From a virus (Duplodnaviria > Heunggongvirae > Uroviricota > Caudoviricetes): DNA of 61,740 bases. The notes under the pieces are model-generated. The model saw nothing but the letters and a program-made list of their open reading frames with translations, had not been told where the DNA came from and searched no databases. Made by a program: the position numbers and the translations under genes. Position 1 is the stretch's first letter. Each line of letters begins with the position of its first letter. Location: IMG/VR virus record IMGVR_UViG_3300045919_000425, positions 97,199 to 158,938 of that record, one strand, 5' to 3'. Positions 1-61,740 of the stretch are shown here, one piece after another.

Positions 1-38
1 AGCAAATTATCGAAGACGATTCGGACATTCCCTTTTAA
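1..38 (+). CDS. 3' end of a gene truncated by the window edge; probable single-stranded DNA-binding protein
   Basis: Frame from nt 3 reads QIIEDDSDIPF-stop (TAA 36-38); acidic tail ending DIPF matches the SSB C-terminal motif. Only 11 residues visible. Confidence 0.6.
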   Translation, partial: QIIEDDSDIPF

Positions 39-62
39 GTCCTTGATTTAATATGCAATAAT

Positions 63-114
63 AATAGAAAATACCACAGCTTGACTTTCGGTTAAGTTTG
101 TGGTATTTTCTATT
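63..114. repeat. Long inverted repeat (about 23-bp stem, one bulge, two G-T pairs) overlapping a promoter
   Basis: aatagaaaataccacagcttgac (63-85) pairs with gttaagtttgtggtattttctatt (91-114); loop tttcg. Confidence 0.85.
81..109 (+). promoter_or_regulatory. sigma70-like promoter
   Basis: TTGACT-N17-TATTTT with TG extended -10; GTTAA in spacer; RBS AAGGAGG downstream. Confidence 0.7.
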
Positions 115-126
115 CAAGGAGGAATT

Positions 127-1539
127 ATGAATAAAGAAGAGTTAAGGAAATTTGTATTAGAAAATCCAGAACTTGTTGATATGAAGAGAACCTCAAAAGA
201 AGGCATTTATATCTTGAAATACAAGAAAACAGTTTTCTTTAATAGTTTGTGGAATGAGTTTCTTGAAGAATGCCGAGGGACAATTATTGACAGTGAGTTT
301 AATGTGATCTCAAGGCCATTTACCAAGATCTATAACTTTGGAGTAGAAGAAAAAAGTCCAAAGTTACCAGAGGAAACTCCAATAATAGCGTACAGAAAAG
401 TTAATGGATTCATGGTTGCCGTAACTCTTTACAATAATGAACCATTAATCTCTACAACTGGAACGATTGATTCTCAGCATGTAATTTACGCAAAAGAGAT
501 GATGTTGAAGTCCTGCGCATGGAGTAAGTGGGTTCATTTCTTCAGATCTAACCCTAACCTTACGTTTATGTTTGAATGTGTTCATAAAGAAGATCCCCAC
601 ATCATCGCTGAAGATGAAGGCATTTATCTTTTAGGTTGGAGGGAGAATAGGTGGGATTCTAAGGTTGATGGATGGTTAACATCAGAGGATGATGTTATTC
701 AGAACACGGCGAATCATCTTGGATGTAAGTTCGCAGAATCGCATAAAACATCAGTTGGAGAGTTAATTATCCTTTCTAAGAAAATTAAGCACGAAGGATT
801 TGTTTTCTACACACAAGACAATATCAGCGCAAAGATTAAGACACCTTATTATCTTGTGAAGAAATTTATAGCAAGAGCACCAAGGGACTCTAAGCTTATG
901 AACCCTAATGTTAAGAAGAACGTGGACGAGGAATATTACCCATTAATTGACGCTATTCAAGCGAACATTAGAAAGTTCATGCTGTTAAGTGAACAGGCAA
1001 GACTTGAGTGGATAACCAAGTTTCTTACTTCTGGTAGTGTAGAATTTACGGTCAGGAATACTAATTCCCCAATATTTTACATGTTGATTGGGGTGCCAGG
1101 ATCAGGAAAATCAACATGGATTAAAGATAACATCACAGAAGATTTTACGATCTTATCCACAGATGATTACATAGAAAGAAAAGCTAAGGAAGAAGGTAAG
1201 TCCTATAACGAAGCTTTTAATTCGAATATTTCGGAAGCGTTCAGGGTTTTGAGAAGGGAGATGGATAAGGCCATCTCCGAGAAACGTAATATCGTATGGG
1301 ATCAAACAAATACGGACAGTAAAAGTAGGCGAGCTAAATTAAACCTAATTCCTTCTTTCTATAGGAAAGTTGCAGTTGTGATTTCATTACCAGAAAGAAA
1401 AGAATTAGAAAGAAGGCTTTTATTAAGACCGGGGAAGACTATCTCAAACAATACACTGGAAGATATGATTAATATGTTTATAGCTACTATTCCTAACCTT
1501 CACGATGAGTTCGAGGAAATACTAACCTCAGCTACTTGA
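127..1539 (+). CDS. Rnl1-type RNA ligase fused to a C-terminal P-loop polynucleotide kinase
   Basis: ECRGTIID and SRPFTKIYNFG segments, motif I RKVNGFM, FMFECVH and EGFV of T4 Rnl1-like ligases; C-terminal LIGVPGSGKST, ILSTDDY, VWDQTN of Pnk kinases. Start moved to ATG 127 after AGGAGG. Confidence 0.85.
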   Translation: MNKEELRKFVLENPELVDMKRTSKEGIYILKYKKTVFFNSLWNEFLEECRGTIIDSEFNVISRPFTKIYNFGVEEKSPKLPEETPIIAYRKVNGFMVAVTLYNNEPLISTTGTIDSQHVIYAKEMMLKSCAWSKWVHFFRSNPNLTFMFECVHKEDPHIIAEDEGIYLLGWRENRWDSKVDGWLTSEDDVIQNTANHLGCKFAESHKTSVGELIILSKKIKHEGFVFYTQDNISAKIKTPYYLVKKFIARAPRDSKLMNPNVKKNVDEEYYPLIDAIQANIRKFMLLSEQARLEWITKFLTSGSVEFTVRNTNSPIFYMLIGVPGSGKSTWIKDNITEDFTILSTDDYIERKAKEEGKSYNEAFNSNISEAFRVLRREMDKAISEKRNIVWDQTNTDSKSRRAKLNLIPSFYRKVAVVISLPERKELERRLLLRPGKTISNNTLEDMINMFIATIPNLHDEFEEILTSAT

Positions 1540-1564
1540 CTTTTAGTTAAACATCTGATAGGTT
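1536..1564 (+). promoter_or_regulatory. sigma70-like promoter
   Basis: TTGACT-N17-TAGGTT; -35 overlaps the upstream TGA stop; GTTAA in spacer. Confidence 0.75.
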
Positions 1565-1621
1565 ACTTATATGGAAGATTTCATACCAGAAGCAATGTCA
1601 CTTAATAAATAGGGAGGTTTC

Positions 1622-2653
1622 ATGAGTTCTGTGATTACTAGTGAGCATTCAGGATCAGAAGTTGTCGTAACTGATGTAGTAAGACTTGAGAAGGGCGTTC
1701 GATTCAAGCTAACTCCATTTCAGGTAATGAGTCATGACCAGGACGGGAATGTAAATGCAATAACAATGCAAGTGGATTCAAAGAAGGAAAGTGTCGATTA
1801 TGAAATAAAGCCAGGTGCATTTAGGTTGACACCAAAAGCAGGATTGCAAAGAATTGATTTTCCAGATACCCCTTATTTTAAGACACCACAGTCTGAAGAA
1901 TTAAGAAAGATATTTACAAACTTCCGTAATAAGATCCATGTATATGTTAGAGCAAAACTAGAACTTAAAAGATCGGCATTGTTAGGTTCAGAGCCAGGGG
2001 TAGGTAAGACTTCCCTGATCACTGATTTTTGTAAGGAAGCGATACTTAAAGATCCTAGTACTTGCGCACTATTTGTCGATTCAGAGGAAGTTTCACCAGA
2101 AATACTTCATAGGATGTTTAGAACTCAGACAGAAAGTTCAAAGGATGTTAAGTTTATTATATTAGTCATAGAAGACATTGGCGGAACTGGATTAAATCAG
2201 AAAATGGACAGAGTATCAGGCGAACTTCTTTCATTTCTTGAGGGTTCTCCGGGGTTGTTCACTAAGCAGACGTTAATAGTGGGTACAACTAACTATCTGG
2301 ATGATCTGTCAGAGACATTGAAAGGAAGACCTGGCAGGTTTGACGTAACGATTCAAATTACCCCTCCAGACGATAGTTCTTGTAAGATTCTGGCACAAAA
2401 TTATTCATCCTTAATAAAGGAAAGAGACCTAACAGGAGAGGAGATCGGATTTATTATTGGAAAGAAGTTCACACCTGCTTACATTAAAGAGATCATATTA
2501 AGGTCAGAGCTTAATGATATTTCAATCCAAGAATCTGTTAAAGAACTAGAAATACAAAGGAAGAAGTCAGACAAGAAAGAGCATGGGATCAATGATAGAA
2601 CCTCAGACAGTAAGGTTGGATTCGGGTTTAATGATGACGATGATGATTTTTGA
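1622..2653 (+). CDS. Classic AAA-family ATPase (single AAA domain)
   Basis: Walker A GSEPGVGKTS, Walker B IILVIEDI, sensor 1 GTTNY, SRH GRPGRFD. Confidence 0.85.
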   Translation: MSSVITSEHSGSEVVVTDVVRLEKGVRFKLTPFQVMSHDQDGNVNAITMQVDSKKESVDYEIKPGAFRLTPKAGLQRIDFPDTPYFKTPQSEELRKIFTNFRNKIHVYVRAKLELKRSALLGSEPGVGKTSLITDFCKEAILKDPSTCALFVDSEEVSPEILHRMFRTQTESSKDVKFIILVIEDIGGTGLNQKMDRVSGELLSFLEGSPGLFTKQTLIVGTTNYLDDLSETLKGRPGRFDVTIQITPPDDSSCKILAQNYSSLIKERDLTGEEIGFIIGKKFTPAYIKEIILRSELNDISIQESVKELEIQRKKSDKKEHGINDRTSDSKVGFGFNDDDDDF

Positions 2654-2662
2654 GTTCAATAC

Positions 2663-2691
2663 TTGACTTTAAAGATTACTCGTGATAGGTT
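2663..2691 (+). promoter_or_regulatory. sigma70-like promoter
   Basis: TTGACT-N17-TAGGTT, TG extended -10. Confidence 0.75.
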
Positions 2692-2718
2692 GATTGAAGG
2701 AAATAAATAGGAGGGGAT

Positions 2719-3195
2719 ATGAGTTCTTTAGTAACAAGCATTACGAAAGAGGCAGTTTCAATTGCAGTTAATGAGGTACAGGGGTTATTAGTAAAAGCAC
2801 AGAGATTGGATAGGATTGAGCCAACCGGCACTCATGGGATTCACTCATTCTTAAGAGCAATGACAGTAGGGTTGGGAACTATATCGACACTTATGTCTCA
2901 GGTAGGATGGAAATTATCCGCTGCGGAAAGACAAGTCAAGCTTGCACAGTCAATTGCAGCACTAGAGTTATTCCCGCAGTATTGTACGGAAAAAGGAATC
3001 AAAGGAACCGCCGAATTGATGAAATTCTTCATTCAGGGACATGAAACGGTATTACAAGCACAAGAAGAGGCATCTTACTGGGAACACTTACACGAATACT
3101 TGAAGGGAATTTTATCTACTGTAAATGAGGCAAATACCAACGCCAGAAAACTATGGTGTGATATGAAAATGACACCAGTTATGAGAGGCGAATAA
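2719..3195 (+). CDS. Putative UvsY-like recombination mediator
   Basis: All-helical; GTAELMKFFIQGHETVLQAQEEASYWEHLHEYLKGILSTV resembles the T4 UvsY C-terminal half as recalled (..KSEMKTVLSADKDVLKVDTSLQYWGILLDFCSGALDAI); directly upstream of RecA/UvsX. Confidence 0.55.
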   Translation: MSSLVTSITKEAVSIAVNEVQGLLVKAQRLDRIEPTGTHGIHSFLRAMTVGLGTISTLMSQVGWKLSAAERQVKLAQSIAALELFPQYCTEKGIKGTAELMKFFIQGHETVLQAQEEASYWEHLHEYLKGILSTVNEANTNARKLWCDMKMTPVMRGE

Positions 3196-3242
3196 TACGA
3201 TACCGTACATGCAGTTTAAGATATTAACACTTAGGAGGAATA

Positions 3243-4457
3243 ATGAATACAGTAATTCAACCAAAATCCGTGAAGAAACCAAGCTACTTTTCCGCATTTG
3301 CTAAGATTGAGAATATTAAAACTGCACAGTTCCATTATGATAATCCCGGAGAGCTTTTAACCACAGGCTCTATTTCATTAGATTACGCATTGGGTGGTGG
3401 AATCCCCCGTGGCAGGATCTCTTTATTTTGGGGAGAAGCAGGAACAGGTAAAACATGGCAAGCGCTCAGAATGATGTCAGCAGAGTTAAGTAAATTTCCA
3501 GAAAAGACAGCTTTGTGGATTGACACCGAAGGATCCTTTGATGCACAAAGGGCACTAGACTTAGGAGTTGATCTGGATAGAGTGCAGGTTCTTTCTGGGA
3601 ATACTGCCGAAGAAATCATCACACCTCTAGCTAAGGTAAAGAAATTAATGCTAGAAGGAAAAGACTGCTGCTTTATAGGATTGGACTCTGTAAAAGCCCT
3701 CGTGCCGTCTTCTGTAGAGTCAGCGCTGGAGAATGGGAACATATCAGGAGCAACAAATGCGTATGGTGGTATTGCAAAAACAGTAAACCCGTTAGTTTCA
3801 TTGTTCAAGGAACTTTCCGAGAAGCTAGATATTCCAATAGTCATGATTAATCACGCATCTGATGAGATGGATGCAATGAAAGCTATGAAGAGTAAAGTAA
3901 AAATGGGCGGAGGACACTATTTGAGACATATGGCATCAGTAGTGATGCAATTCATCAAGTCAGATTCCTCAAAGACAAACCTTATTGATGAATCTGAAAA
4001 AACGATGAACGATAAGTCGGTCATCGTAGGATACCGTACTCGTGTGAAGGTCGGTAAAACAAGAAGAACTGTGGAAGGTAAAGAGGGTGAGTTTTACGTA
4101 AATTTTGCCAATGGAATTATTGTTAATAAAGAAGAAGAGGCGATAGACTTAGGAATGAACTTAGGACTCATTACAACAACAGGAACAAAACACCACTTCG
4201 GCGAAATGACTTCAAATAATTACGGAGTTCATAAGTCAGGATATGTAGGCTTCTTAAAAGAGAATCCATCGGTACTTGCAGATATTGAGAAAGCGATCCT
4301 GGCTAGGTGTACTAAGAAAACTGCTTTTCAACTAAAGTTAGACGAGCAAGAGGAGTTAAAAGAAAAAGAATTAGCAGAGCAAGAGCTTGAGGAATTTGGA
4401 AGTGACACAGTAGAAGTTCTTGCAGAGAAGTTGGTTAGTAAAAAGAAGACAAAATAA
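3243..4457 (+). CDS. recA: RecA/UvsX-like recombinase
   Basis: TGSISLDYALGGGIPRGRI, Walker A GEAGTGKT, WIDTEGSFD, LDLGVD, Walker B IGLDSV, MGGGHYLRH. Confidence 0.93.
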   Translation: MNTVIQPKSVKKPSYFSAFAKIENIKTAQFHYDNPGELLTTGSISLDYALGGGIPRGRISLFWGEAGTGKTWQALRMMSAELSKFPEKTALWIDTEGSFDAQRALDLGVDLDRVQVLSGNTAEEIITPLAKVKKLMLEGKDCCFIGLDSVKALVPSSVESALENGNISGATNAYGGIAKTVNPLVSLFKELSEKLDIPIVMINHASDEMDAMKAMKSKVKMGGGHYLRHMASVVMQFIKSDSSKTNLIDESEKTMNDKSVIVGYRTRVKVGKTRRTVEGKEGEFYVNFANGIIVNKEEEAIDLGMNLGLITTTGTKHHFGEMTSNNYGVHKSGYVGFLKENPSVLADIEKAILARCTKKTAFQLKLDEQEELKEKELAEQELEEFGSDTVEVLAEKLVSKKKTK

Positions 4458-4468
4458 CATCAAGATAC

Positions 4469-4497
4469 TTGACTTCTTTTCAAAATTAGTATAGCTT
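4469..4497 (+). promoter_or_regulatory. sigma70-like promoter
   Basis: TTGACT-N17-TAGCTT. Confidence 0.7.
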
Positions 4498-4549
4498 ACT
4501 TAAAGGAAGGAATTTCTCCTTCCGAGTCACAAATCCAAAGGAGTTCACC

Positions 4550-4699
4550 ATGGCTAAATCACAGTTTCGTAAAAGTACTAACCAAAAATCAAAAAAAGGA
4601 TTAATCACAACAACAGTATTTAAGCTAGGTAATGTTAAGGTTTGCATTCAAAAGCCAGTAGAATCTAAGAAAAAGATGAGCCAAAAAAGGCAAAAGTAG
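4550..4699 (+). CDS. Small Lys-rich basic protein (49 aa), absent from the ORF track
   Basis: AAGGAG RBS then ATG at 4550; MAKSQFRKSTNQKSKKGLITTTVFKLGNVKVCIQKPVESKKKMSQKRQK; own promoter upstream. Confidence 0.7.
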   Translation: MAKSQFRKSTNQKSKKGLITTTVFKLGNVKVCIQKPVESKKKMSQKRQK

Positions 4700-4737
4700 A
4701 AGTTAAGACAGTTAAGTAATTCATATTCTAGGTTCTA

Positions 4738-4896
4738 TCTGAGCATATACGATTAAGCGTAAACAAAAAAGAGTGATTTTAGTGGAAAGCAAGTCCTGTA
4801 TGCTTCAGTTTCGGAGCGACACAGGACTTCTGAATATCTTTACCGTGATATCATCGAACTAATATTTAGGCTCATATGCCGTAATAGTGTGCGGGT
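4738..4896 (+). ncRNA. Putative structured RNA in a 285-nt intergenic gap (family unrecognised)
   Basis: Nested stems: aagtcctgt(4791-4799)/acaggactt(4821-4829), ctgaatat/atatttag, closing tgagc(4740-4744)/gctca(4870-4874), plus tacg/cgta and ccgta/tgcgg hairpins. Strand assumed from the upstream promoter. Confidence 0.4.
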
Positions 4897-4984
4897 AAGT
4901 TAGGTGGATTTTCTGATTAAACACTACAAGAAACATCAAAATGCTATAAATTGAGTTCTGCGATGCGAAGGGGAGAAAGCATAA

Positions 4985-6400
4985 ATGAGTTCAAATAAAA
5001 AAGTTATGGAAAATAATGAAGAATATTCTTTTGGTTACAGCGATGTAAAAAACCATCAAGAAGAAAAAATAGTAAAAGGGTTTTACGTTGTACACGCTCC
5101 AGTAGCAGGAGCGATACTGCACCAGGGATTAATAAGGTCGATAGAGAATATCTGCTCAAGAAAAAAAGGACAGCAAGTAATCATCCCAATAAGACATCAT
5201 GCGCAATCCTTTGAAGTTCAAAATGAGAACTTTGACCCAACAGTACTTCAATTATCCAAGAAGTTTCCTATGGTAAAGACATTTAAGTTTAATAAAAATC
5301 TTAAAGCAGTAGACCTTCAGTTGAACGCACAGAACTTAAACCCACTTTCAGGTATCGAGAGATTTACTCAGGATGGAAATCATAGACATTCAGTGATCGT
5401 AGCACATCCAAAACAGGACTATAAAGTGATTCCATTCTCACACATCAAGTCCCCTCATCTTGCATTCACTACAGGAGCATCTACTTATCCATGTTACCGT
5501 GATAACACTCAGGGAAGAAAAGCAGAACAGGAGCATAAGATTGGTTGCGTTATTATCGAGATCTATTCAGAACAAAGATTCCGTATGACACAAGTAGAAG
5601 CAGCGAAAGATGGATCGTTCATCTATGACGGTGTGAAGTACTTACCAAATGGAAGAATTATTGAGAATTTCCAAGTTGAAGCATACATAGCAGGAGACCT
5701 TCACCCAGGTAACCACTCTGAGTTTGCTGTGAATGAGATGCTGAAATTGATTCGTAAATACAAACCAGAGAACTTATTACTTCATGATGCAATGGATTTC
5801 TTCTCGCTAAACCACCATGAAGCGCACAGTGTTCCACTCATGAGAGATCGTATTGTTAATGGACGTACGTTAGACTTTGAAAGAAAAGAAATACTAAAGA
5901 TATTCAATCGACTTGATAGAGCTATGGATGGAAGAGACATTATTATCGTTCCTTCTAATCATAATGACTTCCTTGGTAGAAGACTTCATGAACTTAGATT
6001 AGACCAAGATCCAGTGAACTCAGTGTTGTTAGCCGAGATATACGCTAAGTGGATGAAAGATGGAAGAACAAGGTTTCCAGAAGAGTATTTATTAGATCTT
6101 CCAGATAACTTCCTATTCCCTTCATTGAATCAAGATGTTATTATCGAAGGTTATAACAATATACATGGGGATAAATCGGCAGGTGGAGCAAAAGGTAGCC
6201 CAGGTGCTCTCAATAGAATCTATCAAAAGAGTATCTCAGGCCACACACATAGCCCATGTAAGATAGGTGACACAATTGTAGTTGGAACGAATTCCTTATT
6301 AAAACAAGGCTATAACAACGGTGTACAGAGCTGGCTCCACTCCGATGTGATTATTTATAAAGGTGGACAAACGCAAACAATATTCAAAATACCGGAATAG
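4985..6400 (+). CDS. T5 A1-like protein (calcineurin-like metallophosphoesterase/nuclease)
   Basis: AGDLHPG, LLLHDAMDF, PSNHNDFL, IHGDK, SGHTHSP, VVGTNS, GYNNGVQSWL; the C-terminal pattern matches the T5 A1 family as recalled. Confidence 0.7.
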   Translation: MSSNKKVMENNEEYSFGYSDVKNHQEEKIVKGFYVVHAPVAGAILHQGLIRSIENICSRKKGQQVIIPIRHHAQSFEVQNENFDPTVLQLSKKFPMVKTFKFNKNLKAVDLQLNAQNLNPLSGIERFTQDGNHRHSVIVAHPKQDYKVIPFSHIKSPHLAFTTGASTYPCYRDNTQGRKAEQEHKIGCVIIEIYSEQRFRMTQVEAAKDGSFIYDGVKYLPNGRIIENFQVEAYIAGDLHPGNHSEFAVNEMLKLIRKYKPENLLLHDAMDFFSLNHHEAHSVPLMRDRIVNGRTLDFERKEILKIFNRLDRAMDGRDIIIVPSNHNDFLGRRLHELRLDQDPVNSVLLAEIYAKWMKDGRTRFPEEYLLDLPDNFLFPSLNQDVIIEGYNNIHGDKSAGGAKGSPGALNRIYQKSISGHTHSPCKIGDTIVVGTNSLLKQGYNNGVQSWLHSDVIIYKGGQTQTIFKIPE

Positions 6401-6409
6401 AAGGGAGAA

Positions 6410-7141
6410 GTGTTGGAACAAGATTTCTTAAGAAGTATTCTGCACTACAATACAGAATCAGGAGAACTGGTTTGGCGTAATAATAGCGGGAGGTGGACAA
6501 AAAGAGAGGATGGAAGAAACCCTTGTCATTATGATAAAGATGGATATCTCATTCTGGTAATTCAGGGTAAGAAATATAAGGCTCATAGGATTGCCTGGTT
6601 CTATTGCCATAATGAGTGGCCAGAACAGATTAATCACATAAATGGAGTGCCTGACGACAACCGTCTTGCTAATTTAGAAGCAAGCAATCAGAGAGCTAAC
6701 TGTCAAAACAGGGTCGAGCATAGGAATGGAGGCTTGGTTGGGGTAAGGTACAAGGAAGGTAAAGTGTACGAGTCATATATAAACGTGGAACTAATAAACT
6801 ATTTCCTTGGAACCTACGACACAGATGAAGAAGCTCATAAGGCTCATGTGATCGCCACTAATCAAGCACTTAATGGAACTTTTCATGATTGGTTGATTAA
6901 ACATCGCATAGAAAGAGAGAGGGTTTTAATAGAAAGAAGGAAAAAGAGAACCGTATCTCATATATCGCAAAGGGGGAAAAGTTACATACTTAGAATAACT
7001 TATGAAAACGTAAGGTACTTAGTACTACACTCAGCCTATAAGGAAGAAGTTGAGAAGTATAAGACAGTAGTTGATGACTTATTCCGAGAAGGAAAATTTG
7101 ATCCCTCGGTTCACTGCATAAGAAAGAAGAAAACCAATTAA
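6410..7141 (+). CDS. Free-standing HNH homing endonuclease with AP2-like C-terminal domain(s)
   Basis: LHYNTESGELVW, DKDGYL, YKAHRIAW, INHINGVPDDNRLANLE; then GVRY..YESYI..YFLGTYDTDEEAHKA. Confidence 0.85.
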   Translation: MLEQDFLRSILHYNTESGELVWRNNSGRWTKREDGRNPCHYDKDGYLILVIQGKKYKAHRIAWFYCHNEWPEQINHINGVPDDNRLANLEASNQRANCQNRVEHRNGGLVGVRYKEGKVYESYINVELINYFLGTYDTDEEAHKAHVIATNQALNGTFHDWLIKHRIERERVLIERRKKRTVSHISQRGKSYILRITYENVRYLVLHSAYKEEVEKYKTVVDDLFREGKFDPSVHCIRKKKTN

Positions 7142-7156
7142 CTAACAAGGAGAAGC

Positions 7157-7537
7157 ATGTCACAGTTTTTAACCGCTCTAGATGTCATTCAGATAGAAGA
7201 TGCTTCACATGAAGGAAGGGGTACTTGGATAACCCAAGCACCCTTAGTTTACCAGTCAGACAGTATTGGGGACATAGTGGTTCCGGTAGGATTTTCAACT
7301 GACTTTGCGTCAGTGCCGAGAATTCCAGTATTGTTTGATATCGCAGGAGATCGTGGCAATTCGGCAGGCACAGTCCATGATTTTCTGTATGATGTAAAAT
7401 GCACATTACCGGTAAGCCGTAAGCAGGCCGACGCTGTATTGATGGAAGCTTTAATCTCTCAAGGTGTAGCAAAATGGATAGCGTTTGGTATGTATTTAGC
7501 AGTAAGAGTATTTGCGTCAAGCCACTATAGGAAATAA
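7157..7537 (+). CDS. DUF1353 domain protein
   Basis: VPVGFSTDFASVPR, VHDFLY, RKQADAVLMEAL. Confidence 0.85.
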   Translation: MSQFLTALDVIQIEDASHEGRGTWITQAPLVYQSDSIGDIVVPVGFSTDFASVPRIPVLFDIAGDRGNSAGTVHDFLYDVKCTLPVSRKQADAVLMEALISQGVAKWIAFGMYLAVRVFASSHYRK

Positions 7538-7550
7538 TGGTTCGGGATAC

Positions 7551-7579
7551 TTGACTTTAAGTTAATACTATGGCAGATT
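7551..7579 (+). promoter_or_regulatory. sigma70-like promoter
   Basis: TTGACT-N17-CAGATT, TG extension, GTTAA in spacer. Confidence 0.6.
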
Positions 7580-7599
7580 AATTAAAGAGGAGGTTACGG

Positions 7600-7815
7600 A
7601 TGAAATTAAAAGATCTGATAGATACCTTGGGTAAATTCAACCCAGAGATTCAGATAATTAGTTCGTATTATTCTGGCATGAGCCATAGTGTAACTGAACC
7701 AAATCTAACCCTAGTAAAAAAGGGAATCAATTTAATTGATGAGTTTGACACTTATGGAGAGGGGACTGTATGTGACGAATCTGAGATTGTAATACAAGAT
7801 TTAATTCCTATCTAG
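7600..7815 (+). CDS. Hypothetical protein
   Basis: GAGGAGG RBS, own promoter, MKLKDLIDTLGKFNPEIQI start typical of small phage ORFs. Confidence 0.7.
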   Translation: MKLKDLIDTLGKFNPEIQIISSYYSGMSHSVTEPNLTLVKKGINLIDEFDTYGEGTVCDESEIVIQDLIPI

Positions 7816-7820
7816 GGCAC

Positions 7821-7849
7821 TTGACTTTTTGTTTCATTCATGGTAGATT
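7821..7849 (+). promoter_or_regulatory. sigma70-like promoter
   Basis: TTGACT-N17-TAGATT, TG extension. Confidence 0.75.
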
Positions 7850-7879
7850 AATTGAAGTTCCAACACCAAAGGAGATTTT

Positions 7880-8425
7880 ATGAGCCGCAAGAGTAAAAAG
7901 AAAGCTAACCGTATTAATCAATCTGGCTCTAAGTACGAAGCGAAGTTTCTAAAACACTACGACGACCGTGAAGCTGATATTTTGAGAGAAAAAAGCTCCG
8001 ATGAATTATTGAATATTGTGGCAAAGTGCCAAGCAAATGTTATGCGGGTTGCCGAAGAGTTAGAAGAAAACAGTGACTATCAAGCAGCTAAAGAAGTGTT
8101 AAAGGACTTTAAGTCAGAAATAACACGGATTACAAAGGAAGCTGAAGAAGACGCTGACTATCAGTCCGCTAAGGCATTTGTAGAAGAGTTCAAAGAAAGA
8201 CTTACTAAGACAATAGAAGAAGCAGAAGGCAATAGTGAGTACGTAGAAGCAAAAGAAACAGTAAAAGCAGTAAGAGCCTCATTAAAGGAAGCAAAAGATT
8301 TCCAAGACGCAAAACAACTATTTTGCGTATCTCTTCTTCATGGACGTGGAGTGGTAGACGCAGGAATATCTCCAAACATACTTGAAGGTGTAGAAATAAC
8401 ATTTAATGGAATAAAAGTAGATTAA
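7880..8425 (+). CDS. Hypothetical helical protein with three 27-aa repeats
   Basis: SDYQAAKEVLKDFK.. / ADYQSAKAFVEEFK.. / SEYVEAKETVKAVR.. at 27-aa period; AAGGAG RBS. Confidence 0.75.
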   Translation: MSRKSKKKANRINQSGSKYEAKFLKHYDDREADILREKSSDELLNIVAKCQANVMRVAEELEENSDYQAAKEVLKDFKSEITRITKEAEEDADYQSAKAFVEEFKERLTKTIEEAEGNSEYVEAKETVKAVRASLKEAKDFQDAKQLFCVSLLHGRGVVDAGISPNILEGVEITFNGIKVD

Positions 8426-8430
8426 TCTAC

Positions 8431-8459
8431 TTGACTAATTAGCCAATTCATTCTATAGT
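8431..8459 (+). promoter_or_regulatory. sigma70-like promoter for lon
   Basis: TTGACT-N17-TATAGT, followed by a leader hairpin at 8464-8490. Confidence 0.75.
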
Positions 8460-8516
8460 TAAGATAGCAGTGAGGTTCTGCTCCTGCTATGCAAGTTCTA
8501 TGACCAGGAGGTTAAG

Positions 8517-10706
8517 ATGAGCGGTGATTTCATGAAATTCAAGAAGCTCCCAGAGTCGGTGAAGTCTAAAATTTTGGACTTAGAAGTTAGTAGGTTCCTT
8601 CGAGGAACGGCAGAGTTCCATCAGGTTGATGGGTATTCCATAAGCATTGTAAAGTTCCGCCTCTCAAAGTCTCAGTTTCCTGACTCGCTCTATCTTTATA
8701 ACGCATGCGTAAGCGAAGGATTTCCGAACGAAGAACTCCAGAACTCGCTCCCATGGGAATTAGGCGAAGATATATCCAAAACACATCCTAACTTATCGTA
8801 TCGCAGTCCTAACGCTCTTTGGAAATTCATTTCTGGCATCCCCGTAACCGATAATATTGGAGAAGGTTACTGTGGAGAACTTGCTCAGGTAGCTTTAACT
8901 AAATCTAGCGAATTAACTGAAGATGAGGAGAATGCACGTATGCAAGATGAAAATATGAACGAATTAAAAGAGTTGAGCCTTCGTATTCAGAATTCTAAGA
9001 TGGGAAGAGAGCAAAAAGAAAAAGTAAAGAAAGAATACCGGAAATTAACCATGCTTGCCCCGCAAACGTCAGAGTCCGCCTTGCAACGTGTATATCTCGA
9101 TACAGTGCTTTCATTGCCATGGAATGAATACGCAGTAGAAACGAATGATCTTATAAGGTCTGAAGAAGTATTAAATAGTAGCCATTATGGATTAAAGGCA
9201 GTAAAAGAAAGAGTTTTAGAGTATTTAGCAGTTAACCAATTCACAGGAACAACCAGCAATGGGACAATGCTTTGTCTTTATGGTCCTCCTGGAGTAGGAA
9301 AAACGTCAATAGCTCAATCCATCGCAGATGCAACAGGCAGGGAACTTGTAACAGTAGCGCTAGGCGGAGTATCAGACGAAGCAGATATCCGTGGACATAG
9401 GAAGACATACATAGGCTCAATGCCTGGAAGAATTATGGCAGCGATAAAAAAAGCAAACAAGATGAATCCGATTATCTTACTAGATGAGATAGATAAGATG
9501 GGCGCAACAAATAAAGGAGACCCAGCCGCAGCATTATTAGAGGTATTAGACCCATCACAAAACAAGAAATTTGTGGATCATTACCTGGAAATGGAATTTG
9601 ACTTGTCTAAGGTTATGTTTATAGCAACAGCAAATAGCTTAAATACAATCTCCTCCCCATTAAGAGATCGCATGGAGATTGTTACATTAACAGGATATAC
9701 AGACCAGGAAAAAGTAGAAATAGGACGCAAACACTTAGCTGTGAGTGTCCTTAAGAAGTCAGGGCTATTAAACAGGGGGATTAAGTTCTCTGTAGAGTCA
9801 ATTGAGGAAATAATCAAACACTATACAAAAGAAGCAGGAGTCCGTAACTTAGAAAAAGAAATGTCTAAAGTTTGTCGTAAGATAGTAAAGTCAGCTTTAG
9901 ACGGGAAGAAAGAGTTGGTGTCTGGAATTAGCCGTATGAGCTTTAAAGGTGCAGAAAAAGATAATGAACGGAATATTACACCTGCAATAGTTAATAAGTT
10001 GCTCGGTGTTCGTAAATTCGAAGATGAGCTTAAGAATAAGAAGAACGAGGTTGGAGTAGCACAAGGTCTGGCTTACACTTCAGTCGGCGGATGTCTTCTG
10101 TTTGTAGAAGTAGCTATCACTAAAGGGAAGGGCGGATTCAAGACTACAGGGCAGTTGGGTGATGTTATGAAAGAATCCTCACAGATCGCATTAACTTACA
10201 TTCAAACTAGAAGTGAAATGTTAGGAATATCTGATGAATTCTTCGAGAAACATAACATTCACATTCACTTTCCTGACGGAAATACGCCAAAAGATGGACC
10301 TTCTGCTGGCATTGCTCTTACTCTAGCTATTACCTCTGCAATTACAGGTATTCCTTATAACAGGAATGTTGCAGGGACAGGTGAAGTCGATTTAAGAGGG
10401 AATGCTTTACCTATTGGTGGAGTAAAGGAGAAAATGATCGGAGCTTATGTGGCAGGCGTATCTCAGGTATTTATCCCTAGAACTAATATTAAGGATTTAT
10501 ACGAAGTATCCGATGAGATTAAGGGTAAGATAGAAATACTTCCTATTTCTTGTGCAGAAGAAGCGCTTTTAATAGCTTTAGATTTCAATACCCCGAAAGC
10601 ACTAGAAGTAAAGCAAAAAATAAGTGACTTTCTATTCTTAAATGGAGTCTCTGCCGTCACTGTTAAGCATTCATTAGAGTCTCATCCGAGTTTATCCAGT
10701 AAGTAA
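8517..10706 (+). CDS. lon: Lon (LonA-type) ATP-dependent protease with atypical N-terminus
   Basis: LSLPWN, SHYGLKAVKERVLEYLAV, Walker A GPPGVGKTS, IRGHRKTYIGSMPGRI, Walker B LLDEIDK, catalytic PKDGPSAG (Ser) and IGGVKEK (Lys). Confidence 0.95.
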   Translation: MSGDFMKFKKLPESVKSKILDLEVSRFLRGTAEFHQVDGYSISIVKFRLSKSQFPDSLYLYNACVSEGFPNEELQNSLPWELGEDISKTHPNLSYRSPNALWKFISGIPVTDNIGEGYCGELAQVALTKSSELTEDEENARMQDENMNELKELSLRIQNSKMGREQKEKVKKEYRKLTMLAPQTSESALQRVYLDTVLSLPWNEYAVETNDLIRSEEVLNSSHYGLKAVKERVLEYLAVNQFTGTTSNGTMLCLYGPPGVGKTSIAQSIADATGRELVTVALGGVSDEADIRGHRKTYIGSMPGRIMAAIKKANKMNPIILLDEIDKMGATNKGDPAAALLEVLDPSQNKKFVDHYLEMEFDLSKVMFIATANSLNTISSPLRDRMEIVTLTGYTDQEKVEIGRKHLAVSVLKKSGLLNRGIKFSVESIEEIIKHYTKEAGVRNLEKEMSKVCRKIVKSALDGKKELVSGISRMSFKGAEKDNERNITPAIVNKLLGVRKFEDELKNKKNEVGVAQGLAYTSVGGCLLFVEVAITKGKGGFKTTGQLGDVMKESSQIALTYIQTRSEMLGISDEFFEKHNIHIHFPDGNTPKDGPSAGIALTLAITSAITGIPYNRNVAGTGEVDLRGNALPIGGVKEKMIGAYVAGVSQVFIPRTNIKDLYEVSDEIKGKIEILPISCAEEALLIALDFNTPKALEVKQKISDFLFLNGVSAVTVKHSLESHPSLSSK

Positions 10707-10717
10707 TACTGGATAAA
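10691..10717. repeat. Perfect 11-bp inverted repeat around the lon stop codon
   Basis: tttatccagta-agtaa-tactggataaa; no U-tract on the + strand. Confidence 0.7.
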
Positions 10718-10751
10718 AATCCATAACAATGCTCAATAATTAGGAGGATTT

Positions 10752-11132
10752 ATGAAATTTGAAATCACTGAAGGAAATATTACATTAGGTACATCAATCA
10801 CCACAGTAGAAAAATTCTGTAAGTATCATGAAGTAGACAAACCTAACCCGAGTAATACTCATGAAGATAATATTCGCTGGTTCATGTCAGTTGTCGAATC
10901 TAAAAAGATACCAGCATCTTTTGCAGTACAGGATGCCTCCGAAGGCGCACAGAAGACAAAAAAATTCAGAGCCAAAGAGTTAGAATTCTTCAAAGAAAAA
11001 GGGATGCTCAGGTATTCCGGGAATCAGGACAAATCCCGGTATTGCAACTATTGTTCTTCATTGTTCATCAGTATTGGTGGTTCCCGGAAATGCCATGAAT
11101 GTATAGAGAAGACAAACCATTATTACTACTGA
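10752..11132 (+). CDS. Hypothetical protein with C-terminal CxxC..CxxC zinc ribbon
   Basis: YCNYCSS...KCHEC; AGGAGG RBS. Confidence 0.7.
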   Translation: MKFEITEGNITLGTSITTVEKFCKYHEVDKPNPSNTHEDNIRWFMSVVESKKIPASFAVQDASEGAQKTKKFRAKELEFFKEKGMLRYSGNQDKSRYCNYCSSLFISIGGSRKCHECIEKTNHYYY

Positions 11133-11162
11133 TAATACTTACAAAAAAAATACGACAGATAT

Positions 11163-11195
11163 AATCCTCATTGAACTAAACACTCAATGAGGATT
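11163..11195 (+). terminator. 12-bp perfect hairpin with short U-tract; also sequesters the next RBS
   Basis: aatcctcattga-actaaacac-tcaatgaggatt then tttcg; GAGGA (11189-11193) lies in the 3' arm. Confidence 0.55.
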
Positions 11196-11201
11196 TTTCG
11201 T

Positions 11202-11783
11202 ATGGCAATAGAAAACAAAGCAATAAAAGCACTGAAAGATAAGCTCTCTCACCTAAAAAGTGGCAGAGATTTACAAACCCCAGGAAAGATTAAGTCTGAC
11301 GGTACAAAGCTCAAAGAGCCAGAGTTACCTGGATTAAAATCTCCAAGAACAGCAGCAGCCGCTCCGATTCCAGGGCTAGCTAAGTCCGATGATAAGTCAA
11401 ACTACCTTAAAGGGTTATTTGACTTACAGGACAGATCTTACAAACAAGAAGAGTCATTCAGGAAATCACAGGAATTAAAGAAAGAGGAACCATTAAGGAA
11501 ACCATTCAAAAGTGACGCACAGCGGCGTGCAATGTTCGCCGCTGCCGAGGGAAGTTCAACTTTGGATATTCCAAAAAAGGTGGGTAAGGAGTTTATAAGC
11601 GCATCAAAAGGTGAGGATGTTAAGGATCTGCCAGAGAAAGTAAAGAAATCAAATAAGGTAGAGTCATACGGAGATGCGAAAAAATGGTTAGAGAAGAGGG
11701 TGATTCCATTTGAAGGTTCATTACGGAAAATGGAGAAAAATATTGTTCCATTTGAGGAAAAACCCAGGAAAGGTAAGTTATGA
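11202..11783 (+). CDS. Basic hypothetical protein, possibly virion-associated
   Basis: Start moved to MAIENK after GAGGA; contains KSDAQRRAMFAAAEGSSTLDIPKKVGKEF, a short motif recalled from other phage proteins. Confidence 0.65.
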   Translation: MAIENKAIKALKDKLSHLKSGRDLQTPGKIKSDGTKLKEPELPGLKSPRTAAAAPIPGLAKSDDKSNYLKGLFDLQDRSYKQEESFRKSQELKKEEPLRKPFKSDAQRRAMFAAAEGSSTLDIPKKVGKEFISASKGEDVKDLPEKVKKSNKVESYGDAKKWLEKRVIPFEGSLRKMEKNIVPFEEKPRKGKL

Positions 11784-12349
11784 GTTATTTGCCATTAAGC
11801 CCTATTAAAGTAAGCCCAGGTATCGCTATAGGTGGGATTGCTATTTCAATGATAGTTGGCGGAGTATTAACAAAAACCCTATTGCCAACAAAGACCATAG
11901 AGATTACTAAGACGATAGAAATAGAGAAGAAGACAGAACTAAAGTCGGATAAAACAATAGCGCAGTCTTCAGATAATTTAGTGCAGGATAATGTAATTAC
12001 TTACACTACAATAAAAAGAAAAGACGGTACCGTAATTACTACCGAAAAGATAGATAAATCAATTAAGCATAATAAAGAAAATACCACTTCCCATGATAAA
12101 CAGGAAGTGGTGAAAGAAGAGCATGAGTTTTCTAGGGAGGATAAGAAGATTACTGAATTAAACAAGTCAAGTAATTGGGGATTAGGCTTATCATACAAGG
12201 CTTCTAATTTTAGGGATATTTCTTTAGAGTATCCAAATGTAAAGAACTTAGGAGGGTCTTTAGAGTACAAGGCATTAGACACTTTAGGGTTTCAGTTACA
12301 GGTCTTTACAGACCTTTCCGCAACTCTAACAGTGAAGTACTGGTTTTAG
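11780..12349 (+). CDS. Membrane-anchored protein with C-terminal amphipathic beta-strands (spanin or OM-protein candidate)
   Basis: N-terminal hydrophobic helix GIAIGGIAISMIVGGVL; T/K/E-rich linker; four C-terminal strands ending LTVKYWF. Confidence 0.6.
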   Translation: MSYLPLSPIKVSPGIAIGGIAISMIVGGVLTKTLLPTKTIEITKTIEIEKKTELKSDKTIAQSSDNLVQDNVITYTTIKRKDGTVITTEKIDKSIKHNKENTTSHDKQEVVKEEHEFSREDKKITELNKSSNWGLGLSYKASNFRDISLEYPNVKNLGGSLEYKALDTLGFQLQVFTDLSATLTVKYWF

Positions 12350-12806
12350 TCTTTTTCATTGATTCCTTCTTTGGAGCTTTCTCTTTCACAATCTTCTTAG
12401 AACATATATCTTCCAAATTAAAGCTTAGAAATTTCTCCAGATTAGCAGCAAAAGCACCTCCAACTCCCTTGAGTGAAGAAAGAGGCGGCCTAAGCTTATC
12501 CCCTTCAATGGTAAATTCAGATGGATGACTTTTAAGAATATCTGCCGGAAGAATCATTTCTGACAATTCTTTTGAATACTCTCTGAGCTTATCCCTATCA
12601 GCAGATTCGGCAGAAAGCTCAGCAAGCCAAAAATCCATCGGGTAATGCTTCTTTAGGAATGCTGAATTATATGAAACAATTGAATAAGAACAGTTGTGAG
12701 CTACAGTACCGTTTTCAAGTACAAAGTTGTGGTTAGTCGGCATAACTAGATCAAACACTTGCTGTTCACCTAACGACTTAACACTCTTCACCTTTAATTT
12801 CTTCAT
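12306..12806 (-). CDS. dnaE: Split DnaE C-part: Int-C (38 aa) plus DnaE C-extein (128 aa)
   Basis: MKKLKVKSVKSLGEQQVFDLVMPTNHNFVLENGTVAHN (blocks F/G, terminal HN) followed by +1 Cys and SYSIVSYNSAFLKKHYPMDF (DnaE AYLKxHYP motif), HhH LSSLKGVGG; own AGGAGG RBS. Confidence 0.92.
   Translation of the reverse strand: MKKLKVKSVKSLGEQQVFDLVMPTNHNFVLENGTVAHNCSYSIVSYNSAFLKKHYPMDFWLAELSAESADRDKLREYSKELSEMILPADILKSHPSEFTIEGDKLRPPLSSLKGVGGAFAANLEKFLSFNLEDICSKKIVKEKAPKKESMKKTKTSTSLLELRKGL
12693..12806 (-). mobile_element. Split intein C-half (Int-C)
   Basis: Basic N-terminus, VFDL and NFVLENG block F, AHN|C splice junction at 12693/12692. Confidence 0.92.
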
Positions 12807-13803
12807 AAATCCTCCTTAGTTCAGATTCCCATGTTTCTTGTTGATCATCCCAGAATACTAGTAAATCCTTACCGTTCTCCTCGGCTATCTTCTTCTTGAA
12901 TTCATCATTCTTAATATTCTTGGTTACTACATCCCTTAAAATTTCTTTAGTGTAATCATGCCACACTCGCCCGTGCATTTCGAATAAAGTATTAATCTTA
13001 GGGGAATAAATATCAAAACTACGATACCTACTAAAACACTTAATCCTATACTCCATAACAGCAGCAGGATCATACTCCTTCACCATCCCATATAGCTTCT
13101 GTTGAGGCTTAGTGACTCTCCACTTAGATAGCATTTGCGATCCCATCCTAGAAGCGCTCTCAATACACTTAGGCGAAGCTTTCTGTCCTTTACTTATAAA
13201 CAAGCCTCGTCTTTTAATGTTCATACTAACCACCTCCTCTATTGGTAATTCAAGCAAGTAAGCAATCACGGCATTTTGTTGATTATGACCTCTTTTTTCC
13301 GGGTCTTGAATCTCAACCTCACAGAACTGATACATGAAATCAGGAAATAACTTACTTAGCTTGCTGTGAATATCTTTAAAAGGAAGTGTCTCATCTTTCT
13401 TAAAATTACTAAACAGTTCTTTACTTTTTCTCCTTATCTTATCTACAGGATAGTTTTTTATACGAGTCTTACATGCAGGGTTATTAAGACCTACCCTTTT
13501 CTTACTCATAGTGTTAGCACTAGAACTCCTCATAACTCCGGTAGCACGAGGAGGGATAAAAACCCAGTCTTCGAGTGAATTAACTTTCTCAAGAACTCTA
13601 ATCCACCAGTCAGTGTAAGCAATACTATCAGTCCCGTCAGACTTCAACCAAGCAATATGGTTAACTCTTACACGGTCAATCATTGTAAGTACTTCACTCT
13701 TCCAATCTTCTGAAGAAGTGCACTTAGGGCCAGTAATATGAACCCTTAAGGTATTACCTTTAACGTTCTTTCCGCACCGGCATGTAACATAACTCATTTT
13801 CAT
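12778..13803 (-). CDS. Free-standing Vsr/DUF559-like PD-(D/E)XK homing endonuclease between the intein halves
   Basis: C-terminal EYRIK..SFDIY..TLFEMHGRVWH..NDEFKKKIAEENGKDLLVFWD; NUMOD3-like TMSKKRVGLNNP; N-terminal CRC..H..C cluster. Confidence 0.8.
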   Translation of the reverse strand: MKMSYVTCRCGKNVKGNTLRVHITGPKCTSSEDWKSEVLTMIDRVRVNHIAWLKSDGTDSIAYTDWWIRVLEKVNSLEDWVFIPPRATGVMRSSSANTMSKKRVGLNNPACKTRIKNYPVDKIRRKSKELFSNFKKDETLPFKDIHSKLSKLFPDFMYQFCEVEIQDPEKRGHNQQNAVIAYLLELPIEEVVSMNIKRRGLFISKGQKASPKCIESASRMGSQMLSKWRVTKPQQKLYGMVKEYDPAAVMEYRIKCFSRYRSFDIYSPKINTLFEMHGRVWHDYTKEILRDVVTKNIKNDEFKKKIAEENGKDLLVFWDDQQETWESELRRIYEEIKGEEC

Positions 13804-16579
13804 CTAGCATAGACCATTCTCCCCCATCCTTGATTGCGTGATTCAACTCCACCCATTGCCCATTATACCACACTCTATGGTCACTCGTAAGCTGAATTTT
13901 ACTTCCGTCCTCAAACTCAACCTCAAAAACTTCCTTTATACCTTGATTCAGTAGCTCCAATGGCTTCTCATATTTAACAGCGCCATCTTGATCGATAAAC
14001 TTAACTTCAGGAAGATTATCATTACTCATATCGCCTATCTTTACATTACCGATAGAAGTTTGAATTTCTTGCTCGGAAAATACACAACTATGACTCCTAT
14101 TAAATCCGTATTTTCCGCTAGCTTCAATCATCTCACCTAACTCCTTCGCTTGTTCCAAGCTCCACCCTCGCTTATCCATAACGGTACTTTTTAATCCTCC
14201 TAAGTGCTTAATCAATGCCTGAGCGTCTTTTTTTCCAATTGCACGCCTAACTCCCTCAGCGTCTTCGTATGTGTACCCACCAAGATCACGAAACACTCTT
14301 AAGGTCTGTTCCTGAAATAAAGGAACACCAAAGGTAGATTCAAATATTGGAATCATGTCAGGATGGATGTATCTCGGAGACAACTTACCTGACGAGCATT
14401 GAATGTAATATTCAACCGCATTTCCTTTAAAATCCTCCCTGTCAATTATCCAGTCCAGGCATGATGGCCTATAAAGAGCAATAAGGTTAGAAATTTGGTC
14501 AATATTTTTAGGTTTAGTCTGAATACAAAGATTCGTAATTCCCTTTGTCTTAGTTTGAAATGTCGCTGAGGTATCTCCTGTGTGGTAAATATCCTCATAA
14601 ACTTTCGGATCTTGTCTGAATAGTTCCCATTTCATCACCTCTCCGGTTCTTTTCTTTATGTTATTCATCGCTCTTTGTATTGTATTAAGAGCCGTGACTC
14701 CTAAAATATCAACCTTTAATCCACCCACATATTCTACGTCTTTAGGACTAAAAGCCGCAGCTAACGTCGCTTTCTTGCCAGCGCCAACTCGACAAAGAGG
14801 CATAAAGTGATGAATAGGCTCATCCGCAACAATCACAGCACAAGCATGCACGGACTTTTGACGAGAAATTCCACACATAGCTAGCACGGACTCCCAGATC
14901 TCTGGATTGTTCTTCGCATAAAGCTGTAAGTCTGGCGCATCTTCAAAATATCCCTTTACGTGCTCCCCTTCCTGATTTGTATATCCAAACATCCAGTCAT
15001 TCTCAGATATCCCTTGAGGTATCTGAGGCATCTTGATAGTCATCCTGTTCGTTTCTTCCCGCACGCTTCCTAAAATGAACCGCTCTGAATCCTTAATGGC
15101 AGATTTTGGCTTCATCAAAATATCTATAGAGAGTGGAACCATATGGGTTCCGTATTTTTCTTTCATTAGGTCGAGAATTTTATGCTTATCAGAAAAGTCC
15201 ATATCAAAGTCTGGAGGAGTATTTGCATTAATACGACCCCTCGTAAGAAACCGCTCAAATGGTAAGTCGTATTCTAATGAATTTGTAACGGAAATCCCAA
15301 GAGCGTTAGCAAGTAAGCAACCACCGCCAGAACCACGTAGCTGCATTAAGATATCGTTCTTTTTTGCCATTTCCGCAATATCTGACACCATAAGAAGGTA
15401 ATTTAAGCCATCTAGTTTCTGATTACTGTTTAGTACGGAAACTTCGTAGTTTAATCGATCCTTGTTCACTTGTTCTGATAAGTCTAAGATTTTAGATTCC
15501 TCCGCTCTTTTAACAATCTCTCTCTTGGGTGTAGTAGATACTTTCGGTATTTTCCATGCCCGTTCATTGATTGTTAAGAATTCGTATCCTGAGAACATAT
15601 CAGCATACGCATGAGTGTTATCAATTAGTTCCTCGAAATCACGGTCAGATAGAATGTCGGAATGGGATTTCCTAGCTTCTTCGACAATTTCACCTGCGCA
15701 CATAACATGTTGAAATTGACTCATAACCCAGCCATCATTTTTAGCATCCTGTGCCACCTTATGAGCCTTTTCCGCATAATGAGCATCTTGACTGAATAGC
15801 GGCTTAATGCCAAGAGATTTAGTTAAAGGCAGCCTTAGTCTGTTAATTTCCCTTTGAATATCAGGGTGGTTAAAATAAGGCTTACATTCGTTAACTTCTA
15901 GTCTGGATGGCAACCCAAGCTCGGCATCTTCTTTTTTATACTGATGAGTCAAATCCTCAACAATTATTTCATCGAATAAGTTCTCTTTACCTATCACATC
16001 AATCATCATGTTAATTCGTTTAGCGGCCTCAGCAAGACCATATCCATCGAGAATAGGTTTGTTGCACCACGATCCTACACAACCCGTACCAACAGTAATT
16101 CCATGACCAGAGAGTTCGATAAACTCCTCCCAATTCATAACGGGCTTACCTTTATAGTACCGCTCATCCGAATAAAGCACGGCAGTTAATTTACAGTAAG
16201 ACTCATACGCAGCCCTTGTCTTAAACCCAATAGTTATATGGGAATAAACCTTACTTTCGTTGCCGTATCTGTCCACTTTTCCTTTCATAATATCATTAGG
16301 CCAGAAAATATAAGCTTCAACCCCATGAATGACTTTCATTCCGAATTCTTTGGCATATCTGTGAACCGAGGCAGCGGAATTCAATGAGCCGTGTTCCGTA
16401 ACTGATACATGAGTCATTCCACATGTTTTCATTCTTTTTACCATAGATTTAACAGTAGACGCACCATCTAATGAACCGCAATCTGTATGAGCATGCACTG
16501 CGCATGCCAGCCTTTTCCCCTTAAACTGATTCTCTCCTTTGAAGGGTGTAAAATCCCACAGACTCTTGACTCCACTCAT
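13760..16579 (-). CDS. dnaE: Split DnaE N-part: PHP and polymerase core (831 aa) plus Int-N (108 aa)
   Basis: PHP HAH..LDG, TEHG, GVEAY, QDAHY; LRGSGGG, YDLPFERFL, catalytic PPDFDMDF, SVHACAV, KVDILG, VPLFQEQ, AEGVRRAIGKK, KYGFNRSHS then intein CVFSEQ. Confidence 0.95.
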   Translation of the reverse strand: MSGVKSLWDFTPFKGENQFKGKRLACAVHAHTDCGSLDGASTVKSMVKRMKTCGMTHVSVTEHGSLNSAASVHRYAKEFGMKVIHGVEAYIFWPNDIMKGKVDRYGNESKVYSHITIGFKTRAAYESYCKLTAVLYSDERYYKGKPVMNWEEFIELSGHGITVGTGCVGSWCNKPILDGYGLAEAAKRINMMIDVIGKENLFDEIIVEDLTHQYKKEDAELGLPSRLEVNECKPYFNHPDIQREINRLRLPLTKSLGIKPLFSQDAHYAEKAHKVAQDAKNDGWVMSQFQHVMCAGEIVEEARKSHSDILSDRDFEELIDNTHAYADMFSGYEFLTINERAWKIPKVSTTPKREIVKRAEESKILDLSEQVNKDRLNYEVSVLNSNQKLDGLNYLLMVSDIAEMAKKNDILMQLRGSGGGCLLANALGISVTNSLEYDLPFERFLTRGRINANTPPDFDMDFSDKHKILDLMKEKYGTHMVPLSIDILMKPKSAIKDSERFILGSVREETNRMTIKMPQIPQGISENDWMFGYTNQEGEHVKGYFEDAPDLQLYAKNNPEIWESVLAMCGISRQKSVHACAVIVADEPIHHFMPLCRVGAGKKATLAAAFSPKDVEYVGGLKVDILGVTALNTIQRAMNNIKKRTGEVMKWELFRQDPKVYEDIYHTGDTSATFQTKTKGITNLCIQTKPKNIDQISNLIALYRPSCLDWIIDREDFKGNAVEYYIQCSSGKLSPRYIHPDMIPIFESTFGVPLFQEQTLRVFRDLGGYTYEDAEGVRRAIGKKDAQALIKHLGGLKSTVMDKRGWSLEQAKELGEMIEASGKYGFNRSHSCVFSEQEIQTSIGNVKIGDMSNDNLPEVKFIDQDGAVKYEKPLELLNQGIKEVFEVEFEDGSKIQLTSDHRVWYNGQWVELNHAIKDGGEWSMLDENELCYMPVRKER
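13763..14086 (-). mobile_element. Split intein N-half (Int-N)
   Basis: Cys1 in CVFSEQEIQT (block A), EVFEVEFEDGSKIQLTSDHRVW (block B TxxH); acidic overall. Confidence 0.92.
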
Positions 16580-16606
16580 AATTCCTCCTTATGTTGGTTT
16601 AAAGAC

Positions 16607-16635
16607 AGTGTATATCAAACTTAACCAGAAGTCAA
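16607..16635 (-). promoter_or_regulatory. sigma70-like promoter for the dnaE locus
   Basis: Minus strand TTGACT-N17-TACACT with GTTAA in spacer; AGGAGG RBS at 16584-16589. Confidence 0.75.
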
Positions 16636-16637
16636 GT

Positions 16638-16919
16638 TTAAAATTCAGGTAATTCTACGTTGTCTTCTGACTCGAATGAAACGAAGTAATCCCGTACCTT
16701 ATATGGCTCAGCTTTTCTTGAAAAATGGATAGTCGCAGATTTATGTAGGTGTTTCCAGACGTTCAGGTGCTTTCTCGTAGGCTTAATGGATTCTGTGCGA
16801 CCTGCAAATACAGAATTAAGCATATCTTCTTCATTTACAAAGCTATTCTGCTTAATCATGATGCTTAGTAGTTTGACGGACTCATTTTTCTTGGAGCGAG
16901 TTTTTCTAATGACAGTCAT
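16638..16919 (-). CDS. Hypothetical protein
   Basis: 93-aa ORF with AAGGA RBS filling the gap. Confidence 0.6.
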   Translation of the reverse strand: MTVIRKTRSKKNESVKLLSIMIKQNSFVNEEDMLNSVFAGRTESIKPTRKHLNVWKHLHKSATIHFSRKAEPYKVRDYFVSFESEDNVELPEF

Positions 16920-17005
16920 AACTTATCCTTATATTGCAGTTGTCTAATCCTAAGATGGCCGACTATAGTATAAGTAACAATAAATCATAACAGAAAGAAT
17001 GAATT

Positions 17006-18586
17006 ATGTCAACAACCTCTCTAGCCCCGAATCCATATGCAACCATATCATCATATACAGATAAAGACACGTTACTTTTAGACCTGGATTTATACAGGGT
17101 ATTCAAGACTAATCAAACATTAACCTTGGATCTATTTCCGCAGATTGCAGTTAATAGGTGGTCATATATAGTAAATGCTTGGCCTACTTCACTATCTAAA
17201 GTGTTCTTGGATTCAATTAATGGTGATGGGTACTTATTAAACTCCTACACTCAGTTACAGAATGCTATTTATGCAAGCTCTGTCGATCCAAATTACAATC
17301 CATTAACGGATCGTACTTTTTATCAAGAGGTACAAGACTTTTTGGCTTTGCTAACACTGGACTCGTTAAGGCTTACTCCACTAGAGACCGATATCGTGAA
17401 TAAAGAAAAACAGAGAATATCCAAGTTCACAATCGCTACATTCCAGGCTATGATTTCTTTCCTGAGAATAGAAAAGGCAAATGCTTTTGACCAGATTGGA
17501 TTAGGGAATAGTAAATATAACTCATGGATTGGGAGAAAAGGATTAGCTGTTGTTCGTGAGTACTTTTTATCTGACTTAGACATCATTCAGGAAATGATAA
17601 ATCTTGAAAATAAAATACTTGGGATAATCGTAACCCTAAAAAGAACAGTGATTACCGATCCAAATCTCCTTGCTTTTTCGAATAGGAATATTAATCCTGG
17701 GTCTGGTGTTCAGGTTTTAGATATCTACAGGTCATACACAATGATGCCATTTGAACAATCATTAGAGGTGATGGCAGTAAAGTACTTGGGTGATATCCAA
17801 AGAAAATATGAAATAATCACAGTAAACAACCTTAAAGCTCCTTTTGTAGATCAGCAAGGGCTTAAAGTCCCTTTGCTCGGTAATGGGACAGCTAATTCTA
17901 TTGTAGTTCCAAATACATTTATAGATCGCTGTAGGGTAGGCGCAACAGTTCGTGTAGGATCTAGGATAACACCCGAAACTACACGTAAAATCCTTAAAGT
18001 AGTGGACAATAAAATTAACGAACTGATTCTGTTCTTGAGTGGCGATAATACGCTTGGGTCCTTGCTTCAGTCCCAGGGAGCGTACTTGAGGTGTTATGCC
18101 CCAGACACCTTACAGGATTTCTCGTTTGTGAGGATTCCGTCCACCGTAACTCCAAAGACTCCGCCGTTATCTCAGCCTTCTATTTCCGAGATCAGGAAGC
18201 TGGATGACGCATTAATAGCTTTTGGTGTGGATATAGCGTCAGACCCTATTACAAGAGACTGGCAGTCAGATCTTTCAGGTAACATAAAGTTAGCTTATGG
18301 TATGACGAACGTTGCACAGGCGATTAGGAATATCATGAGGGTTCCTACGGGATCTTTATCGAATCATCCTAATTACGGAATTAAGGATTCCACAGGAGAT
18401 CAATTCACCAGAGATGTTCCGACAAAAGTATCAGGCGATATCCAGGCATCCGTCTTAAGAGATCCACGAATTGTTTCCATGCGAATTAACGAGTTGACTG
18501 TTACGGAAGAGGGTGTTATTGTTGTGTCATCTGCGGTTAAAATAGCAGGGGCGGGGCAGTATTTACCATTATCTTTTAATCGATAA
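17006..18586 (+). CDS. Baseplate wedge protein with C-terminal gp25/GpW-like domain and a LysM-like segment
   Basis: C-terminal GNIKLAYGMTNVAQAI..TGSLSNHPNYG..VLRDPRI (gp25-like); LEVMAVKYLGD..YEIITVNNLKAPF (LysM-like). Confidence 0.7.
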   Translation: MSTTSLAPNPYATISSYTDKDTLLLDLDLYRVFKTNQTLTLDLFPQIAVNRWSYIVNAWPTSLSKVFLDSINGDGYLLNSYTQLQNAIYASSVDPNYNPLTDRTFYQEVQDFLALLTLDSLRLTPLETDIVNKEKQRISKFTIATFQAMISFLRIEKANAFDQIGLGNSKYNSWIGRKGLAVVREYFLSDLDIIQEMINLENKILGIIVTLKRTVITDPNLLAFSNRNINPGSGVQVLDIYRSYTMMPFEQSLEVMAVKYLGDIQRKYEIITVNNLKAPFVDQQGLKVPLLGNGTANSIVVPNTFIDRCRVGATVRVGSRITPETTRKILKVVDNKINELILFLSGDNTLGSLLQSQGAYLRCYAPDTLQDFSFVRIPSTVTPKTPPLSQPSISEIRKLDDALIAFGVDIASDPITRDWQSDLSGNIKLAYGMTNVAQAIRNIMRVPTGSLSNHPNYGIKDSTGDQFTRDVPTKVSGDIQASVLRDPRIVSMRINELTVTEEGVIVVSSAVKIAGAGQYLPLSFNR

Positions 18587-18604
18587 TAAAAAGAGGAATT
18601 TGAA

Positions 18605-21600
18605 ATGAGTGTTGACGTAAGAAGTTCATTGACTATTTTAACTGAAATGATTTCTAAGATTCTGGCCGAGACAAATCTGACAGACATCGCTCCTGGTTCT
18701 GAAGTGTCAAAGATTCTGGAAGCAGCCGCAAACTCAGACTTCCAGAACTCTGTTGCTGTACTGAATATTTTACAGTCCATAGACCTTGACTCTTTAGTGG
18801 GTACGGATTTAGATAAAAAATCGGAAGATTTAAATCTTCCGAATGGTGTTGGCGGTATTGGTAGATTACCTGCAAGGAAATCATCGGGAACTGTTACGAT
18901 TAATTCCGCATTCAAAAAACTATCATCACTCATATATCAAGGTAAGCCAGCGCCATTTATCGGAACTACAACCGTGTATGTACAGGACGCTACTGAATGG
19001 CCATCATCAGGAGGCCAGATTTACTTAGGAAGAGGGACGGATCATGAAGAAGGTCCTTTGACTTATACGGCAATTGATAATACTCAGGTAAGACCTTTCT
19101 ATACAGTTACTTTAAGTTCAACAACACCAGTTACAAAGAATCATGTAATTGGAGAGACTGTTATTTTAGCTCAAGGTGGAGTTAGGACAATTTCATCTGG
19201 AACTACCGTAGTGGCTCCATCTGTGAACTCCGTACCCGCAGTTCAATTTACTACAGACACAAATCTAACCTTATTGGATGGAGAATCATTCGGAACCATT
19301 AGTGCAACATGCTCCCAATTTGGGACGACCGGTAATGTTCAATCAAATTCCATCATTCAGTTCGGAAGCATCCCATTCACCGGCGCAACTATAACGAATC
19401 AATCCTCATTTTCATCAGGGCAGGACTCGGAGGACGATAACTCTTTGCGCCAAAGGATTAAAGATTATGCCGCAACCCTTTCCAGAGGAACTGTACGAGC
19501 AATCCAATCTTATTTAAGAGGGCTTAGTGACCTAAGCTCTGGCCGGACGATCACCTCGGTTAACGTTATCCAGCCTACTGTTTTAGGGAATGCGTCAAGG
19601 GCTTATATCGATGATGGACAAGGATTGGAGCCAAAATACCAAGGAATACCTTTTGAAAGCTTACTGAGCTTCTCTACTGGTAACGAAAATTTATTTAGGA
19701 CATCAAAATCACCAGTTATCCCACCTGTAGCTAAAGGCTCCGTTGCAGAGCCATACACTTTAATGGACGGCGAAACTTTAGTTATTACTATTGATGATGT
19801 TATTGAGACGTTCATTGTGAATGCTAAAAATTATGTAAATGTTTCAGCGGCTCTTGCTACAGAGATTGTAAATGACTTTAATACTCAAAACTCCAGGATA
19901 AGGTTTAGGGCTGTTAATAGTCAGTCTCAAGTTAATGCGTTTGACTTGAATGGGGACTCTGAGACGATGACAGTTGGATTAGGTACGGTTCAGACGGTGT
20001 TAGGCTTGCCGCTTTACACTATTCGACCACTGTTCTTATATAAAAATAACACATTACTGAGCCAAAAAGGCACCACCGCTTCATTAACTACGAATAATTT
20101 CCCGTGGGTGGGACTAACGTCTGGATTGTTAACATCTAATCAAATTTCTGTTGATGGTGTAATCCAAACATTTTCCCTTACTGATAATGACTTTAATCCA
20201 GCAACAATTCAAACTGCTAATATTTCCCAGTGGGCAACAGTACTGTCCCGTAAAATTGCAGGAGTTAGTATTACTCCAGTAATCAAGCCTGATGGTTCCT
20301 CATATTTATTATTTCAGACACGATTTCTTACCAACCCAGGAGGCACATTACAGATTATTTCAACCTCCTGGGTTGGTGATGGCTTAATGTGGAATACTGC
20401 ATCAACATTATTAAAGTCAGGGAAAACATCGGATTATTCATTTAATAGGTTTTCTGGACAAATTTCTCTTGCTACGGCACCAGCATATGGTGATTCTATT
20501 ACCGTAGCATCAAAACTCACACGAGCGCTCGCTTATTCTAAAACCACAGCTAATGCTATTTACTCTTTAGGCGTAAGTAATGTTGGAAATCCTAAAATCA
20601 TAGTAGGGGTTGATGGTATTTTCAGTGTCAGGGATTTAAGTAGTATCCCTAACGGATCAACACTAACTCCTTCTGACCCTTACCCTACCTCAACAATAGT
20701 AAGGCTCCTTGCAAATAATCTAAACATAATCCCAAACATTTCCGTGAATGACTTTATTTATTTGGCAAATGATACAGGTGCGGTTAATCAAATACCAGCA
20801 CAAGCAGTTTGGAAGTATAGGGTGCGCCGTAAGGGCTTCAATACAACACCAACTTCAGTAACTCTTACCGGATGTTCTTTTACTGTGTCGAGTGGTTCCA
20901 GCTTAATAAGCGTCACCTCTCCATCCAATCATGGATTAATTACCGGAATGTCGGTAACGATCTCTTCCGTGACTATGGCAAACCCATCAATTATTCCTGG
21001 CGGAACCACTGCAATATCTGGCGTAAGGAGTGTGAACGTCACGTCACCTACGACATTTACATTCTCAATGACTGTTACGGCAACAGGCAACTCTACACCA
21101 CCGAATACATTTACATTTACATTGGCTCCTGATTCTTGGATTGAGATTGAAGCAAGTACATCTAGCTCAGGAACCAGTAACAAAGCTTTGTTACTTGCAA
21201 TTCCGTCCATCGCTGTAAGCCAATACAACCTATTTGCGTTCCAGTGTGATGGAGCTGTACCTCAAATTATTGATTTTGGAACATCGGCGCAAGTAACTAC
21301 AGATGTTGTAGTTACAACTATTAATAATATAATAAGCTCTGCAACTGCTGTAAAAGAGTCACCACGTAGGTTGTTTATTAGGACAAATAAGTTTAATTCA
21401 ACAGGCTCGATAGCAATCTTAGCATCCATTGGGAGTGCGATTAATATATTTAGCACAGGAGTTACGAATAATATTCAGACACATACAGGAAATGCACTTA
21501 GCTCTACTGTTTGGTCGGGAACCCCTAAAATACTCGGAGCCGTCGCTCCGACTGGGAGTTATTATCAGACACGGAATTACTTGCAAGTAAAAAGGGATTA

Positions 21601-24600
21601 CTTGCAAGTAATGGATGCTTTGAGTAATCCTACTATTTCCGAAGACTCCTCCGTAAGCAGCTATCCTGTCGGCATGAATAGTGCCTTCATAACTGGGCTT
21701 AATTCTGGAATAATGGCTCGTGTTTACAATAACAACACAACAGCACCATTTGCTGGGTTTGCTCGTGGGATGAATGTCTATAAGCCAGAAACACAGCCAA
21801 GTTCGCTTACATACTCCTCTATGTATGACAACGAAACTATGAGAATGGAGGAGATTCCATTCGGTGTAAATGATAAGCTGGTAGTGATTGCAGATAACGA
21901 TTCTGTTAGCAAGTCGTCTAATATTTATTTAGCTAAAAATGCAACAATTTTGAATATGGTTCAAAACCCTGCTGGCGCACCAGGAAGTCAGATGATATTT
22001 ACCTTAGCTGATTCAGATGACACACCAGCTAACTTCCCACAAGGCCGCCCATTTTTTGATAACTCGTCCGTATTTAATACTTTCGATTTAACAGATTTTA
22101 ACATCTTGTTTCATCCAATGATAGTAAATTACATATATCCGAACTTTAATTCATCACTAACAACGCTCCCATCCGGTAATCCGGCAGCAGCAATTATTAT
22201 CCGTTCAACACAGTGGGGAGACTCACATCGTGTGAAGTTTTCTGCTAACTATGCGAACACCCCAAACTATGTGGGCGTGACTATTCTGCATTCTAACGTT
22301 GCCCAATCTAGCGCAATACTAGAAATATCAGCGACATTGCCGACAGGATCTTTAGTAAATGGTTCCACGTTCACATCAGCGACTTACACAATAACTCCAT
22401 CAGATTATCCCTGGACATCTCCATCCACATCTCCAGCAATAGTACAACTTGTTATAGCATCAAGTGGGATAAACCCAAACAACGTATATCAAGTAGGGAA
22501 TTACCTTAATATCGGAGGAGTGATTCCTACAACTTATGCTGGAACTTACTTAATCACAGCCGCTACGGCCAACTCTATAACTGTTGCTGCACCAGGAATC
22601 CGTTCATCTTCCTATAGCCCTGCAACGCTAGATGCGTCAATTTTCCCTGTTTCATCATTTTTCAGTAAGCCAGCAACCATTGGAGATGTGGTTACTGCCA
22701 TTAATAATTATTCTCCAGATAATCCTGTAATAACGGCACAATTCACAACTTCAAATCCTTCGGCTTTTAGCCTTGCGTCGTTTTATTATTATCCTACATA
22801 TTTTACTCAAGGAAACTTAACGCCAATAACTACATTGTCGGACATTCCAACTAGTATTGAATACCATTCAGCACCATCCCCATTTGGCTGTATTGCGAGT
22901 ATTCACACAAATAATAGCCCCACAGGTTACACGGCACTTGTCCAGTATCCTGAATCTGTCCTACCTACAACGGCACAAGTAGCAAATGTAGGGTATTTCT
23001 ATACCATGGAGCCAGTTAAGATTATTCCTGCATCAATGAAATCAATATCTAATTGGATTAACTTAAAGGCCGTAACACCATTAACGTCCCACGCCGATGT
23101 TTTACGTTGTGGGCTGGATAATGCGTTCCAGATTAGCACTCAAACACTCGGAGGTTCTGGCTCTATTCAGGTGTCTGGGGTGAAAGCTAATTCACTTACT
23201 ACGCCATTACTTGCGAATCCGATTAATGTTGCCCCAAATATCAGCACCACCATTGCCTTTAGTGACGCAGAGAGCTTGGTCCGTGGCTCTCTGGTTAAAG
23301 TAAAAAATGCAGCTACTACGAATATTTTAAGGGCTTATAGAGCAACTCCTAGTGGTAGTTCGATAACTTCAGCTAATCCGGTTAATATTCAGAATTATTT
23401 CAGATCAACCACTGTAGTGAATTACACAAATCCAGGATTAGGATTAGGTAGGTTTACTTTCGTAAGTTCTCCCTCCGGGCTAATCGCAGGAGGAACTATT
23501 GTAATCACTAAGATAGACACATTTGTGACAAAGATTACATGTTCTACAGGAAACTTATCTGCAAGAGTGGGAGATATGTTATACATATCTCCATCATCTA
23601 ATGCAAATACGTCCAATAAGTGCTATTCTGTTGTCGCCGACACACCCAATCAATATCTGGGATATCCCGTGATCTCGGTTGCTAGCTCTACTGAGATATA
23701 TGTATTGGGTTCGAATATTATTGCAGATACTTTCACTGTCAATGCAGCCAGTGATTTTGTGTTTATTCCAATGATGAAGAATGAGAAGAATATCGCCACA
23801 AATTACAAATCATCCGCATTGTTTAGAGATAAAGTATCGGGCGCTAGTTCGTTGTTTGTTCGTTTAAAGGCGTTAGGGAACGGAATAATGTACTGCTCTG
23901 CTAACACAGAATCTACGTCAGATTTACAGTTATCGGGACTCTCTGTTTCAACCGATGATTATGTTGTATTTAGTACTGGATTTAAGCTACCAAATCAAGG
24001 AAAATATAGATTAATAGCGCACGATGGCGCTTCGTGTTTCATATTCTATAACCAAAATGGAGTCGATGAATTAATCAATACAGGAATTTCTAGCTTTTCT
24101 GTGGATTCTATCGATAGTTATGGTTCGGTTATTTGGGGAACTCAATTATCAGACACTTCAGTCCCAGCCCTAACAGATAAGCGTCAAATTCGTATGTATG
24201 ATGCGGACTCTGTATTTGAGGGAGATTATTTATCAATCCTTTCTCCAACATCCGGCACAGTAAGTTGGTTTACCTCAGATTTGATAGGAAAATGGAAAAT
24301 TACAGAAATTGGAATTGACGGCTCACTGAATGCTTACTGTCAAGTGGCTATCCCTAATGCTAATGTAACTCCGCAATCTGTAACATTAAATGCAAACATA
24401 AATGCTATGAATTTCATAGAAAAATCACCATACTGTGGATTTAAGTCAGTGGTAGGTTCTTGTATTAACCCACAAACCTCTACATATTCTGACCTCGTAT
24501 TAGCTCCATCATCGTCATTTTCTAAACTTTCTCCTTCTAACGGGACGATACTGTCCTGCTTATTTAAGACTGGATTTAATAACAATATTAATTCAGGAAT

Positions 24601-25009
24601 TGACGGATACCAGACTTACTCCGAACTTTTAGCACTTGCAGCAACTGTCATCGATGGCTCCCCAACAGACTCGGTTTCATATCCAGGAGTGAGAGCAGCA
24701 GGCACGGCTGTGGATATTCAGGCTCCACTAGAGAGAACCGTTAGCATGTCAGTAAACTTGCAGTCTACTCCTGGCGTTGGACTTAATAGTATTAAAGATC
24801 CTGTAAAATCAGCGATTTCTAACTACGTGAAGGCATTAGGAGTAGGAGACTCTGTTATTCTATCTGAGATAATTAAGAGGGTGCAACAAATCCCAGGAGT
24901 TTTATCAGTAGTTATTGAAAGCACTATCCCTGCGGCTATTAATGGGGTAATATCAGTTAGTCCTATTGAAGTAGCAAGAATAGCAAGAGATTCTGATATA
25001 TCCATATAA
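18605..25009 (+). CDS. Giant baseplate J-like wedge protein (2134 aa)
   Basis: J-type N-terminal TDIAPGSEVSKILEAAA, GTDLDK, GQDSEDDNSLRQRIKDY..LSRGT; C-terminal VKSAISNYVKALGVGDSVILSEII..IPGV. Confidence 0.8.
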   Translation: MSVDVRSSLTILTEMISKILAETNLTDIAPGSEVSKILEAAANSDFQNSVAVLNILQSIDLDSLVGTDLDKKSEDLNLPNGVGGIGRLPARKSSGTVTINSAFKKLSSLIYQGKPAPFIGTTTVYVQDATEWPSSGGQIYLGRGTDHEEGPLTYTAIDNTQVRPFYTVTLSSTTPVTKNHVIGETVILAQGGVRTISSGTTVVAPSVNSVPAVQFTTDTNLTLLDGESFGTISATCSQFGTTGNVQSNSIIQFGSIPFTGATITNQSSFSSGQDSEDDNSLRQRIKDYAATLSRGTVRAIQSYLRGLSDLSSGRTITSVNVIQPTVLGNASRAYIDDGQGLEPKYQGIPFESLLSFSTGNENLFRTSKSPVIPPVAKGSVAEPYTLMDGETLVITIDDVIETFIVNAKNYVNVSAALATEIVNDFNTQNSRIRFRAVNSQSQVNAFDLNGDSETMTVGLGTVQTVLGLPLYTIRPLFLYKNNTLLSQKGTTASLTTNNFPWVGLTSGLLTSNQISVDGVIQTFSLTDNDFNPATIQTANISQWATVLSRKIAGVSITPVIKPDGSSYLLFQTRFLTNPGGTLQIISTSWVGDGLMWNTASTLLKSGKTSDYSFNRFSGQISLATAPAYGDSITVASKLTRALAYSKTTANAIYSLGVSNVGNPKIIVGVDGIFSVRDLSSIPNGSTLTPSDPYPTSTIVRLLANNLNIIPNISVNDFIYLANDTGAVNQIPAQAVWKYRVRRKGFNTTPTSVTLTGCSFTVSSGSSLISVTSPSNHGLITGMSVTISSVTMANPSIIPGGTTAISGVRSVNVTSPTTFTFSMTVTATGNSTPPNTFTFTLAPDSWIEIEASTSSSGTSNKALLLAIPSIAVSQYNLFAFQCDGAVPQIIDFGTSAQVTTDVVVTTINNIISSATAVKESPRRLFIRTNKFNSTGSIAILASIGSAINIFSTGVTNNIQTHTGNALSSTVWSGTPKILGAVAPTGSYYQTRNYLQVKRDYLQVMDALSNPTISEDSSVSSYPVGMNSAFITGLNSGIMARVYNNNTTAPFAGFARGMNVYKPETQPSSLTYSSMYDNETMRMEEIPFGVNDKLVVIADNDSVSKSSNIYLAKNATILNMVQNPAGAPGSQMIFTLADSDDTPANFPQGRPFFDNSSVFNTFDLTDFNILFHPMIVNYIYPNFNSSLTTLPSGNPAAAIIIRSTQWGDSHRVKFSANYANTPNYVGVTILHSNVAQSSAILEISATLPTGSLVNGSTFTSATYTITPSDYPWTSPSTSPAIVQLVIASSGINPNNVYQVGNYLNIGGVIPTTYAGTYLITAATANSITVAAPGIRSSSYSPATLDASIFPVSSFFSKPATIGDVVTAINNYSPDNPVITAQFTTSNPSAFSLASFYYYPTYFTQGNLTPITTLSDIPTSIEYHSAPSPFGCIASIHTNNSPTGYTALVQYPESVLPTTAQVANVGYFYTMEPVKIIPASMKSISNWINLKAVTPLTSHADVLRCGLDNAFQISTQTLGGSGSIQVSGVKANSLTTPLLANPINVAPNISTTIAFSDAESLVRGSLVKVKNAATTNILRAYRATPSGSSITSANPVNIQNYFRSTTVVNYTNPGLGLGRFTFVSSPSGLIAGGTIVITKIDTFVTKITCSTGNLSARVGDMLYISPSSNANTSNKCYSVVADTPNQYLGYPVISVASSTEIYVLGSNIIADTFTVNAASDFVFIPMMKNEKNIATNYKSSALFRDKVSGASSLFVRLKALGNGIMYCSANTESTSDLQLSGLSVSTDDYVVFSTGFKLPNQGKYRLIAHDGASCFIFYNQNGVDELINTGISSFSVDSIDSYGSVIWGTQLSDTSVPALTDKRQIRMYDADSVFEGDYLSILSPTSGTVSWFTSDLIGKWKITEIGIDGSLNAYCQVAIPNANVTPQSVTLNANINAMNFIEKSPYCGFKSVVGSCINPQTSTYSDLVLAPSSSFSKLSPSNGTILSCLFKTGFNNNINSGIDGYQTYSELLALAATVIDGSPTDSVSYPGVRAAGTAVDIQAPLERTVSMSVNLQSTPGVGLNSIKDPVKSAISNYVKALGVGDSVILSEIIKRVQQIPGVLSVVIESTIPAAINGVISVSPIEVARIARDSDISI

Positions 25010-25020
25010 GGAATAGATTA

Positions 25021-28000
25021 ATGGCTCTACCTGTTTTATATAATTTCCTGCCAGAAGACTATCGTACGATAGTTCCTCCGGCAGATCCCACAAAAAAGGC
25101 AATCTTAACATCCATAGTAGAAGCCATTAGTGAACAAGACACTAAAGTGGTGGAACTCGCTACACAGGCGAGAGACCAGTTATTCCTGAATTCTGCTACA
25201 GGAAAATACTTGATCAACCTAGCAGCACAGAGCGGATTTAGTATCCCTCAAAGGTCTGGGCTAGATCAGTTAAGTATTGGTAAATTAGCGATGCCAGTAG
25301 TGAATTTACCTAAGCAATTATTAAGTACAATAAACACATTAACGGAAATAGTCTACTCCGCAAATGTACTCCATCCATCATTTTATAGCGAAGCGTTTGA
25401 ACCATTTTCCTTAACCGATGGTGACAATCTGTTATTCACTACCGATCAGTCAACTGTTGAGATAGTATTCAAGGCAACTTCTTTTGGGAATATTTCTAAC
25501 GTTTCCGCTAGTGAATTGGCAGGCTATATAAATGGGATAGAGCAATCTGATATTTTTGCTGACACGTTCTTTGATAGAGGTGTGAATGCAAAAAGATTGC
25601 GAATTTCAGCGAAAACATTTGGGAATAGTGCGACGATACGGTGCTCTGGAGGAACCTCGCAAAACGTCCTTCGCTTTCCGAGCATAAAGAGTATGAAAAA
25701 TAAAACAGGGACAAATTGGATAGTAACTAAGGTTGCATCATATAACGATTTTACTGTTTTTACTTGGGACGGAATAGGAGTAAACCCTCAAACATATCTG
25801 CTAGATATGGGGGATGTTTGCGCTATTAGAGGGATTCAAGATAGCAGCACAGCTAACTTCTCTGCATTGAATGGAACCTTTAGTGTTGTTGATTGCGGAA
25901 GTAATTATTTCACAATAAAAACAGTCGGACTGAATTCAACTTCCGCAATACTAACCCAAATCGGTGATTATGATATAGTCTTCACTTCAAGTACAGCACG
26001 AACATTATACGATAACGAGCAATATGCCATCAATTATGAACCACAGGTTGGCTTAATTAATATGGATATTCCACCAATTCCTTCGATTGTATCCAGGGAA
26101 ATTAAAGGGGCTACTCATATTCATGGCGCAAGTTATCAAATACTTAACTTCACCCAAACAGACCTTACAGTAGTTGCCCCGAATTCATTACCGTCATCGG
26201 GCGTATTCACCTTACGATCCAGTCAGTTTGATAAATCATTGCAACCTAAATACTACTCTTATTCAGGAAAGTCTCCTGTAATTAATGGGACACAGTCACT
26301 AATACTAGACACAACTAAAGGGTCATCATTCCCTTATTTTACCGAATCATCCGCTGCGCCAATGAAAGCGATACAAGATCCTTTTGGCGCAACGCTCGAC
26401 TCGAATATTTATTCCATTTCTGCACCAGGGATAGACTTATTCATGGAAAATACCATGGAGTTCAATTTAGCTGGGGTGGCATTCAATCGAGCACCTGCTG
26501 TTACTAGCCATAATTACTACACAGCGTCTTCGATATACTTAGATCCTAATCAGAACAGTGTGGAATTTATCCATAACAGAGGCTCCAAGAATCTCTACCT
26601 ACAGTTTACTGATCCTATTTCTGGACAAATACTATACCTAAGTTACAATGCAAGTCCTATTGATCCTTTAAATAGGACGGTTGTTAGTTATGGAGATCCA
26701 CTAAAAGGAAAAATTGTCACAGCGAGTATGATTGTTTGTCAATCGACATTCCCTGTTCCAACCAATGAAGCTACATTGGCATTATCTCGGTCGATAGCAT
26801 CAGGGACAGGAAGCGTAACTATTTCACATAATATGGGAACCACAAATATTATGTTCATGGTGTTGAAGGATTCCGATGGCTCTGTAGTAAACGCAGAAAG
26901 GCTAATAGTGGATGCCAATAATATTCAATTTTCCTATGTGAATATTATTGGAGGAACTTATACGTTCTTGTTCGTGAATATGGATACACCTCCTGTATCT
27001 GGAATTGACACGAACCCTTTGAGATACATCCAAACTGGAATACTAATGCCAGCAAGTCAGACATCGGTGATTGTTACACACAGTCAAAGAACGTCTTCTG
27101 TGATGTGTGAGTTTCGGAAATCTGGTGGATTAATTTCAATGTTGAATGGAACTGAGATTGAGTTTCTTGGAGTCACGACAATAGACCAAGATCATTTACG
27201 TATAGATTACATAAACCTGGCTTCTGATTTAACTGTTGATATGTTTATGGCATTTGATACTAAAAACACATCAACAGATTCCGTAGATGGCGGATTAATC
27301 TTGTCGGATATCAATACTACCCATATTGTGAAAAGATCAGTAACTAAGGATAGGATAATCTTTGAGATAAATAATGCAGACGGAACTCCTAAGAAGTACA
27401 CAGGCGCTATTATTTCTGGATTTGATATCATCGCTGAAAAAGATATTAATGGAAATTATGATGCTTATATGAAATTCAGTAACTCTCTGTCACGTCAGGA
27501 TGCCCGAATAAGTGACGGATCAAAAATTAGTATCACTGATGATGGTATTAAGCCACAGCCTTTCTACTTTAATCAGCTTCGTAGTAGGTATGTCTCTGTT
27601 GTATCACAATCGGGCGATAAGATCTACTTAAACACAGGCATACAAGCAATGCCTGGTCCGATTGTATCAGGAGCTAAATGTAGGGCATCGGCTCAATTCG
27701 GTGGTTCTGGAATATTCATAACAGTAGATCCCAACTCAACCTGGAATGCAAGTCATTACTATCAAAACATTAAGTTAAATCTCTTAACAGCATTACAATA
27801 TCCGAATGAAATAGTCACATCGGGACCCGATATCGTGGATGTTCCAACAAAAAACTATGTTGGAACATATATTTATGATATTACGGGAATTAAGACAAAC
27901 TTTGTTATAGGCGGGGCTGATGGTGTCGCTACCTTATTACAGACAGCTCAATTAGCTTCCTCTCCGGGCCTATTAGTTGTTGATTCATTGTCAGGTTTTA

Positions 28001-28350
28001 GCCCCTCTGGAGGCTACCTCTGCATTAACTATGGTGGAAGTGAGATAGAAGGGCCGATTAGATATTTCAGCTTGATAAGCGGAGCAGTAAATTATATTAT
28101 TATCGACAGTGCTTATGTGTTCTCAAAAAAACATTCAGTGGGAACAAAGGTGTTTAATCTAAGGTCGGTCTATAGGTATTTACCTTCCAGGAACGCTTCG
28201 GATTATCCATCTTATGTCACAGGATCAATAGAAGCTAGAAATACTTTTATTGGAATCATCAGAACAATAATTGCATCGGGAGTGCTGCTGAATATAGAAG
28301 TCCAGCAGCCTAATGTTAAGTTTGAAGATCCTGGAATTTTAATTTTCTAA
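25021..28350 (+). CDS. Baseplate or tail structural protein (wedge-associated)
   Basis: Follows J; QARDQLFLNSATGKYL resembles wedge/P2 gpI-like N-termini; S/T/G/N-rich beta composition; repeated HNxG-like modules. Confidence 0.6.
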   Translation: MALPVLYNFLPEDYRTIVPPADPTKKAILTSIVEAISEQDTKVVELATQARDQLFLNSATGKYLINLAAQSGFSIPQRSGLDQLSIGKLAMPVVNLPKQLLSTINTLTEIVYSANVLHPSFYSEAFEPFSLTDGDNLLFTTDQSTVEIVFKATSFGNISNVSASELAGYINGIEQSDIFADTFFDRGVNAKRLRISAKTFGNSATIRCSGGTSQNVLRFPSIKSMKNKTGTNWIVTKVASYNDFTVFTWDGIGVNPQTYLLDMGDVCAIRGIQDSSTANFSALNGTFSVVDCGSNYFTIKTVGLNSTSAILTQIGDYDIVFTSSTARTLYDNEQYAINYEPQVGLINMDIPPIPSIVSREIKGATHIHGASYQILNFTQTDLTVVAPNSLPSSGVFTLRSSQFDKSLQPKYYSYSGKSPVINGTQSLILDTTKGSSFPYFTESSAAPMKAIQDPFGATLDSNIYSISAPGIDLFMENTMEFNLAGVAFNRAPAVTSHNYYTASSIYLDPNQNSVEFIHNRGSKNLYLQFTDPISGQILYLSYNASPIDPLNRTVVSYGDPLKGKIVTASMIVCQSTFPVPTNEATLALSRSIASGTGSVTISHNMGTTNIMFMVLKDSDGSVVNAERLIVDANNIQFSYVNIIGGTYTFLFVNMDTPPVSGIDTNPLRYIQTGILMPASQTSVIVTHSQRTSSVMCEFRKSGGLISMLNGTEIEFLGVTTIDQDHLRIDYINLASDLTVDMFMAFDTKNTSTDSVDGGLILSDINTTHIVKRSVTKDRIIFEINNADGTPKKYTGAIISGFDIIAEKDINGNYDAYMKFSNSLSRQDARISDGSKISITDDGIKPQPFYFNQLRSRYVSVVSQSGDKIYLNTGIQAMPGPIVSGAKCRASAQFGGSGIFITVDPNSTWNASHYYQNIKLNLLTALQYPNEIVTSGPDIVDVPTKNYVGTYIYDITGIKTNFVIGGADGVATLLQTAQLASSPGLLVVDSLSGFSPSGGYLCINYGGSEIEGPIRYFSLISGAVNYIIIDSAYVFSKKHSVGTKVFNLRSVYRYLPSRNASDYPSYVTGSIEARNTFIGIIRTIIASGVLLNIEVQQPNVKFEDPGILIF

Positions 28351-28363
28351 AAAGGAACGAACC

Positions 28364-30223
28364 ATGAGTGTACTCGCTAGAGTAAATATTTTGTCACAGC
28401 AACGGTTAGACCAATCCCATCTTATGGGGACTGACTCATTTAATGCAGCAGACTTCCGTGCATTTCAGAAGGTTTTTGCAGGAATCTCAAATAATTACAT
28501 AATAAGAGGACTTGAAATAACTGCTGTTACTGGGTTATCAGCAACAATTGGCATAGCTAATTCCGCAGTCTTTTGTGGATTAGATAACACATCCTCTTTT
28601 TATGTTGCAGGGTCGGACGAACAGCCCGTTACTGTTACTGTCCCTGGAGGTTATCCAAATATTTACATTGAGGCGGTATGCCAAAGAGTGACTGGAACAA
28701 AAGTTAATACGGCATTTTGGGACCCAAGTATTCCGACAAATACTAACTCGGCAGGGTCGGAGTTCTTAGCTCCCGCAGATTTCCAGGAATTCGTACAATT
28801 AGTGATATCTTCAAATACGACAGGTTTTTCTCCGACATCGATTAAGATTGCTGTCGTTTCCACATCTTCCTCAGCAATCTTAACAGTAACCCCAGCCCGT
28901 GAAATGTTTTATCGTCTGGGAACTGGCGGAGCTATACCAAACCCAAATAATAGTTTCGGATGGTCTAATAACAGAAGAGATGCTGTGGTTACGGGACCTG
29001 CTTCCTCGATTGGCACTCAAAACTCTAATAACCCCTACCTAAGTAGTGATGGTGTTGGCGCTGTAAACGATTTTGCAATCACATCAATAAAGCAATGGAT
29101 GGACGCTGTAATGTCATCCATCAAAAGTTTAAATGGCACTCCATACTGGTTTATGCCGTTTGGTGGAACATCAGGCGGAACTGCACCATCTCTAAGTCTG
29201 TTTCAGTATGATTCTACGTTTAATCGGATGCTAATAAGAAATCACCTAAGTGCGATATCTTGGTCGTCATCATCAGATTTCAAGTTACGAGGATTAGGTA
29301 CGGTTCCAACTCAATGGGAGTACGCATTTGGCGGAATTGTTATAAATCTAGGGAATGTTTTTGATGCAGGAAAAAGAACCTTTACCGATCCCGATTTTGT
29401 CTCTCCTGTAGTAGGAGATAAATCGGCACTTTATCTTAAATTAAATAGAGAGTATGTTCCAATCCCAGCAAATAATTCAGCATTTGGAGGTAATACTGTA
29501 TCTTTCGGTCAGTCCGCAATAGGATCTAATGCTGCGAATATTTGTATTGTTGGAAATGCCGGAGATTTCACAGGGATAGCATTAGGCGACTATATCCGCA
29601 GAGTAGGAGATCCTTACTTCTCTTATGTTAGAGTGAATGCTATTATCTCTGGCTCTAAAACCTCAACAACAACCGTAATTAAGACATCCGACTCTACGGC
29701 AACTGGAACAACCGTTACGGTTGCCGACGGAACCGTTGCAACTAGTTCTATTGATGGGTTGATTGTTGATACGGCATATAGTACTCCGACTTCGGATAAG
29801 TATTACACGTTCCAGACATCTTATGATTCAAGTTCTCTCTACTCTTCACAGTCTCCATCATTCTTCACGGCAATTAATTCGGCATCTACTGTTATCCCAT
29901 TGAATAATTTAGACTTAATGATAGTAGGAATTAGATCTGGGAATAATTTCAACTTAGAAGGATTCGGAGTTCTTTCAGGTAATCAAAACACTGACACCTC
30001 TAGCTCTGTGGTTAGCGTCTCTACTTCTACATCAGCTACTACAAGTGTACCTCATGGGTTCGCCATACCCACTATGAATTATATTTTCCAAGCATACGAT
30101 ACAACAGGCTCTCCCGTCGTACCTTCTGCCGTAATGGTTAGCTCAATTACAACAACAGGGATTGTGTTAGCGATTACGGGCACGGTAAAGAACGTCACTG
30201 TAATGTTTCAGAAAATCCGTTAA
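28364..30223 (+). CDS. Virion structural protein (baseplate or fibre attachment)
   Basis: Position in the baseplate operon; RVNILSQQRLD N-terminus and AITSIKQWMDAVMSSIK pattern; beta-rich. Confidence 0.55.
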   Translation: MSVLARVNILSQQRLDQSHLMGTDSFNAADFRAFQKVFAGISNNYIIRGLEITAVTGLSATIGIANSAVFCGLDNTSSFYVAGSDEQPVTVTVPGGYPNIYIEAVCQRVTGTKVNTAFWDPSIPTNTNSAGSEFLAPADFQEFVQLVISSNTTGFSPTSIKIAVVSTSSSAILTVTPAREMFYRLGTGGAIPNPNNSFGWSNNRRDAVVTGPASSIGTQNSNNPYLSSDGVGAVNDFAITSIKQWMDAVMSSIKSLNGTPYWFMPFGGTSGGTAPSLSLFQYDSTFNRMLIRNHLSAISWSSSSDFKLRGLGTVPTQWEYAFGGIVINLGNVFDAGKRTFTDPDFVSPVVGDKSALYLKLNREYVPIPANNSAFGGNTVSFGQSAIGSNAANICIVGNAGDFTGIALGDYIRRVGDPYFSYVRVNAIISGSKTSTTTVIKTSDSTATGTTVTVADGTVATSSIDGLIVDTAYSTPTSDKYYTFQTSYDSSSLYSSQSPSFFTAINSASTVIPLNNLDLMIVGIRSGNNFNLEGFGVLSGNQNTDTSSSVVSVSTSTSATTSVPHGFAIPTMNYIFQAYDTTGSPVVPSAVMVSSITTTGIVLAITGTVKNVTVMFQKIR

Positions 30224-30229
30224 TCCTAC

Positions 30230-30258
30230 TTGACTGGCTTTAGGTTTCACCTTATATT
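30230..30258 (+). promoter_or_regulatory. sigma70-like promoter
   Basis: TTGACT-N17-TATATT. Confidence 0.7.
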
Positions 30259-30289
30259 AAGATAGTCCCAAATACATAAGGAAGAAACC

Positions 30290-30820
30290 ATGATTAAAAA
30301 AATTGAAATTGAAGCTAGTCCATTGAAGTTTTTACCAGAGTCTTCTCAGGAAGTCATAAGGGAACGGATTGAATCAGGCAATCCGTTCCCTTATGAGCTT
30401 GATTCAAACTTAAAGAAGATTCAGGAATTCTTAGGTGTTGAGGGCGTAGAAAGTACAATGACCTTATCCCTTAATTTAGAGAATTTACTGTATTTTCTAT
30501 TCTTAAAATTAGATCCACCAACATCTCCATTGAAGCTTCATGCCTTTACCGAGAATTTGAAGAAGAATGTCTTCTCTGAATTGGTTCGTACATTAAACTT
30601 AAGCGAACTCCCTAAAATCCCGAAAGTAGATTTAGATAAAATAGAGCACTTCCTATCAGATGATGCGGAGTTCCGTAATTTGCAAATACCGTTTCAGTTT
30701 ATTCATGGCAAAAGCGGCCAGGAAAGCGAAGTACCTCTTCCGTCTAACTTAATCCTAGCTTCCCCTGCATTTGTTGAGTCACTTTCCAAGATATTTTATG
30801 GGGAAAATAATGACAAATAG
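30290..30820 (+). CDS. Hypothetical protein
   Basis: AAGGAAG RBS, own promoter. Confidence 0.65.
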   Translation: MIKKIEIEASPLKFLPESSQEVIRERIESGNPFPYELDSNLKKIQEFLGVEGVESTMTLSLNLENLLYFLFLKLDPPTSPLKLHAFTENLKKNVFSELVRTLNLSELPKIPKVDLDKIEHFLSDDAEFRNLQIPFQFIHGKSGQESEVPLPSNLILASPAFVESLSKIFYGENNDK

Positions 30821-31136
30821 TACGGTAGAAGTATTCTCATTAGCATCGAAGATGATGTCCATATCAGACCCTGATAGATTGCTACAGCAGACCTTATCTG
30901 CAACAGTTCAAGCAAGCTTGCGTCGTTCTTACCCGGGAGTCTTGATATTTTTCTGTGATCATAGGTATTTTGTATTTCTCCAAATGAGTTTGATTAAGTA
31001 TTTACTATTTGTGGTCTTTTCAAGAAGAAGTCTTCATAAGGATATGGTAAAAGAGATGAAGGAAGTAGATGATAATTTTGAAGAGTTGATATTTGTCGAT
31101 AAGTTATCAGAAAAGGCAGTCAGCTTCCTTCCTTAA
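30810..31136 (+). CDS. Hypothetical protein
   Basis: Start moved to MTNST, overlapping the end of the previous gene; stop abuts the convergent gene. Confidence 0.55.
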   Translation: MTNSTVEVFSLASKMMSISDPDRLLQQTLSATVQASLRRSYPGVLIFFCDHRYFVFLQMSLIKYLLFVVFSRRSLHKDMVKEMKEVDDNFEELIFVDKLSEKAVSFLP

Positions 31137-31655
31137 TTATTTGCCTATAAATTCCTCATCACCTAAATCCATAAGCGTTTCAGCATTAAAGTCAGAATAA
31201 TCGAAATAAAGGTCGGAATGGTCTTCGTTTCCGTTAAATAAGTTTTCTTCTTTGTGAATGTTCTGTAGTTCTGTAACAGGAGATAGAGCCTTAAGTTTCT
31301 GTAGCGCAGTTTTTTCAATCGCTTCAATTTGCTTAGTATTCAAGCCTATTCTTTTTGAGATTTCTTTATAAGTAAGCCCTTCGTTTGTCATCGCAAGAAA
31401 TTTGAACATGCAGAAGGAATGTTTGTCTTCCGTTAGTATCCCAAAAGGACATCCAGGTGCAGTTTTTTCTAATTTAGCTGAGTATCCGAAATTGTCTTGC
31501 TCCCAAGCTACCCTAGAAACACCTTCTTCGCAAGGCGAAGAAGGAAAGTTCTTAAGGTTCCTAATGCAGACTTCCTGGAATCTACTTTTATTACTACAAC
31601 CAGTTTTAGGCTTTTTTTGCACGACGAGATCCTTTAGGAGCTGAAAGAAGAGCAA
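31137..31655 (-). CDS. Sigma70 region-4-like HTH protein with Cys-rich N-terminus
   Basis: EGLTYKEISKRIGLNTKQIEAIEKTALQKLK (sigma4 HTH); four Cys upstream including CPFG..FCMF; likely real start GTG 31622 after AAGGA. Confidence 0.7.
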   Translation of the reverse strand: MLFFQLLKDLVVQKKPKTGCSNKSRFQEVCIRNLKNFPSSPCEEGVSRVAWEQDNFGYSAKLEKTAPGCPFGILTEDKHSFCMFKFLAMTNEGLTYKEISKRIGLNTKQIEAIEKTALQKLKALSPVTELQNIHKEENLFNGNEDHSDLYFDYSDFNAETLMDLGDEEFIGK

Positions 31656-32082
31656 CTGCTTTTTCAGCGTTTTCTAGCCTTGATAAAAGCAAACTCAAGG
31701 ATTCTTCGGTAATGTTTGCACGGGAGACAAGAGAATTAACAAGCTTATCTATCCCTGCTACGTTAAAGTATAGTTTTGGAATGGTCTTATCTAGGATAGA
31801 TTCAAGTTCGTTGACATTACATTCAATCTTTGAGATACTGTCCATAATAATAGTTACGGGATCTGGGTAAGGTGTCGAATTAATAGTGCCATTCTTTATA
31901 GAAATAAGTTCGGATTCTAATGCTTCCTCTTTCTTTTCTAATTCCCCTAACTCTAATTTAACTAAAAGCACAGACTCTTCTAGTTTTTCTTTTTCTAGTT
32001 CTATAACATCAACCAATTCAGCATTTTCAGATACTTTTTTTACTAGGGCAGATACAGCTTTACGATTCTTACTCATGAACAT
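31606..32082 (-). CDS. Hypothetical coiled-coil protein
   Basis: E/L/K heptads; directly downstream of portal. Confidence 0.6.
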   Translation of the reverse strand: MFMSKNRKAVSALVKKVSENAELVDVIELEKEKLEESVLLVKLELGELEKKEEALESELISIKNGTINSTPYPDPVTIIMDSISKIECNVNELESILDKTIPKLYFNVAGIDKLVNSLVSRANITEESLSLLLSRLENAEKAVALLSAPKGSRRAKKA

Positions 32083-32107
32083 TCCTTTCAGTTAAATTCT
32101 TACTCCT

Positions 32108-34105
32108 TTATTTATCTCCTGAACTAGCTTCGTTGTCAACTGCTTTCTTGCTAGCTATTCTCTCAAGAAAGTTTTTCATCTCATTAATATCAAATCGATT
32201 TAGAAGGTCTTCAGTTTCTTTCTTGTTATCGGGCTTAGATGATTTCTTGTGTGCATTGTTAATAAAATCGTACATCTCTGCTTTGTCTAAGAAATCCTTT
32301 TCGTTCGAACTTTGAGAAGAGGGGATGGAATTCAGGAACGCTTTAGTTTCATTCGGACTAATCTCACTAGAAGGCTCCTCTTCTAGTTGTTCATCGCCTG
32401 TTTGCTGGTTTTGAATAGTGACGGGTTGATTCGCTAAAGTCTTATTCTGCATATATGCCTGATTCATGGACGCATCACAGATAAAATCATAAGCGGGATT
32501 TTTAAGTGCTGTCTTGTCTCCCATAAAATAATACCGTAATTCGGAGTAAAGCATTAGAGGGCGAATATGCGTATGAAAAACAGGTGATGTTGGCATATCT
32601 TGGCAGAATGGAAATGCTTCGGGGTGTTCAGAATGCGCCCATATTCTTCCCATTGTCCCGTCTGTTTGGAGTTGCTCTTTATATATCTGTAAGTCTTTTT
32701 CTTTTGTGTTTTGTCCTAATCCTACAGTTTCAAGTATGAGCACATCTTTTGCGTCAGGAAACACATCCCATGCAATTTCAGTGACAACTCGTGACAATAA
32801 GTTCATAAGCTGACGAAGTCCCCGTTCTTGTCCTTGAACGATCTGTGACTGGGAGCCTTGATCTCCTAATGAGGTTTTTGTTCCAGTCCCATTAAATCCT
32901 ATTTCTTCTGGTGCTATCTGGAAAGAAGCACATAGAATAGCAATAACGTAGTTATATAGGTTTAAGAACTCCATATCTTTCGTTGTGGCATTAAAAGTTT
33001 TAAATTCAACGTCTATATTCCCAGCGAAGATGGGAATCACTGCTGAGTTGTTATAAGAACCGGCAATGTAATTTTGCAGCTCCTTACGATAAATATCAAG
33101 CTCTTCAGGGGATGGCATATCCGAAGAATCAGTAGAGTCTCTTGGGGTTAAGGTAATAAACCCCTTAGATGCCAGCCCTTTGGTTAGGGAATTGTTCATG
33201 TATTGCTGTGCGTTCATATGTAGCTGGAGAGCATTAATAGCCATCTCAAGAGGCGCAAGAGGGTACCCATTAAGATCAGTGTGCGCTTGCTTTTGTAGGT
33301 AATCTATTCTCAAATCTCTTTCGGTAAAGAAAGAGACAACTTTCTCGTTAATTTTCTGTACCCATGCTTGTGGTCTCTGGTTGAAAGGAATACTGTTGTA
33401 TTTTTCAACGTCAATCTTAACCTGCTCAGGAACCTCTGGATCGTTCTCCGTAATGGATAATGGCATTCCTGTCTTATAAATAAAGATGGATTCAATAGGC
33501 AATGGCCTAAACATAAGAATACGACCTTGCGTGTTTCTGATAATCTGCGTAGCCATTCTTCCTGTGATTAGAAGGTTTCTGCCTTGTGAACCGAAGAACT
33601 CGCTTAGCGAGCAGTGCTTGAAGTAGTCATCAGAACCCTGGAAAATGGCGTTCTTTGTTTTTTCATTTGTGGTGCCACAATTCAATATCCATTGGTACAT
33701 CAGCTTAACTAAAGCATCCTTGTTAGCAAGGTCTTGCTCGATCTCTTCCCTTGATTTATTTATTTGTGATCGTGAAGGCTCTACGTCTCTAATCAGTGTT
33801 CCACTTTCATACTTATTTCTTGCTCGAATACCGTAGGAGGAACACTGATTTGCTCTTGTTGAGATAATTAATGAAACAATTGAATCTGACTGAGAAAATA
33901 GTAATAAATCCTTATCAGTCAGTCTTCTTCCTTTGGTGACAAGATTTCCATCATAGGATCGCTCCGACTTGAGGCTGAACACAGCTTTATTCCGATTAAT
34001 TTTTCCATCGAAATACTCCATACCTTCTACTGGCTGTATTACCGATTTCTTCAATTCTTCTTTGCCTTTTATAGCAAAGCTATTCTTTTTATAAAACAAA
34101 GCCAT
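32108..34105 (-). CDS. Portal protein
   Basis: IVSLIISTRANQ, GYPLAPLEMAI, DMEFLNL..ILCASFQIAPEEIGF, GLRQLM; patterns of Twort/SPO1-type and jumbo phage portals; near terminase. Confidence 0.8.
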   Translation of the reverse strand: MALFYKKNSFAIKGKEELKKSVIQPVEGMEYFDGKINRNKAVFSLKSERSYDGNLVTKGRRLTDKDLLLFSQSDSIVSLIISTRANQCSSYGIRARNKYESGTLIRDVEPSRSQINKSREEIEQDLANKDALVKLMYQWILNCGTTNEKTKNAIFQGSDDYFKHCSLSEFFGSQGRNLLITGRMATQIIRNTQGRILMFRPLPIESIFIYKTGMPLSITENDPEVPEQVKIDVEKYNSIPFNQRPQAWVQKINEKVVSFFTERDLRIDYLQKQAHTDLNGYPLAPLEMAINALQLHMNAQQYMNNSLTKGLASKGFITLTPRDSTDSSDMPSPEELDIYRKELQNYIAGSYNNSAVIPIFAGNIDVEFKTFNATTKDMEFLNLYNYVIAILCASFQIAPEEIGFNGTGTKTSLGDQGSQSQIVQGQERGLRQLMNLLSRVVTEIAWDVFPDAKDVLILETVGLGQNTKEKDLQIYKEQLQTDGTMGRIWAHSEHPEAFPFCQDMPTSPVFHTHIRPLMLYSELRYYFMGDKTALKNPAYDFICDASMNQAYMQNKTLANQPVTIQNQQTGDEQLEEEPSSEISPNETKAFLNSIPSSQSSNEKDFLDKAEMYDFINNAHKKSSKPDNKKETEDLLNRFDINEMKNFLERIASKKAVDNEASSGDK

Positions 34106-34117
34106 TAGTTAATCCTT

Positions 34118-35143
34118 TTAAAAAGATGCAGTATTAATTCGGGCGTTTATTGGACATGTAGTATTATTTATTGCCATGATAGAGGTAGCGTTTAAGCTAC
34201 CTGCAAAGAATGAGCGATTCTGAGCGTACGTGTACATGGTAATATCTCCCGTTGCGTTATTGTTTAATCTTAACGTAAGGGCACCATCAGCGTCAACTAC
34301 TATGAAGCTGATAATGTCTGAAAAGACACGAATCGGAGGAACGATAACACCACCAAGTGCGACGGCAAACTGATCAACACCTGAAGTGTTGAGAATGTAA
34401 AGATCTCGATCTGTAACCATCTGGACATCCAAGTGTCCACTTTTGTTCTGAATATTTAGCGCACATGTAGGATCAAAAGAAACAGAGTCATTTATTTGCA
34501 CTCCAGAGCCACTAAATACCCTAAAAGAGTCTGAGAAGTTTGCGCCAAGTGTTATGGTTTCTGTTACAAGAGTCCCTGGGTTTTTGACAGTAATACTTGT
34601 CGAATTTTTATCAATCACAGTCAAAAGAGAGCCTGGATACAATCCTGTAGAGGATACATTAAATGGGCTAGTAACAGTGTCGTTTGTGGGCTGTAGGAAT
34701 ACATTATCTCCAATAATAACCGATGAAAAGTCCATAGCGGTTCCTCCGCTTTGAGTAAAAACAGCGGCCGTGGTACCAAGTAAAGAAACGGATATTATTG
34801 TCGTAGCATCTCCTCCAATAGCTCTATTGGTGCGAAAGCCTGGAGCCGCTCCTGTTCCTGTGTATCTGTACATCATCACATCATTCGCAAAAATTGCATG
34901 AGAAACTGACATAGAAGTGGTTCCGTCTGCGGTAACAGTTCGCTCAGTGCTTTTAAGTAGAACGCTTTGACCAGGCTGGACTGTAGTGTCCAGAGAGTGA
35001 GTGTCTCGAACGCATAAGCCTTGTCCTTGAGTGACCCAGTCGTAGGAACGTAATGTTGGATTATTTGTAATAACCCCAGAATCAGAAAAAGCGATCCTGC
35101 TTAATGAGAAATTTAGTCTTGCGGTATATCCAGAATTTGCCAT
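34118..35143 (-). CDS. Virion structural protein
   Basis: S/T/G/N-rich beta composition; between terminase and portal. Confidence 0.5.
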   Translation of the reverse strand: MANSGYTARLNFSLSRIAFSDSGVITNNPTLRSYDWVTQGQGLCVRDTHSLDTTVQPGQSVLLKSTERTVTADGTTSMSVSHAIFANDVMMYRYTGTGAAPGFRTNRAIGGDATTIISVSLLGTTAAVFTQSGGTAMDFSSVIIGDNVFLQPTNDTVTSPFNVSSTGLYPGSLLTVIDKNSTSITVKNPGTLVTETITLGANFSDSFRVFSGSGVQINDSVSFDPTCALNIQNKSGHLDVQMVTDRDLYILNTSGVDQFAVALGGVIVPPIRVFSDIISFIVVDADGALTLRLNNNATGDITMYTYAQNRSFFAGSLNATSIMAINNTTCPINARINTASF

Positions 35144-35175
35144 CTTTATAAGCCCTTTAATTTATATCCATAGAG

Positions 35176-35204
35176 TTGACTTTTGCTGAATTTTAGTATA
35201 AGGT
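35176..35204 (+). promoter_or_regulatory. sigma70-like promoter for DNA ligase
   Basis: TTGACT-N17-TAAGGT. Confidence 0.6.
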
Positions 35205-35241
35205 GGATGTTAGTGAGGATCAACGTTTAATAGGAGGTTCT

Positions 35242-36153
35242 ATGTTTATAGAGATAAAGAAGCCGATGTTAGCAGAAACATTAGAGTGCGAGAGTCTTAA
35301 TCTTCATTGGCCAGTCCTAGCATCACCGAAGTTGGATGGTATTAGGTGTGTGGTTGTAGGTGGAAAGGCATTGTCTAGGACCCTAAAGCCGATTCCAAAT
35401 AAACACATAAGAGATACATTAGAGGAGTACTTTAAGAACAGGAATGAGGTTTTTGATGGTGAAATAATGGTGGGCGAAACCTTTCAGGAGTGCACTTCTG
35501 GTATTATGACAAGAACCGGAACTCCCGATTTCAAGTTTCATGTTTTTGACGTAATTAAAGACGACAAAAAGAAAACTTATGTTAGCAGAATTAATGACTT
35601 GAAAGATCTTTCTTCTGAGATGGGTATGGAGAAATGTGGATTCATCTCGTTAGTATTGCCCATATTAATAGAAGACGGAGCAGAGCTTTTTAGGTTGGAG
35701 ATGGAGTTACTTGCGAAGGGATTTGAGGGTGTAATGGTTCGCTCCGTCAACTCGCCTTATAAGGAAGGACGCTCAACCTTAAAAGAGGAATACTTACTGA
35801 AAGTTAAAAGATATTCACAAGACGAAGCTGTAATTTTAGGGTACGAGGAATTAATGCACAATGAGAATGAGGCAGAAATCAGCGAAACTGGGAATACGAA
35901 AAGATCATCCCATCAAGAGAATTTAGTTCCAGCAAACATGTTAGGAGCCTTAATAGTGAAGGATCTTGTAACTGGTGTTGATTTTAAGGTCGGTACAGGA
36001 TTCACAGAAGAACACAGGATTGAACTATGGGACACTAAGGAGAACTTGGTCGGGAAGTTTATTACCTATAAACATTTTCCGGTTGGAGTATTAACAAAGC
36101 CAAGACATCCAGTGTTTATAGGGTTTAGGCATCCTGATGATATGTCAAAATAA
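35242..36153 (+). CDS. ATP-dependent DNA ligase (minimal type)
   Basis: Motif I SPKLDGIRC, FDGEI, FHVFD, GFEGVMVR, LLKVK, OB-fold FKVGTGF, KPRHPVF; start moved to ATG after AGGAGG. Confidence 0.92.
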   Translation: MFIEIKKPMLAETLECESLNLHWPVLASPKLDGIRCVVVGGKALSRTLKPIPNKHIRDTLEEYFKNRNEVFDGEIMVGETFQECTSGIMTRTGTPDFKFHVFDVIKDDKKKTYVSRINDLKDLSSEMGMEKCGFISLVLPILIEDGAELFRLEMELLAKGFEGVMVRSVNSPYKEGRSTLKEEYLLKVKRYSQDEAVILGYEELMHNENEAEISETGNTKRSSHQENLVPANMLGALIVKDLVTGVDFKVGTGFTEEHRIELWDTKENLVGKFITYKHFPVGVLTKPRHPVFIGFRHPDDMSK

Positions 36154-38037
36154 GGCAGTAAATCCACCCCTTTTCTTTTTCTTTAATTCTTTATCAGCAG
36201 GCGAAGTAAGATCTACACCAAAGTTCTGCTTATAAAAATCAGCTATTTGGTTAGTGGTTTCCTTAACCTGTTTTTGTTGAATATACTGGGGATTATTAAC
36301 ATCCAATGCTTGTTTTGTTCCATATACCGGACGACTAGAGTCCTTTACTATAAAAGAATTAATTGCATAACGAAGGGCATCCAGACTGTGGTTGGGACCG
36401 TCTTTTTGGAATTGGCCGTGCAAGTAGCCAGAATTCGTTTTCATGTAAGACCAGGACTCGAATTCCTGTGCCATGAATTCGTTCTTCTGGTCAGCAACGA
36501 GCATGAATCTAGTTTGCTGACTAATGGGGCTGTAGAGTTTTTGACGTATAAATGATACTCCAGGCTCAACTTTTGGTTTGGAGAACTCTCTAGCCGGCAT
36601 TCCCAAGATTCTCGCCTTTTTTAATGCCACTACGTACGCTAGATCTGGAGCAATTGTGTCAAATCCATAAACATCGTATACGGATTCTTTTACGTACTGA
36701 AGCCATGATTCGTTATCATACATAGTTGCATTCTCTACGTTGATTACAATAAGTTTGCCGGAAGAAGATTGATATCCGATTAAGACAGAGGTCGCTGGAT
36801 CGGGACTATACCCAAAGTCGACACCATTTATAATATGCCAATCTAGTTCTCTTAATTTATTACATAGCATAAGTTTCGTAACATAATGCGACGGTTTTTC
36901 CCCAAAGGCAAACTCCCACACTTCATCTATCGGCCTAAAATGTTTCCTTCTTTCAAAGAAAGAAAATACAAGTCCATTTGATTCTGGTTTTAAGTTAAGG
37001 ACCCGTGCAATGATGGAAGCAGGAGACCCTGATTGAATTATCAGGTTTTTCACATCAGCAATCGAGCGGAGATACTTATTCTCGGATGTTTGTTGGATTG
37101 CACGCCCACGGCACACTGATACAATAGGGCAGCGCATACATCCTTCATGTAGGTGAACACTAGAGTACTCTGATTGTAATGTGGGGGTAAGAGCCTTAAA
37201 GTCTGTTGATTCCATTAGTCCTAATGTGTAGTTATTAATGTGCATCTCTTGTTTTTCGCTGTCGGATTTATAGACTTCGGGAGAGCATTTTTTCATTAAA
37301 TCAACTACAGACCAAGTGTGCAAGGTAATATCATTTCGGGGATCTGCGGCCATATCGATCTTTTTTTGAATAGGTCCAGATGAGGATTGCCTGGAGGACA
37401 AGAACAGTGATATACAAGTCCTGCCATCTAAGGGAACTTGTATGTAGGCAAGTTCGGATAATACCGTAGGATCAACAAGGTCTAATTCATCGCACACAAT
37501 CAAATGTCCACGTTTACCATTTACTCCAGACAGTGTAGCGATCACGACATTTAACTCGCAGTAAGATCGAGAGCGGTACTCTGATTTTGGTAAATTAGTG
37601 AATCTTCGAGACCTTTTATTTGATTTATCTATGAAGCCCTGAATATGTTTATTATCAATAATAAGTTTATCAAACCATCCAAGAGCGGTGACGGATTGGT
37701 GCTCCTCCGCCGCACAGTGAACTACATCTCTTCCGAAGTGAAGCATGGCAAGGATCTCAATTATCACGGCCGATAATGTTTTCGCTCCGCCCCGTGCAAC
37801 CGCAACCACATGGTGGGTTTTTGCAGGATCACCAGTAATCATACTTTCATAAACAGACCAAACCATCTCAAAGGCTGTTGAAGTCGAGTTTTCATCAATC
37901 CGAGAATCAGAAAGGTCGACATCTAAAAACACCAGCAACCATGCTTTTAGAGATTCTCGTGTTTTCTGTACAGCAAGAAGTTGATTTAGGTAAAGAAAGT
38001 CCATATCTTCCTGTGTAAAAGTAACTTCTTCTGACAT
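36145..38037 (-). CDS. Terminase large subunit
   Basis: VAVARGGAKT, LIVCDELD, nuclease NGVDFGY and NHSLDALRY. Confidence 0.88.
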   Translation of the reverse strand: MSEEVTFTQEDMDFLYLNQLLAVQKTRESLKAWLLVFLDVDLSDSRIDENSTSTAFEMVWSVYESMITGDPAKTHHVVAVARGGAKTLSAVIIEILAMLHFGRDVVHCAAEEHQSVTALGWFDKLIIDNKHIQGFIDKSNKRSRRFTNLPKSEYRSRSYCELNVVIATLSGVNGKRGHLIVCDELDLVDPTVLSELAYIQVPLDGRTCISLFLSSRQSSSGPIQKKIDMAADPRNDITLHTWSVVDLMKKCSPEVYKSDSEKQEMHINNYTLGLMESTDFKALTPTLQSEYSSVHLHEGCMRCPIVSVCRGRAIQQTSENKYLRSIADVKNLIIQSGSPASIIARVLNLKPESNGLVFSFFERRKHFRPIDEVWEFAFGEKPSHYVTKLMLCNKLRELDWHIINGVDFGYSPDPATSVLIGYQSSSGKLIVINVENATMYDNESWLQYVKESVYDVYGFDTIAPDLAYVVALKKARILGMPAREFSKPKVEPGVSFIRQKLYSPISQQTRFMLVADQKNEFMAQEFESWSYMKTNSGYLHGQFQKDGPNHSLDALRYAINSFIVKDSSRPVYGTKQALDVNNPQYIQQKQVKETTNQIADFYKQNFGVDLTSPADKELKKKKRGGFTALF

Positions 38038-38777
38038 TAATTACCACCCTTTGCTTTTTTTAATAGATTCAGTATGTTAAGTTGTTTGGCGGCTTCTTCT
38101 GATGAATCATTAATATCATCGCAAAGAAAATCACCAGATTCAGAATGCTCAGGCAGTGATTTAGCAGTTGTAGGGACAGTTCTTTGAGATGAAACTCCAC
38201 CAGCAGAAGAAATCAAATTCTGGACATTTACAGTAGTAACACCGTTCGACTTATTTTCCGTCGGAACTTCTTTTGATTGAAGACTTTGGAAGATCGAGGC
38301 CAATTCCTTAAGTTCCTTAATATTCTTCGGGATTAGGGAGCATTCATTCGCTAACTCTGGATTTTGTATTACTTGGGATAGTTGGTGTGAGTAGGCAACT
38401 TGCGTAGCATCTAAAACCTTCATTAGTACGCTCATTAGGGTTTTATCAGCCCTCTCTACTGTCTCTCCGCCACGTACTCTCTTTTCCTTCTTGACCTTCT
38501 CAAACCAATTATCGTAAATCGCTGTGTATATTAGGGAGTTGATATCTAAAGACAAAGTGGAAGCAATCTCTTCAAATGAAAATCTCTGATAAAATCTCCC
38601 ATACGCAACTTCTCTTAAGTTTTGTTGAATTCGGGTAGGGTTTTCCATAGCAAAAGATCGAGCATCGTCAAACTCTTCTTGTGTCAATTCTGACGGTTTA
38701 GGATTACTAAAACAATCTAATGGGTCGATTATTTTCCTTCTCCCGTTCTTGATAATATTTGAGGGTTGGATTTTCAT
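38037..38777 (-). CDS. Putative terminase small subunit
   Basis: Immediately upstream of terL with 1-nt overlap; HTH-like FSFEEIASTLSLD, helical middle; start moved to MKIQP. Confidence 0.55.
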   Translation of the reverse strand: MKIQPSNIIKNGRRKIIDPLDCFSNPKPSELTQEEFDDARSFAMENPTRIQQNLREVAYGRFYQRFSFEEIASTLSLDINSLIYTAIYDNWFEKVKKEKRVRGGETVERADKTLMSVLMKVLDATQVAYSHQLSQVIQNPELANECSLIPKNIKELKELASIFQSLQSKEVPTENKSNGVTTVNVQNLISSAGGVSSQRTVPTTAKSLPEHSESGDFLCDDINDSSEEAAKQLNILNLLKKAKGGN

Positions 38778-38860
38778 ATTGCACCTTTCTTGGTTAACTA
38801 TATACTCCAAACGTTATACGAGTTTAAACACATAAGACAAGACAAATTTAAGGGAACATT

Positions 38861-40897
38861 ATGACATATCTACCCTCGAACGTAGGAATACAAAAACAAG
38901 CTACATCCTACGCACTGGATGTAAAGGGACTTACAAATATAGACGACACTACTGTCACCACTTCCCCGACAACAGGCGCTTTTGTAGTAAGAGGCGGAGT
39001 AGGAATTGTAGGAGATTTAACTGTGGGCGGGAACGTTGCATTCGGTTCAGCAACGTTCAATAATATTACCATTACGGGATTAGCTACATTTTCAGAATCC
39101 TCACCATCAAATAATATTTTAGTGGGTATGGTGACAGGAGAGTCTTTTTCTCGATTTTATATGAAAGTCACAGGGGAAATGAATTGGGGGCCTGGCGGAG
39201 CAGGGACTCAGGATGTAAAATTATCAAGAACCGCAACCGGAACATTAGGGGTTACAGGAAATTTCTCTGTCTCAGGTAACACTACTTTAACTGGCAATAT
39301 ATCTGGCTCTGGTACGGTTAATATTAATAATAAATTCCTCGTGGATGCTGGTGGCAATCTAACTACAACATCATTAACTCTGTCTGGCGGCTCAATATCA
39401 GGAACCTATCCTGCATTAACCACTAATGTGGTGACTTTGAGTGTTACAGGGCAAGGTTCACCACAGTTCACTTTAGACGCTTCGGGCGACATGGTTTGGG
39501 GTGCAGGTATGAATCTCAGCCAGTCATCGTCCGGGTCTATTTATGCAAGCAAGATGGTATTTAATTATTTAAATGCGACCACTTCGTTTATTTTGTCAAC
39601 GTCTTCTACAACGTATATAACAGGCTCATCGAACAATGTTAATTATTTAGGCAACCACACCTTTAATAATGGACTCTCTTCGGCAGGAGAAGTACTTCTA
39701 ACAAATATTTTAACAGTAAAGTCATCAACCACAGGATTTAAGACATTTTCAGTGTCGAACAGCGGATTGCTGCAATGGTATTCTACATCGGGAGTTGCAG
39801 GTAATGCTCAACTTATTGGCGATGCAACAGGCAACAGTCTTCAGTCAACAGGCAATTTAATAGTACTAGGCACTTTAAGTGGTAATGGGATCACATCATT
39901 TGGCGAACTAAAGGTCGTTGGAGGAAACTTTACACTACATAATGGCCCATTTAATACTGACACAACGATCACATCCACAGGAACGGTAAATAGAACTTTG
40001 ACGACCCCTGATGCTTCCGGTGTTATTGTAGTTAATACTGCACAACAAACGCTCACTAATAAGATTATGTCTGGAATTCAGGCCGTTTCTACGGCAGGAT
40101 TATGTCCTGGATACGAAGATGCTACTAATACTTCCGTGTTTGTATATACAGGATTAGCCTCTGGTCAGGGAGGGTTGTATGGAATAAAGGATCTTGCAAG
40201 ACAGTCAGCCGCATCAAAGATGGCTACTATTATTAATAATAGTAGCGCTTCTTTGATGGTAATTCCTAACTCACTGTCAGTTCCAGCAGTAGACTCAATC
40301 GTCACTATCGGAGGATTAGCTGTCGGAATAGACCCTGGAGCTACAGCTAGCTTTGTTTATAATATATCGCAAAGCAGATGGGTAATGTCTTCCACTACAA
40401 CAGTTATTAATAAGCAATATTCAGGTCAAGGATATGCTCAGGATACCACTTACTCAACTAATAATATAACTGGTCCAACTGAGAGGGATTTTAATCTCAC
40501 ATTTTCTGGTAATATTCCATTCAGTGGTAACCGCTTCACGGCACCAGTATCGGGTTATTATTCTATTTCTATGCCCATACGGGTTGCCACTAACACTGGT
40601 GGAGTTTCTTTTGGGAGCATCTCTATTGGAGTAAGATTTACATCCCCTGTTGTTGTGCCTGGAGGATTCGTTCCTCTTGCAAGCCAATACGCATCCGACA
40701 CTGGCTCTAATCCCGGCTCGTTATATGCTTGGGCGAATGGGGTTACAGTGTCTGGAGTTGTATACATAGCAGCGGGTACAATGTTTACATTATCCCAAGT
40801 GCTGACTACGTTCACTTCAAGCAATATGTTCTTCAGCATCACCGACGCAGGATATGGCGGTGCTATGCCAATATCAATCGCATTAATTTCCTTATAA
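38861..40897 (+). CDS. Tail fibre-like or other virion protein
   Basis: G/S/T-rich; TSPTTGAFVVRGGVGIVGDLTVGG and QQTLTNK motifs common in fibre proteins; C1q-like C-terminal FTAPVSGYYSI. Confidence 0.6.
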   Translation: MTYLPSNVGIQKQATSYALDVKGLTNIDDTTVTTSPTTGAFVVRGGVGIVGDLTVGGNVAFGSATFNNITITGLATFSESSPSNNILVGMVTGESFSRFYMKVTGEMNWGPGGAGTQDVKLSRTATGTLGVTGNFSVSGNTTLTGNISGSGTVNINNKFLVDAGGNLTTTSLTLSGGSISGTYPALTTNVVTLSVTGQGSPQFTLDASGDMVWGAGMNLSQSSSGSIYASKMVFNYLNATTSFILSTSSTTYITGSSNNVNYLGNHTFNNGLSSAGEVLLTNILTVKSSTTGFKTFSVSNSGLLQWYSTSGVAGNAQLIGDATGNSLQSTGNLIVLGTLSGNGITSFGELKVVGGNFTLHNGPFNTDTTITSTGTVNRTLTTPDASGVIVVNTAQQTLTNKIMSGIQAVSTAGLCPGYEDATNTSVFVYTGLASGQGGLYGIKDLARQSAASKMATIINNSSASLMVIPNSLSVPAVDSIVTIGGLAVGIDPGATASFVYNISQSRWVMSSTTTVINKQYSGQGYAQDTTYSTNNITGPTERDFNLTFSGNIPFSGNRFTAPVSGYYSISMPIRVATNTGGVSFGSISIGVRFTSPVVVPGGFVPLASQYASDTGSNPGSLYAWANGVTVSGVVYIAAGTMFTLSQVLTTFTSSNMFFSITDAGYGGAMPISIALISL

Positions 40898-40909
40898 GGG
40901 TTAATTTAA

Positions 40910-41491
40910 ATGTCAATAAATCTAGGACTTTCAGATTTAGATATAGCACTAAAGCGTGCGGAAATTCTAACAGATCCAACACAAACAGGAATGCTCCCTG
41001 AATTCTCTACTGGGGCAAGGACAAAAATAAGGATCAATGGGAAATTAATGGGGGCAGCTACGGATGTGTCATACACTGTAGAGGGAAACTTTGAACCACT
41101 CCAGACGATTGATAATTATATGCCAGTAGAGATTATGCCTCATCAGTGCTTGATTCGAGCTGAGCTTAAATCATTCATTCATCCAGACTCATCCGCAGCC
41201 GGAGATGGAATGTTCACAATCCTACAATCTTATCTCCATACACCTACTGCAACGTTAGAGTTTGTAGATAGGTTAGGGAACCTAATATTCGCAGCAAGAG
41301 GATCTTTCACTTCAATGCGTGGCTCAATTTCAATAAAAGCCGCCTCCACTTTGAGTGTTTCTTTTTTGGGTTATTACTTCAGGGACTTTACCCAGCAAAC
41401 TTATTCTCCAATTAAGCTTTCATTATTAGACTTGTTAAAGAGTAAGGCGAATGCTAGGATTGATCAAGCAACAGATGCAATTTCTAGCTAA
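40910..41491 (+). CDS. Tail tube-like protein
   Basis: FSTGARTKIRINGKLMGAATDVSYTVE..LQTIDNYMPVEI pattern of myovirus tube proteins. Confidence 0.6.
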   Translation: MSINLGLSDLDIALKRAEILTDPTQTGMLPEFSTGARTKIRINGKLMGAATDVSYTVEGNFEPLQTIDNYMPVEIMPHQCLIRAELKSFIHPDSSAAGDGMFTILQSYLHTPTATLEFVDRLGNLIFAARGSFTSMRGSISIKAASTLSVSFLGYYFRDFTQQTYSPIKLSLLDLLKSKANARIDQATDAISS

Positions 41492-41502
41492 GGAATATTA
41501 AA

Positions 41503-42543
41503 ATGGCACAAAAGGGTTCATTTAGTGAAGTCGAAGCAACCGCAAACGGGCTTTTATGGCGGATTTATCCACAAAACTGGTTTGAGCAATTTCCGTTTTA
41601 TTTTGTTTTAAAATATCCCGATGACAGGTTAACAACAACGGATGGTATTAGTTTTTCTAGCTCTCCGACCGAACTTAGTCGCTTTTATTTACCTTGCCCA
41701 CCTCAATCTATGGTGGTTCAAGATATGTCAACGTCGGATTCTTATGCAACGTTAGGTGGTGTTGTTGAGGAAACCTCCGCCGGTGTTTTTTCTACTATCA
41801 TTCTTTCGGGAACCACTGGGATTGCATTAAATGATCAGTCTGGAACAGGAGACCCATTATCAACCAGACAAAGAAAATTATTTTCTGAGGCAACTGGCGG
41901 CACAAATGTGTTATCCAGACTCGGTCAATCTGCCATCGGAGCAATAGAAGGAGCAGTGCAGGGAATAACCGGAAACTCTGAGCCAGCGCTGCCTTTTGCG
42001 AATTACGGCTCCGCTGTCCCTACCCCGGACAAAAATACTCCCGTGGAAACTTTTTTCAGTGGAAGGGGGATGGATGTATCCACTGCTATTGCTAAGCTTG
42101 GGGCATTTTTACCAGGAGTCGGTGATGAAACAAAAGGTCAGGCATTTACTAATGGATTTTCTTGGTCAATTGCATTACGTCAGTACTTCCAAAAGTATCA
42201 AATACTTAAACAGCAGTTTCCAGAAATCGAGCTATATTTTATCGACGAAAAAAGAAACAATCAAAGCCGAGTTGTTGTTCGAGACTTTAGGGTACAGAAT
42301 GTAGCTTCGCAACCAATGATTCAGTCCTACAATATCGTACTTAAGGCATGGAATACTCAGGACATAGAAGGTGTTAAAATAGGTCCCATAGACAGGCTTA
42401 AGACAGATTTAAAAGGAGTACAGACCTTAAATGCAGCGTCAGCTATTTTATCTATGGCAAAAACAATTAAGAAATTAAGGCGACCATTAGACTTAGCCGG
42501 TTCCTTAGCATCAGCAACAATTTCATCAAAACTACAAGGATAA
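41503..42543 (+). CDS. Tail or baseplate protein (tube-initiator-like)
   Basis: FYLPCPPQSM..TLGGVVEE..TIILSGTTG pattern; context. Confidence 0.45.
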   Translation: MAQKGSFSEVEATANGLLWRIYPQNWFEQFPFYFVLKYPDDRLTTTDGISFSSSPTELSRFYLPCPPQSMVVQDMSTSDSYATLGGVVEETSAGVFSTIILSGTTGIALNDQSGTGDPLSTRQRKLFSEATGGTNVLSRLGQSAIGAIEGAVQGITGNSEPALPFANYGSAVPTPDKNTPVETFFSGRGMDVSTAIAKLGAFLPGVGDETKGQAFTNGFSWSIALRQYFQKYQILKQQFPEIELYFIDEKRNNQSRVVVRDFRVQNVASQPMIQSYNIVLKAWNTQDIEGVKIGPIDRLKTDLKGVQTLNAASAILSMAKTIKKLRRPLDLAGSLASATISSKLQG

Positions 42544-42548
42544 TAATA

Positions 42549-42959
42549 ATGTTTGGTGATCATGAAGGATTTATGACCGATGGAAGTTATTTCGATGAGT
42601 TAATTCCTTCACTAAAGAATAGGGCGAAGGTTTTGATCCAGGGAACTGGATCAAACAATATGAATGAATTGATTACACGAATAACATTTTTACTTGCTCA
42701 GCATTACAGGATTCCAGCAAAATCCCCAATATTTTCTACTTACGATCCAGAAGAGTTATTCTTGGAGTATTTTATGATCCAGGAATACGAAGAGTCACTG
42801 AGACCAAAAACAGAGCAAGATAAGCAAAAGGATACAGTAGAGGCGATTAAGGAAAACTTAACGGAAGCAAAAGGACTGTTTGATGATTTTCGGCCAAGAT
42901 CTGAAAATCTGTTCTCATCTGAAGAGGCTGAGGAATTTAGTATGAGCTTTAATGAATAA
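42549..42959 (+). CDS. Putative tail assembly chaperone (T-like)
   Basis: LAQHYRIPAKSPIFSTYDPEELFLEYF resembles pre-TMP KYxLP..PxF..TxEE chaperone segments. Confidence 0.45.
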   Translation: MFGDHEGFMTDGSYFDELIPSLKNRAKVLIQGTGSNNMNELITRITFLLAQHYRIPAKSPIFSTYDPEELFLEYFMIQEYEESLRPKTEQDKQKDTVEAIKENLTEAKGLFDDFRPRSENLFSSEEAEEFSMSFNE

Positions 42960-42962
42960 GTG

Positions 42963-42996
42963 TTGACGGATCTCTCACGATCCGTATATTTTTCAT
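42963..42996 (+). promoter_or_regulatory. Overlapping hairpin terminator and sigma70-like promoter
   Basis: TTGACG-N16-TATATT; acggatc-tctcac-gatccgt hairpin followed by atattttt. Confidence 0.45.
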
Positions 42997-43019
42997 ATAA
43001 CCACTTAAGGATGACTATT

Positions 43020-43418
43020 ATGCAAGAACTAGAAGAAGAGTTAGATTACAAAAAATACAAAGATTTATATAAATTAGATATTTCCAGTAAAACGGTTAAT
43101 TTCAATATCAGGGTAAAAGATGAGTACACTGGCCAGTCTTATTCCGGTGATTTTGAGATGAAACTTTTTTTAAATCTCGGTGAAAGATCTGTAAAGGCCA
43201 GAGAAGCGACTCGAAGGAATTTAGATATAGATCCATTCGACCAAATATTTAGATTCAATAGCATAATCTGTGAGCTTAAGGTTCATTGCCTTAATTGTCC
43301 AGATTGGTTCAAGAATGAGGAACCGTTTAATATGGTAGGAATTCAGCCGATTGAACAGATCTTCATTTTATTAAGCGCAGCACAGAAAGAATACAAAGAG
43401 CGAGTTGTCAACGTCTAA
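43020..43418 (+). CDS. Putative tail assembly chaperone (G-like)
   Basis: YSGDFEMK..IICELKVHCLNCPDWF pattern; directly before TMP; start moved to MQELE after AAGGA. Confidence 0.5.
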   Translation: MQELEEELDYKKYKDLYKLDISSKTVNFNIRVKDEYTGQSYSGDFEMKLFLNLGERSVKAREATRRNLDIDPFDQIFRFNSIICELKVHCLNCPDWFKNEEPFNMVGIQPIEQIFILLSAAQKEYKERVVNV

Positions 43419-43470
43419 AATTCCTAGATAATGCTTGATGATGATAAATACAAATCAAGCATTAGGAATT
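43419..43470 (+). promoter_or_regulatory. Hairpin sequestering the TMP ribosome-binding site
   Basis: aattcct..aatgcttgat (43419-43439) pairs with atcaagcatt-aggaatt (43454-43470); AGGA is in the 3' arm and ATG is at 43475. Confidence 0.6.
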
Positions 43471-43474
43471 AACA

Positions 43475-46400
43475 ATGGCAAATTCAGATGACATATTTCG
43501 CTCCATAACTTCCGGTTCCAAAGAGGCAGGCGAAGCGTTACGCAAGACTATTGATCTATTTCGTCAATTAAATTCTATGGCATCAAAAGGAGTATTCTCT
43601 AATCCTTCTTTTGGTGGCATTCCTATCCCTGGTACATCTTCCACTAATTCCAGCCTAATTCGTGCTCTTTCTAATATGAATTCAGGCAGATCTATAAATA
43701 ATGTAATGTCTGGTTCGGCATTTTCTATACCTCCGCCTACTTTTGTGCCACCACCATTATTCACTCCATCAGGCAATGCTCAAATAGATAAAATATTGTC
43801 TTCTGCCGCTTATTCTTCTAGTATCCCTGGAGCAAAGCTAGGAAAGCTATATCAAGGGATGACAGGAGTAGCAAGAAACCCCCTCATCCCCCCATTAGAG
43901 AGAGCTAAGGCTCTGGAAAATTTCCTAGATATTACCAACAAGCGTGGGATTTCACTAGGCTCCGAACGTTCAGATAAATTAACTTATGGAATGATAGATC
44001 CACTAAAACACACGGCCGCAAGACAGTCTATGCAAGCAGACTATCATCGAGCGATGCAAGAGAGAGATATAACCAAAAGAGCTTCTATGCTTGAGTCGTT
44101 ATCTCAGAATTCTCCTATAAAATCGGGCAGGGATTACGAGTACATTCAACGGGGATTAAACAAGGCAAAACAGTCTGCAAACGACCTTGGATTTCAGAAT
44201 CAGCTTAAGGGGGCAGGAACCCCAACGCAGTTAACTGAGCTTAGATCAGCAGCAGCCGCCTCTAATGTATCAAACCAGTTGCTTGATAGGATTGATAAAA
44301 AGCTAGCAAGGTTAAATGACACTACCGAAAAAGAGCAAAAAAAACAAGAAAGAGATCAAAAGAAGTTCCAAGAGGAACATCCTTACTTAAGTAAGATCCT
44401 ACCTTCACGTCGGGCAGTAGGGTTAGCTGGCGGATTAGCCGCTGTTGGAGGAACAGTACTTAAGTCAGCATATCAATTAACAGGTATGCAGCTTCAGGCT
44501 CCAACTCAGGCAATATTTGCACAGGCTGAGTATGAAAAATCCAGACAAGACAGATTCCTATCATTAGGCGGGGACTATTCAGGAGAGGGTAGGCTCCGTG
44601 GAGCAGGCAACATCCTCCTTGCCGGCAAATCAGCGAATACAGGATTTTTAGGTGCTAACGGTTTTGGGAACGCACTTGGCATGTCAGGAGCCTTAACATC
44701 ACAAGCCGGACAAAGGTCAATTTTAGGTAATCTCGGATCAATCCTTGGTGGCGCAGCAATGACAGTTGGTGGCGGAGCGCTGATGATAGGCGGAGCACCT
44801 ACTGTTGCTGGCGGCATAATGGGCGCTGGTTTATTATCATCAGGTTTATCTATGTTAGGTGGCGGATTATCTGACGCAATGGGAAATAACGCAGTCAGGG
44901 CGACCGGAATACTAGGAAAGGGGATGCAAGAGCAAGGAATTGCTATGCAAAACTCCGAGACATATATCCGAGCTTTAGCGTTACAGCAAGCAGATGTTGA
45001 TAAGAATAGAATCTACTCCCGCCAAATAGATGCCGCAGAAGAACAATATGCGGCGAATAGGGACTCTATTTCCAGGATGGGTGCCAAAGCCTTTACTATG
45101 GGAGCAATGGCAATTCCAGGTGGTGGTATTACGAATTTCTCTCGGTCAGAGGCCGCAAAATACGCAAGCATGGACCCGATGCAAAGAGAAATGATGTTAA
45201 CTGGGAAATTAGCCAGCTCGTTAGGAACCGGAAACACGAGCTGGGACAGAGCCACCTCGCTCGGGATGTCTGGTGCAGAATACACCAGCGCAATTTCTCG
45301 AACACAAATGGCATTAGGTGTAGGCGGAGGTGGTGCGGAGTCTACAGGTAATGCGTTGATTAGGCTTTCCCGGTCAGGCTATGGCTCTATGGAGCAATTA
45401 TTAGGTAATATGTCCTCCCTTTCTTCTTTATCGGGGAAAGGAAATTCATTAGGAGACCTAAAGGCCATTTTAGGCGCTGCGGTAGCTTCTGGTTTTGATG
45501 GCAGTAGGCTGGGTCAAAAATTTGTTGAAACTACTACAAAAGTGGCTTCATCTTTAGGGTTAATGGATGTTTCCTCTGTCGGAAAAAACCTCGGATTTAT
45601 GGCAGGACAGTTTGGGATGGGAGAAAGAGGTCTCTCGTTGGCTGCTTCTGGGATGGAAGGGTTTAATAAGGCCACGTCAACAAACCCATTAATATCTACA
45701 CTGGTAGATGCAAACTTATCGATTCAAGGCAAGTTGGGGGACGCTACGGCATATTCCTTAGCTCATAATAGCCCAGCAAAGCAAGCAGAGACAGTGTCGC
45801 AGGTAGAAGCTATTCGTTCTGGTAAAATGAAGATATCAAACGCTTCTCTTGAAACTCGTGCAGTTATTTATGGGCAAGGCGGACTATCTGGCGCAAAGAA
45901 AATGTTAACCTCTACATTGAATGCAAGTATGCCATTTTTATCTTCTCGTCCTGAACTACTACAGGGGCTTAAGGGACTTAAAGGGGAGGCAATCAATAAG
46001 TATCTGATGAGTTCTAATCCGGCCTTGGGAGGAGAATCAATCCTTGCTCAAGTTCAGAAATTAGAAGGATTCGGCGATGTCGGAACGGCTATGTCAGGAA
46101 TCACAGCATTAGCTATGTCACAAGGGATATTAGCACCAGGCGCAACAGGAGGGCCGTCGACCAAGGGTGCTGATATGTACGCTGCAAATAATATTACAGC
46201 AAGAGCGAAGGCACAGTTTGCAAATCAACTTTCTCGTTCAGGGATGTCGATGCTTGGTCAAACATTAGCCGGAAATGCCTCAACGTCGGGATTAGAAAAC
46301 TCGGCTATTGGTAGGTATTTATCCGCAGCAGGTTCTAGCGGTGCAACAATTGGCGGCGCAGTATTTCATAATATGAAAGAAGTGGAATCTGCAATGAAGC

Positions 46401-46654
46401 TCACAGGGAAATCAGACACCGAGCTAATGGCAATGCAAAAAAGTTCGGCGACTGCTGGAGAAGCAGCACGGGCGTTAGCCTTAAAGGATACAACAGTGAA
46501 TCAACTCGCAGTGCAGGCACAGTCAGAAGCAGTTAGCGATAGCTCTGCACAGTTAGTTAAGCTTGCGCCAGAGTCAATACTAGGGCTTGCCATGGCTATA
46601 GCAGGAGCCTCTTCTTTTAATATTGATAAGGATGGCAAAAAGACTGGCAAGTAA
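43475..46654 (+). CDS. Tape measure protein
   Basis: 1059 aa, A/G/S/L/M-rich helical, hydrophobic GGAALM stretches, follows chaperones. Confidence 0.8.
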   Translation: MANSDDIFRSITSGSKEAGEALRKTIDLFRQLNSMASKGVFSNPSFGGIPIPGTSSTNSSLIRALSNMNSGRSINNVMSGSAFSIPPPTFVPPPLFTPSGNAQIDKILSSAAYSSSIPGAKLGKLYQGMTGVARNPLIPPLERAKALENFLDITNKRGISLGSERSDKLTYGMIDPLKHTAARQSMQADYHRAMQERDITKRASMLESLSQNSPIKSGRDYEYIQRGLNKAKQSANDLGFQNQLKGAGTPTQLTELRSAAAASNVSNQLLDRIDKKLARLNDTTEKEQKKQERDQKKFQEEHPYLSKILPSRRAVGLAGGLAAVGGTVLKSAYQLTGMQLQAPTQAIFAQAEYEKSRQDRFLSLGGDYSGEGRLRGAGNILLAGKSANTGFLGANGFGNALGMSGALTSQAGQRSILGNLGSILGGAAMTVGGGALMIGGAPTVAGGIMGAGLLSSGLSMLGGGLSDAMGNNAVRATGILGKGMQEQGIAMQNSETYIRALALQQADVDKNRIYSRQIDAAEEQYAANRDSISRMGAKAFTMGAMAIPGGGITNFSRSEAAKYASMDPMQREMMLTGKLASSLGTGNTSWDRATSLGMSGAEYTSAISRTQMALGVGGGGAESTGNALIRLSRSGYGSMEQLLGNMSSLSSLSGKGNSLGDLKAILGAAVASGFDGSRLGQKFVETTTKVASSLGLMDVSSVGKNLGFMAGQFGMGERGLSLAASGMEGFNKATSTNPLISTLVDANLSIQGKLGDATAYSLAHNSPAKQAETVSQVEAIRSGKMKISNASLETRAVIYGQGGLSGAKKMLTSTLNASMPFLSSRPELLQGLKGLKGEAINKYLMSSNPALGGESILAQVQKLEGFGDVGTAMSGITALAMSQGILAPGATGGPSTKGADMYAANNITARAKAQFANQLSRSGMSMLGQTLAGNASTSGLENSAIGRYLSAAGSSGATIGGAVFHNMKEVESAMKLTGKSDTELMAMQKSSATAGEAARALALKDTTVNQLAVQAQSEAVSDSSAQLVKLAPESILGLAMAIAGASSFNIDKDGKKTGK

Positions 46655-46655
46655 G

Positions 46656-46684
46656 TTGACTTTCTGGTTAATCACTGCTATGAT
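46656..46684 (+). promoter_or_regulatory. sigma70-like promoter inside the tail module
   Basis: TTGACT-N17-TATGAT, TG extension, GTTAA in spacer. Confidence 0.75.
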
Positions 46685-46705
46685 GATTTAGAAAGTGAGG
46701 TACTT

Positions 46706-46942
46706 ATGGGAAAGAGTCTGGTCTTATATAAGTTAAATGAGCAGTGCGTCGTAATGGTTCCATTTAGAAGTATTTTGATGGCTCGAGTCCAGCAGGACAC
46801 AATTACTATTTCAATTAAGCATCGTGCGGATTTCACTTTTTCTAACACCGATATTATTAACTTCACAGAAGCGAAAAAATCATTGATTGATTATTTTCAG
46901 GATGGAATTTTAATCAACAAAGGAGAGACTCTTGGCAATTAA
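46706..46942 (+). CDS. Small hypothetical gene inserted between TMP and hub
   Basis: Own promoter and GAGG RBS. Confidence 0.6.
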   Translation: MGKSLVLYKLNEQCVVMVPFRSILMARVQQDTITISIKHRADFTFSNTDIINFTEAKKSLIDYFQDGILINKGETLGN

Positions 46943-48869
46943 CGAACAATTCACAGAAAATATAGCAAACGACGCAGCACTAATAGTCTACCCGTTTACT
47001 CAGGAATTCCCAATACAACAAAGAACTCCAGGAATTTCAGAGATCGATATGACAACAAAGCCAGCAGTTTTAATCTCTCTCGGGGCTATTAATGCCGGCT
47101 TTACTAGGTCAAAGAAGATAGGCTCCATGGAGGTTTCTTATAAGGGATACGTAGATTCGGACGCTGTTAGGCCGGGTAATTGGGTAGTTTTTAAAACATC
47201 GGCCTCTGGAAAAATTAAGGATTACATTAAGGATGGTATTCCGAGATTTATCGGTCAAATTTATTCAGTAATACCTGATTATTATGTAGATGGTAATGGG
47301 AAAAAGAGCCGGATAATTAAAATATCCATAAGGGAATGGTCTCATGTATTGTTCTGTCCTGTGCGATATGATCAATACGCAACAGCCGGGCAAGGAACAG
47401 CGTCGACAGTTTCTAATATTAAATCCGACTCTGTTCCTATTTCCCCTTCTTCACCTAAGAGTTCTCAGTCTGGTAGTAACTATAGCTATCAGAAAGAAAA
47501 AACGACTATTTCTATTCCGCCAGAACAGAATAAGGTAGTCGAACCTATTGATACTGCACCGTCTGTAGAGTCTATTTTTGCACATTTCCGGCAGCCTTTT
47601 CAGTATGTTTTGAGTATTCTCGCTCTTGTATCGAATATGTCCAAGAATATTGATTCAGTAACAGCCGCCATTGGCCAAAAGAATGTTGAAGATATTGTTC
47701 ATGCGTTTTCTAGCACTTATAAGGTGAATATGCGAATGCCCGGTATTCCAACACAATTAGTGGCAGATCACATCTACACTACTGATGACATAGGAAACTA
47801 TGATCCATTAGCTCCAATGACAACAGGATTTCTTTGGCCGATTATCGGGGTACAGAAGTGGGATCAGAATCCCACAGCATTTGACAGTGAGACAGGTTTA
47901 TATGATATGTCGCAGTTTAGAGGATCTGATATCACTAAGCTAACATATGCCCCAAAGGAAGCATTAAGGCCAGGAGCTTTCCTAAGTCCAAGAACAATAG
48001 CATCAGGAATTACTGTGGATTCTATTTTAAATGAGATTTGCGATCCATCGTCATATGATTACTACACAGATATGGTTTATACGACTGATTTTGATGGGTC
48101 AATAAAGGCGTGCCCATTGTTAATAGTTCGAGATATACCATACTCACTTAAGAATTATAAGGAAGTATTCCCTGCTTCAACTAATTCGCAATTTAAGTGG
48201 ACATTTTATGATGATTTACCAAGAACAACGATTAGGCTTTCTAGTATTTTGCGTATTCCAATAACACAAAACATCCTAGAGTCTCCAACATATATCAGGG
48301 TTGTGCCGAATTCAAATGGAGTAATGACGGGGGCAACTCAGTCTATCGCTACTTTTAATGGTACAGCAACGATACCTTCGCTACAGTACAGATTCGGTGG
48401 TAAGGAAATGGTGATCACCACATATGCTGGTGTCGTAACTCCGAAAGGTGATGGAGTTACTGTGGATTACATTCCACAGTGGATGGAGGAGTTACGCAAC
48501 AGAGCTGTTGAGTGGCATTGCAATTTACATTTATGGGTAAAAGCAACCCTAATTTTGAAAGATTCTGATTATTTAATATCTGTTGGTTCTAATGTGAGAA
48601 TACCATTAGGAGAAGATAAGCCTGTTATTGTTGGCCATGTGGACTCAATAGATTATCGAATGAAAATGGAAGACACGGGTCAAATCACTAATCAGATTAT
48701 TGTGAGCCTCTCCAGAGTAGGAATGCAGGAAATTTCAGACTCCCTCAGAAATACGGGGAATATATCACCACTTCCTCCAGGGTATATTACAGACTTATTT
48801 ACTCTGGATAATACTGTTCAGGATGGATTAATGTATATGGTTCAGGCAGAACAGCCTGTCGCAAGGTAA
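46932..48869 (+). CDS. Baseplate hub-like protein
   Basis: AVRPGNWVVF..FIGQIYSV, DILILKDSDYL-like ATLILKDSDYLISVGSNVRI, GHVDSIDY; after TMP and before spike; TTG start after AAGGAG. Confidence 0.6.
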   Translation: MAINEQFTENIANDAALIVYPFTQEFPIQQRTPGISEIDMTTKPAVLISLGAINAGFTRSKKIGSMEVSYKGYVDSDAVRPGNWVVFKTSASGKIKDYIKDGIPRFIGQIYSVIPDYYVDGNGKKSRIIKISIREWSHVLFCPVRYDQYATAGQGTASTVSNIKSDSVPISPSSPKSSQSGSNYSYQKEKTTISIPPEQNKVVEPIDTAPSVESIFAHFRQPFQYVLSILALVSNMSKNIDSVTAAIGQKNVEDIVHAFSSTYKVNMRMPGIPTQLVADHIYTTDDIGNYDPLAPMTTGFLWPIIGVQKWDQNPTAFDSETGLYDMSQFRGSDITKLTYAPKEALRPGAFLSPRTIASGITVDSILNEICDPSSYDYYTDMVYTTDFDGSIKACPLLIVRDIPYSLKNYKEVFPASTNSQFKWTFYDDLPRTTIRLSSILRIPITQNILESPTYIRVVPNSNGVMTGATQSIATFNGTATIPSLQYRFGGKEMVITTYAGVVTPKGDGVTVDYIPQWMEELRNRAVEWHCNLHLWVKATLILKDSDYLISVGSNVRIPLGEDKPVIVGHVDSIDYRMKMEDTGQITNQIIVSLSRVGMQEISDSLRNTGNISPLPPGYITDLFTLDNTVQDGLMYMVQAEQPVAR

Positions 48870-48877
48870 GGAGAATT

Positions 48878-50050
48878 ATGATTTATTATGGTGAAATTAT
48901 TTGCAGTTATCCTCCATCGGATACTAGGAATAAGTACAAGCTCAGGCAAGAATACAGTGTTAAATTGTTAATGGACTCCAGTGCGCCAATCATATCTAAT
49001 GTTGTTATGTTAAGTGATAACGAAGGCGTAGATGACTTTACTGAGGTAGTATTAAGAGGGTCTCGTGATGATGGAGGAAGGGGCGGATACTTAGCCGCAA
49101 CAATAGAGGAAGACAGCCTAATGGCAGGAGTTAGGGTTGTTGTGGGTTTTCCTGGAGGTAGCGGGCAGGAAAACCTTTATTGTGGGTTTATTTTAGGCTG
49201 CTTGCCTCATATTAGTAATGTGATATCACAAAATCCAAGCAAGCTAAACACACTACCAGCAATAATTCAAGCAAATGCAAAGCCCCAATTCAGGAAAAAG
49301 ATGAATGGAATTTTGCATTCAATTGACTCACTTGGGCAGTTAAGATTCCAATACAATGGCATCGCTAAGATTAACCCAAACAAAGATCCACTAAGAGAAA
49401 TTCCACAGGTTTCATCTGTTGGGAATATGACCATGGATTTTTTACAGAAAAGCGTGTTTCGTTTAGTGGATAACAACCATCAGGCAGTGGTTGTTGATTC
49501 ATTCGGCCAGTTTGTGTCCGTTAATAACACAACCGAACCACCGAAACCTACTTATGGATCTGAAGAGAAGTTGGTGATCAACGAAGTATCAGGATTAAGC
49601 AAGCCTATAGGTCAAGAAGTTAGATTAGATAAATCAAGTAGCACTCTTTTTTTACGTTCGTCGGATAAGATAGTAGCAGTGTGTAATGATGAAACTATGA
49701 AAAATGAATCACTATTGGTAGACTCTAAAAATATTACAATGAAGGATAATAATGGCTCCACTGTTTCTATTACCGGTGGAAATATTACAACAGAAAGTAA
49801 TAATTTAACCCAAAAGGCTAGTTCTATTACACTAAAAGACACAGCAGCGGCCAGCTTGAAAATTGCAGGCGGTAAAGTCTCTCTTGGAACCGGAGCCGCC
49901 GAAGTTATCACCTTAGCAATCCAAACTATTGACGATATTCTAACAAGTACGCCATTAGCAATATCTGCTGTAGGTCCATGCCAAGCTTCACCCGCCTTAA
50001 TAGCTTCTCTAACAGTAACAAAAACTCTACTTTCAACGATCAAGTTTTGA
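48878..50050 (+). CDS. Baseplate central spike (gp5/VgrG-like)
   Basis: N-terminal OB-like GVRVVVGFPGG..GFILGCL; beta-helix-like ITMKDNNGSTVSITGGNIT. Confidence 0.65.
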   Translation: MIYYGEIICSYPPSDTRNKYKLRQEYSVKLLMDSSAPIISNVVMLSDNEGVDDFTEVVLRGSRDDGGRGGYLAATIEEDSLMAGVRVVVGFPGGSGQENLYCGFILGCLPHISNVISQNPSKLNTLPAIIQANAKPQFRKKMNGILHSIDSLGQLRFQYNGIAKINPNKDPLREIPQVSSVGNMTMDFLQKSVFRLVDNNHQAVVVDSFGQFVSVNNTTEPPKPTYGSEEKLVINEVSGLSKPIGQEVRLDKSSSTLFLRSSDKIVAVCNDETMKNESLLVDSKNITMKDNNGSTVSITGGNITTESNNLTQKASSITLKDTAAASLKIAGGKVSLGTGAAEVITLAIQTIDDILTSTPLAISAVGPCQASPALIASLTVTKTLLSTIKF

Positions 50051-50053
50051 TAC

Positions 50054-50082
50054 TTGACAACTGGTTAATACTCTGATAGATT
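50054..50082 (+). promoter_or_regulatory. sigma70-like promoter
   Basis: TTGACA-N17-TAGATT, TG extension, GTTAA in spacer. Confidence 0.78.
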
Positions 50083-50102
50083 ATTTGAAGGAGGAATAAT
50101 CT

Positions 50103-50459
50103 ATGAGAATGAAAGTCTACCGAATAGAGAATATTTTTAATGAGGGGCCTTATAGTTCTGGGGAGCAAAAGCTCTGGAGGAGAAGATCTCACGGTGGAGT
50201 TTCACATCCAGAGCCACAAGAAGACCTGATTAATGGATTCAAGAAAGGTCCTCATTTTTGTGGATTCTCCTCTATGCAACATTTATTTCAGTGGTTCGCA
50301 AAAACTGAGTTACTCAGATTACATGATTTAGGTTTCAGGATTCAGGTTTACTCAGTAGATTCAAAATATGTCAGGTTGGGAGTAAAGCAGGTAGTTTTCA
50401 CGCATTCTAAAGCTAAAGCAATTGGAAAGGGAAGAGCTATTACAGAGGAATTAAAATGA
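50103..50459 (+). CDS. Conserved-looking phage protein, possibly ADP-ribosyltransferase fold
   Basis: VYRIEN..GPY..HPEPQED..FCGFSS..LFQWF..QVVF. Confidence 0.55.
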   Translation: MRMKVYRIENIFNEGPYSSGEQKLWRRRSHGGVSHPEPQEDLINGFKKGPHFCGFSSMQHLFQWFAKTELLRLHDLGFRIQVYSVDSKYVRLGVKQVVFTHSKAKAIGKGRAITEELK

Positions 50460-50653
50460 AGAAAAGTATCGATAGTGATTATTTATATGATGAGGTTTAC
50501 TGGAAACTCAATTACACTAATACTGAATCATTTTCAACCAGGTGGGATGATTATGAGGAATTTATCGTTGATGTAACTGAGCGTGGCTTAATATATCAAG
50601 ATATGGATGGGGATTTTTGGGCATTAATGGATTCATGGGAGGGAATGATATGA
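50456..50653 (+). CDS. Hypothetical acidic protein
   Basis: ATGA overlaps on both sides. Confidence 0.55.
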   Translation: MKKSIDSDYLYDEVYWKLNYTNTESFSTRWDDYEEFIVDVTERGLIYQDMDGDFWALMDSWEGMI

Positions 50654-51162
50654 TTCAATCGATAAACACCGAAGATATGAAAGTGGGAGATACTTTCTTT
50701 GTTTTACCTCGGGGTGATTTACTGAGTGCAATGAAAAGAGTCAGGAAGTTAGAAGTCACTTCTATTGATTTCTTGTACGAAAAAGTGAAAGATCCGAGAT
50801 ATAAGCAACCAAATGCACCGCTTTTAAGGTATGATATCAAGGCAAAGGAATTAATATCTCCAGTTAAGATTTCTGAGAAAGAAATCTGTTATGCAGCGTA
50901 TCATGGGCACGTTTTCATTCCAAATAACGGAACCATTCAGACAACGCCAGTAAATAAAATGACTATCAGATTTTCATCGTTTGAAGCTTTGAAGTGTTAC
51001 TTGGTTTTACAATCATTCAATCAAACGAATGAAATTAAGGAGAATATCAGGAAAGCAGAACAAGAGTTATTTCAAATGAGATTAGATGTGAACAAGTACG
51101 AATCAGAGTGTAAGGAGGTGATAGGATCCTTAAATCTCCTTAAAAAGGGGCTAAAAGAATGA
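50650..51162 (+). CDS. Hypothetical protein
   Basis: ATGA-coupled; start moved to MIQSI; C-terminal coiled coil. Confidence 0.6.
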   Translation: MIQSINTEDMKVGDTFFVLPRGDLLSAMKRVRKLEVTSIDFLYEKVKDPRYKQPNAPLLRYDIKAKELISPVKISEKEICYAAYHGHVFIPNNGTIQTTPVNKMTIRFSSFEALKCYLVLQSFNQTNEIKENIRKAEQELFQMRLDVNKYESECKEVIGSLNLLKKGLKE

Positions 51163-51704
51163 CAATTCCCAGTCTCATAGTGTTCGAGAATTCACTTCTG
51201 GCATTACCCCTAATCAGTGCATCTGATTACACAAATATTGCTGGATGGATTGCGAGTAATACTAACAGTTTAATGTGGCTAACTAATATTCTCCCAACAT
51301 CAGGGATTGTTTTTACTTTCAATCAATCAGTAATGAAAACACAGATGACCTCAACGTTGGTATTGACAGGAGATTTAGCTGTTGCAGCTTCCAATTTCTT
51401 CACTTGCATGGAAGCTGCAATTATCGCAAGTTTAATGCAGGTTTCATCGGGATCATACTTAGGTTCAAGCTCTCCTGCTACAACATGGAGTGCACCTCCT
51501 GTGTCAGTACCAGATCCAGCTTCTTTAATTTTAGCAAAGTCTTCGGCAGTTTCTTTTATGTCATCAGCGTCTTTAAGTGCTAATCATCCAATACTAGCCA
51601 ATGCTGTTAGGGTTTATTTATCAGCTTTGACTTATACAGTAACAGGGGTTAATTCATTACCAATACCAACTCCATTGGTATCTGCATTAACCCCAGTAAT
51701 ATAG
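51159..51704 (+). CDS. Probable virion structural protein
   Basis: S/A/T/P-rich with few charged residues, like the structural genes and unlike its neighbours. Confidence 0.45.
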   Translation: MTIPSLIVFENSLLALPLISASDYTNIAGWIASNTNSLMWLTNILPTSGIVFTFNQSVMKTQMTSTLVLTGDLAVAASNFFTCMEAAIIASLMQVSSGSYLGSSSPATTWSAPPVSVPDPASLILAKSSAVSFMSSASLSANHPILANAVRVYLSALTYTVTGVNSLPIPTPLVSALTPVI

Positions 51705-51713
51705 GCGGCGAAC

Positions 51714-51920
51714 ATGTACACTGTAGCATACATAAAAGATGATAGACTTGCCACAACACTAGTCTTTTCAGAGATAGGAAGTGCCAAGGCTTTTATGCTT
51801 TCTATAGTGATGTCTCATCCACAATTATTGGCAGCACTGCATGTCATCATCCTTGATCCTGCACTATTTAAACTTAAAAGGACTTTAAATGAAGGAGAAT
51901 TCCGAATAATTGCCCATTAA
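51714..51920 (+). CDS. Hypothetical protein
   Basis: 68-aa ORF with AGGCGG RBS. Confidence 0.5.
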   Translation: MYTVAYIKDDRLATTLVFSEIGSAKAFMLSIVMSHPQLLAALHVIILDPALFKLKRTLNEGEFRIIAH

Positions 51921-51925
51921 TTCCA

Positions 51926-51954
51926 TTGACAGGGAAACAGTTTCCTAATACAAT
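51926..51954 (+). promoter_or_regulatory. sigma70-like promoter with palindromic spacer
   Basis: TTGACA-N17-TACAAT; ggaaac-a-gtttcc within the spacer. Confidence 0.75.
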
Positions 51955-51983
51955 TCAGTAAAAAGAATTTAAAGGGTATTAAC

Positions 51984-52598
51984 ATGCAAGAAAAGGTTCC
52001 TCCGCCGCAGGCAATAAAGCAATCCAAGCTTTCATTAGTAAAAAGCCGCAAGGTTTCTCCATTTATTCCACCAAAAACTCCAAATGAGGAAAATTACAAT
52101 CAAGCTCAGACATCCTGGAAAAAGACATGGAAATTGATCTATATATCATACCTTCCGATGGCATTCTTGGTGGAGTTATTTATCGTTACAATGGCTTATT
52201 CTTGGCCAGCATCAGATATTGTCGGAATAACCAGAACACCTGGTATTATTTCAGGGTTCTGGTTTATGATGTTTTTCCAAGTTTCATTCCCTTTAGCTTC
52301 GATTTTATTAGCTGAGGTTATGAGTATTTTTGCAAAAAAGAAATACGATATAAACTGGGCAATGTATTTGAAAAAAGTTAAGTTCATTCCAGTATTATTC
52401 ACATTATTTTTGCTAGGGGAATCATTCGCCATTATCCTGACATTTGCGTTTCAGATAATAGATTTATTCATTATTGTGGCGAATTTATTCTTTTATTTGA
52501 ATTTCTTCTTTTGTGGATTTATTACGGCAATCTATTGGGTTCTATTCATATTAAGTAGGATGAATCCTTATGAAAGAACCCAGACAGCTAAGTCTTAG
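51984..52598 (+). CDS. Integral membrane protein (about 4 TM helices)
   Basis: Four hydrophobic stretches after a basic N-terminus. Confidence 0.7.
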   Translation: MQEKVPPPQAIKQSKLSLVKSRKVSPFIPPKTPNEENYNQAQTSWKKTWKLIYISYLPMAFLVELFIVTMAYSWPASDIVGITRTPGIISGFWFMMFFQVSFPLASILLAEVMSIFAKKKYDINWAMYLKKVKFIPVLFTLFLLGESFAIILTFAFQIIDLFIIVANLFFYLNFFFCGFITAIYWVLFILSRMNPYERTQTAKS

Positions 52599-52981
52599 TC
52601 CTTAGCTTTTGTGATTAGGGGCTTTTCTTCTGTCTCAGTAGGCTCAGCTTCAGCTACTTCAGGAGTTTCTTCTTCGACCGTAGGCTTAGCTATCACCGGC
52701 TTATCTGTGGGCTTGTCTGCTCCTGGTTCCTGCTGCGTCTTAAAGAGCTGACCACCGATAACCAGAGTAAAGAAAGTTCCGACCAGAGAAATCATAGTCT
52801 TAGCAAAGTCAGAATTCATAGTAGCTAAGGACTGTAAAAGCGGAACCACGTCAACATGCTGATTATTAGAAACAACTAAAATCGCAATAAGTGACACAAT
52901 CTTATCAAAACAACAATATACGAAACTCGCACCAATCAGTAGTAATACGATGTCCCAGGAAAACAATAACTTTTTCTGCAT
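52595..52981 (-). CDS. Two-TM membrane protein with charged tail (holin candidate)
   Basis: Start moved to MQKKLL after AAGGA; hydrophobic DIVLLLIGASFVY..IVSLIAILVV and MISLVGTFFTLVIGG; E/K/P-rich tail. Confidence 0.55.
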   Translation of the reverse strand: MQKKLLFSWDIVLLLIGASFVYCCFDKIVSLIAILVVSNNQHVDVVPLLQSLATMNSDFAKTMISLVGTFFTLVIGGQLFKTQQEPGADKPTDKPVIAKPTVEEETPEVAEAEPTETEEKPLITKAKD

Positions 52982-53090
52982 TTCTGAATCCTTCACAGAA
53001 AGAGATGGAGAGGGATAATATGAAAACAGTATAAAATCTATGAAGCTGTTTTGTTCTTTATGGATTGACAAATGGAATGTTTTCTGGGCA

Positions 53091-53119
53091 TTGACATTTG
53101 ATGAGAAATCTGGTAGTTT
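53091..53119 (+). promoter_or_regulatory. sigma70-like promoter
   Basis: TTGACA-N17-TAGTTT, TG extension. Confidence 0.7.
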
Positions 53120-53151
53120 AATTTCATGGAATTATTCCAAAGGAGGGTGTC

Positions 53152-53667
53152 ATGAAGGCATTCATTAGGGTCACTGAAACCAGCAGCTATTGTGAATGCT
53201 GCGGATCGTACGAAAGTGTAGGCGCTCATATTAGAGTAGGTGATAAGGAAGATTGTCGAGGATATGACACTCATTTGGGTGGTGGAAACTGGGAAAACCA
53301 CGGAGACTGTGCCGAGCTATACCTGTCGGTTTTAAACTTAATTGGTTACACAGTGGAACTTGCAGGAGTTCGTAGCGATTCTTTTACTACTGAGGAACAA
53401 TTGAAAATCTTAGACCGAGAAGAGGTTGAAAGAAAGGGTGTAATCGATATTCTCATGTCCGAATCCACAAATCAAGATGAATTCACATCTTACCACTGCC
53501 AAAAGATCGAGATTGATGGTAAATCAGTATGGATGGCAGACAAAGAGGGTAGGTGCGAATTACCAATAGCACTCGAAATACTGCTAAGAGATATTTTAGG
53601 ATGCGAACTTATTATTGAAACTGAATATGAGTACGATGATTGGCCGACAGATGATGATATGGTTTAG
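53152..53667 (+). CDS. Hypothetical acidic protein
   Basis: GGAGG RBS; YCECCGSY motif. Confidence 0.65.
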   Translation: MKAFIRVTETSSYCECCGSYESVGAHIRVGDKEDCRGYDTHLGGGNWENHGDCAELYLSVLNLIGYTVELAGVRSDSFTTEEQLKILDREEVERKGVIDILMSESTNQDEFTSYHCQKIEIDGKSVWMADKEGRCELPIALEILLRDILGCELIIETEYEYDDWPTDDDMV

Positions 53668-53735
53668 TTTAATTATCACATAAGGTAGCTACAATCATGG
53701 GATTGTTATGAATTCGGCTTCCACTAGGAGTGAAT

Positions 53736-55154
53736 ATGAGTGAATATGAATTATCAAGCATTAAGGGTCTATCTGGATTTTATGAGTCCCCCGCTGAATT
53801 AATCCTATCGGGTTCTGATCAGTGTATCGAATCAGCCATACAGGAACTTACAATAACAAACCTAAGCCTCCAGAGCGAGCTTAGGGGTCTGAAGTTCCAG
53901 ATACCAAAGAATAAGGCTCATGAGATGGCTATTAAGAAAAGAATCTCCGAGATTGAACCAAAAGTAACGCATAGAATGTTTTCGATCCAATCTGACGGTT
54001 CATTAAGCGTACCTCCTGGTTTTTATGGTTTATGTGAGAGTATTAAGAATAATCAGCATTACAGTCCTATAAAGCCAATGTTGGAATACGAAGGAGAAAA
54101 ATGGGCGGCAAGGTATTATCAAAGGGAAGCCGTCAGTAATCTAATGAAGTACAAAAGAGCGACATTCTTAGGTGCAACGGGTTGTGGTAAATCTAAAGTA
54201 ATTTCCATGCTCGTAAATTCTTTCGTAAAGGAGGAAGCGAGGGTATTTATCATAACCCCTTCGACTTACTTAATGCGGCAGCTTTTTTACTCAACAAAAG
54301 AAAGCTTAATGGAAGCATTTCCTGGGAAGAAGATTACGATCTCGATGAACGGTGACGGAGAGAAACCTACACCCGGCTCAAGTGTAGTAATATCCACAAT
54401 ACAGTCTGCCTTATCTTATATAGATTCATATGACGTGGTAATTGCAGATGAGCTGCATACGATTGGTGCAGAGACTTATATGGAAGTAGCACTAGCTTCT
54501 ATAAATGCACCATTTTGGTATGGAATGACAGGGTCGCTCAAGAGATTAGACGGGATGCAAAAGACTATCCCAGCGTGGGCTGGAAATATCTCATATAGAT
54601 ATTTATATCTCGATGGAGTCAGAGATGGATACTTAAACCCGATAAGATATATGCAGCGAGCGATTTCAACAGGAATAACACCAAAGCCAGGCTCACAGCC
54701 CATCATAGAATATCAAAGGCAGTATGGTTCACCAAATATGGTTCACAATATTTTATCTTTGATAGTAAAAGCACTTAAAGCTGGACGTACTCCGATGGTG
54801 TTAGGAAGGTCTTTAAAAACATTGAAGTTGTTGGCGAATGAGATCGGAGCTGACGTTGCCGACGCTGATTACAAGTACCCCGTTCATCAATACATTAAAG
54901 GTGAGACGAAGATTCTTTTTGCTACGACAAAACTAGTCGGCACAGGAGTAGATACCAAGGCTTGTGATTGCTTATTCTTTTTAAATAATGGGGCTAGTGA
55001 GATAGATTTATTACAAGCTGCTGGTCGGACTACTCGAATCCTTGACGGAAAGAAGGAGTCTTTAGTAGTTGATATATTCCCTGAAAATGACCGAGGCGCA
55101 GACTTAGCTGAACGTCGATTAGGGATAGCGGTGGAGCAGGGATGGAACATGTAA
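53736..55154 (+). CDS. uvsW: Superfamily 2 DNA helicase (UvsW-like)
   Basis: Q motif RYYQREAV, Walker A GATGCGKS, Walker B IADELH, motif III GMTGS, V GTGVD, VI LQAAGRTTR. Confidence 0.8.
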   Translation: MSEYELSSIKGLSGFYESPAELILSGSDQCIESAIQELTITNLSLQSELRGLKFQIPKNKAHEMAIKKRISEIEPKVTHRMFSIQSDGSLSVPPGFYGLCESIKNNQHYSPIKPMLEYEGEKWAARYYQREAVSNLMKYKRATFLGATGCGKSKVISMLVNSFVKEEARVFIITPSTYLMRQLFYSTKESLMEAFPGKKITISMNGDGEKPTPGSSVVISTIQSALSYIDSYDVVIADELHTIGAETYMEVALASINAPFWYGMTGSLKRLDGMQKTIPAWAGNISYRYLYLDGVRDGYLNPIRYMQRAISTGITPKPGSQPIIEYQRQYGSPNMVHNILSLIVKALKAGRTPMVLGRSLKTLKLLANEIGADVADADYKYPVHQYIKGETKILFATTKLVGTGVDTKACDCLFFLNNGASEIDLLQAAGRTTRILDGKKESLVVDIFPENDRGADLAERRLGIAVEQGWNM

Positions 55155-55163
55155 AGGAGTACT

Positions 55164-55637
55164 ATGAAGAAGGTAACTATTTATACGGATGGTTCATCAT
55201 TCGGTAAGTCTAATGATTGCGGTGGGTGGGGTTGCGCACTTATCCATGAAAAAACCTTATTAAAGCTCTCTGGGTATGATTCGAATGCAACGAATCAGAC
55301 TATGGAATTAATGGCTGCATTACAAGGGCTGCTTATTCTGAAAGAATCTTGTGAAGTGTTAATAATTCTTGACTCGCAGTACGTTATGCACGGATTCACT
55401 AAGTTCTGGGTTAAGAACTGGAAAAAGAACAATTGGATAAACTCATCAGGTGATCCAGTAAAGAATAAGGATCTCTGGATGAGATTGGATGAGGAAGTAA
55501 GCAAACATAAGGTAACGTGGATGTGGGTTAAGGGACACTCCGGTGACTTTTACAATGAAATGGTGGATAAGTTAGCCAAGGCAGCAAAAATCAGCAAGAT
55601 GGGTGTCAAAGAGTATTCAAAGATCCTTGACATTTAA
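55164..55637 (+). CDS. rnhA: Ribonuclease HI
   Basis: IYTDGS, TNQTMELMAA, LDSQYV, VKNKDLW, WVKGHSG, NEMVDKLA; catalytic D-E-D-D intact. Confidence 0.95.
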   Translation: MKKVTIYTDGSSFGKSNDCGGWGCALIHEKTLLKLSGYDSNATNQTMELMAALQGLLILKESCEVLIILDSQYVMHGFTKFWVKNWKKNNWINSSGDPVKNKDLWMRLDEEVSKHKVTWMWVKGHSGDFYNEMVDKLAKAAKISKMGVKEYSKILDI

Positions 55638-55655
55638 AATTAAGACTGATAGGAT
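55627..55655 (+). promoter_or_regulatory. sigma70-like promoter
   Basis: TTGACA-N17-TAGGAT, embedded in the rnhA 3' end. Confidence 0.7.
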
Positions 55656-55672
55656 TATTTTAAGGAGGTTTT

Positions 55673-55945
55673 ATGAATAGGTATTTAACGGCAAGGCTCT
55701 TGCATAATGATGGTACCACAAAAGATCCTTTTAAAAGGGACGCTTATAACCACCAGACACTTCTGACGTATGCAAAGAAACCTAAAGAACAGCTTAATGA
55801 TAAGCTGTTCTTGAAGAATCTGTTATTAGCCAGGGCATGTAATCAGATATTAGAGATCGAAATTAACAATGATGAACTTAGCTCACTTAAAGAGCTATTA
55901 GTTCAAATTGAACAAGAATCCCAGGAAGCGTTGAATAACATGTAA
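55673..55945 (+). CDS. Hypothetical protein
   Basis: AAGGAGG RBS. Confidence 0.65.
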   Translation: MNRYLTARLLHNDGTTKDPFKRDAYNHQTLLTYAKKPKEQLNDKLFLKNLLLARACNQILEIEINNDELSSLKELLVQIEQESQEALNNM

Positions 55946-55953
55946 GGAGATTT

Positions 55954-56178
55954 ATGTATTTTAATAAGGCAAAGGATTTGCGAGAGTTCTTGCTAGACTC
56001 AGGCGATATTGTTGACCAGATTCAAACAGGGGAACATACATTCTATTGTACAGTTTTAGGGGTCACAGGAAACGACTGGAATGTTAAGTTAATAGACGGG
56101 AAATCAGGGAGTATTTGGGAATTCTCCGAGTTCTTCCACGTTTTTGCGTTTGATAATTTTACAATCTCTTTAATTTAG
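55954..56178 (+). CDS. Hypothetical protein
   Basis: AAGGAG RBS. Confidence 0.6.
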   Translation: MYFNKAKDLREFLLDSGDIVDQIQTGEHTFYCTVLGVTGNDWNVKLIDGKSGSIWEFSEFFHVFAFDNFTISLI

Positions 56179-56188
56179 GTAGGATGAT

Positions 56189-56857
56189 ATGCAAGACTGT
56201 GATTTATCTGAGTTTAATCAGAAGCATTGTCAACACCTGGAATTTTACCATAATCAAACAGGAAGCCCGTTGAGATTTGATAGAAGGAGGTTTAACGACA
56301 AATCCTTTACAGCTCTTAATCTTACGGACACTGTATTTAATCAGTGTTATTTTGAGCACTGTAATTTCAGCGCAGCGAATCTTACGCAGGCACGACTTAC
56401 TTCTTGTGAGTTCAGGAAGTGTAGTTTTGAGCAAGCAGATCTTACAATGACTGATATAAGATTCTCAAGGTTCCATGAGTGTAAGTTTACGAAAGCAATG
56501 TTAAGCGCTTCTGTTGGTGGAGAGACTTGTTTTAATCATTGTGATTTTAGTGAAATTAACATGATAGTAGGTGGTTATGCGTTTTGTAATTTCCAGGAGT
56601 GTAATTTCACAGACGCAACATTAAGTCAGTCAAATTTCTACGCCTCTAATTTTGAGCGCTCCGACTTCACAAATACTTGCGCAGATCTCTCTAATTTTAG
56701 TTCTTGTAATTTAATGTTAGTAGACTTTAATAAAGCGAATGTGTATGGTTCAAATTTTACGGATGCAATCTTAACAAAATCTAGAACTCTTAATATCGGA
56801 ACTACGAAAAAGACATTAGGATTACTAAAAAGTAAAAAGGTGAAGGAGATTGGATGA
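56189..56857 (+). CDS. Pentapeptide-repeat protein
   Basis: Long run of (A/C/S)xFxx and xxLxx pentads, e.g. FTALNLTDTVFNQCYFEHCNFSAANLTQARL. Confidence 0.9.
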   Translation: MQDCDLSEFNQKHCQHLEFYHNQTGSPLRFDRRRFNDKSFTALNLTDTVFNQCYFEHCNFSAANLTQARLTSCEFRKCSFEQADLTMTDIRFSRFHECKFTKAMLSASVGGETCFNHCDFSEINMIVGGYAFCNFQECNFTDATLSQSNFYASNFERSDFTNTCADLSNFSSCNLMLVDFNKANVYGSNFTDAILTKSRTLNIGTTKKTLGLLKSKKVKEIG

Positions 56858-57090
56858 TTTACGTAATCATATTATTATCCTTGTTAATGGCTTTCACGTT
56901 CCCTGCCTGCGTTAGCTTGGTTATAGCGTCATACTTTTATCATCATAAGCGCAAGAGCCTTATAGTGACGGCCATTATTCTGGGCGGATTGTTTCTAATC
57001 ACAGCCAGCTCTTGGTCAGTTTTATTAATAACTAGGGATACTACAAACTCAGTTCAATGTTTCCCTAAAGAAGATAAGGTTGAAAAATAG
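56854..57090 (+). CDS. Small two-TM membrane protein
   Basis: Two hydrophobic segments. Confidence 0.6.
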   Translation: MIYVIILLSLLMAFTFPACVSLVIASYFYHHKRKSLIVTAIILGGLFLITASSWSVLLITRDTTNSVQCFPKEDKVEK

Positions 57091-57098
57091 GAGGTTTT

Positions 57099-57497
57099 AT
57101 GGGAATGAATTTATCTGCCGATATTTGGTATGGAGTCCCTGTAAGTGGGGATATATTAGACACTTTTTTAAGTAATCGGGATATTATTAATGAAATATAC
57201 GGAGAAAATGCAGAAGAGGATATGGATTTAGATATTTACGAATTCATAGAATATTTAGAGAGTAAGTTTAAGCTCATAGAAGCCGGGGTTTTCTGGAATT
57301 CTAGTCATTATTATGATGACTCATCTAATTATCTGTGCACTGTAAGTGAGCGCTCGTATTGTGGCGATCCGACCAATATCACTAAAGTGTTAAGTTACTC
57401 GCCAGATTGTAATACTTTGAATAAATTTAAAGAGGTATGTACTTACTTAGGAGTAGAGTTAAGTCTGGGTTGGCATATTTCTGGTAGCTTTTATTAG
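57099..57497 (+). CDS. Hypothetical protein
   Basis: AGGAGG RBS; DIWYGVP start and LSLGWHI end. Confidence 0.65.
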   Translation: MGMNLSADIWYGVPVSGDILDTFLSNRDIINEIYGENAEEDMDLDIYEFIEYLESKFKLIEAGVFWNSSHYYDDSSNYLCTVSERSYCGDPTNITKVLSYSPDCNTLNKFKEVCTYLGVELSLGWHISGSFY

Positions 57498-57562
57498 GAG
57501 TAATTAGGAACTGTCGGTGTTAGGTTAAACCTAATGGCCATAACCACATTAATAGGTAGAAC

Positions 57563-57856
57563 ATGAAATATTATGCGTTTTACGACATGGCTGGATTCCT
57601 ACCTTCTGTCTTTAAAAAACACACAGCAGATAACTTATGCTCAAGGCTGTTCATAGAAGCGGAGTCTATAGAAGACGCAGAGTTTGTGTGTGATAAGTTA
57701 AATGCAGATTTTGATACCGTTTACTTCTCTTCTGGCACAGAACCTTGCGTTCTTACAGATAATGAGATACTGAAGGCTTTGACCGGAAGTAATTTAAGTT
57801 TAACGATTGTTTATCGAGACGGCAAGATGAGGAAAATAGGAGAAAGGAGTCGATGA
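57563..57856 (+). CDS. Hypothetical protein
   Basis: ORF in a coupled + strand run. Confidence 0.55.
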   Translation: MKYYAFYDMAGFLPSVFKKHTADNLCSRLFIEAESIEDAEFVCDKLNADFDTVYFSSGTEPCVLTDNEILKALTGSNLSLTIVYRDGKMRKIGERSR

Positions 57857-58182
57857 TTTTTACAAGAAGTGATTTTAGGGGCAGACAGACATTCTCGGAG
57901 TTAGATCAGAGCCGTGACCCTAGATCTTGGAGCTGGTTTGTTCTTTATGACGCAGAATCATTGAGTGAGTTTATTCGGTTAACGTTAATCGGCCAAAGAA
58001 ATACTTTCTATATAGAGTATCTTGACGGCTCTGTTATTAAGGTAGTTCCGCAAGAGGAACCTCAGTGTGTTATTGTTAAGTCGGAACGTCCAGGATACTC
58101 ATTTGACGTTCAGTACAACGGCGAGATCCTAGAATCCTACCCGACAGAAAGTAAAGCAAGGTTTTATTATTATTGCAAATAG
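57853..58182 (+). CDS. Hypothetical protein
   Basis: ATGA overlap, AAGGAG RBS. Confidence 0.55.
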   Translation: MIFTRSDFRGRQTFSELDQSRDPRSWSWFVLYDAESLSEFIRLTLIGQRNTFYIEYLDGSVIKVVPQEEPQCVIVKSERPGYSFDVQYNGEILESYPTESKARFYYYCK

Positions 58183-58190
58183 GAGGTTTT

Positions 58191-58610
58191 ATGGGAATGT
58201 ATACCGAATTAAAACTATCAGTAGCTTTTATTACAGAAATACCAGAAAACGTCATAAAAACATTGCAGTTTTTGTCAAATTTTCGTCACGATGAAGATGA
58301 GATAGATTTCACTACTGAGCATGAACTATTTAAAACTGAGCGATGGATGATGATTTCCACCGGAAGTTCCTGTTATTTTGAGGAAGATTCTTATTTCGAA
58401 TTCCTGCAATCTGGCGGCATATATTATTTACATATGAGATCAAATATTAAAAACTACAAAAACGAGTACGAGAAATTCCTAGATTTTTTATCTCCATGGG
58501 TTCAATCCGAAGGGGAAGTGGGACATTACCAGTATGAGGAAGATGAAGAAGCTTCACCAATATTCGCTGCAAATGGAAAGCTGGTGATAAATCACTTCTG
58601 TGGGTATTGA
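58191..58610 (+). CDS. Conserved-looking phage hypothetical protein (MGMYTEL start)
   Basis: Start moved to ATG after AGGAGG; RSNIKNY..FLDFL..GHYQYEEDEE pattern. Confidence 0.7.
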   Translation: MGMYTELKLSVAFITEIPENVIKTLQFLSNFRHDEDEIDFTTEHELFKTERWMMISTGSSCYFEEDSYFEFLQSGGIYYLHMRSNIKNYKNEYEKFLDFLSPWVQSEGEVGHYQYEEDEEASPIFAANGKLVINHFCGY

Positions 58611-58635
58611 CAAATAGTTTATTATTTGCTATGGT
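58607..58635 (+). promoter_or_regulatory. sigma70-like promoter
   Basis: TTGACA-N17-TATGGT, -35 overlapping the upstream TGA. Confidence 0.72.
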
Positions 58636-58646
58636 AATTAAGGAGG

Positions 58647-58865
58647 ATGAATGAAATGTTTGGGACCATGCTACTTAAAAGGTATTATCGCTGGCGAATG
58701 AGATTAATTGTTAAGTTTATGAAGTCCATAAAGTTTCCAATAGATAATTTGTCCGCTCAGGAATGGGATAACTTACAGGAGGAAGTTTCTGTTTTACAGA
58801 AAAAGTATAGTTATTTTACTGCCAAACACGAACAATTAAGGAGAAAGAGCAATGTCAGATCTTGA
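58647..58865 (+). CDS. Hypothetical protein
   Basis: AAGGAGG RBS. Confidence 0.6.
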   Translation: MNEMFGTMLLKRYYRWRMRLIVKFMKSIKFPIDNLSAQEWDNLQEEVSVLQKKYSYFTAKHEQLRRKSNVRS

Positions 58866-59133
58866 AACTGATAAATTACAGGAAATTCTTTTTACTAGGG
58901 ATGAAAGCTTATTTTATCAAGCCCAGATGAAGAAAGATGGTTCTAAGAAATGGGACGTACTGAATTATGGTTTGTTGCCAGTAGTCTCGTTATCGGAAGC
59001 TGTTTGGAAGTTCAATCAATACCTTAAGGATTTAAAGCCCGGCGACCAAATCAGGATAGTCAAGATGTCTAAGTATTTAACATCAGGCGCATTATCTATT
59101 TCATCAGTTTATAGATTTCAGGAGAAGAAATAA
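58852..59133 (+). CDS. Hypothetical protein
   Basis: Coupled ORF. Confidence 0.55.
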   Translation: MSDLETDKLQEILFTRDESLFYQAQMKKDGSKKWDVLNYGLLPVVSLSEAVWKFNQYLKDLKPGDQIRIVKMSKYLTSGALSISSVYRFQEKK

Positions 59134-59342
59134 TGACTAGAAGCCCTAAGTTATCAGCAATAGAATCGCCAAAGATAGAAAAGGAGTCTCCATTATCTCA
59201 GGTAGCGATTCTGGTAGGATTATTGGATTCTATGGAGGAAGAGAATCACACCTTACGCCTCTGCCTTGAGCAAGCTCTCGCAGAAGTGTCCAGACAAAAG
59301 TATCGAATAGACAGATTCAGAAAAGAACTTAAAAGAGGTTGA
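59133..59342 (+). CDS. Hypothetical coiled-coil protein
   Basis: TAATG overlap. Confidence 0.55.
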   Translation: MTRSPKLSAIESPKIEKESPLSQVAILVGLLDSMEEENHTLRLCLEQALAEVSRQKYRIDRFRKELKRG

Positions 59343-59866
59343 TTATGGCGAATTGGTTCACTTCAGATACACACTTTTTTCATAAGAACGTAATAAGTCT
59401 TTGTGACAGACCTTTTGATGATATTGATACTATGCACGAAGCGTTAATTAAGAATTGGAATGCTTGTGTCTCTACAGATGATAAAGTATACGTTTTAGGC
59501 GACTTTTCATTCGGAAGTAAAAACAAGACGAACGAGATAATTAGCCGATTAAATGGCCACAAGATTCTCATAATTGGAAATCATGACCGTGAAGTAAAAA
59601 AGTGTAATTTCAATGAAAAATACGACCACCTTGAAATAAAGGTAAAAGATCGTGAAGTACACTTGTCGCATTACCCATTCATAGGTAATGGAGATGATCG
59701 GTATGAATCATCGAAGGTGTTGGATGATGGAAGTAGAATTCTTCTTCACGGGCACGTCCATAATTCTTGGAAAATCAATGGTCGTCAAATTAATGTAGGT
59801 TGTGATGTGTGGGGATTTACTCCAATCTCTGAGGATGAATTGTACGAGGTAATTAAACTTTTATGA
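59339..59866 (+). CDS. Calcineurin-like metallophosphoesterase
   Basis: FTSDTHF, LGDFSF, IGNHD, LSHYP, HGHVH. Confidence 0.9.
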   Translation: MIMANWFTSDTHFFHKNVISLCDRPFDDIDTMHEALIKNWNACVSTDDKVYVLGDFSFGSKNKTNEIISRLNGHKILIIGNHDREVKKCNFNEKYDHLEIKVKDREVHLSHYPFIGNGDDRYESSKVLDDGSRILLHGHVHNSWKINGRQINVGCDVWGFTPISEDELYEVIKLL

Positions 59867-60171
59867 ATCTAAATCCACGGTGTTATCTCCAATTAGGTCC
59901 TACCGTAGTGATTAATCGAGAATTTGGAATTGGCCGACTAGTTGTTGTAGAACCACAACAACATCCAATATTTAAGACCAATAAGGGGCTTATACATTAC
60001 AAAGATGCAGAATTATTCCAGAATACACGAATGGAAGCCATCTACTCTCTTGAGAAGTTAATCGAACTAGTAGTATGCGGAATTGGCGTGAAATTCCCAC
60101 TTATGAATAACGTAATTATGGAGTTTCCGATTCATTATTCTTCAGGCCAGATAGGATGGATTAGCTTATGA
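59863..60171 (+). CDS. Hypothetical protein
   Basis: ATGA overlap. Confidence 0.5.
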   Translation: MNLNPRCYLQLGPTVVINREFGIGRLVVVEPQQHPIFKTNKGLIHYKDAELFQNTRMEAIYSLEKLIELVVCGIGVKFPLMNNVIMEFPIHYSSGQIGWISL

Positions 60172-60506
60172 CAATAATACCTTATATCCAAAACACGAAA
60201 AAGGGAGATAGTCCCATATCACAGAAGGATCAGTTTATTTCTCGTGTTATTTTAGTAGAGACGGCTTGTCGCAAAATATCGGACGCACCGTATTTTTGGA
60301 AACTCAAGTCATTCGACAGTAAAGACTTGTCAACCTCTGATCTGACTTTTTACATAGCGGCGAATGGTTATTTCCTCTCATCCGCCGCCGGAGATGGAAT
60401 ATTAGAAGGCTTACTGTCAGGAAGGAGTGTTTTTGCAGAAAATGGAGAGGTTACAGAAATTGCCGTGTATTACTTAGATAAGACGAAGAAATGGATGGAG
60501 AAATGA
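60168..60506 (+). CDS. Hypothetical protein
   Basis: ATGA overlap. Confidence 0.5.
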   Translation: MTIIPYIQNTKKGDSPISQKDQFISRVILVETACRKISDAPYFWKLKSFDSKDLSTSDLTFYIAANGYFLSSAAGDGILEGLLSGRSVFAENGEVTEIAVYYLDKTKKWMEK

Positions 60507-60691
60507 AATCATATACGTTCTATGAACCAGAGGTCGGAAACCCAATAACTCACACAGAGGATGAAATAATACAGATATTTTGGGATTATTATGTAAAGCA
60601 GATGGAATTCGTAGGCAGACGTGAGGAAATATCAAGAGAAGGCTGCATATTAAGCTATTGCTCAGTTCATTGGGCAGTACTTGACAAGTGA
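60491..60691 (+). CDS. Hypothetical protein
   Basis: TEDEII..YWDY..CI..YCSVHWA pattern; real start may be ATG 60503. Confidence 0.55.
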   Translation: MDGEMKSYTFYEPEVGNPITHTEDEIIQIFWDYYVKQMEFVGRREEISREGCILSYCSVHWAVLDK

Positions 60692-60709
60692 TTAATTTCA
60701 TGCTACCTT
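60681..60709 (+). promoter_or_regulatory. sigma70-like promoter
   Basis: TTGACA-N17-TACCTT, TG extension. Confidence 0.6.
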
Positions 60710-60734
60710 ATAAATATGAAGCAAGGAGGAGCTA

Positions 60735-60989
60735 ATGGATATAGGAAGTAAGGTGATTATTCAGGAAGAGGTAGTAGTTCTTAATATCACCAGCAGTGAG
60801 GTTACATTACAGGCGAATAATAGGATTAGACATATAACTAGAGAACATTTTAACCAGATAAGCACCGATAGGATAGTAGTTGTAGCAGATGTTCTCTACG
60901 AAGATTATTACGACCTTTATGAAAATATTCATGTGTTAACCGGAGAGCTTGTTGCAAAATTCCAAGCAAAAAACTACCAAAACCATTGA
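60735..60989 (+). CDS. Hypothetical protein
   Basis: AAGGAGGAG RBS. Confidence 0.65.
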   Translation: MDIGSKVIIQEEVVVLNITSSEVTLQANNRIRHITREHFNQISTDRIVVVADVLYEDYYDLYENIHVLTGELVAKFQAKNYQNH

Positions 60990-61028
60990 CATCTGGTAGG
61001 TATAGAATCACACTAGAAAGGGTCGCCG

Positions 61029-61196
61029 ATGAACAAAGCCAAGAAAGTGTTTAAAGTTATTGTAGAGCATGATGGTAAGTATTTCTCCTTTGCGTTAAAG
61101 ACTAAGACTGCAAAATTAGCGGAACAAAAAGCGAATGAGGCCATCTCAAGGATTTACGGCAGTAAAGATTATGTGTTTTTTATGGAGGAGTTATGA
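61029..61196 (+). CDS. Small hypothetical protein (55 aa), absent from the ORF track
   Basis: MNKAKKVFKVIVEHDGKYFSFALKTKTAKLAEQKANEAISRIYGSKDYVFFMEEL; stop overlaps the next ATG. Confidence 0.55.
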   Translation: MNKAKKVFKVIVEHDGKYFSFALKTKTAKLAEQKANEAISRIYGSKDYVFFMEEL

Positions 61197-61435
61197 GAAG
61201 TCATTTTCTGCCAGAGCTACTAAAAAGCGAGGATCTGACTCCTGTTATGGCATTAAGTCTTTATCTTGAAGGATGGCCGATTCAGTATTCAGATGAAGAT
61301 AATTCAGGAAAATGGTTCACAATTACTGAAGGAGATTGCTTAGCCTGTCTCACAAAAAGAAAGTTAAGGATTGGTCAGTCATCTCCAGGATTCAATGAAA
61401 CATTCCATAAAGTGTTTTGGGATATTTTAGCTTAG
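61193..61435 (+). CDS. Hypothetical protein
   Basis: GGAGGAG RBS, ATGA overlap. Confidence 0.55.
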   Translation: MRSHFLPELLKSEDLTPVMALSLYLEGWPIQYSDEDNSGKWFTITEGDCLACLTKRKLRIGQSSPGFNETFHKVFWDILA

Positions 61436-61443
61436 GAGCCGTC

Positions 61444-61620
61444 ATGCGTACAGTACCGGTATTTCTGTTACTAATCTTAGCAGTAGGGTTAGGGATGGTC
61501 TGGAATCTTATTATCGCTGGGTTTTTAGGGTACGGGATTCATTATTTTTTCGGGTTTCATTTACTATCAAGCATTATCTGGACATTTATTGTGATATTTA
61601 TCATGAGGTTAGCTGTATGA
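61444..61620 (+). CDS. Small membrane protein
   Basis: Highly hydrophobic; start likely MRTVP after AGGAG. Confidence 0.55.
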   Translation: MRTVPVFLLLILAVGLGMVWNLIIAGFLGYGIHYFFGFHLLSSIIWTFIVIFIMRLAV

Positions 61621-61740
61621 AATTAACAACTAGGACAGAGGTCAAAACACACCCATATTTTACGGTTTTAGATTTCATGAATTGTCCTGGTTGTCATTCA
61701 GAACAGCGGGCAATATCTCACACTGATAGGAAAGTAGGGA
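61617..61740 (+). CDS. Partial ORF at the window edge with a CxxC motif
   Basis: MKLTTRTEVKTHPYFTVLDFMNCPGCHSEQ..., ATGA overlap. Confidence 0.45.
   Translation, partial: MKLTTRTEVKTHPYFTVLDFMNCPGCHSEQRAISHTDRKVG

Follow-up and report, generated by a model that had tools for sequence, protein, structure and literature searches.

Layout of the dnaE locus

The window analysed here is a 61,740-nucleotide stretch of the essentially complete, 159-kb genome of an uncultured phage (CheckV completeness 98%). ORF listing and translation of its dnaE locus revealed three overlapping minus-strand ORFs in the order N-gene, endonuclease and C-gene, each in a different reading frame. The features are as follows:

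13760-16579, minus strand: N-gene, 939 aa, reading ...KYGFNRSHS|CVFSEQ...TSDH...KER and stop
14087..16579, minus strand: dnaE N-extein, N-gene codons 1-831, with PHP, Pol III alpha and fingers, ending ...KYGFNRSHS
13763..14086, minus strand: N-intein half, 108 aa, C832...R939, with Cys1, block B TSDH and a net charge of -11
13760-13762, minus strand: N-gene stop codon
12778-13803, minus strand: endonuclease ORF, 341 aa, free-standing, between the dnaE halves
12306-12806, minus strand: C-gene, 166 aa, beginning MKKLKV...AHN|CSYSIVSYNSAFLKKHYP
12693..12806, minus strand: C-intein half, 38 aa, MKKLKVKSVKS...TVAHN, its first 13 residues with a net charge of +5
12309..12692, minus strand: dnaE C-extein, 128 aa, starting with the +1 Cys (CSYSIVSYNSAFLKKHYP...), with an HhH motif
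12306-12308, minus strand: C-gene stop codon
16584..16590, minus strand: Shine-Dalgarno AAGGAGG of the N-gene, read from the sequence
12811..12817, minus strand: Shine-Dalgarno AAGGAGG of the C-gene, read from the sequence, within the endonuclease coding sequence

The N-gene and the endonuclease ORF overlap by 44 nt (13760-13803), and the endonuclease ORF and the C-gene by 29 nt (12778-12806). The original prediction had described this anatomy (an N-gene, a C-gene and a 341-aa ORF between them with overlaps of 44 and 29 nt) correctly in every detail; the AGGAGG that it placed before the C-gene belongs to an AAGGAGG found ahead of both dnaE pieces. Structurally, it was also right to assign the locus to the fractured genes described by Dassa et al. 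2009, the gene being split at an intein and its two parts separated by a nuclease gene.

Exteins of the polymerase

The N-extein matches the Pfam families PHP (1e-20), DNA_pol3_alpha (6.8e-42) and DNA_pol3_finger (2.4e-29) as well as the PHROG 405 DNA polymerase (1.2e-145), and the C-extein matches Pfam HHH_6 (1.7e-4) and NCBIfam DnaE models. The DnaE domains PHP, Pol III alpha (palm/thumb), fingers and HhH are all present; like its intein-less relatives (965-989 aa), the protein lacks two parts of cellular DnaE, the OB-fold and the C-terminal tau-binding region. As claimed earlier, joining the two exteins (831 + 128 = 959 aa) restores a continuous DnaE motif, the same as in the intein-less proteins P0007 (965 aa) and P0008 (989 aa), in which the motif YGFNxxHS[C/A]SYSIVSY is uninterrupted. 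DnaE is the sole recognisable DNA polymerase in the record and the record is 98% complete, so the phage's own replicase needs both halves joined, in agreement with the dependence proposed before. Replication by the host's polymerase could be an alternative for the phage.

The split intein

All residues of a class 1 intein are present, namely C832, the block B T-S-D-H, H37-N38 and the +1 nucleophile C39. No variation occurs among the aligned relatives in the columns of the block-B D-H, terminal Asn and +1 Cys (alignment A2, comprising the N-intein half and seven relatives, and alignment A3). The N-intein half is matched by NCBIfam intein_Nterm at 832-903, and the C-intein half by intein_Cterm (7.4e-5, over the cut-off) and by the cyanobacterial split DnaE-C model PRK07373 (7e-22). 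Among solved chains, the N-intein half comes closest to the DnaE split inteins of cyanobacteria (7qil, 1zd7 and 4kl6; E 1.5e-5 to 1e-4), and the C-intein half to the Ssp and Npu DnaE inteins, with which it shares its starting point.

Predicted docking of the two intein halves scored 0.83 versus 0.01 for the best of three controls; in benchmarking, 58 of 80 solved complexes passed the mark, as did 2 of 110 mismatched pairs. Contacts agreed to at least 92% between runs, with a partner pLDDT of at least 72. Since like complexes (Ssp and Npu DnaE) have already been solved, this pass indicates likeness and is not independent proof. The two halves are thus predicted to associate into one HINT fold. 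Characterised DnaE inteins have A-E-Y|C-F-N as their native or preferred junction, and because the S|C-S-Y junction here differs from that of these best-studied relatives, the efficiency of splicing cannot be assumed.

The endonuclease

The endonuclease comprises an N-terminal CxCG...H...C module, a helical region and, towards its C-terminus (about 224-338), a nuclease domain of the Vsr-like/EDxHD type. Comparison of its AF2 model (pLDDT 89.4) with solved structures by VIA-align gave Z 10.0 for Vsr 1cw0_A (rmsd 3.6, 110 aligned) and Z 9.2 for I-Bth0305I 3r3p_B (rmsd 3.4, 93 aligned of 98); the value for 1vsr was Z 8.8. Among the 18 members of the family, D264, E275, H277, H282 and D300 are invariant, and E251 and W281 are invariant or nearly so. 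Counted from D264, E275 lies at +11 and W281/H282 at +17/+18, which is the D51, F62, W68/H69 spacing of Vsr used by Dassa et al. 2009 to define the Vsr-like family (PMC2677866). D300 corresponds to Vsr D97, and E251 is the upstream Glu.

Searches of the PDB with the single sequence and with the family profile gave no match, and some family members hit Pfam Vsr (E 0.025) or PvuRts1I-like models (E 0.003-0.09), all below the cut-off; one homologue was named Vsr by JGI. As sequence profiles fall short of Vsr and I-Bth0305I, the Vsr-like assignment rests on fold and motif spacing. A Pfam NUMOD search of the N-terminal region was negative. The conserved R-x-G-x-x-N-P and K-R-R-G-x-x-I-S-x-G-Q motifs of the family presumably resemble NUMOD3.

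The endonuclease gene is present in a single copy in the genome, and all 11 family members with genomic context sit between the halves of the same dnaE intein. Together with the presence/absence polymorphism among relatives described below, this placement is indirect evidence for homing and for cleavage of unoccupied alleles. Relative to its closest homologue it shows a dN of 0.275 with saturated synonymous sites, indicating that it is under purifying selection.

Expression signals

The endonuclease starts within the coding sequence of the upstream gene, its Shine-Dalgarno (GGGGGAG, about 15 nt ahead of the ATG) is weak and distant, and folding of 13770-13870 on the minus strand against shuffles gave no RNA hairpin upstream of it (z 0.81), making its expression uncertain. 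A consensus scan yielded two sites that may delimit the transcription unit:

16984..17012, minus strand: promoter-like site TTGACA-17-TATGAT, 11/12, with TG, preceding a 93-aa ORF and the dnaE block; may serve as the operon promoter
12083..12111, minus strand: terminator-like hairpin with a 12-bp stem and a T run, some 200 nt past the C-gene; transcription may end here

The numbers of such promoter-like and terminator-like sites in the region are not above shuffles or chance, and the promoter-like site is therefore weak evidence. Neither hairpin folding nor the consensus scan detected a regulatory feature at the dnaE locus.

Alleles of dnaE in related phages

The intein-less and contiguous alleles whose search had been proposed both exist among the relatives. 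The dnaE genes of L003 and L005 are intein-less, one allele carries a contiguous mini-intein, and L002, L004 and L013 have split alleles with adjacent halves and no endonuclease. Over 6 kb, L002 and L003 share 99.57% identity and differ by the 458-nt split intein and two junction codons (AGT|TGT versus TCG GCC). Between distant lineages, the intein and the endonuclease are more alike (N-intein 42-59%, C-intein 76-82%, endonuclease 43% identity) than the exteins (32-38%). From these relatives, the element appears to be a dispensable mobile parasite.

Homologous inteins occupy four positions within ten codons of one DnaE motif, Y-G-F-N-K-S-H-S-A-S, the junctions being GF|C, FN|C, SHS|C and SHSY|C, and the SHSY|C intein, shifted by one residue, nests within the SHS|C clade. 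Tentatively, a single lineage of mini-intein with a dedicated Vsr-like endonuclease might have colonised at least four DnaE positions, the cyanobacterial Y|C being a fifth and the cyanobacterial intein its descendant, although we regard this as doubtful. If true, it would mean that inteins 'slide' along a host motif via compensated junction changes, and that the DnaE split intein of cyanobacteria, with its halves unlinked and no endonuclease, descends from the phage fractured-gene lineage (step IV of the Dassa model).

Proposed mechanism and alternatives

We consider it very probable that this fractured dnaE harbours a selfish, dispensable split intein accompanied by a Vsr-like homing endonuclease, and that trans-splicing yields a 959-aa DnaE. 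[quoted passage not shown] A free-standing gene for the Vsr-like (EDxHD-type) endonuclease would have cut this intein at the canonical endonuclease-insertion loop, and it provides the upstream piece with its stop codon region and the downstream piece with its ribosome-binding site and ATG. The N-gene, endonuclease gene and C-gene are probably co-transcribed, after which the N-intein (acidic, net -11) and the C-intein with its lysine-rich start would dock, fold into a HINT domain and trans-splice to give the only recognisable DNA polymerase of the phage. The endonuclease most likely cuts the endonuclease-less or intein-less dnaE of co-infecting relatives, whose repair would copy the element in. 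The element would be a passenger, not a regulatory device.

The last point departs from the original prediction, in which assembly of the halves was a control point for replication. Such an adaptive checkpoint, timing or limiting replication through trans-splicing, gains some appeal from the fact that the split gene encodes the genome's only polymerase, and redox state can, in principle, influence cysteine-dependent inteins. However, the same gene is uninterrupted in L003, which is near-identical to L002, and in the related L005, which weakens the idea; other relatives have lost the endonuclease alone, the element is distributed like a homing parasite, and the locus lacks any regulatory feature that our searches could find. 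We find no support for a control point and judge it improbable. Equally hard to credit, if not slightly harder, is a spliceless intein whose halves serve as a non-covalent clamp on the polymerase fragments, as proposed for intein relics and the Aeh1 NrdA fragments. Trans-splicing is here predicted from sequence, and the junction residues are not the ones that characterised DnaE inteins favour, but the catalytic positions (C1, block B TSDH, HN and +1 Cys) are all intact, and clamping needs neither Cys1 nor the Asn nor the +1 Cys, whereas the D-H, Asn and +1 Cys columns show no variation across the aligned relatives.

A more serious alternative, which we nevertheless hold to be unlikely, is that the endonuclease is frozen or inactive and homing is over, so that the element is inherited only vertically and its presence or absence reflects ordinary recombination and deletion. 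The weak ribosome-binding site and the start inside the upstream gene are in line with this, endonuclease-less split alleles are common (the three named above), and the L002/L003 polymorphism concerns an element without its own endonuclease. Conversely, the copy in the window keeps every family-invariant residue, its dN signals purifying selection, and the same family accompanies the intein in dnaE genes that are only 32-38% identical. In a record that is a single metagenomic assembly, the stops and overlaps could conceivably stem from faulty assembly or sequencing of an unbroken, intein-containing dnaE, or the locus could be a pseudogene. Yet the three ORFs lie in three frames with a strong Shine-Dalgarno on each dnaE piece, and the same architecture and break point occur in at least 10 independent assemblies. 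The stop/RBS/start layout recurs in L002, L004, L006, L007 and L014-L021, all assembled independently from other samples, so the assembly error that had been named as grounds for refutation does not explain the locus, and an artefact is extremely unlikely.

Comparison with known systems

The arrangement has been known since 2009, when Dassa, London, Stoddard, Schueler-Furman and Pietrokovski described fractured genes including three DnaE loci, of which DnaE-2 has a Vsr-like endonuclease (PMC2677866). As there, an enzyme gene is broken at an intein into two adjacent ORFs with an endonuclease gene between them, and the 3' end of the endonuclease overlaps the start of the downstream piece, by 29 nt here and by 6-69 bp in the published loci (PMC2677866). 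The Vsr-like endonuclease, the phage origin and the host protein DnaE are likewise shared with the fractured DnaE loci (PMC2677866). By contrast, the present locus lies in an essentially complete phage genome, its endonuclease also overlaps the upstream gene (44 nt), and it lacks the hairpin upstream of the endonuclease that is a non-defining feature of some of the Dassa loci.

The cyanobacterial DnaE split intein (Ssp, Npu; 1ZD7, 1ZDE, 2KEQ, 4KL5) is the nearest solved relative for both halves, with the same host protein and conserved motif, the same acidic-N/basic-C polarity and a shared break point (about 102-123 + 36 aa there, 108 + 38 aa here). The sequences are only moderately similar (E about 1e-5 to 1e-8), and the insertion lies 7 residues further downstream here (SHS|C versus Y|CFNKSHS). 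The cyanobacterial halves are unlinked genes with no endonuclease, whereas these are neighbours separated by an endonuclease gene.

The gene of I-Bth0305I, the prototype EDxHD-family homing endonuclease, lies in a recA group I intron (PMC3239194; PDB 3R3P), unlike the free-standing gene inside a split intein found here. Our endonuclease shares with I-Bth0305I and E. coli Vsr (1CW0, 1VSR) the C-terminal nuclease fold (Z 9.2 and 10.0, respectively) and the conserved Asp / Glu-x-His / Trp-His / Asp at Vsr-like spacing, and the comparison extends to a bipartite architecture with a putative DNA-binding region at the N-terminus. It differs in that this N-terminal region begins with a CxCG...H...C module and has no Pfam NUMOD match, and in giving no significant match to them at the sequence level. 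Free-standing endonucleases also split phage genes without inteins, as in Aeromonas phage Aeh1 nrdA with mobE (PMC3045599) and phage 25 gp43, where a selfish endonuclease in an essential DNA-metabolism gene likewise leaves two separately translated pieces. Those pieces reassemble non-covalently, while the intact intein halves here are predicted to ligate theirs covalently.

As another example of a published arrangement, the locus by itself changes little. Its value lies in a well-documented natural allele series within one phage group: intein-free, contiguous mini-intein, split with endonuclease and split without endonuclease, plus a near-isogenic pair. These are the intermediates postulated by the 2009 gene-breaking model, here for DnaE and in genomes that are long or complete. 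As a practical test system, the group suits questions of endonuclease targets, in-trans mobilisation of an endonuclease-less split intein and drift of the insertion point. The intein pair is in addition a candidate orthogonal split intein, with its S|C-S-Y junction unlike the A-E-Y|C-F-N of Npu and Ssp.

Organization of the dnaE locus

The source record of the window (158,938 bp, the window being its final 61.7 kb) was estimated by CheckV to be 98% complete, and the genes flanking dnaE are of the large tailed phage type, namely RNA ligase/kinase, UvsX-like recombinase, Lon-like protease, baseplate, portal and terminase. Flanked by plus-strand genes lies a minus-strand block of three overlapping ORFs:

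Features of the dnaE locus (window positions)
17012-16984, minus: possible promoter (consensus scan; weak evidence)
13760-16579, minus: N-gene, 939 aa; PHP, Pol III alpha and fingers domains, then the N-intein half
12778-13803, minus: endonuclease ORF, 341 aa
12306-12806, minus: C-gene, 166 aa; C-intein half, then an extein with an HhH motif
12111-12083, minus: possible terminator (consensus scan; weak evidence)

The original prediction described a dnaE split in two with a nuclease gene between the halves, and all the described details were found, including the ORFs, overlaps, AAGGAGG and extein sum. The N-gene matched the Pfam models for PHP (1e-20), Pol III alpha (6.8e-42) and fingers (2.4e-29), and its extein ends in ...KYGFNRSHS, followed by CVFSEQ...TSDH... 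up to the stop. The C-gene starts with MKKLKVKSVKS...TVAHN, followed by CSYSIVSYNSAFLKKHYP and the HhH motif. The ORFs overlap by 44 and 29 nt and each occupies a different frame, AAGGAGG precedes the N-gene and the C-gene alike, and the joined exteins amount to 831 + 128 = 959 aa. Since the promoter and terminator scans of the locus region gave site numbers not above those of shuffles, the operon boundaries are suggestions only.

The arrangement agrees, as had been proposed, with the fractured genes of Dassa et al. 2009, who reported 3′ overlaps of 6-69 bp and one endonuclease-less locus with adjacent halves (PMC2677866). The fractured dnaE arrangement itself is already known from that work; of greater interest are the complete allelic series, a near-isogenic pair with and without the element, and the range of positions at which the inteins are inserted. 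A blastn DNA search of GenBank phages gave no match, and the best protein match among them was DnaE of Myxococcus phage Mx1 (29%). A related-locus search of IMG/VR with the whole N-gene returned no relatives; the related DnaE proteins (P numbers) were obtained via a protein index, followed by the contigs carrying them (L numbers).

Elsewhere in the window, the N-terminal part of a 479-aa ORF (100-1539, plus) is RNA-ligase-like (PHROG 562, 1e-43) and its C-terminal part resembles a polynucleotide kinase/ATPase; the ORF may represent a module for RNA repair (anti-anticodon-nuclease).

The intein halves resemble cyanobacterial DnaE split inteins

The NCBIfam intein N- and C-terminal models matched the two halves, and the models for both cyanobacterial split dnaE genes matched too, with matches extending into the intein parts. 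Among all solved structures, the top matches of both halves were cyanobacterial Ssp/Npu-type DnaE split inteins (E-values of 1.5e-5 and weaker for the N-half, 3.5e-8 and weaker for the C-half), whose C-half begins at the same structural point as that of the window. The halves also show the charge polarity known from DnaE split inteins (net charge -11 for the N-half, +5 for the first 13 residues of the C-half), and Cys1, the block-B D-H, the terminal Asn and Cys at +1, the first C-extein residue, are invariant in alignments with the relatives. The two systems differ in position: the cyanobacterial intein site is Y/CFNKSHS (the slash marks the insertion point), whereas that of the window, SHS/C, lies seven residues downstream. 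We take the native cyanobacterial junction to be A-E-Y / C-F-N.

The predicted complex of the two halves scored 0.83, against 0.01 for the best control (the mark for this score is attained by 58 of 80 complexes of solved structure and by 2 of 110 mismatched pairs), with at least 92% of contacts agreeing between runs and a partner pLDDT of at least 72. Because similar complexes are already solved, this predicted docking shows likeness to functional split inteins rather than independent proof of binding.

The middle gene encodes a predicted Vsr-like endonuclease

The 341-aa protein matched no family in Pfam or NCBIfam, and in PHROG gave only weak 'homing endonuclease' matches. Alignment of its 18 homologues revealed invariant D264, E275, H277, H282, D300 and W318-D319-D320, and the AlphaFold model built from this alignment had a mean pLDDT of 89. 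By VIA-align, the best match of the C-terminal domain (~224-338) was E. coli Vsr (1cw0_A, Z 10.0, rmsd 3.6 over 110 residues), and the I-Bth0305I catalytic domain (3r3p_B) matched with Z 9.2 and rmsd 3.4 over 93/98 residues. Whole-model Foldseek ranked Vsr second and I-Bth0305I fourth with weak E-values (best relevant 0.12), and the nuclease-fold assignment depends on the VIA-align second look, not on Foldseek. Relative to D264, E275 lies at +11 and W281-H282 at +17 and +18, a spacing equal to that of Vsr D51, F62 and W68-H69, the positions by which Dassa et al. define the Vsr-like family, including an 'invariant glutamate at the Phe62 position' (PMC2677866; PMC3239194). Searches against PDB sequences (phmmer, profile) gave no meaningful match, and the isolated nuclease domains matched Vsr and PvuRts1I-like models of Pfam only below threshold. 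As sequence matches to Vsr stay below threshold, the predicted Vsr-like membership rests on fold and motif spacing.

The N-terminus has a CxCG...H...C module and then a helical region containing two R/K-G-rich motifs, a region presumed to bind DNA. Folding revealed no hairpin at the endonuclease start of the kind in Figure 4 of Dassa et al. The gene is present in one copy in the genome, and its synonymous sites are saturated, so that NG86 dN/dS is not computable. About 60 nt upstream of its start lies a perfect extended -10 (TGGTATAAT; 13863-13871, minus) without a -35; the site falls within the codons for RVWYNG, a conserved peptide of the intein, and could be a coding coincidence.

Alleles with and without intein and endonuclease

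The original prediction had proposed a search for intein-less or contiguous alleles, and both kinds were found among the relatives. P0015 carries a contiguous mini-intein of 118 aa. Intein-less P0008 (contig L003) reads ...FNKSHSASYSIVSY, and intein-less P0007 (L005 6001-8898) reads ...FNSAHSCSYSIVSY. In P0007 the +1 position itself is a Cys (FNSAHS-C-SYSIVSY), and the exteins are nearest to those of L017, which bears intein and endonuclease. This Cys could be what a precise loss of the intein left behind, or it could have been there beforehand. P0017 has a Cys at the FN/C site and no intein there; the Cys residues of P0007 and P0017 are possible footprints of precise loss.

In L002, L004 and L013 the intein is split, and the halves are adjacent without an endonuclease gene, separated by spacers of 11-53 nt; an own RBS of the downstream dnaE piece was confirmed in L002 and L004. 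Fractured alleles with a homologous endonuclease comprise the window, L006, L007 and L014-L021, and all 11 endonuclease-family members with known genomic context (11/11) occupy the same point of this dnaE intein. In every examined locus that has an endonuclease, the N-half tail (YMP[VL]R...) and the CxCG codons of the endonuclease overlap. Tails related to it are kept in the endonuclease-less alleles and absent from the contiguous mini-intein, and their retention fits endonuclease loss from a fractured ancestor, step III of the Dassa model. The 53-nt spacer of L004 (8803-8855) contains, just upstream of the present start codon of the C-half, a 15-nt copy (AAATTAAAGGTGAAG) of the codons starting the C-intein of the window; this copy resembles the scar of a small duplication, at the site that an endonuclease gene would occupy.

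Contigs L002 and L003 share 99.57% identity across 6 kb upstream of the insertion, and their first 200 nt downstream match completely (100%). What distinguishes them (L002 6005-6468 versus L003 8527-8532) is a 458-nt element, consisting of N-half, stop, 23-nt spacer and C-half with no endonuclease, together with the two junction codons, AGT/TGT (Ser, Cys) in L002 and TCG GCC (Ser, Ala) in L003. Given this near-identity, recombination has very recently added or removed an element that lacks an endonuclease of its own, with a minimal conversion tract. In comparisons of distant lineages, conservation is higher for intein and endonuclease than for the host gene (identity 42-59% for the N-half, 76-82% for the C-half and 43% for the endonuclease; 32-38% for the exteins).

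The Lon-like AAA+ protease gene of the window (8517-10706, plus; 729 aa, Lon_C 5e-73) is intein-free, as are the orthologues of L003 and L004 (770-792 aa); those of L002 (9574-12328) and L005 (11754-14898) encode 1107-1114 aa with a Hom_end_hint intein, a second intein presence/absence polymorphism within the same phage group.

Proposed mechanism and dependence on the split polymerase

In the most likely reading, the three genes would be co-transcribed, docking of the intein halves would bring the two DnaE fragments together for trans-splicing into a polymerase of 959 aa, and the endonuclease would cut unoccupied alleles in co-infecting relatives, thereby spreading the element. A genome-wide polymerase search gave one Pol III alpha match; PolA was not found in the genome, and a weak PolB match was rejected as an SbcC/Rad50-like ATPase. 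As no other DNA polymerase is recognizable in the genome, the phage's own replicase depends on the predicted joining of the DnaE halves. The further suggestion that trans-splicing serves as a replication control point was not supported. Relatives without the intein show the element to be evidently dispensable, and no regulatory feature was found at the locus; dependence on a sole polymerase therefore does not imply a control point.

Four insertion points within one DnaE motif

Inteins that are homologous to one another and share an endonuclease family are inserted at four positions of the ten-codon DnaE motif YGFNKSHSAS:

Insertion points and the alleles that carry them
GF/C: L015, L016
FN/C: L013, L014, L020, P0015
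SHS/C: window, L002, L004, L006, L017, L018, L019; L021 as SHA/C
SHSY/C: L007

At each of the four sites the +1 residue is replaced by Cys with the motif length kept, and the endonuclease, where present, is located at the same internal intein point. In the intein tree, constructed without a cyanobacterial member, the SHS/C inteins form a clade with the SHSY/C intein of L007 nested within it (support 83-92, moderate), which suggests a slide by one residue. Such a slide has a precedent, since Dassa et al. noted a one-residue offset between the NrdA and NrdJ sites (PMC2677866).

Other phages have this dnaE broken at more than one place. In L007 (988-7086), an additional break upstream of the Vsr-like gene holds an HNH_3 endonuclease gene, so that DnaE is in three pieces, of which the first also carries a fused RNase_T exonuclease; in L016 (1-5772), the N part of dnaE also bears a LAGLIDADG/Hint intein.
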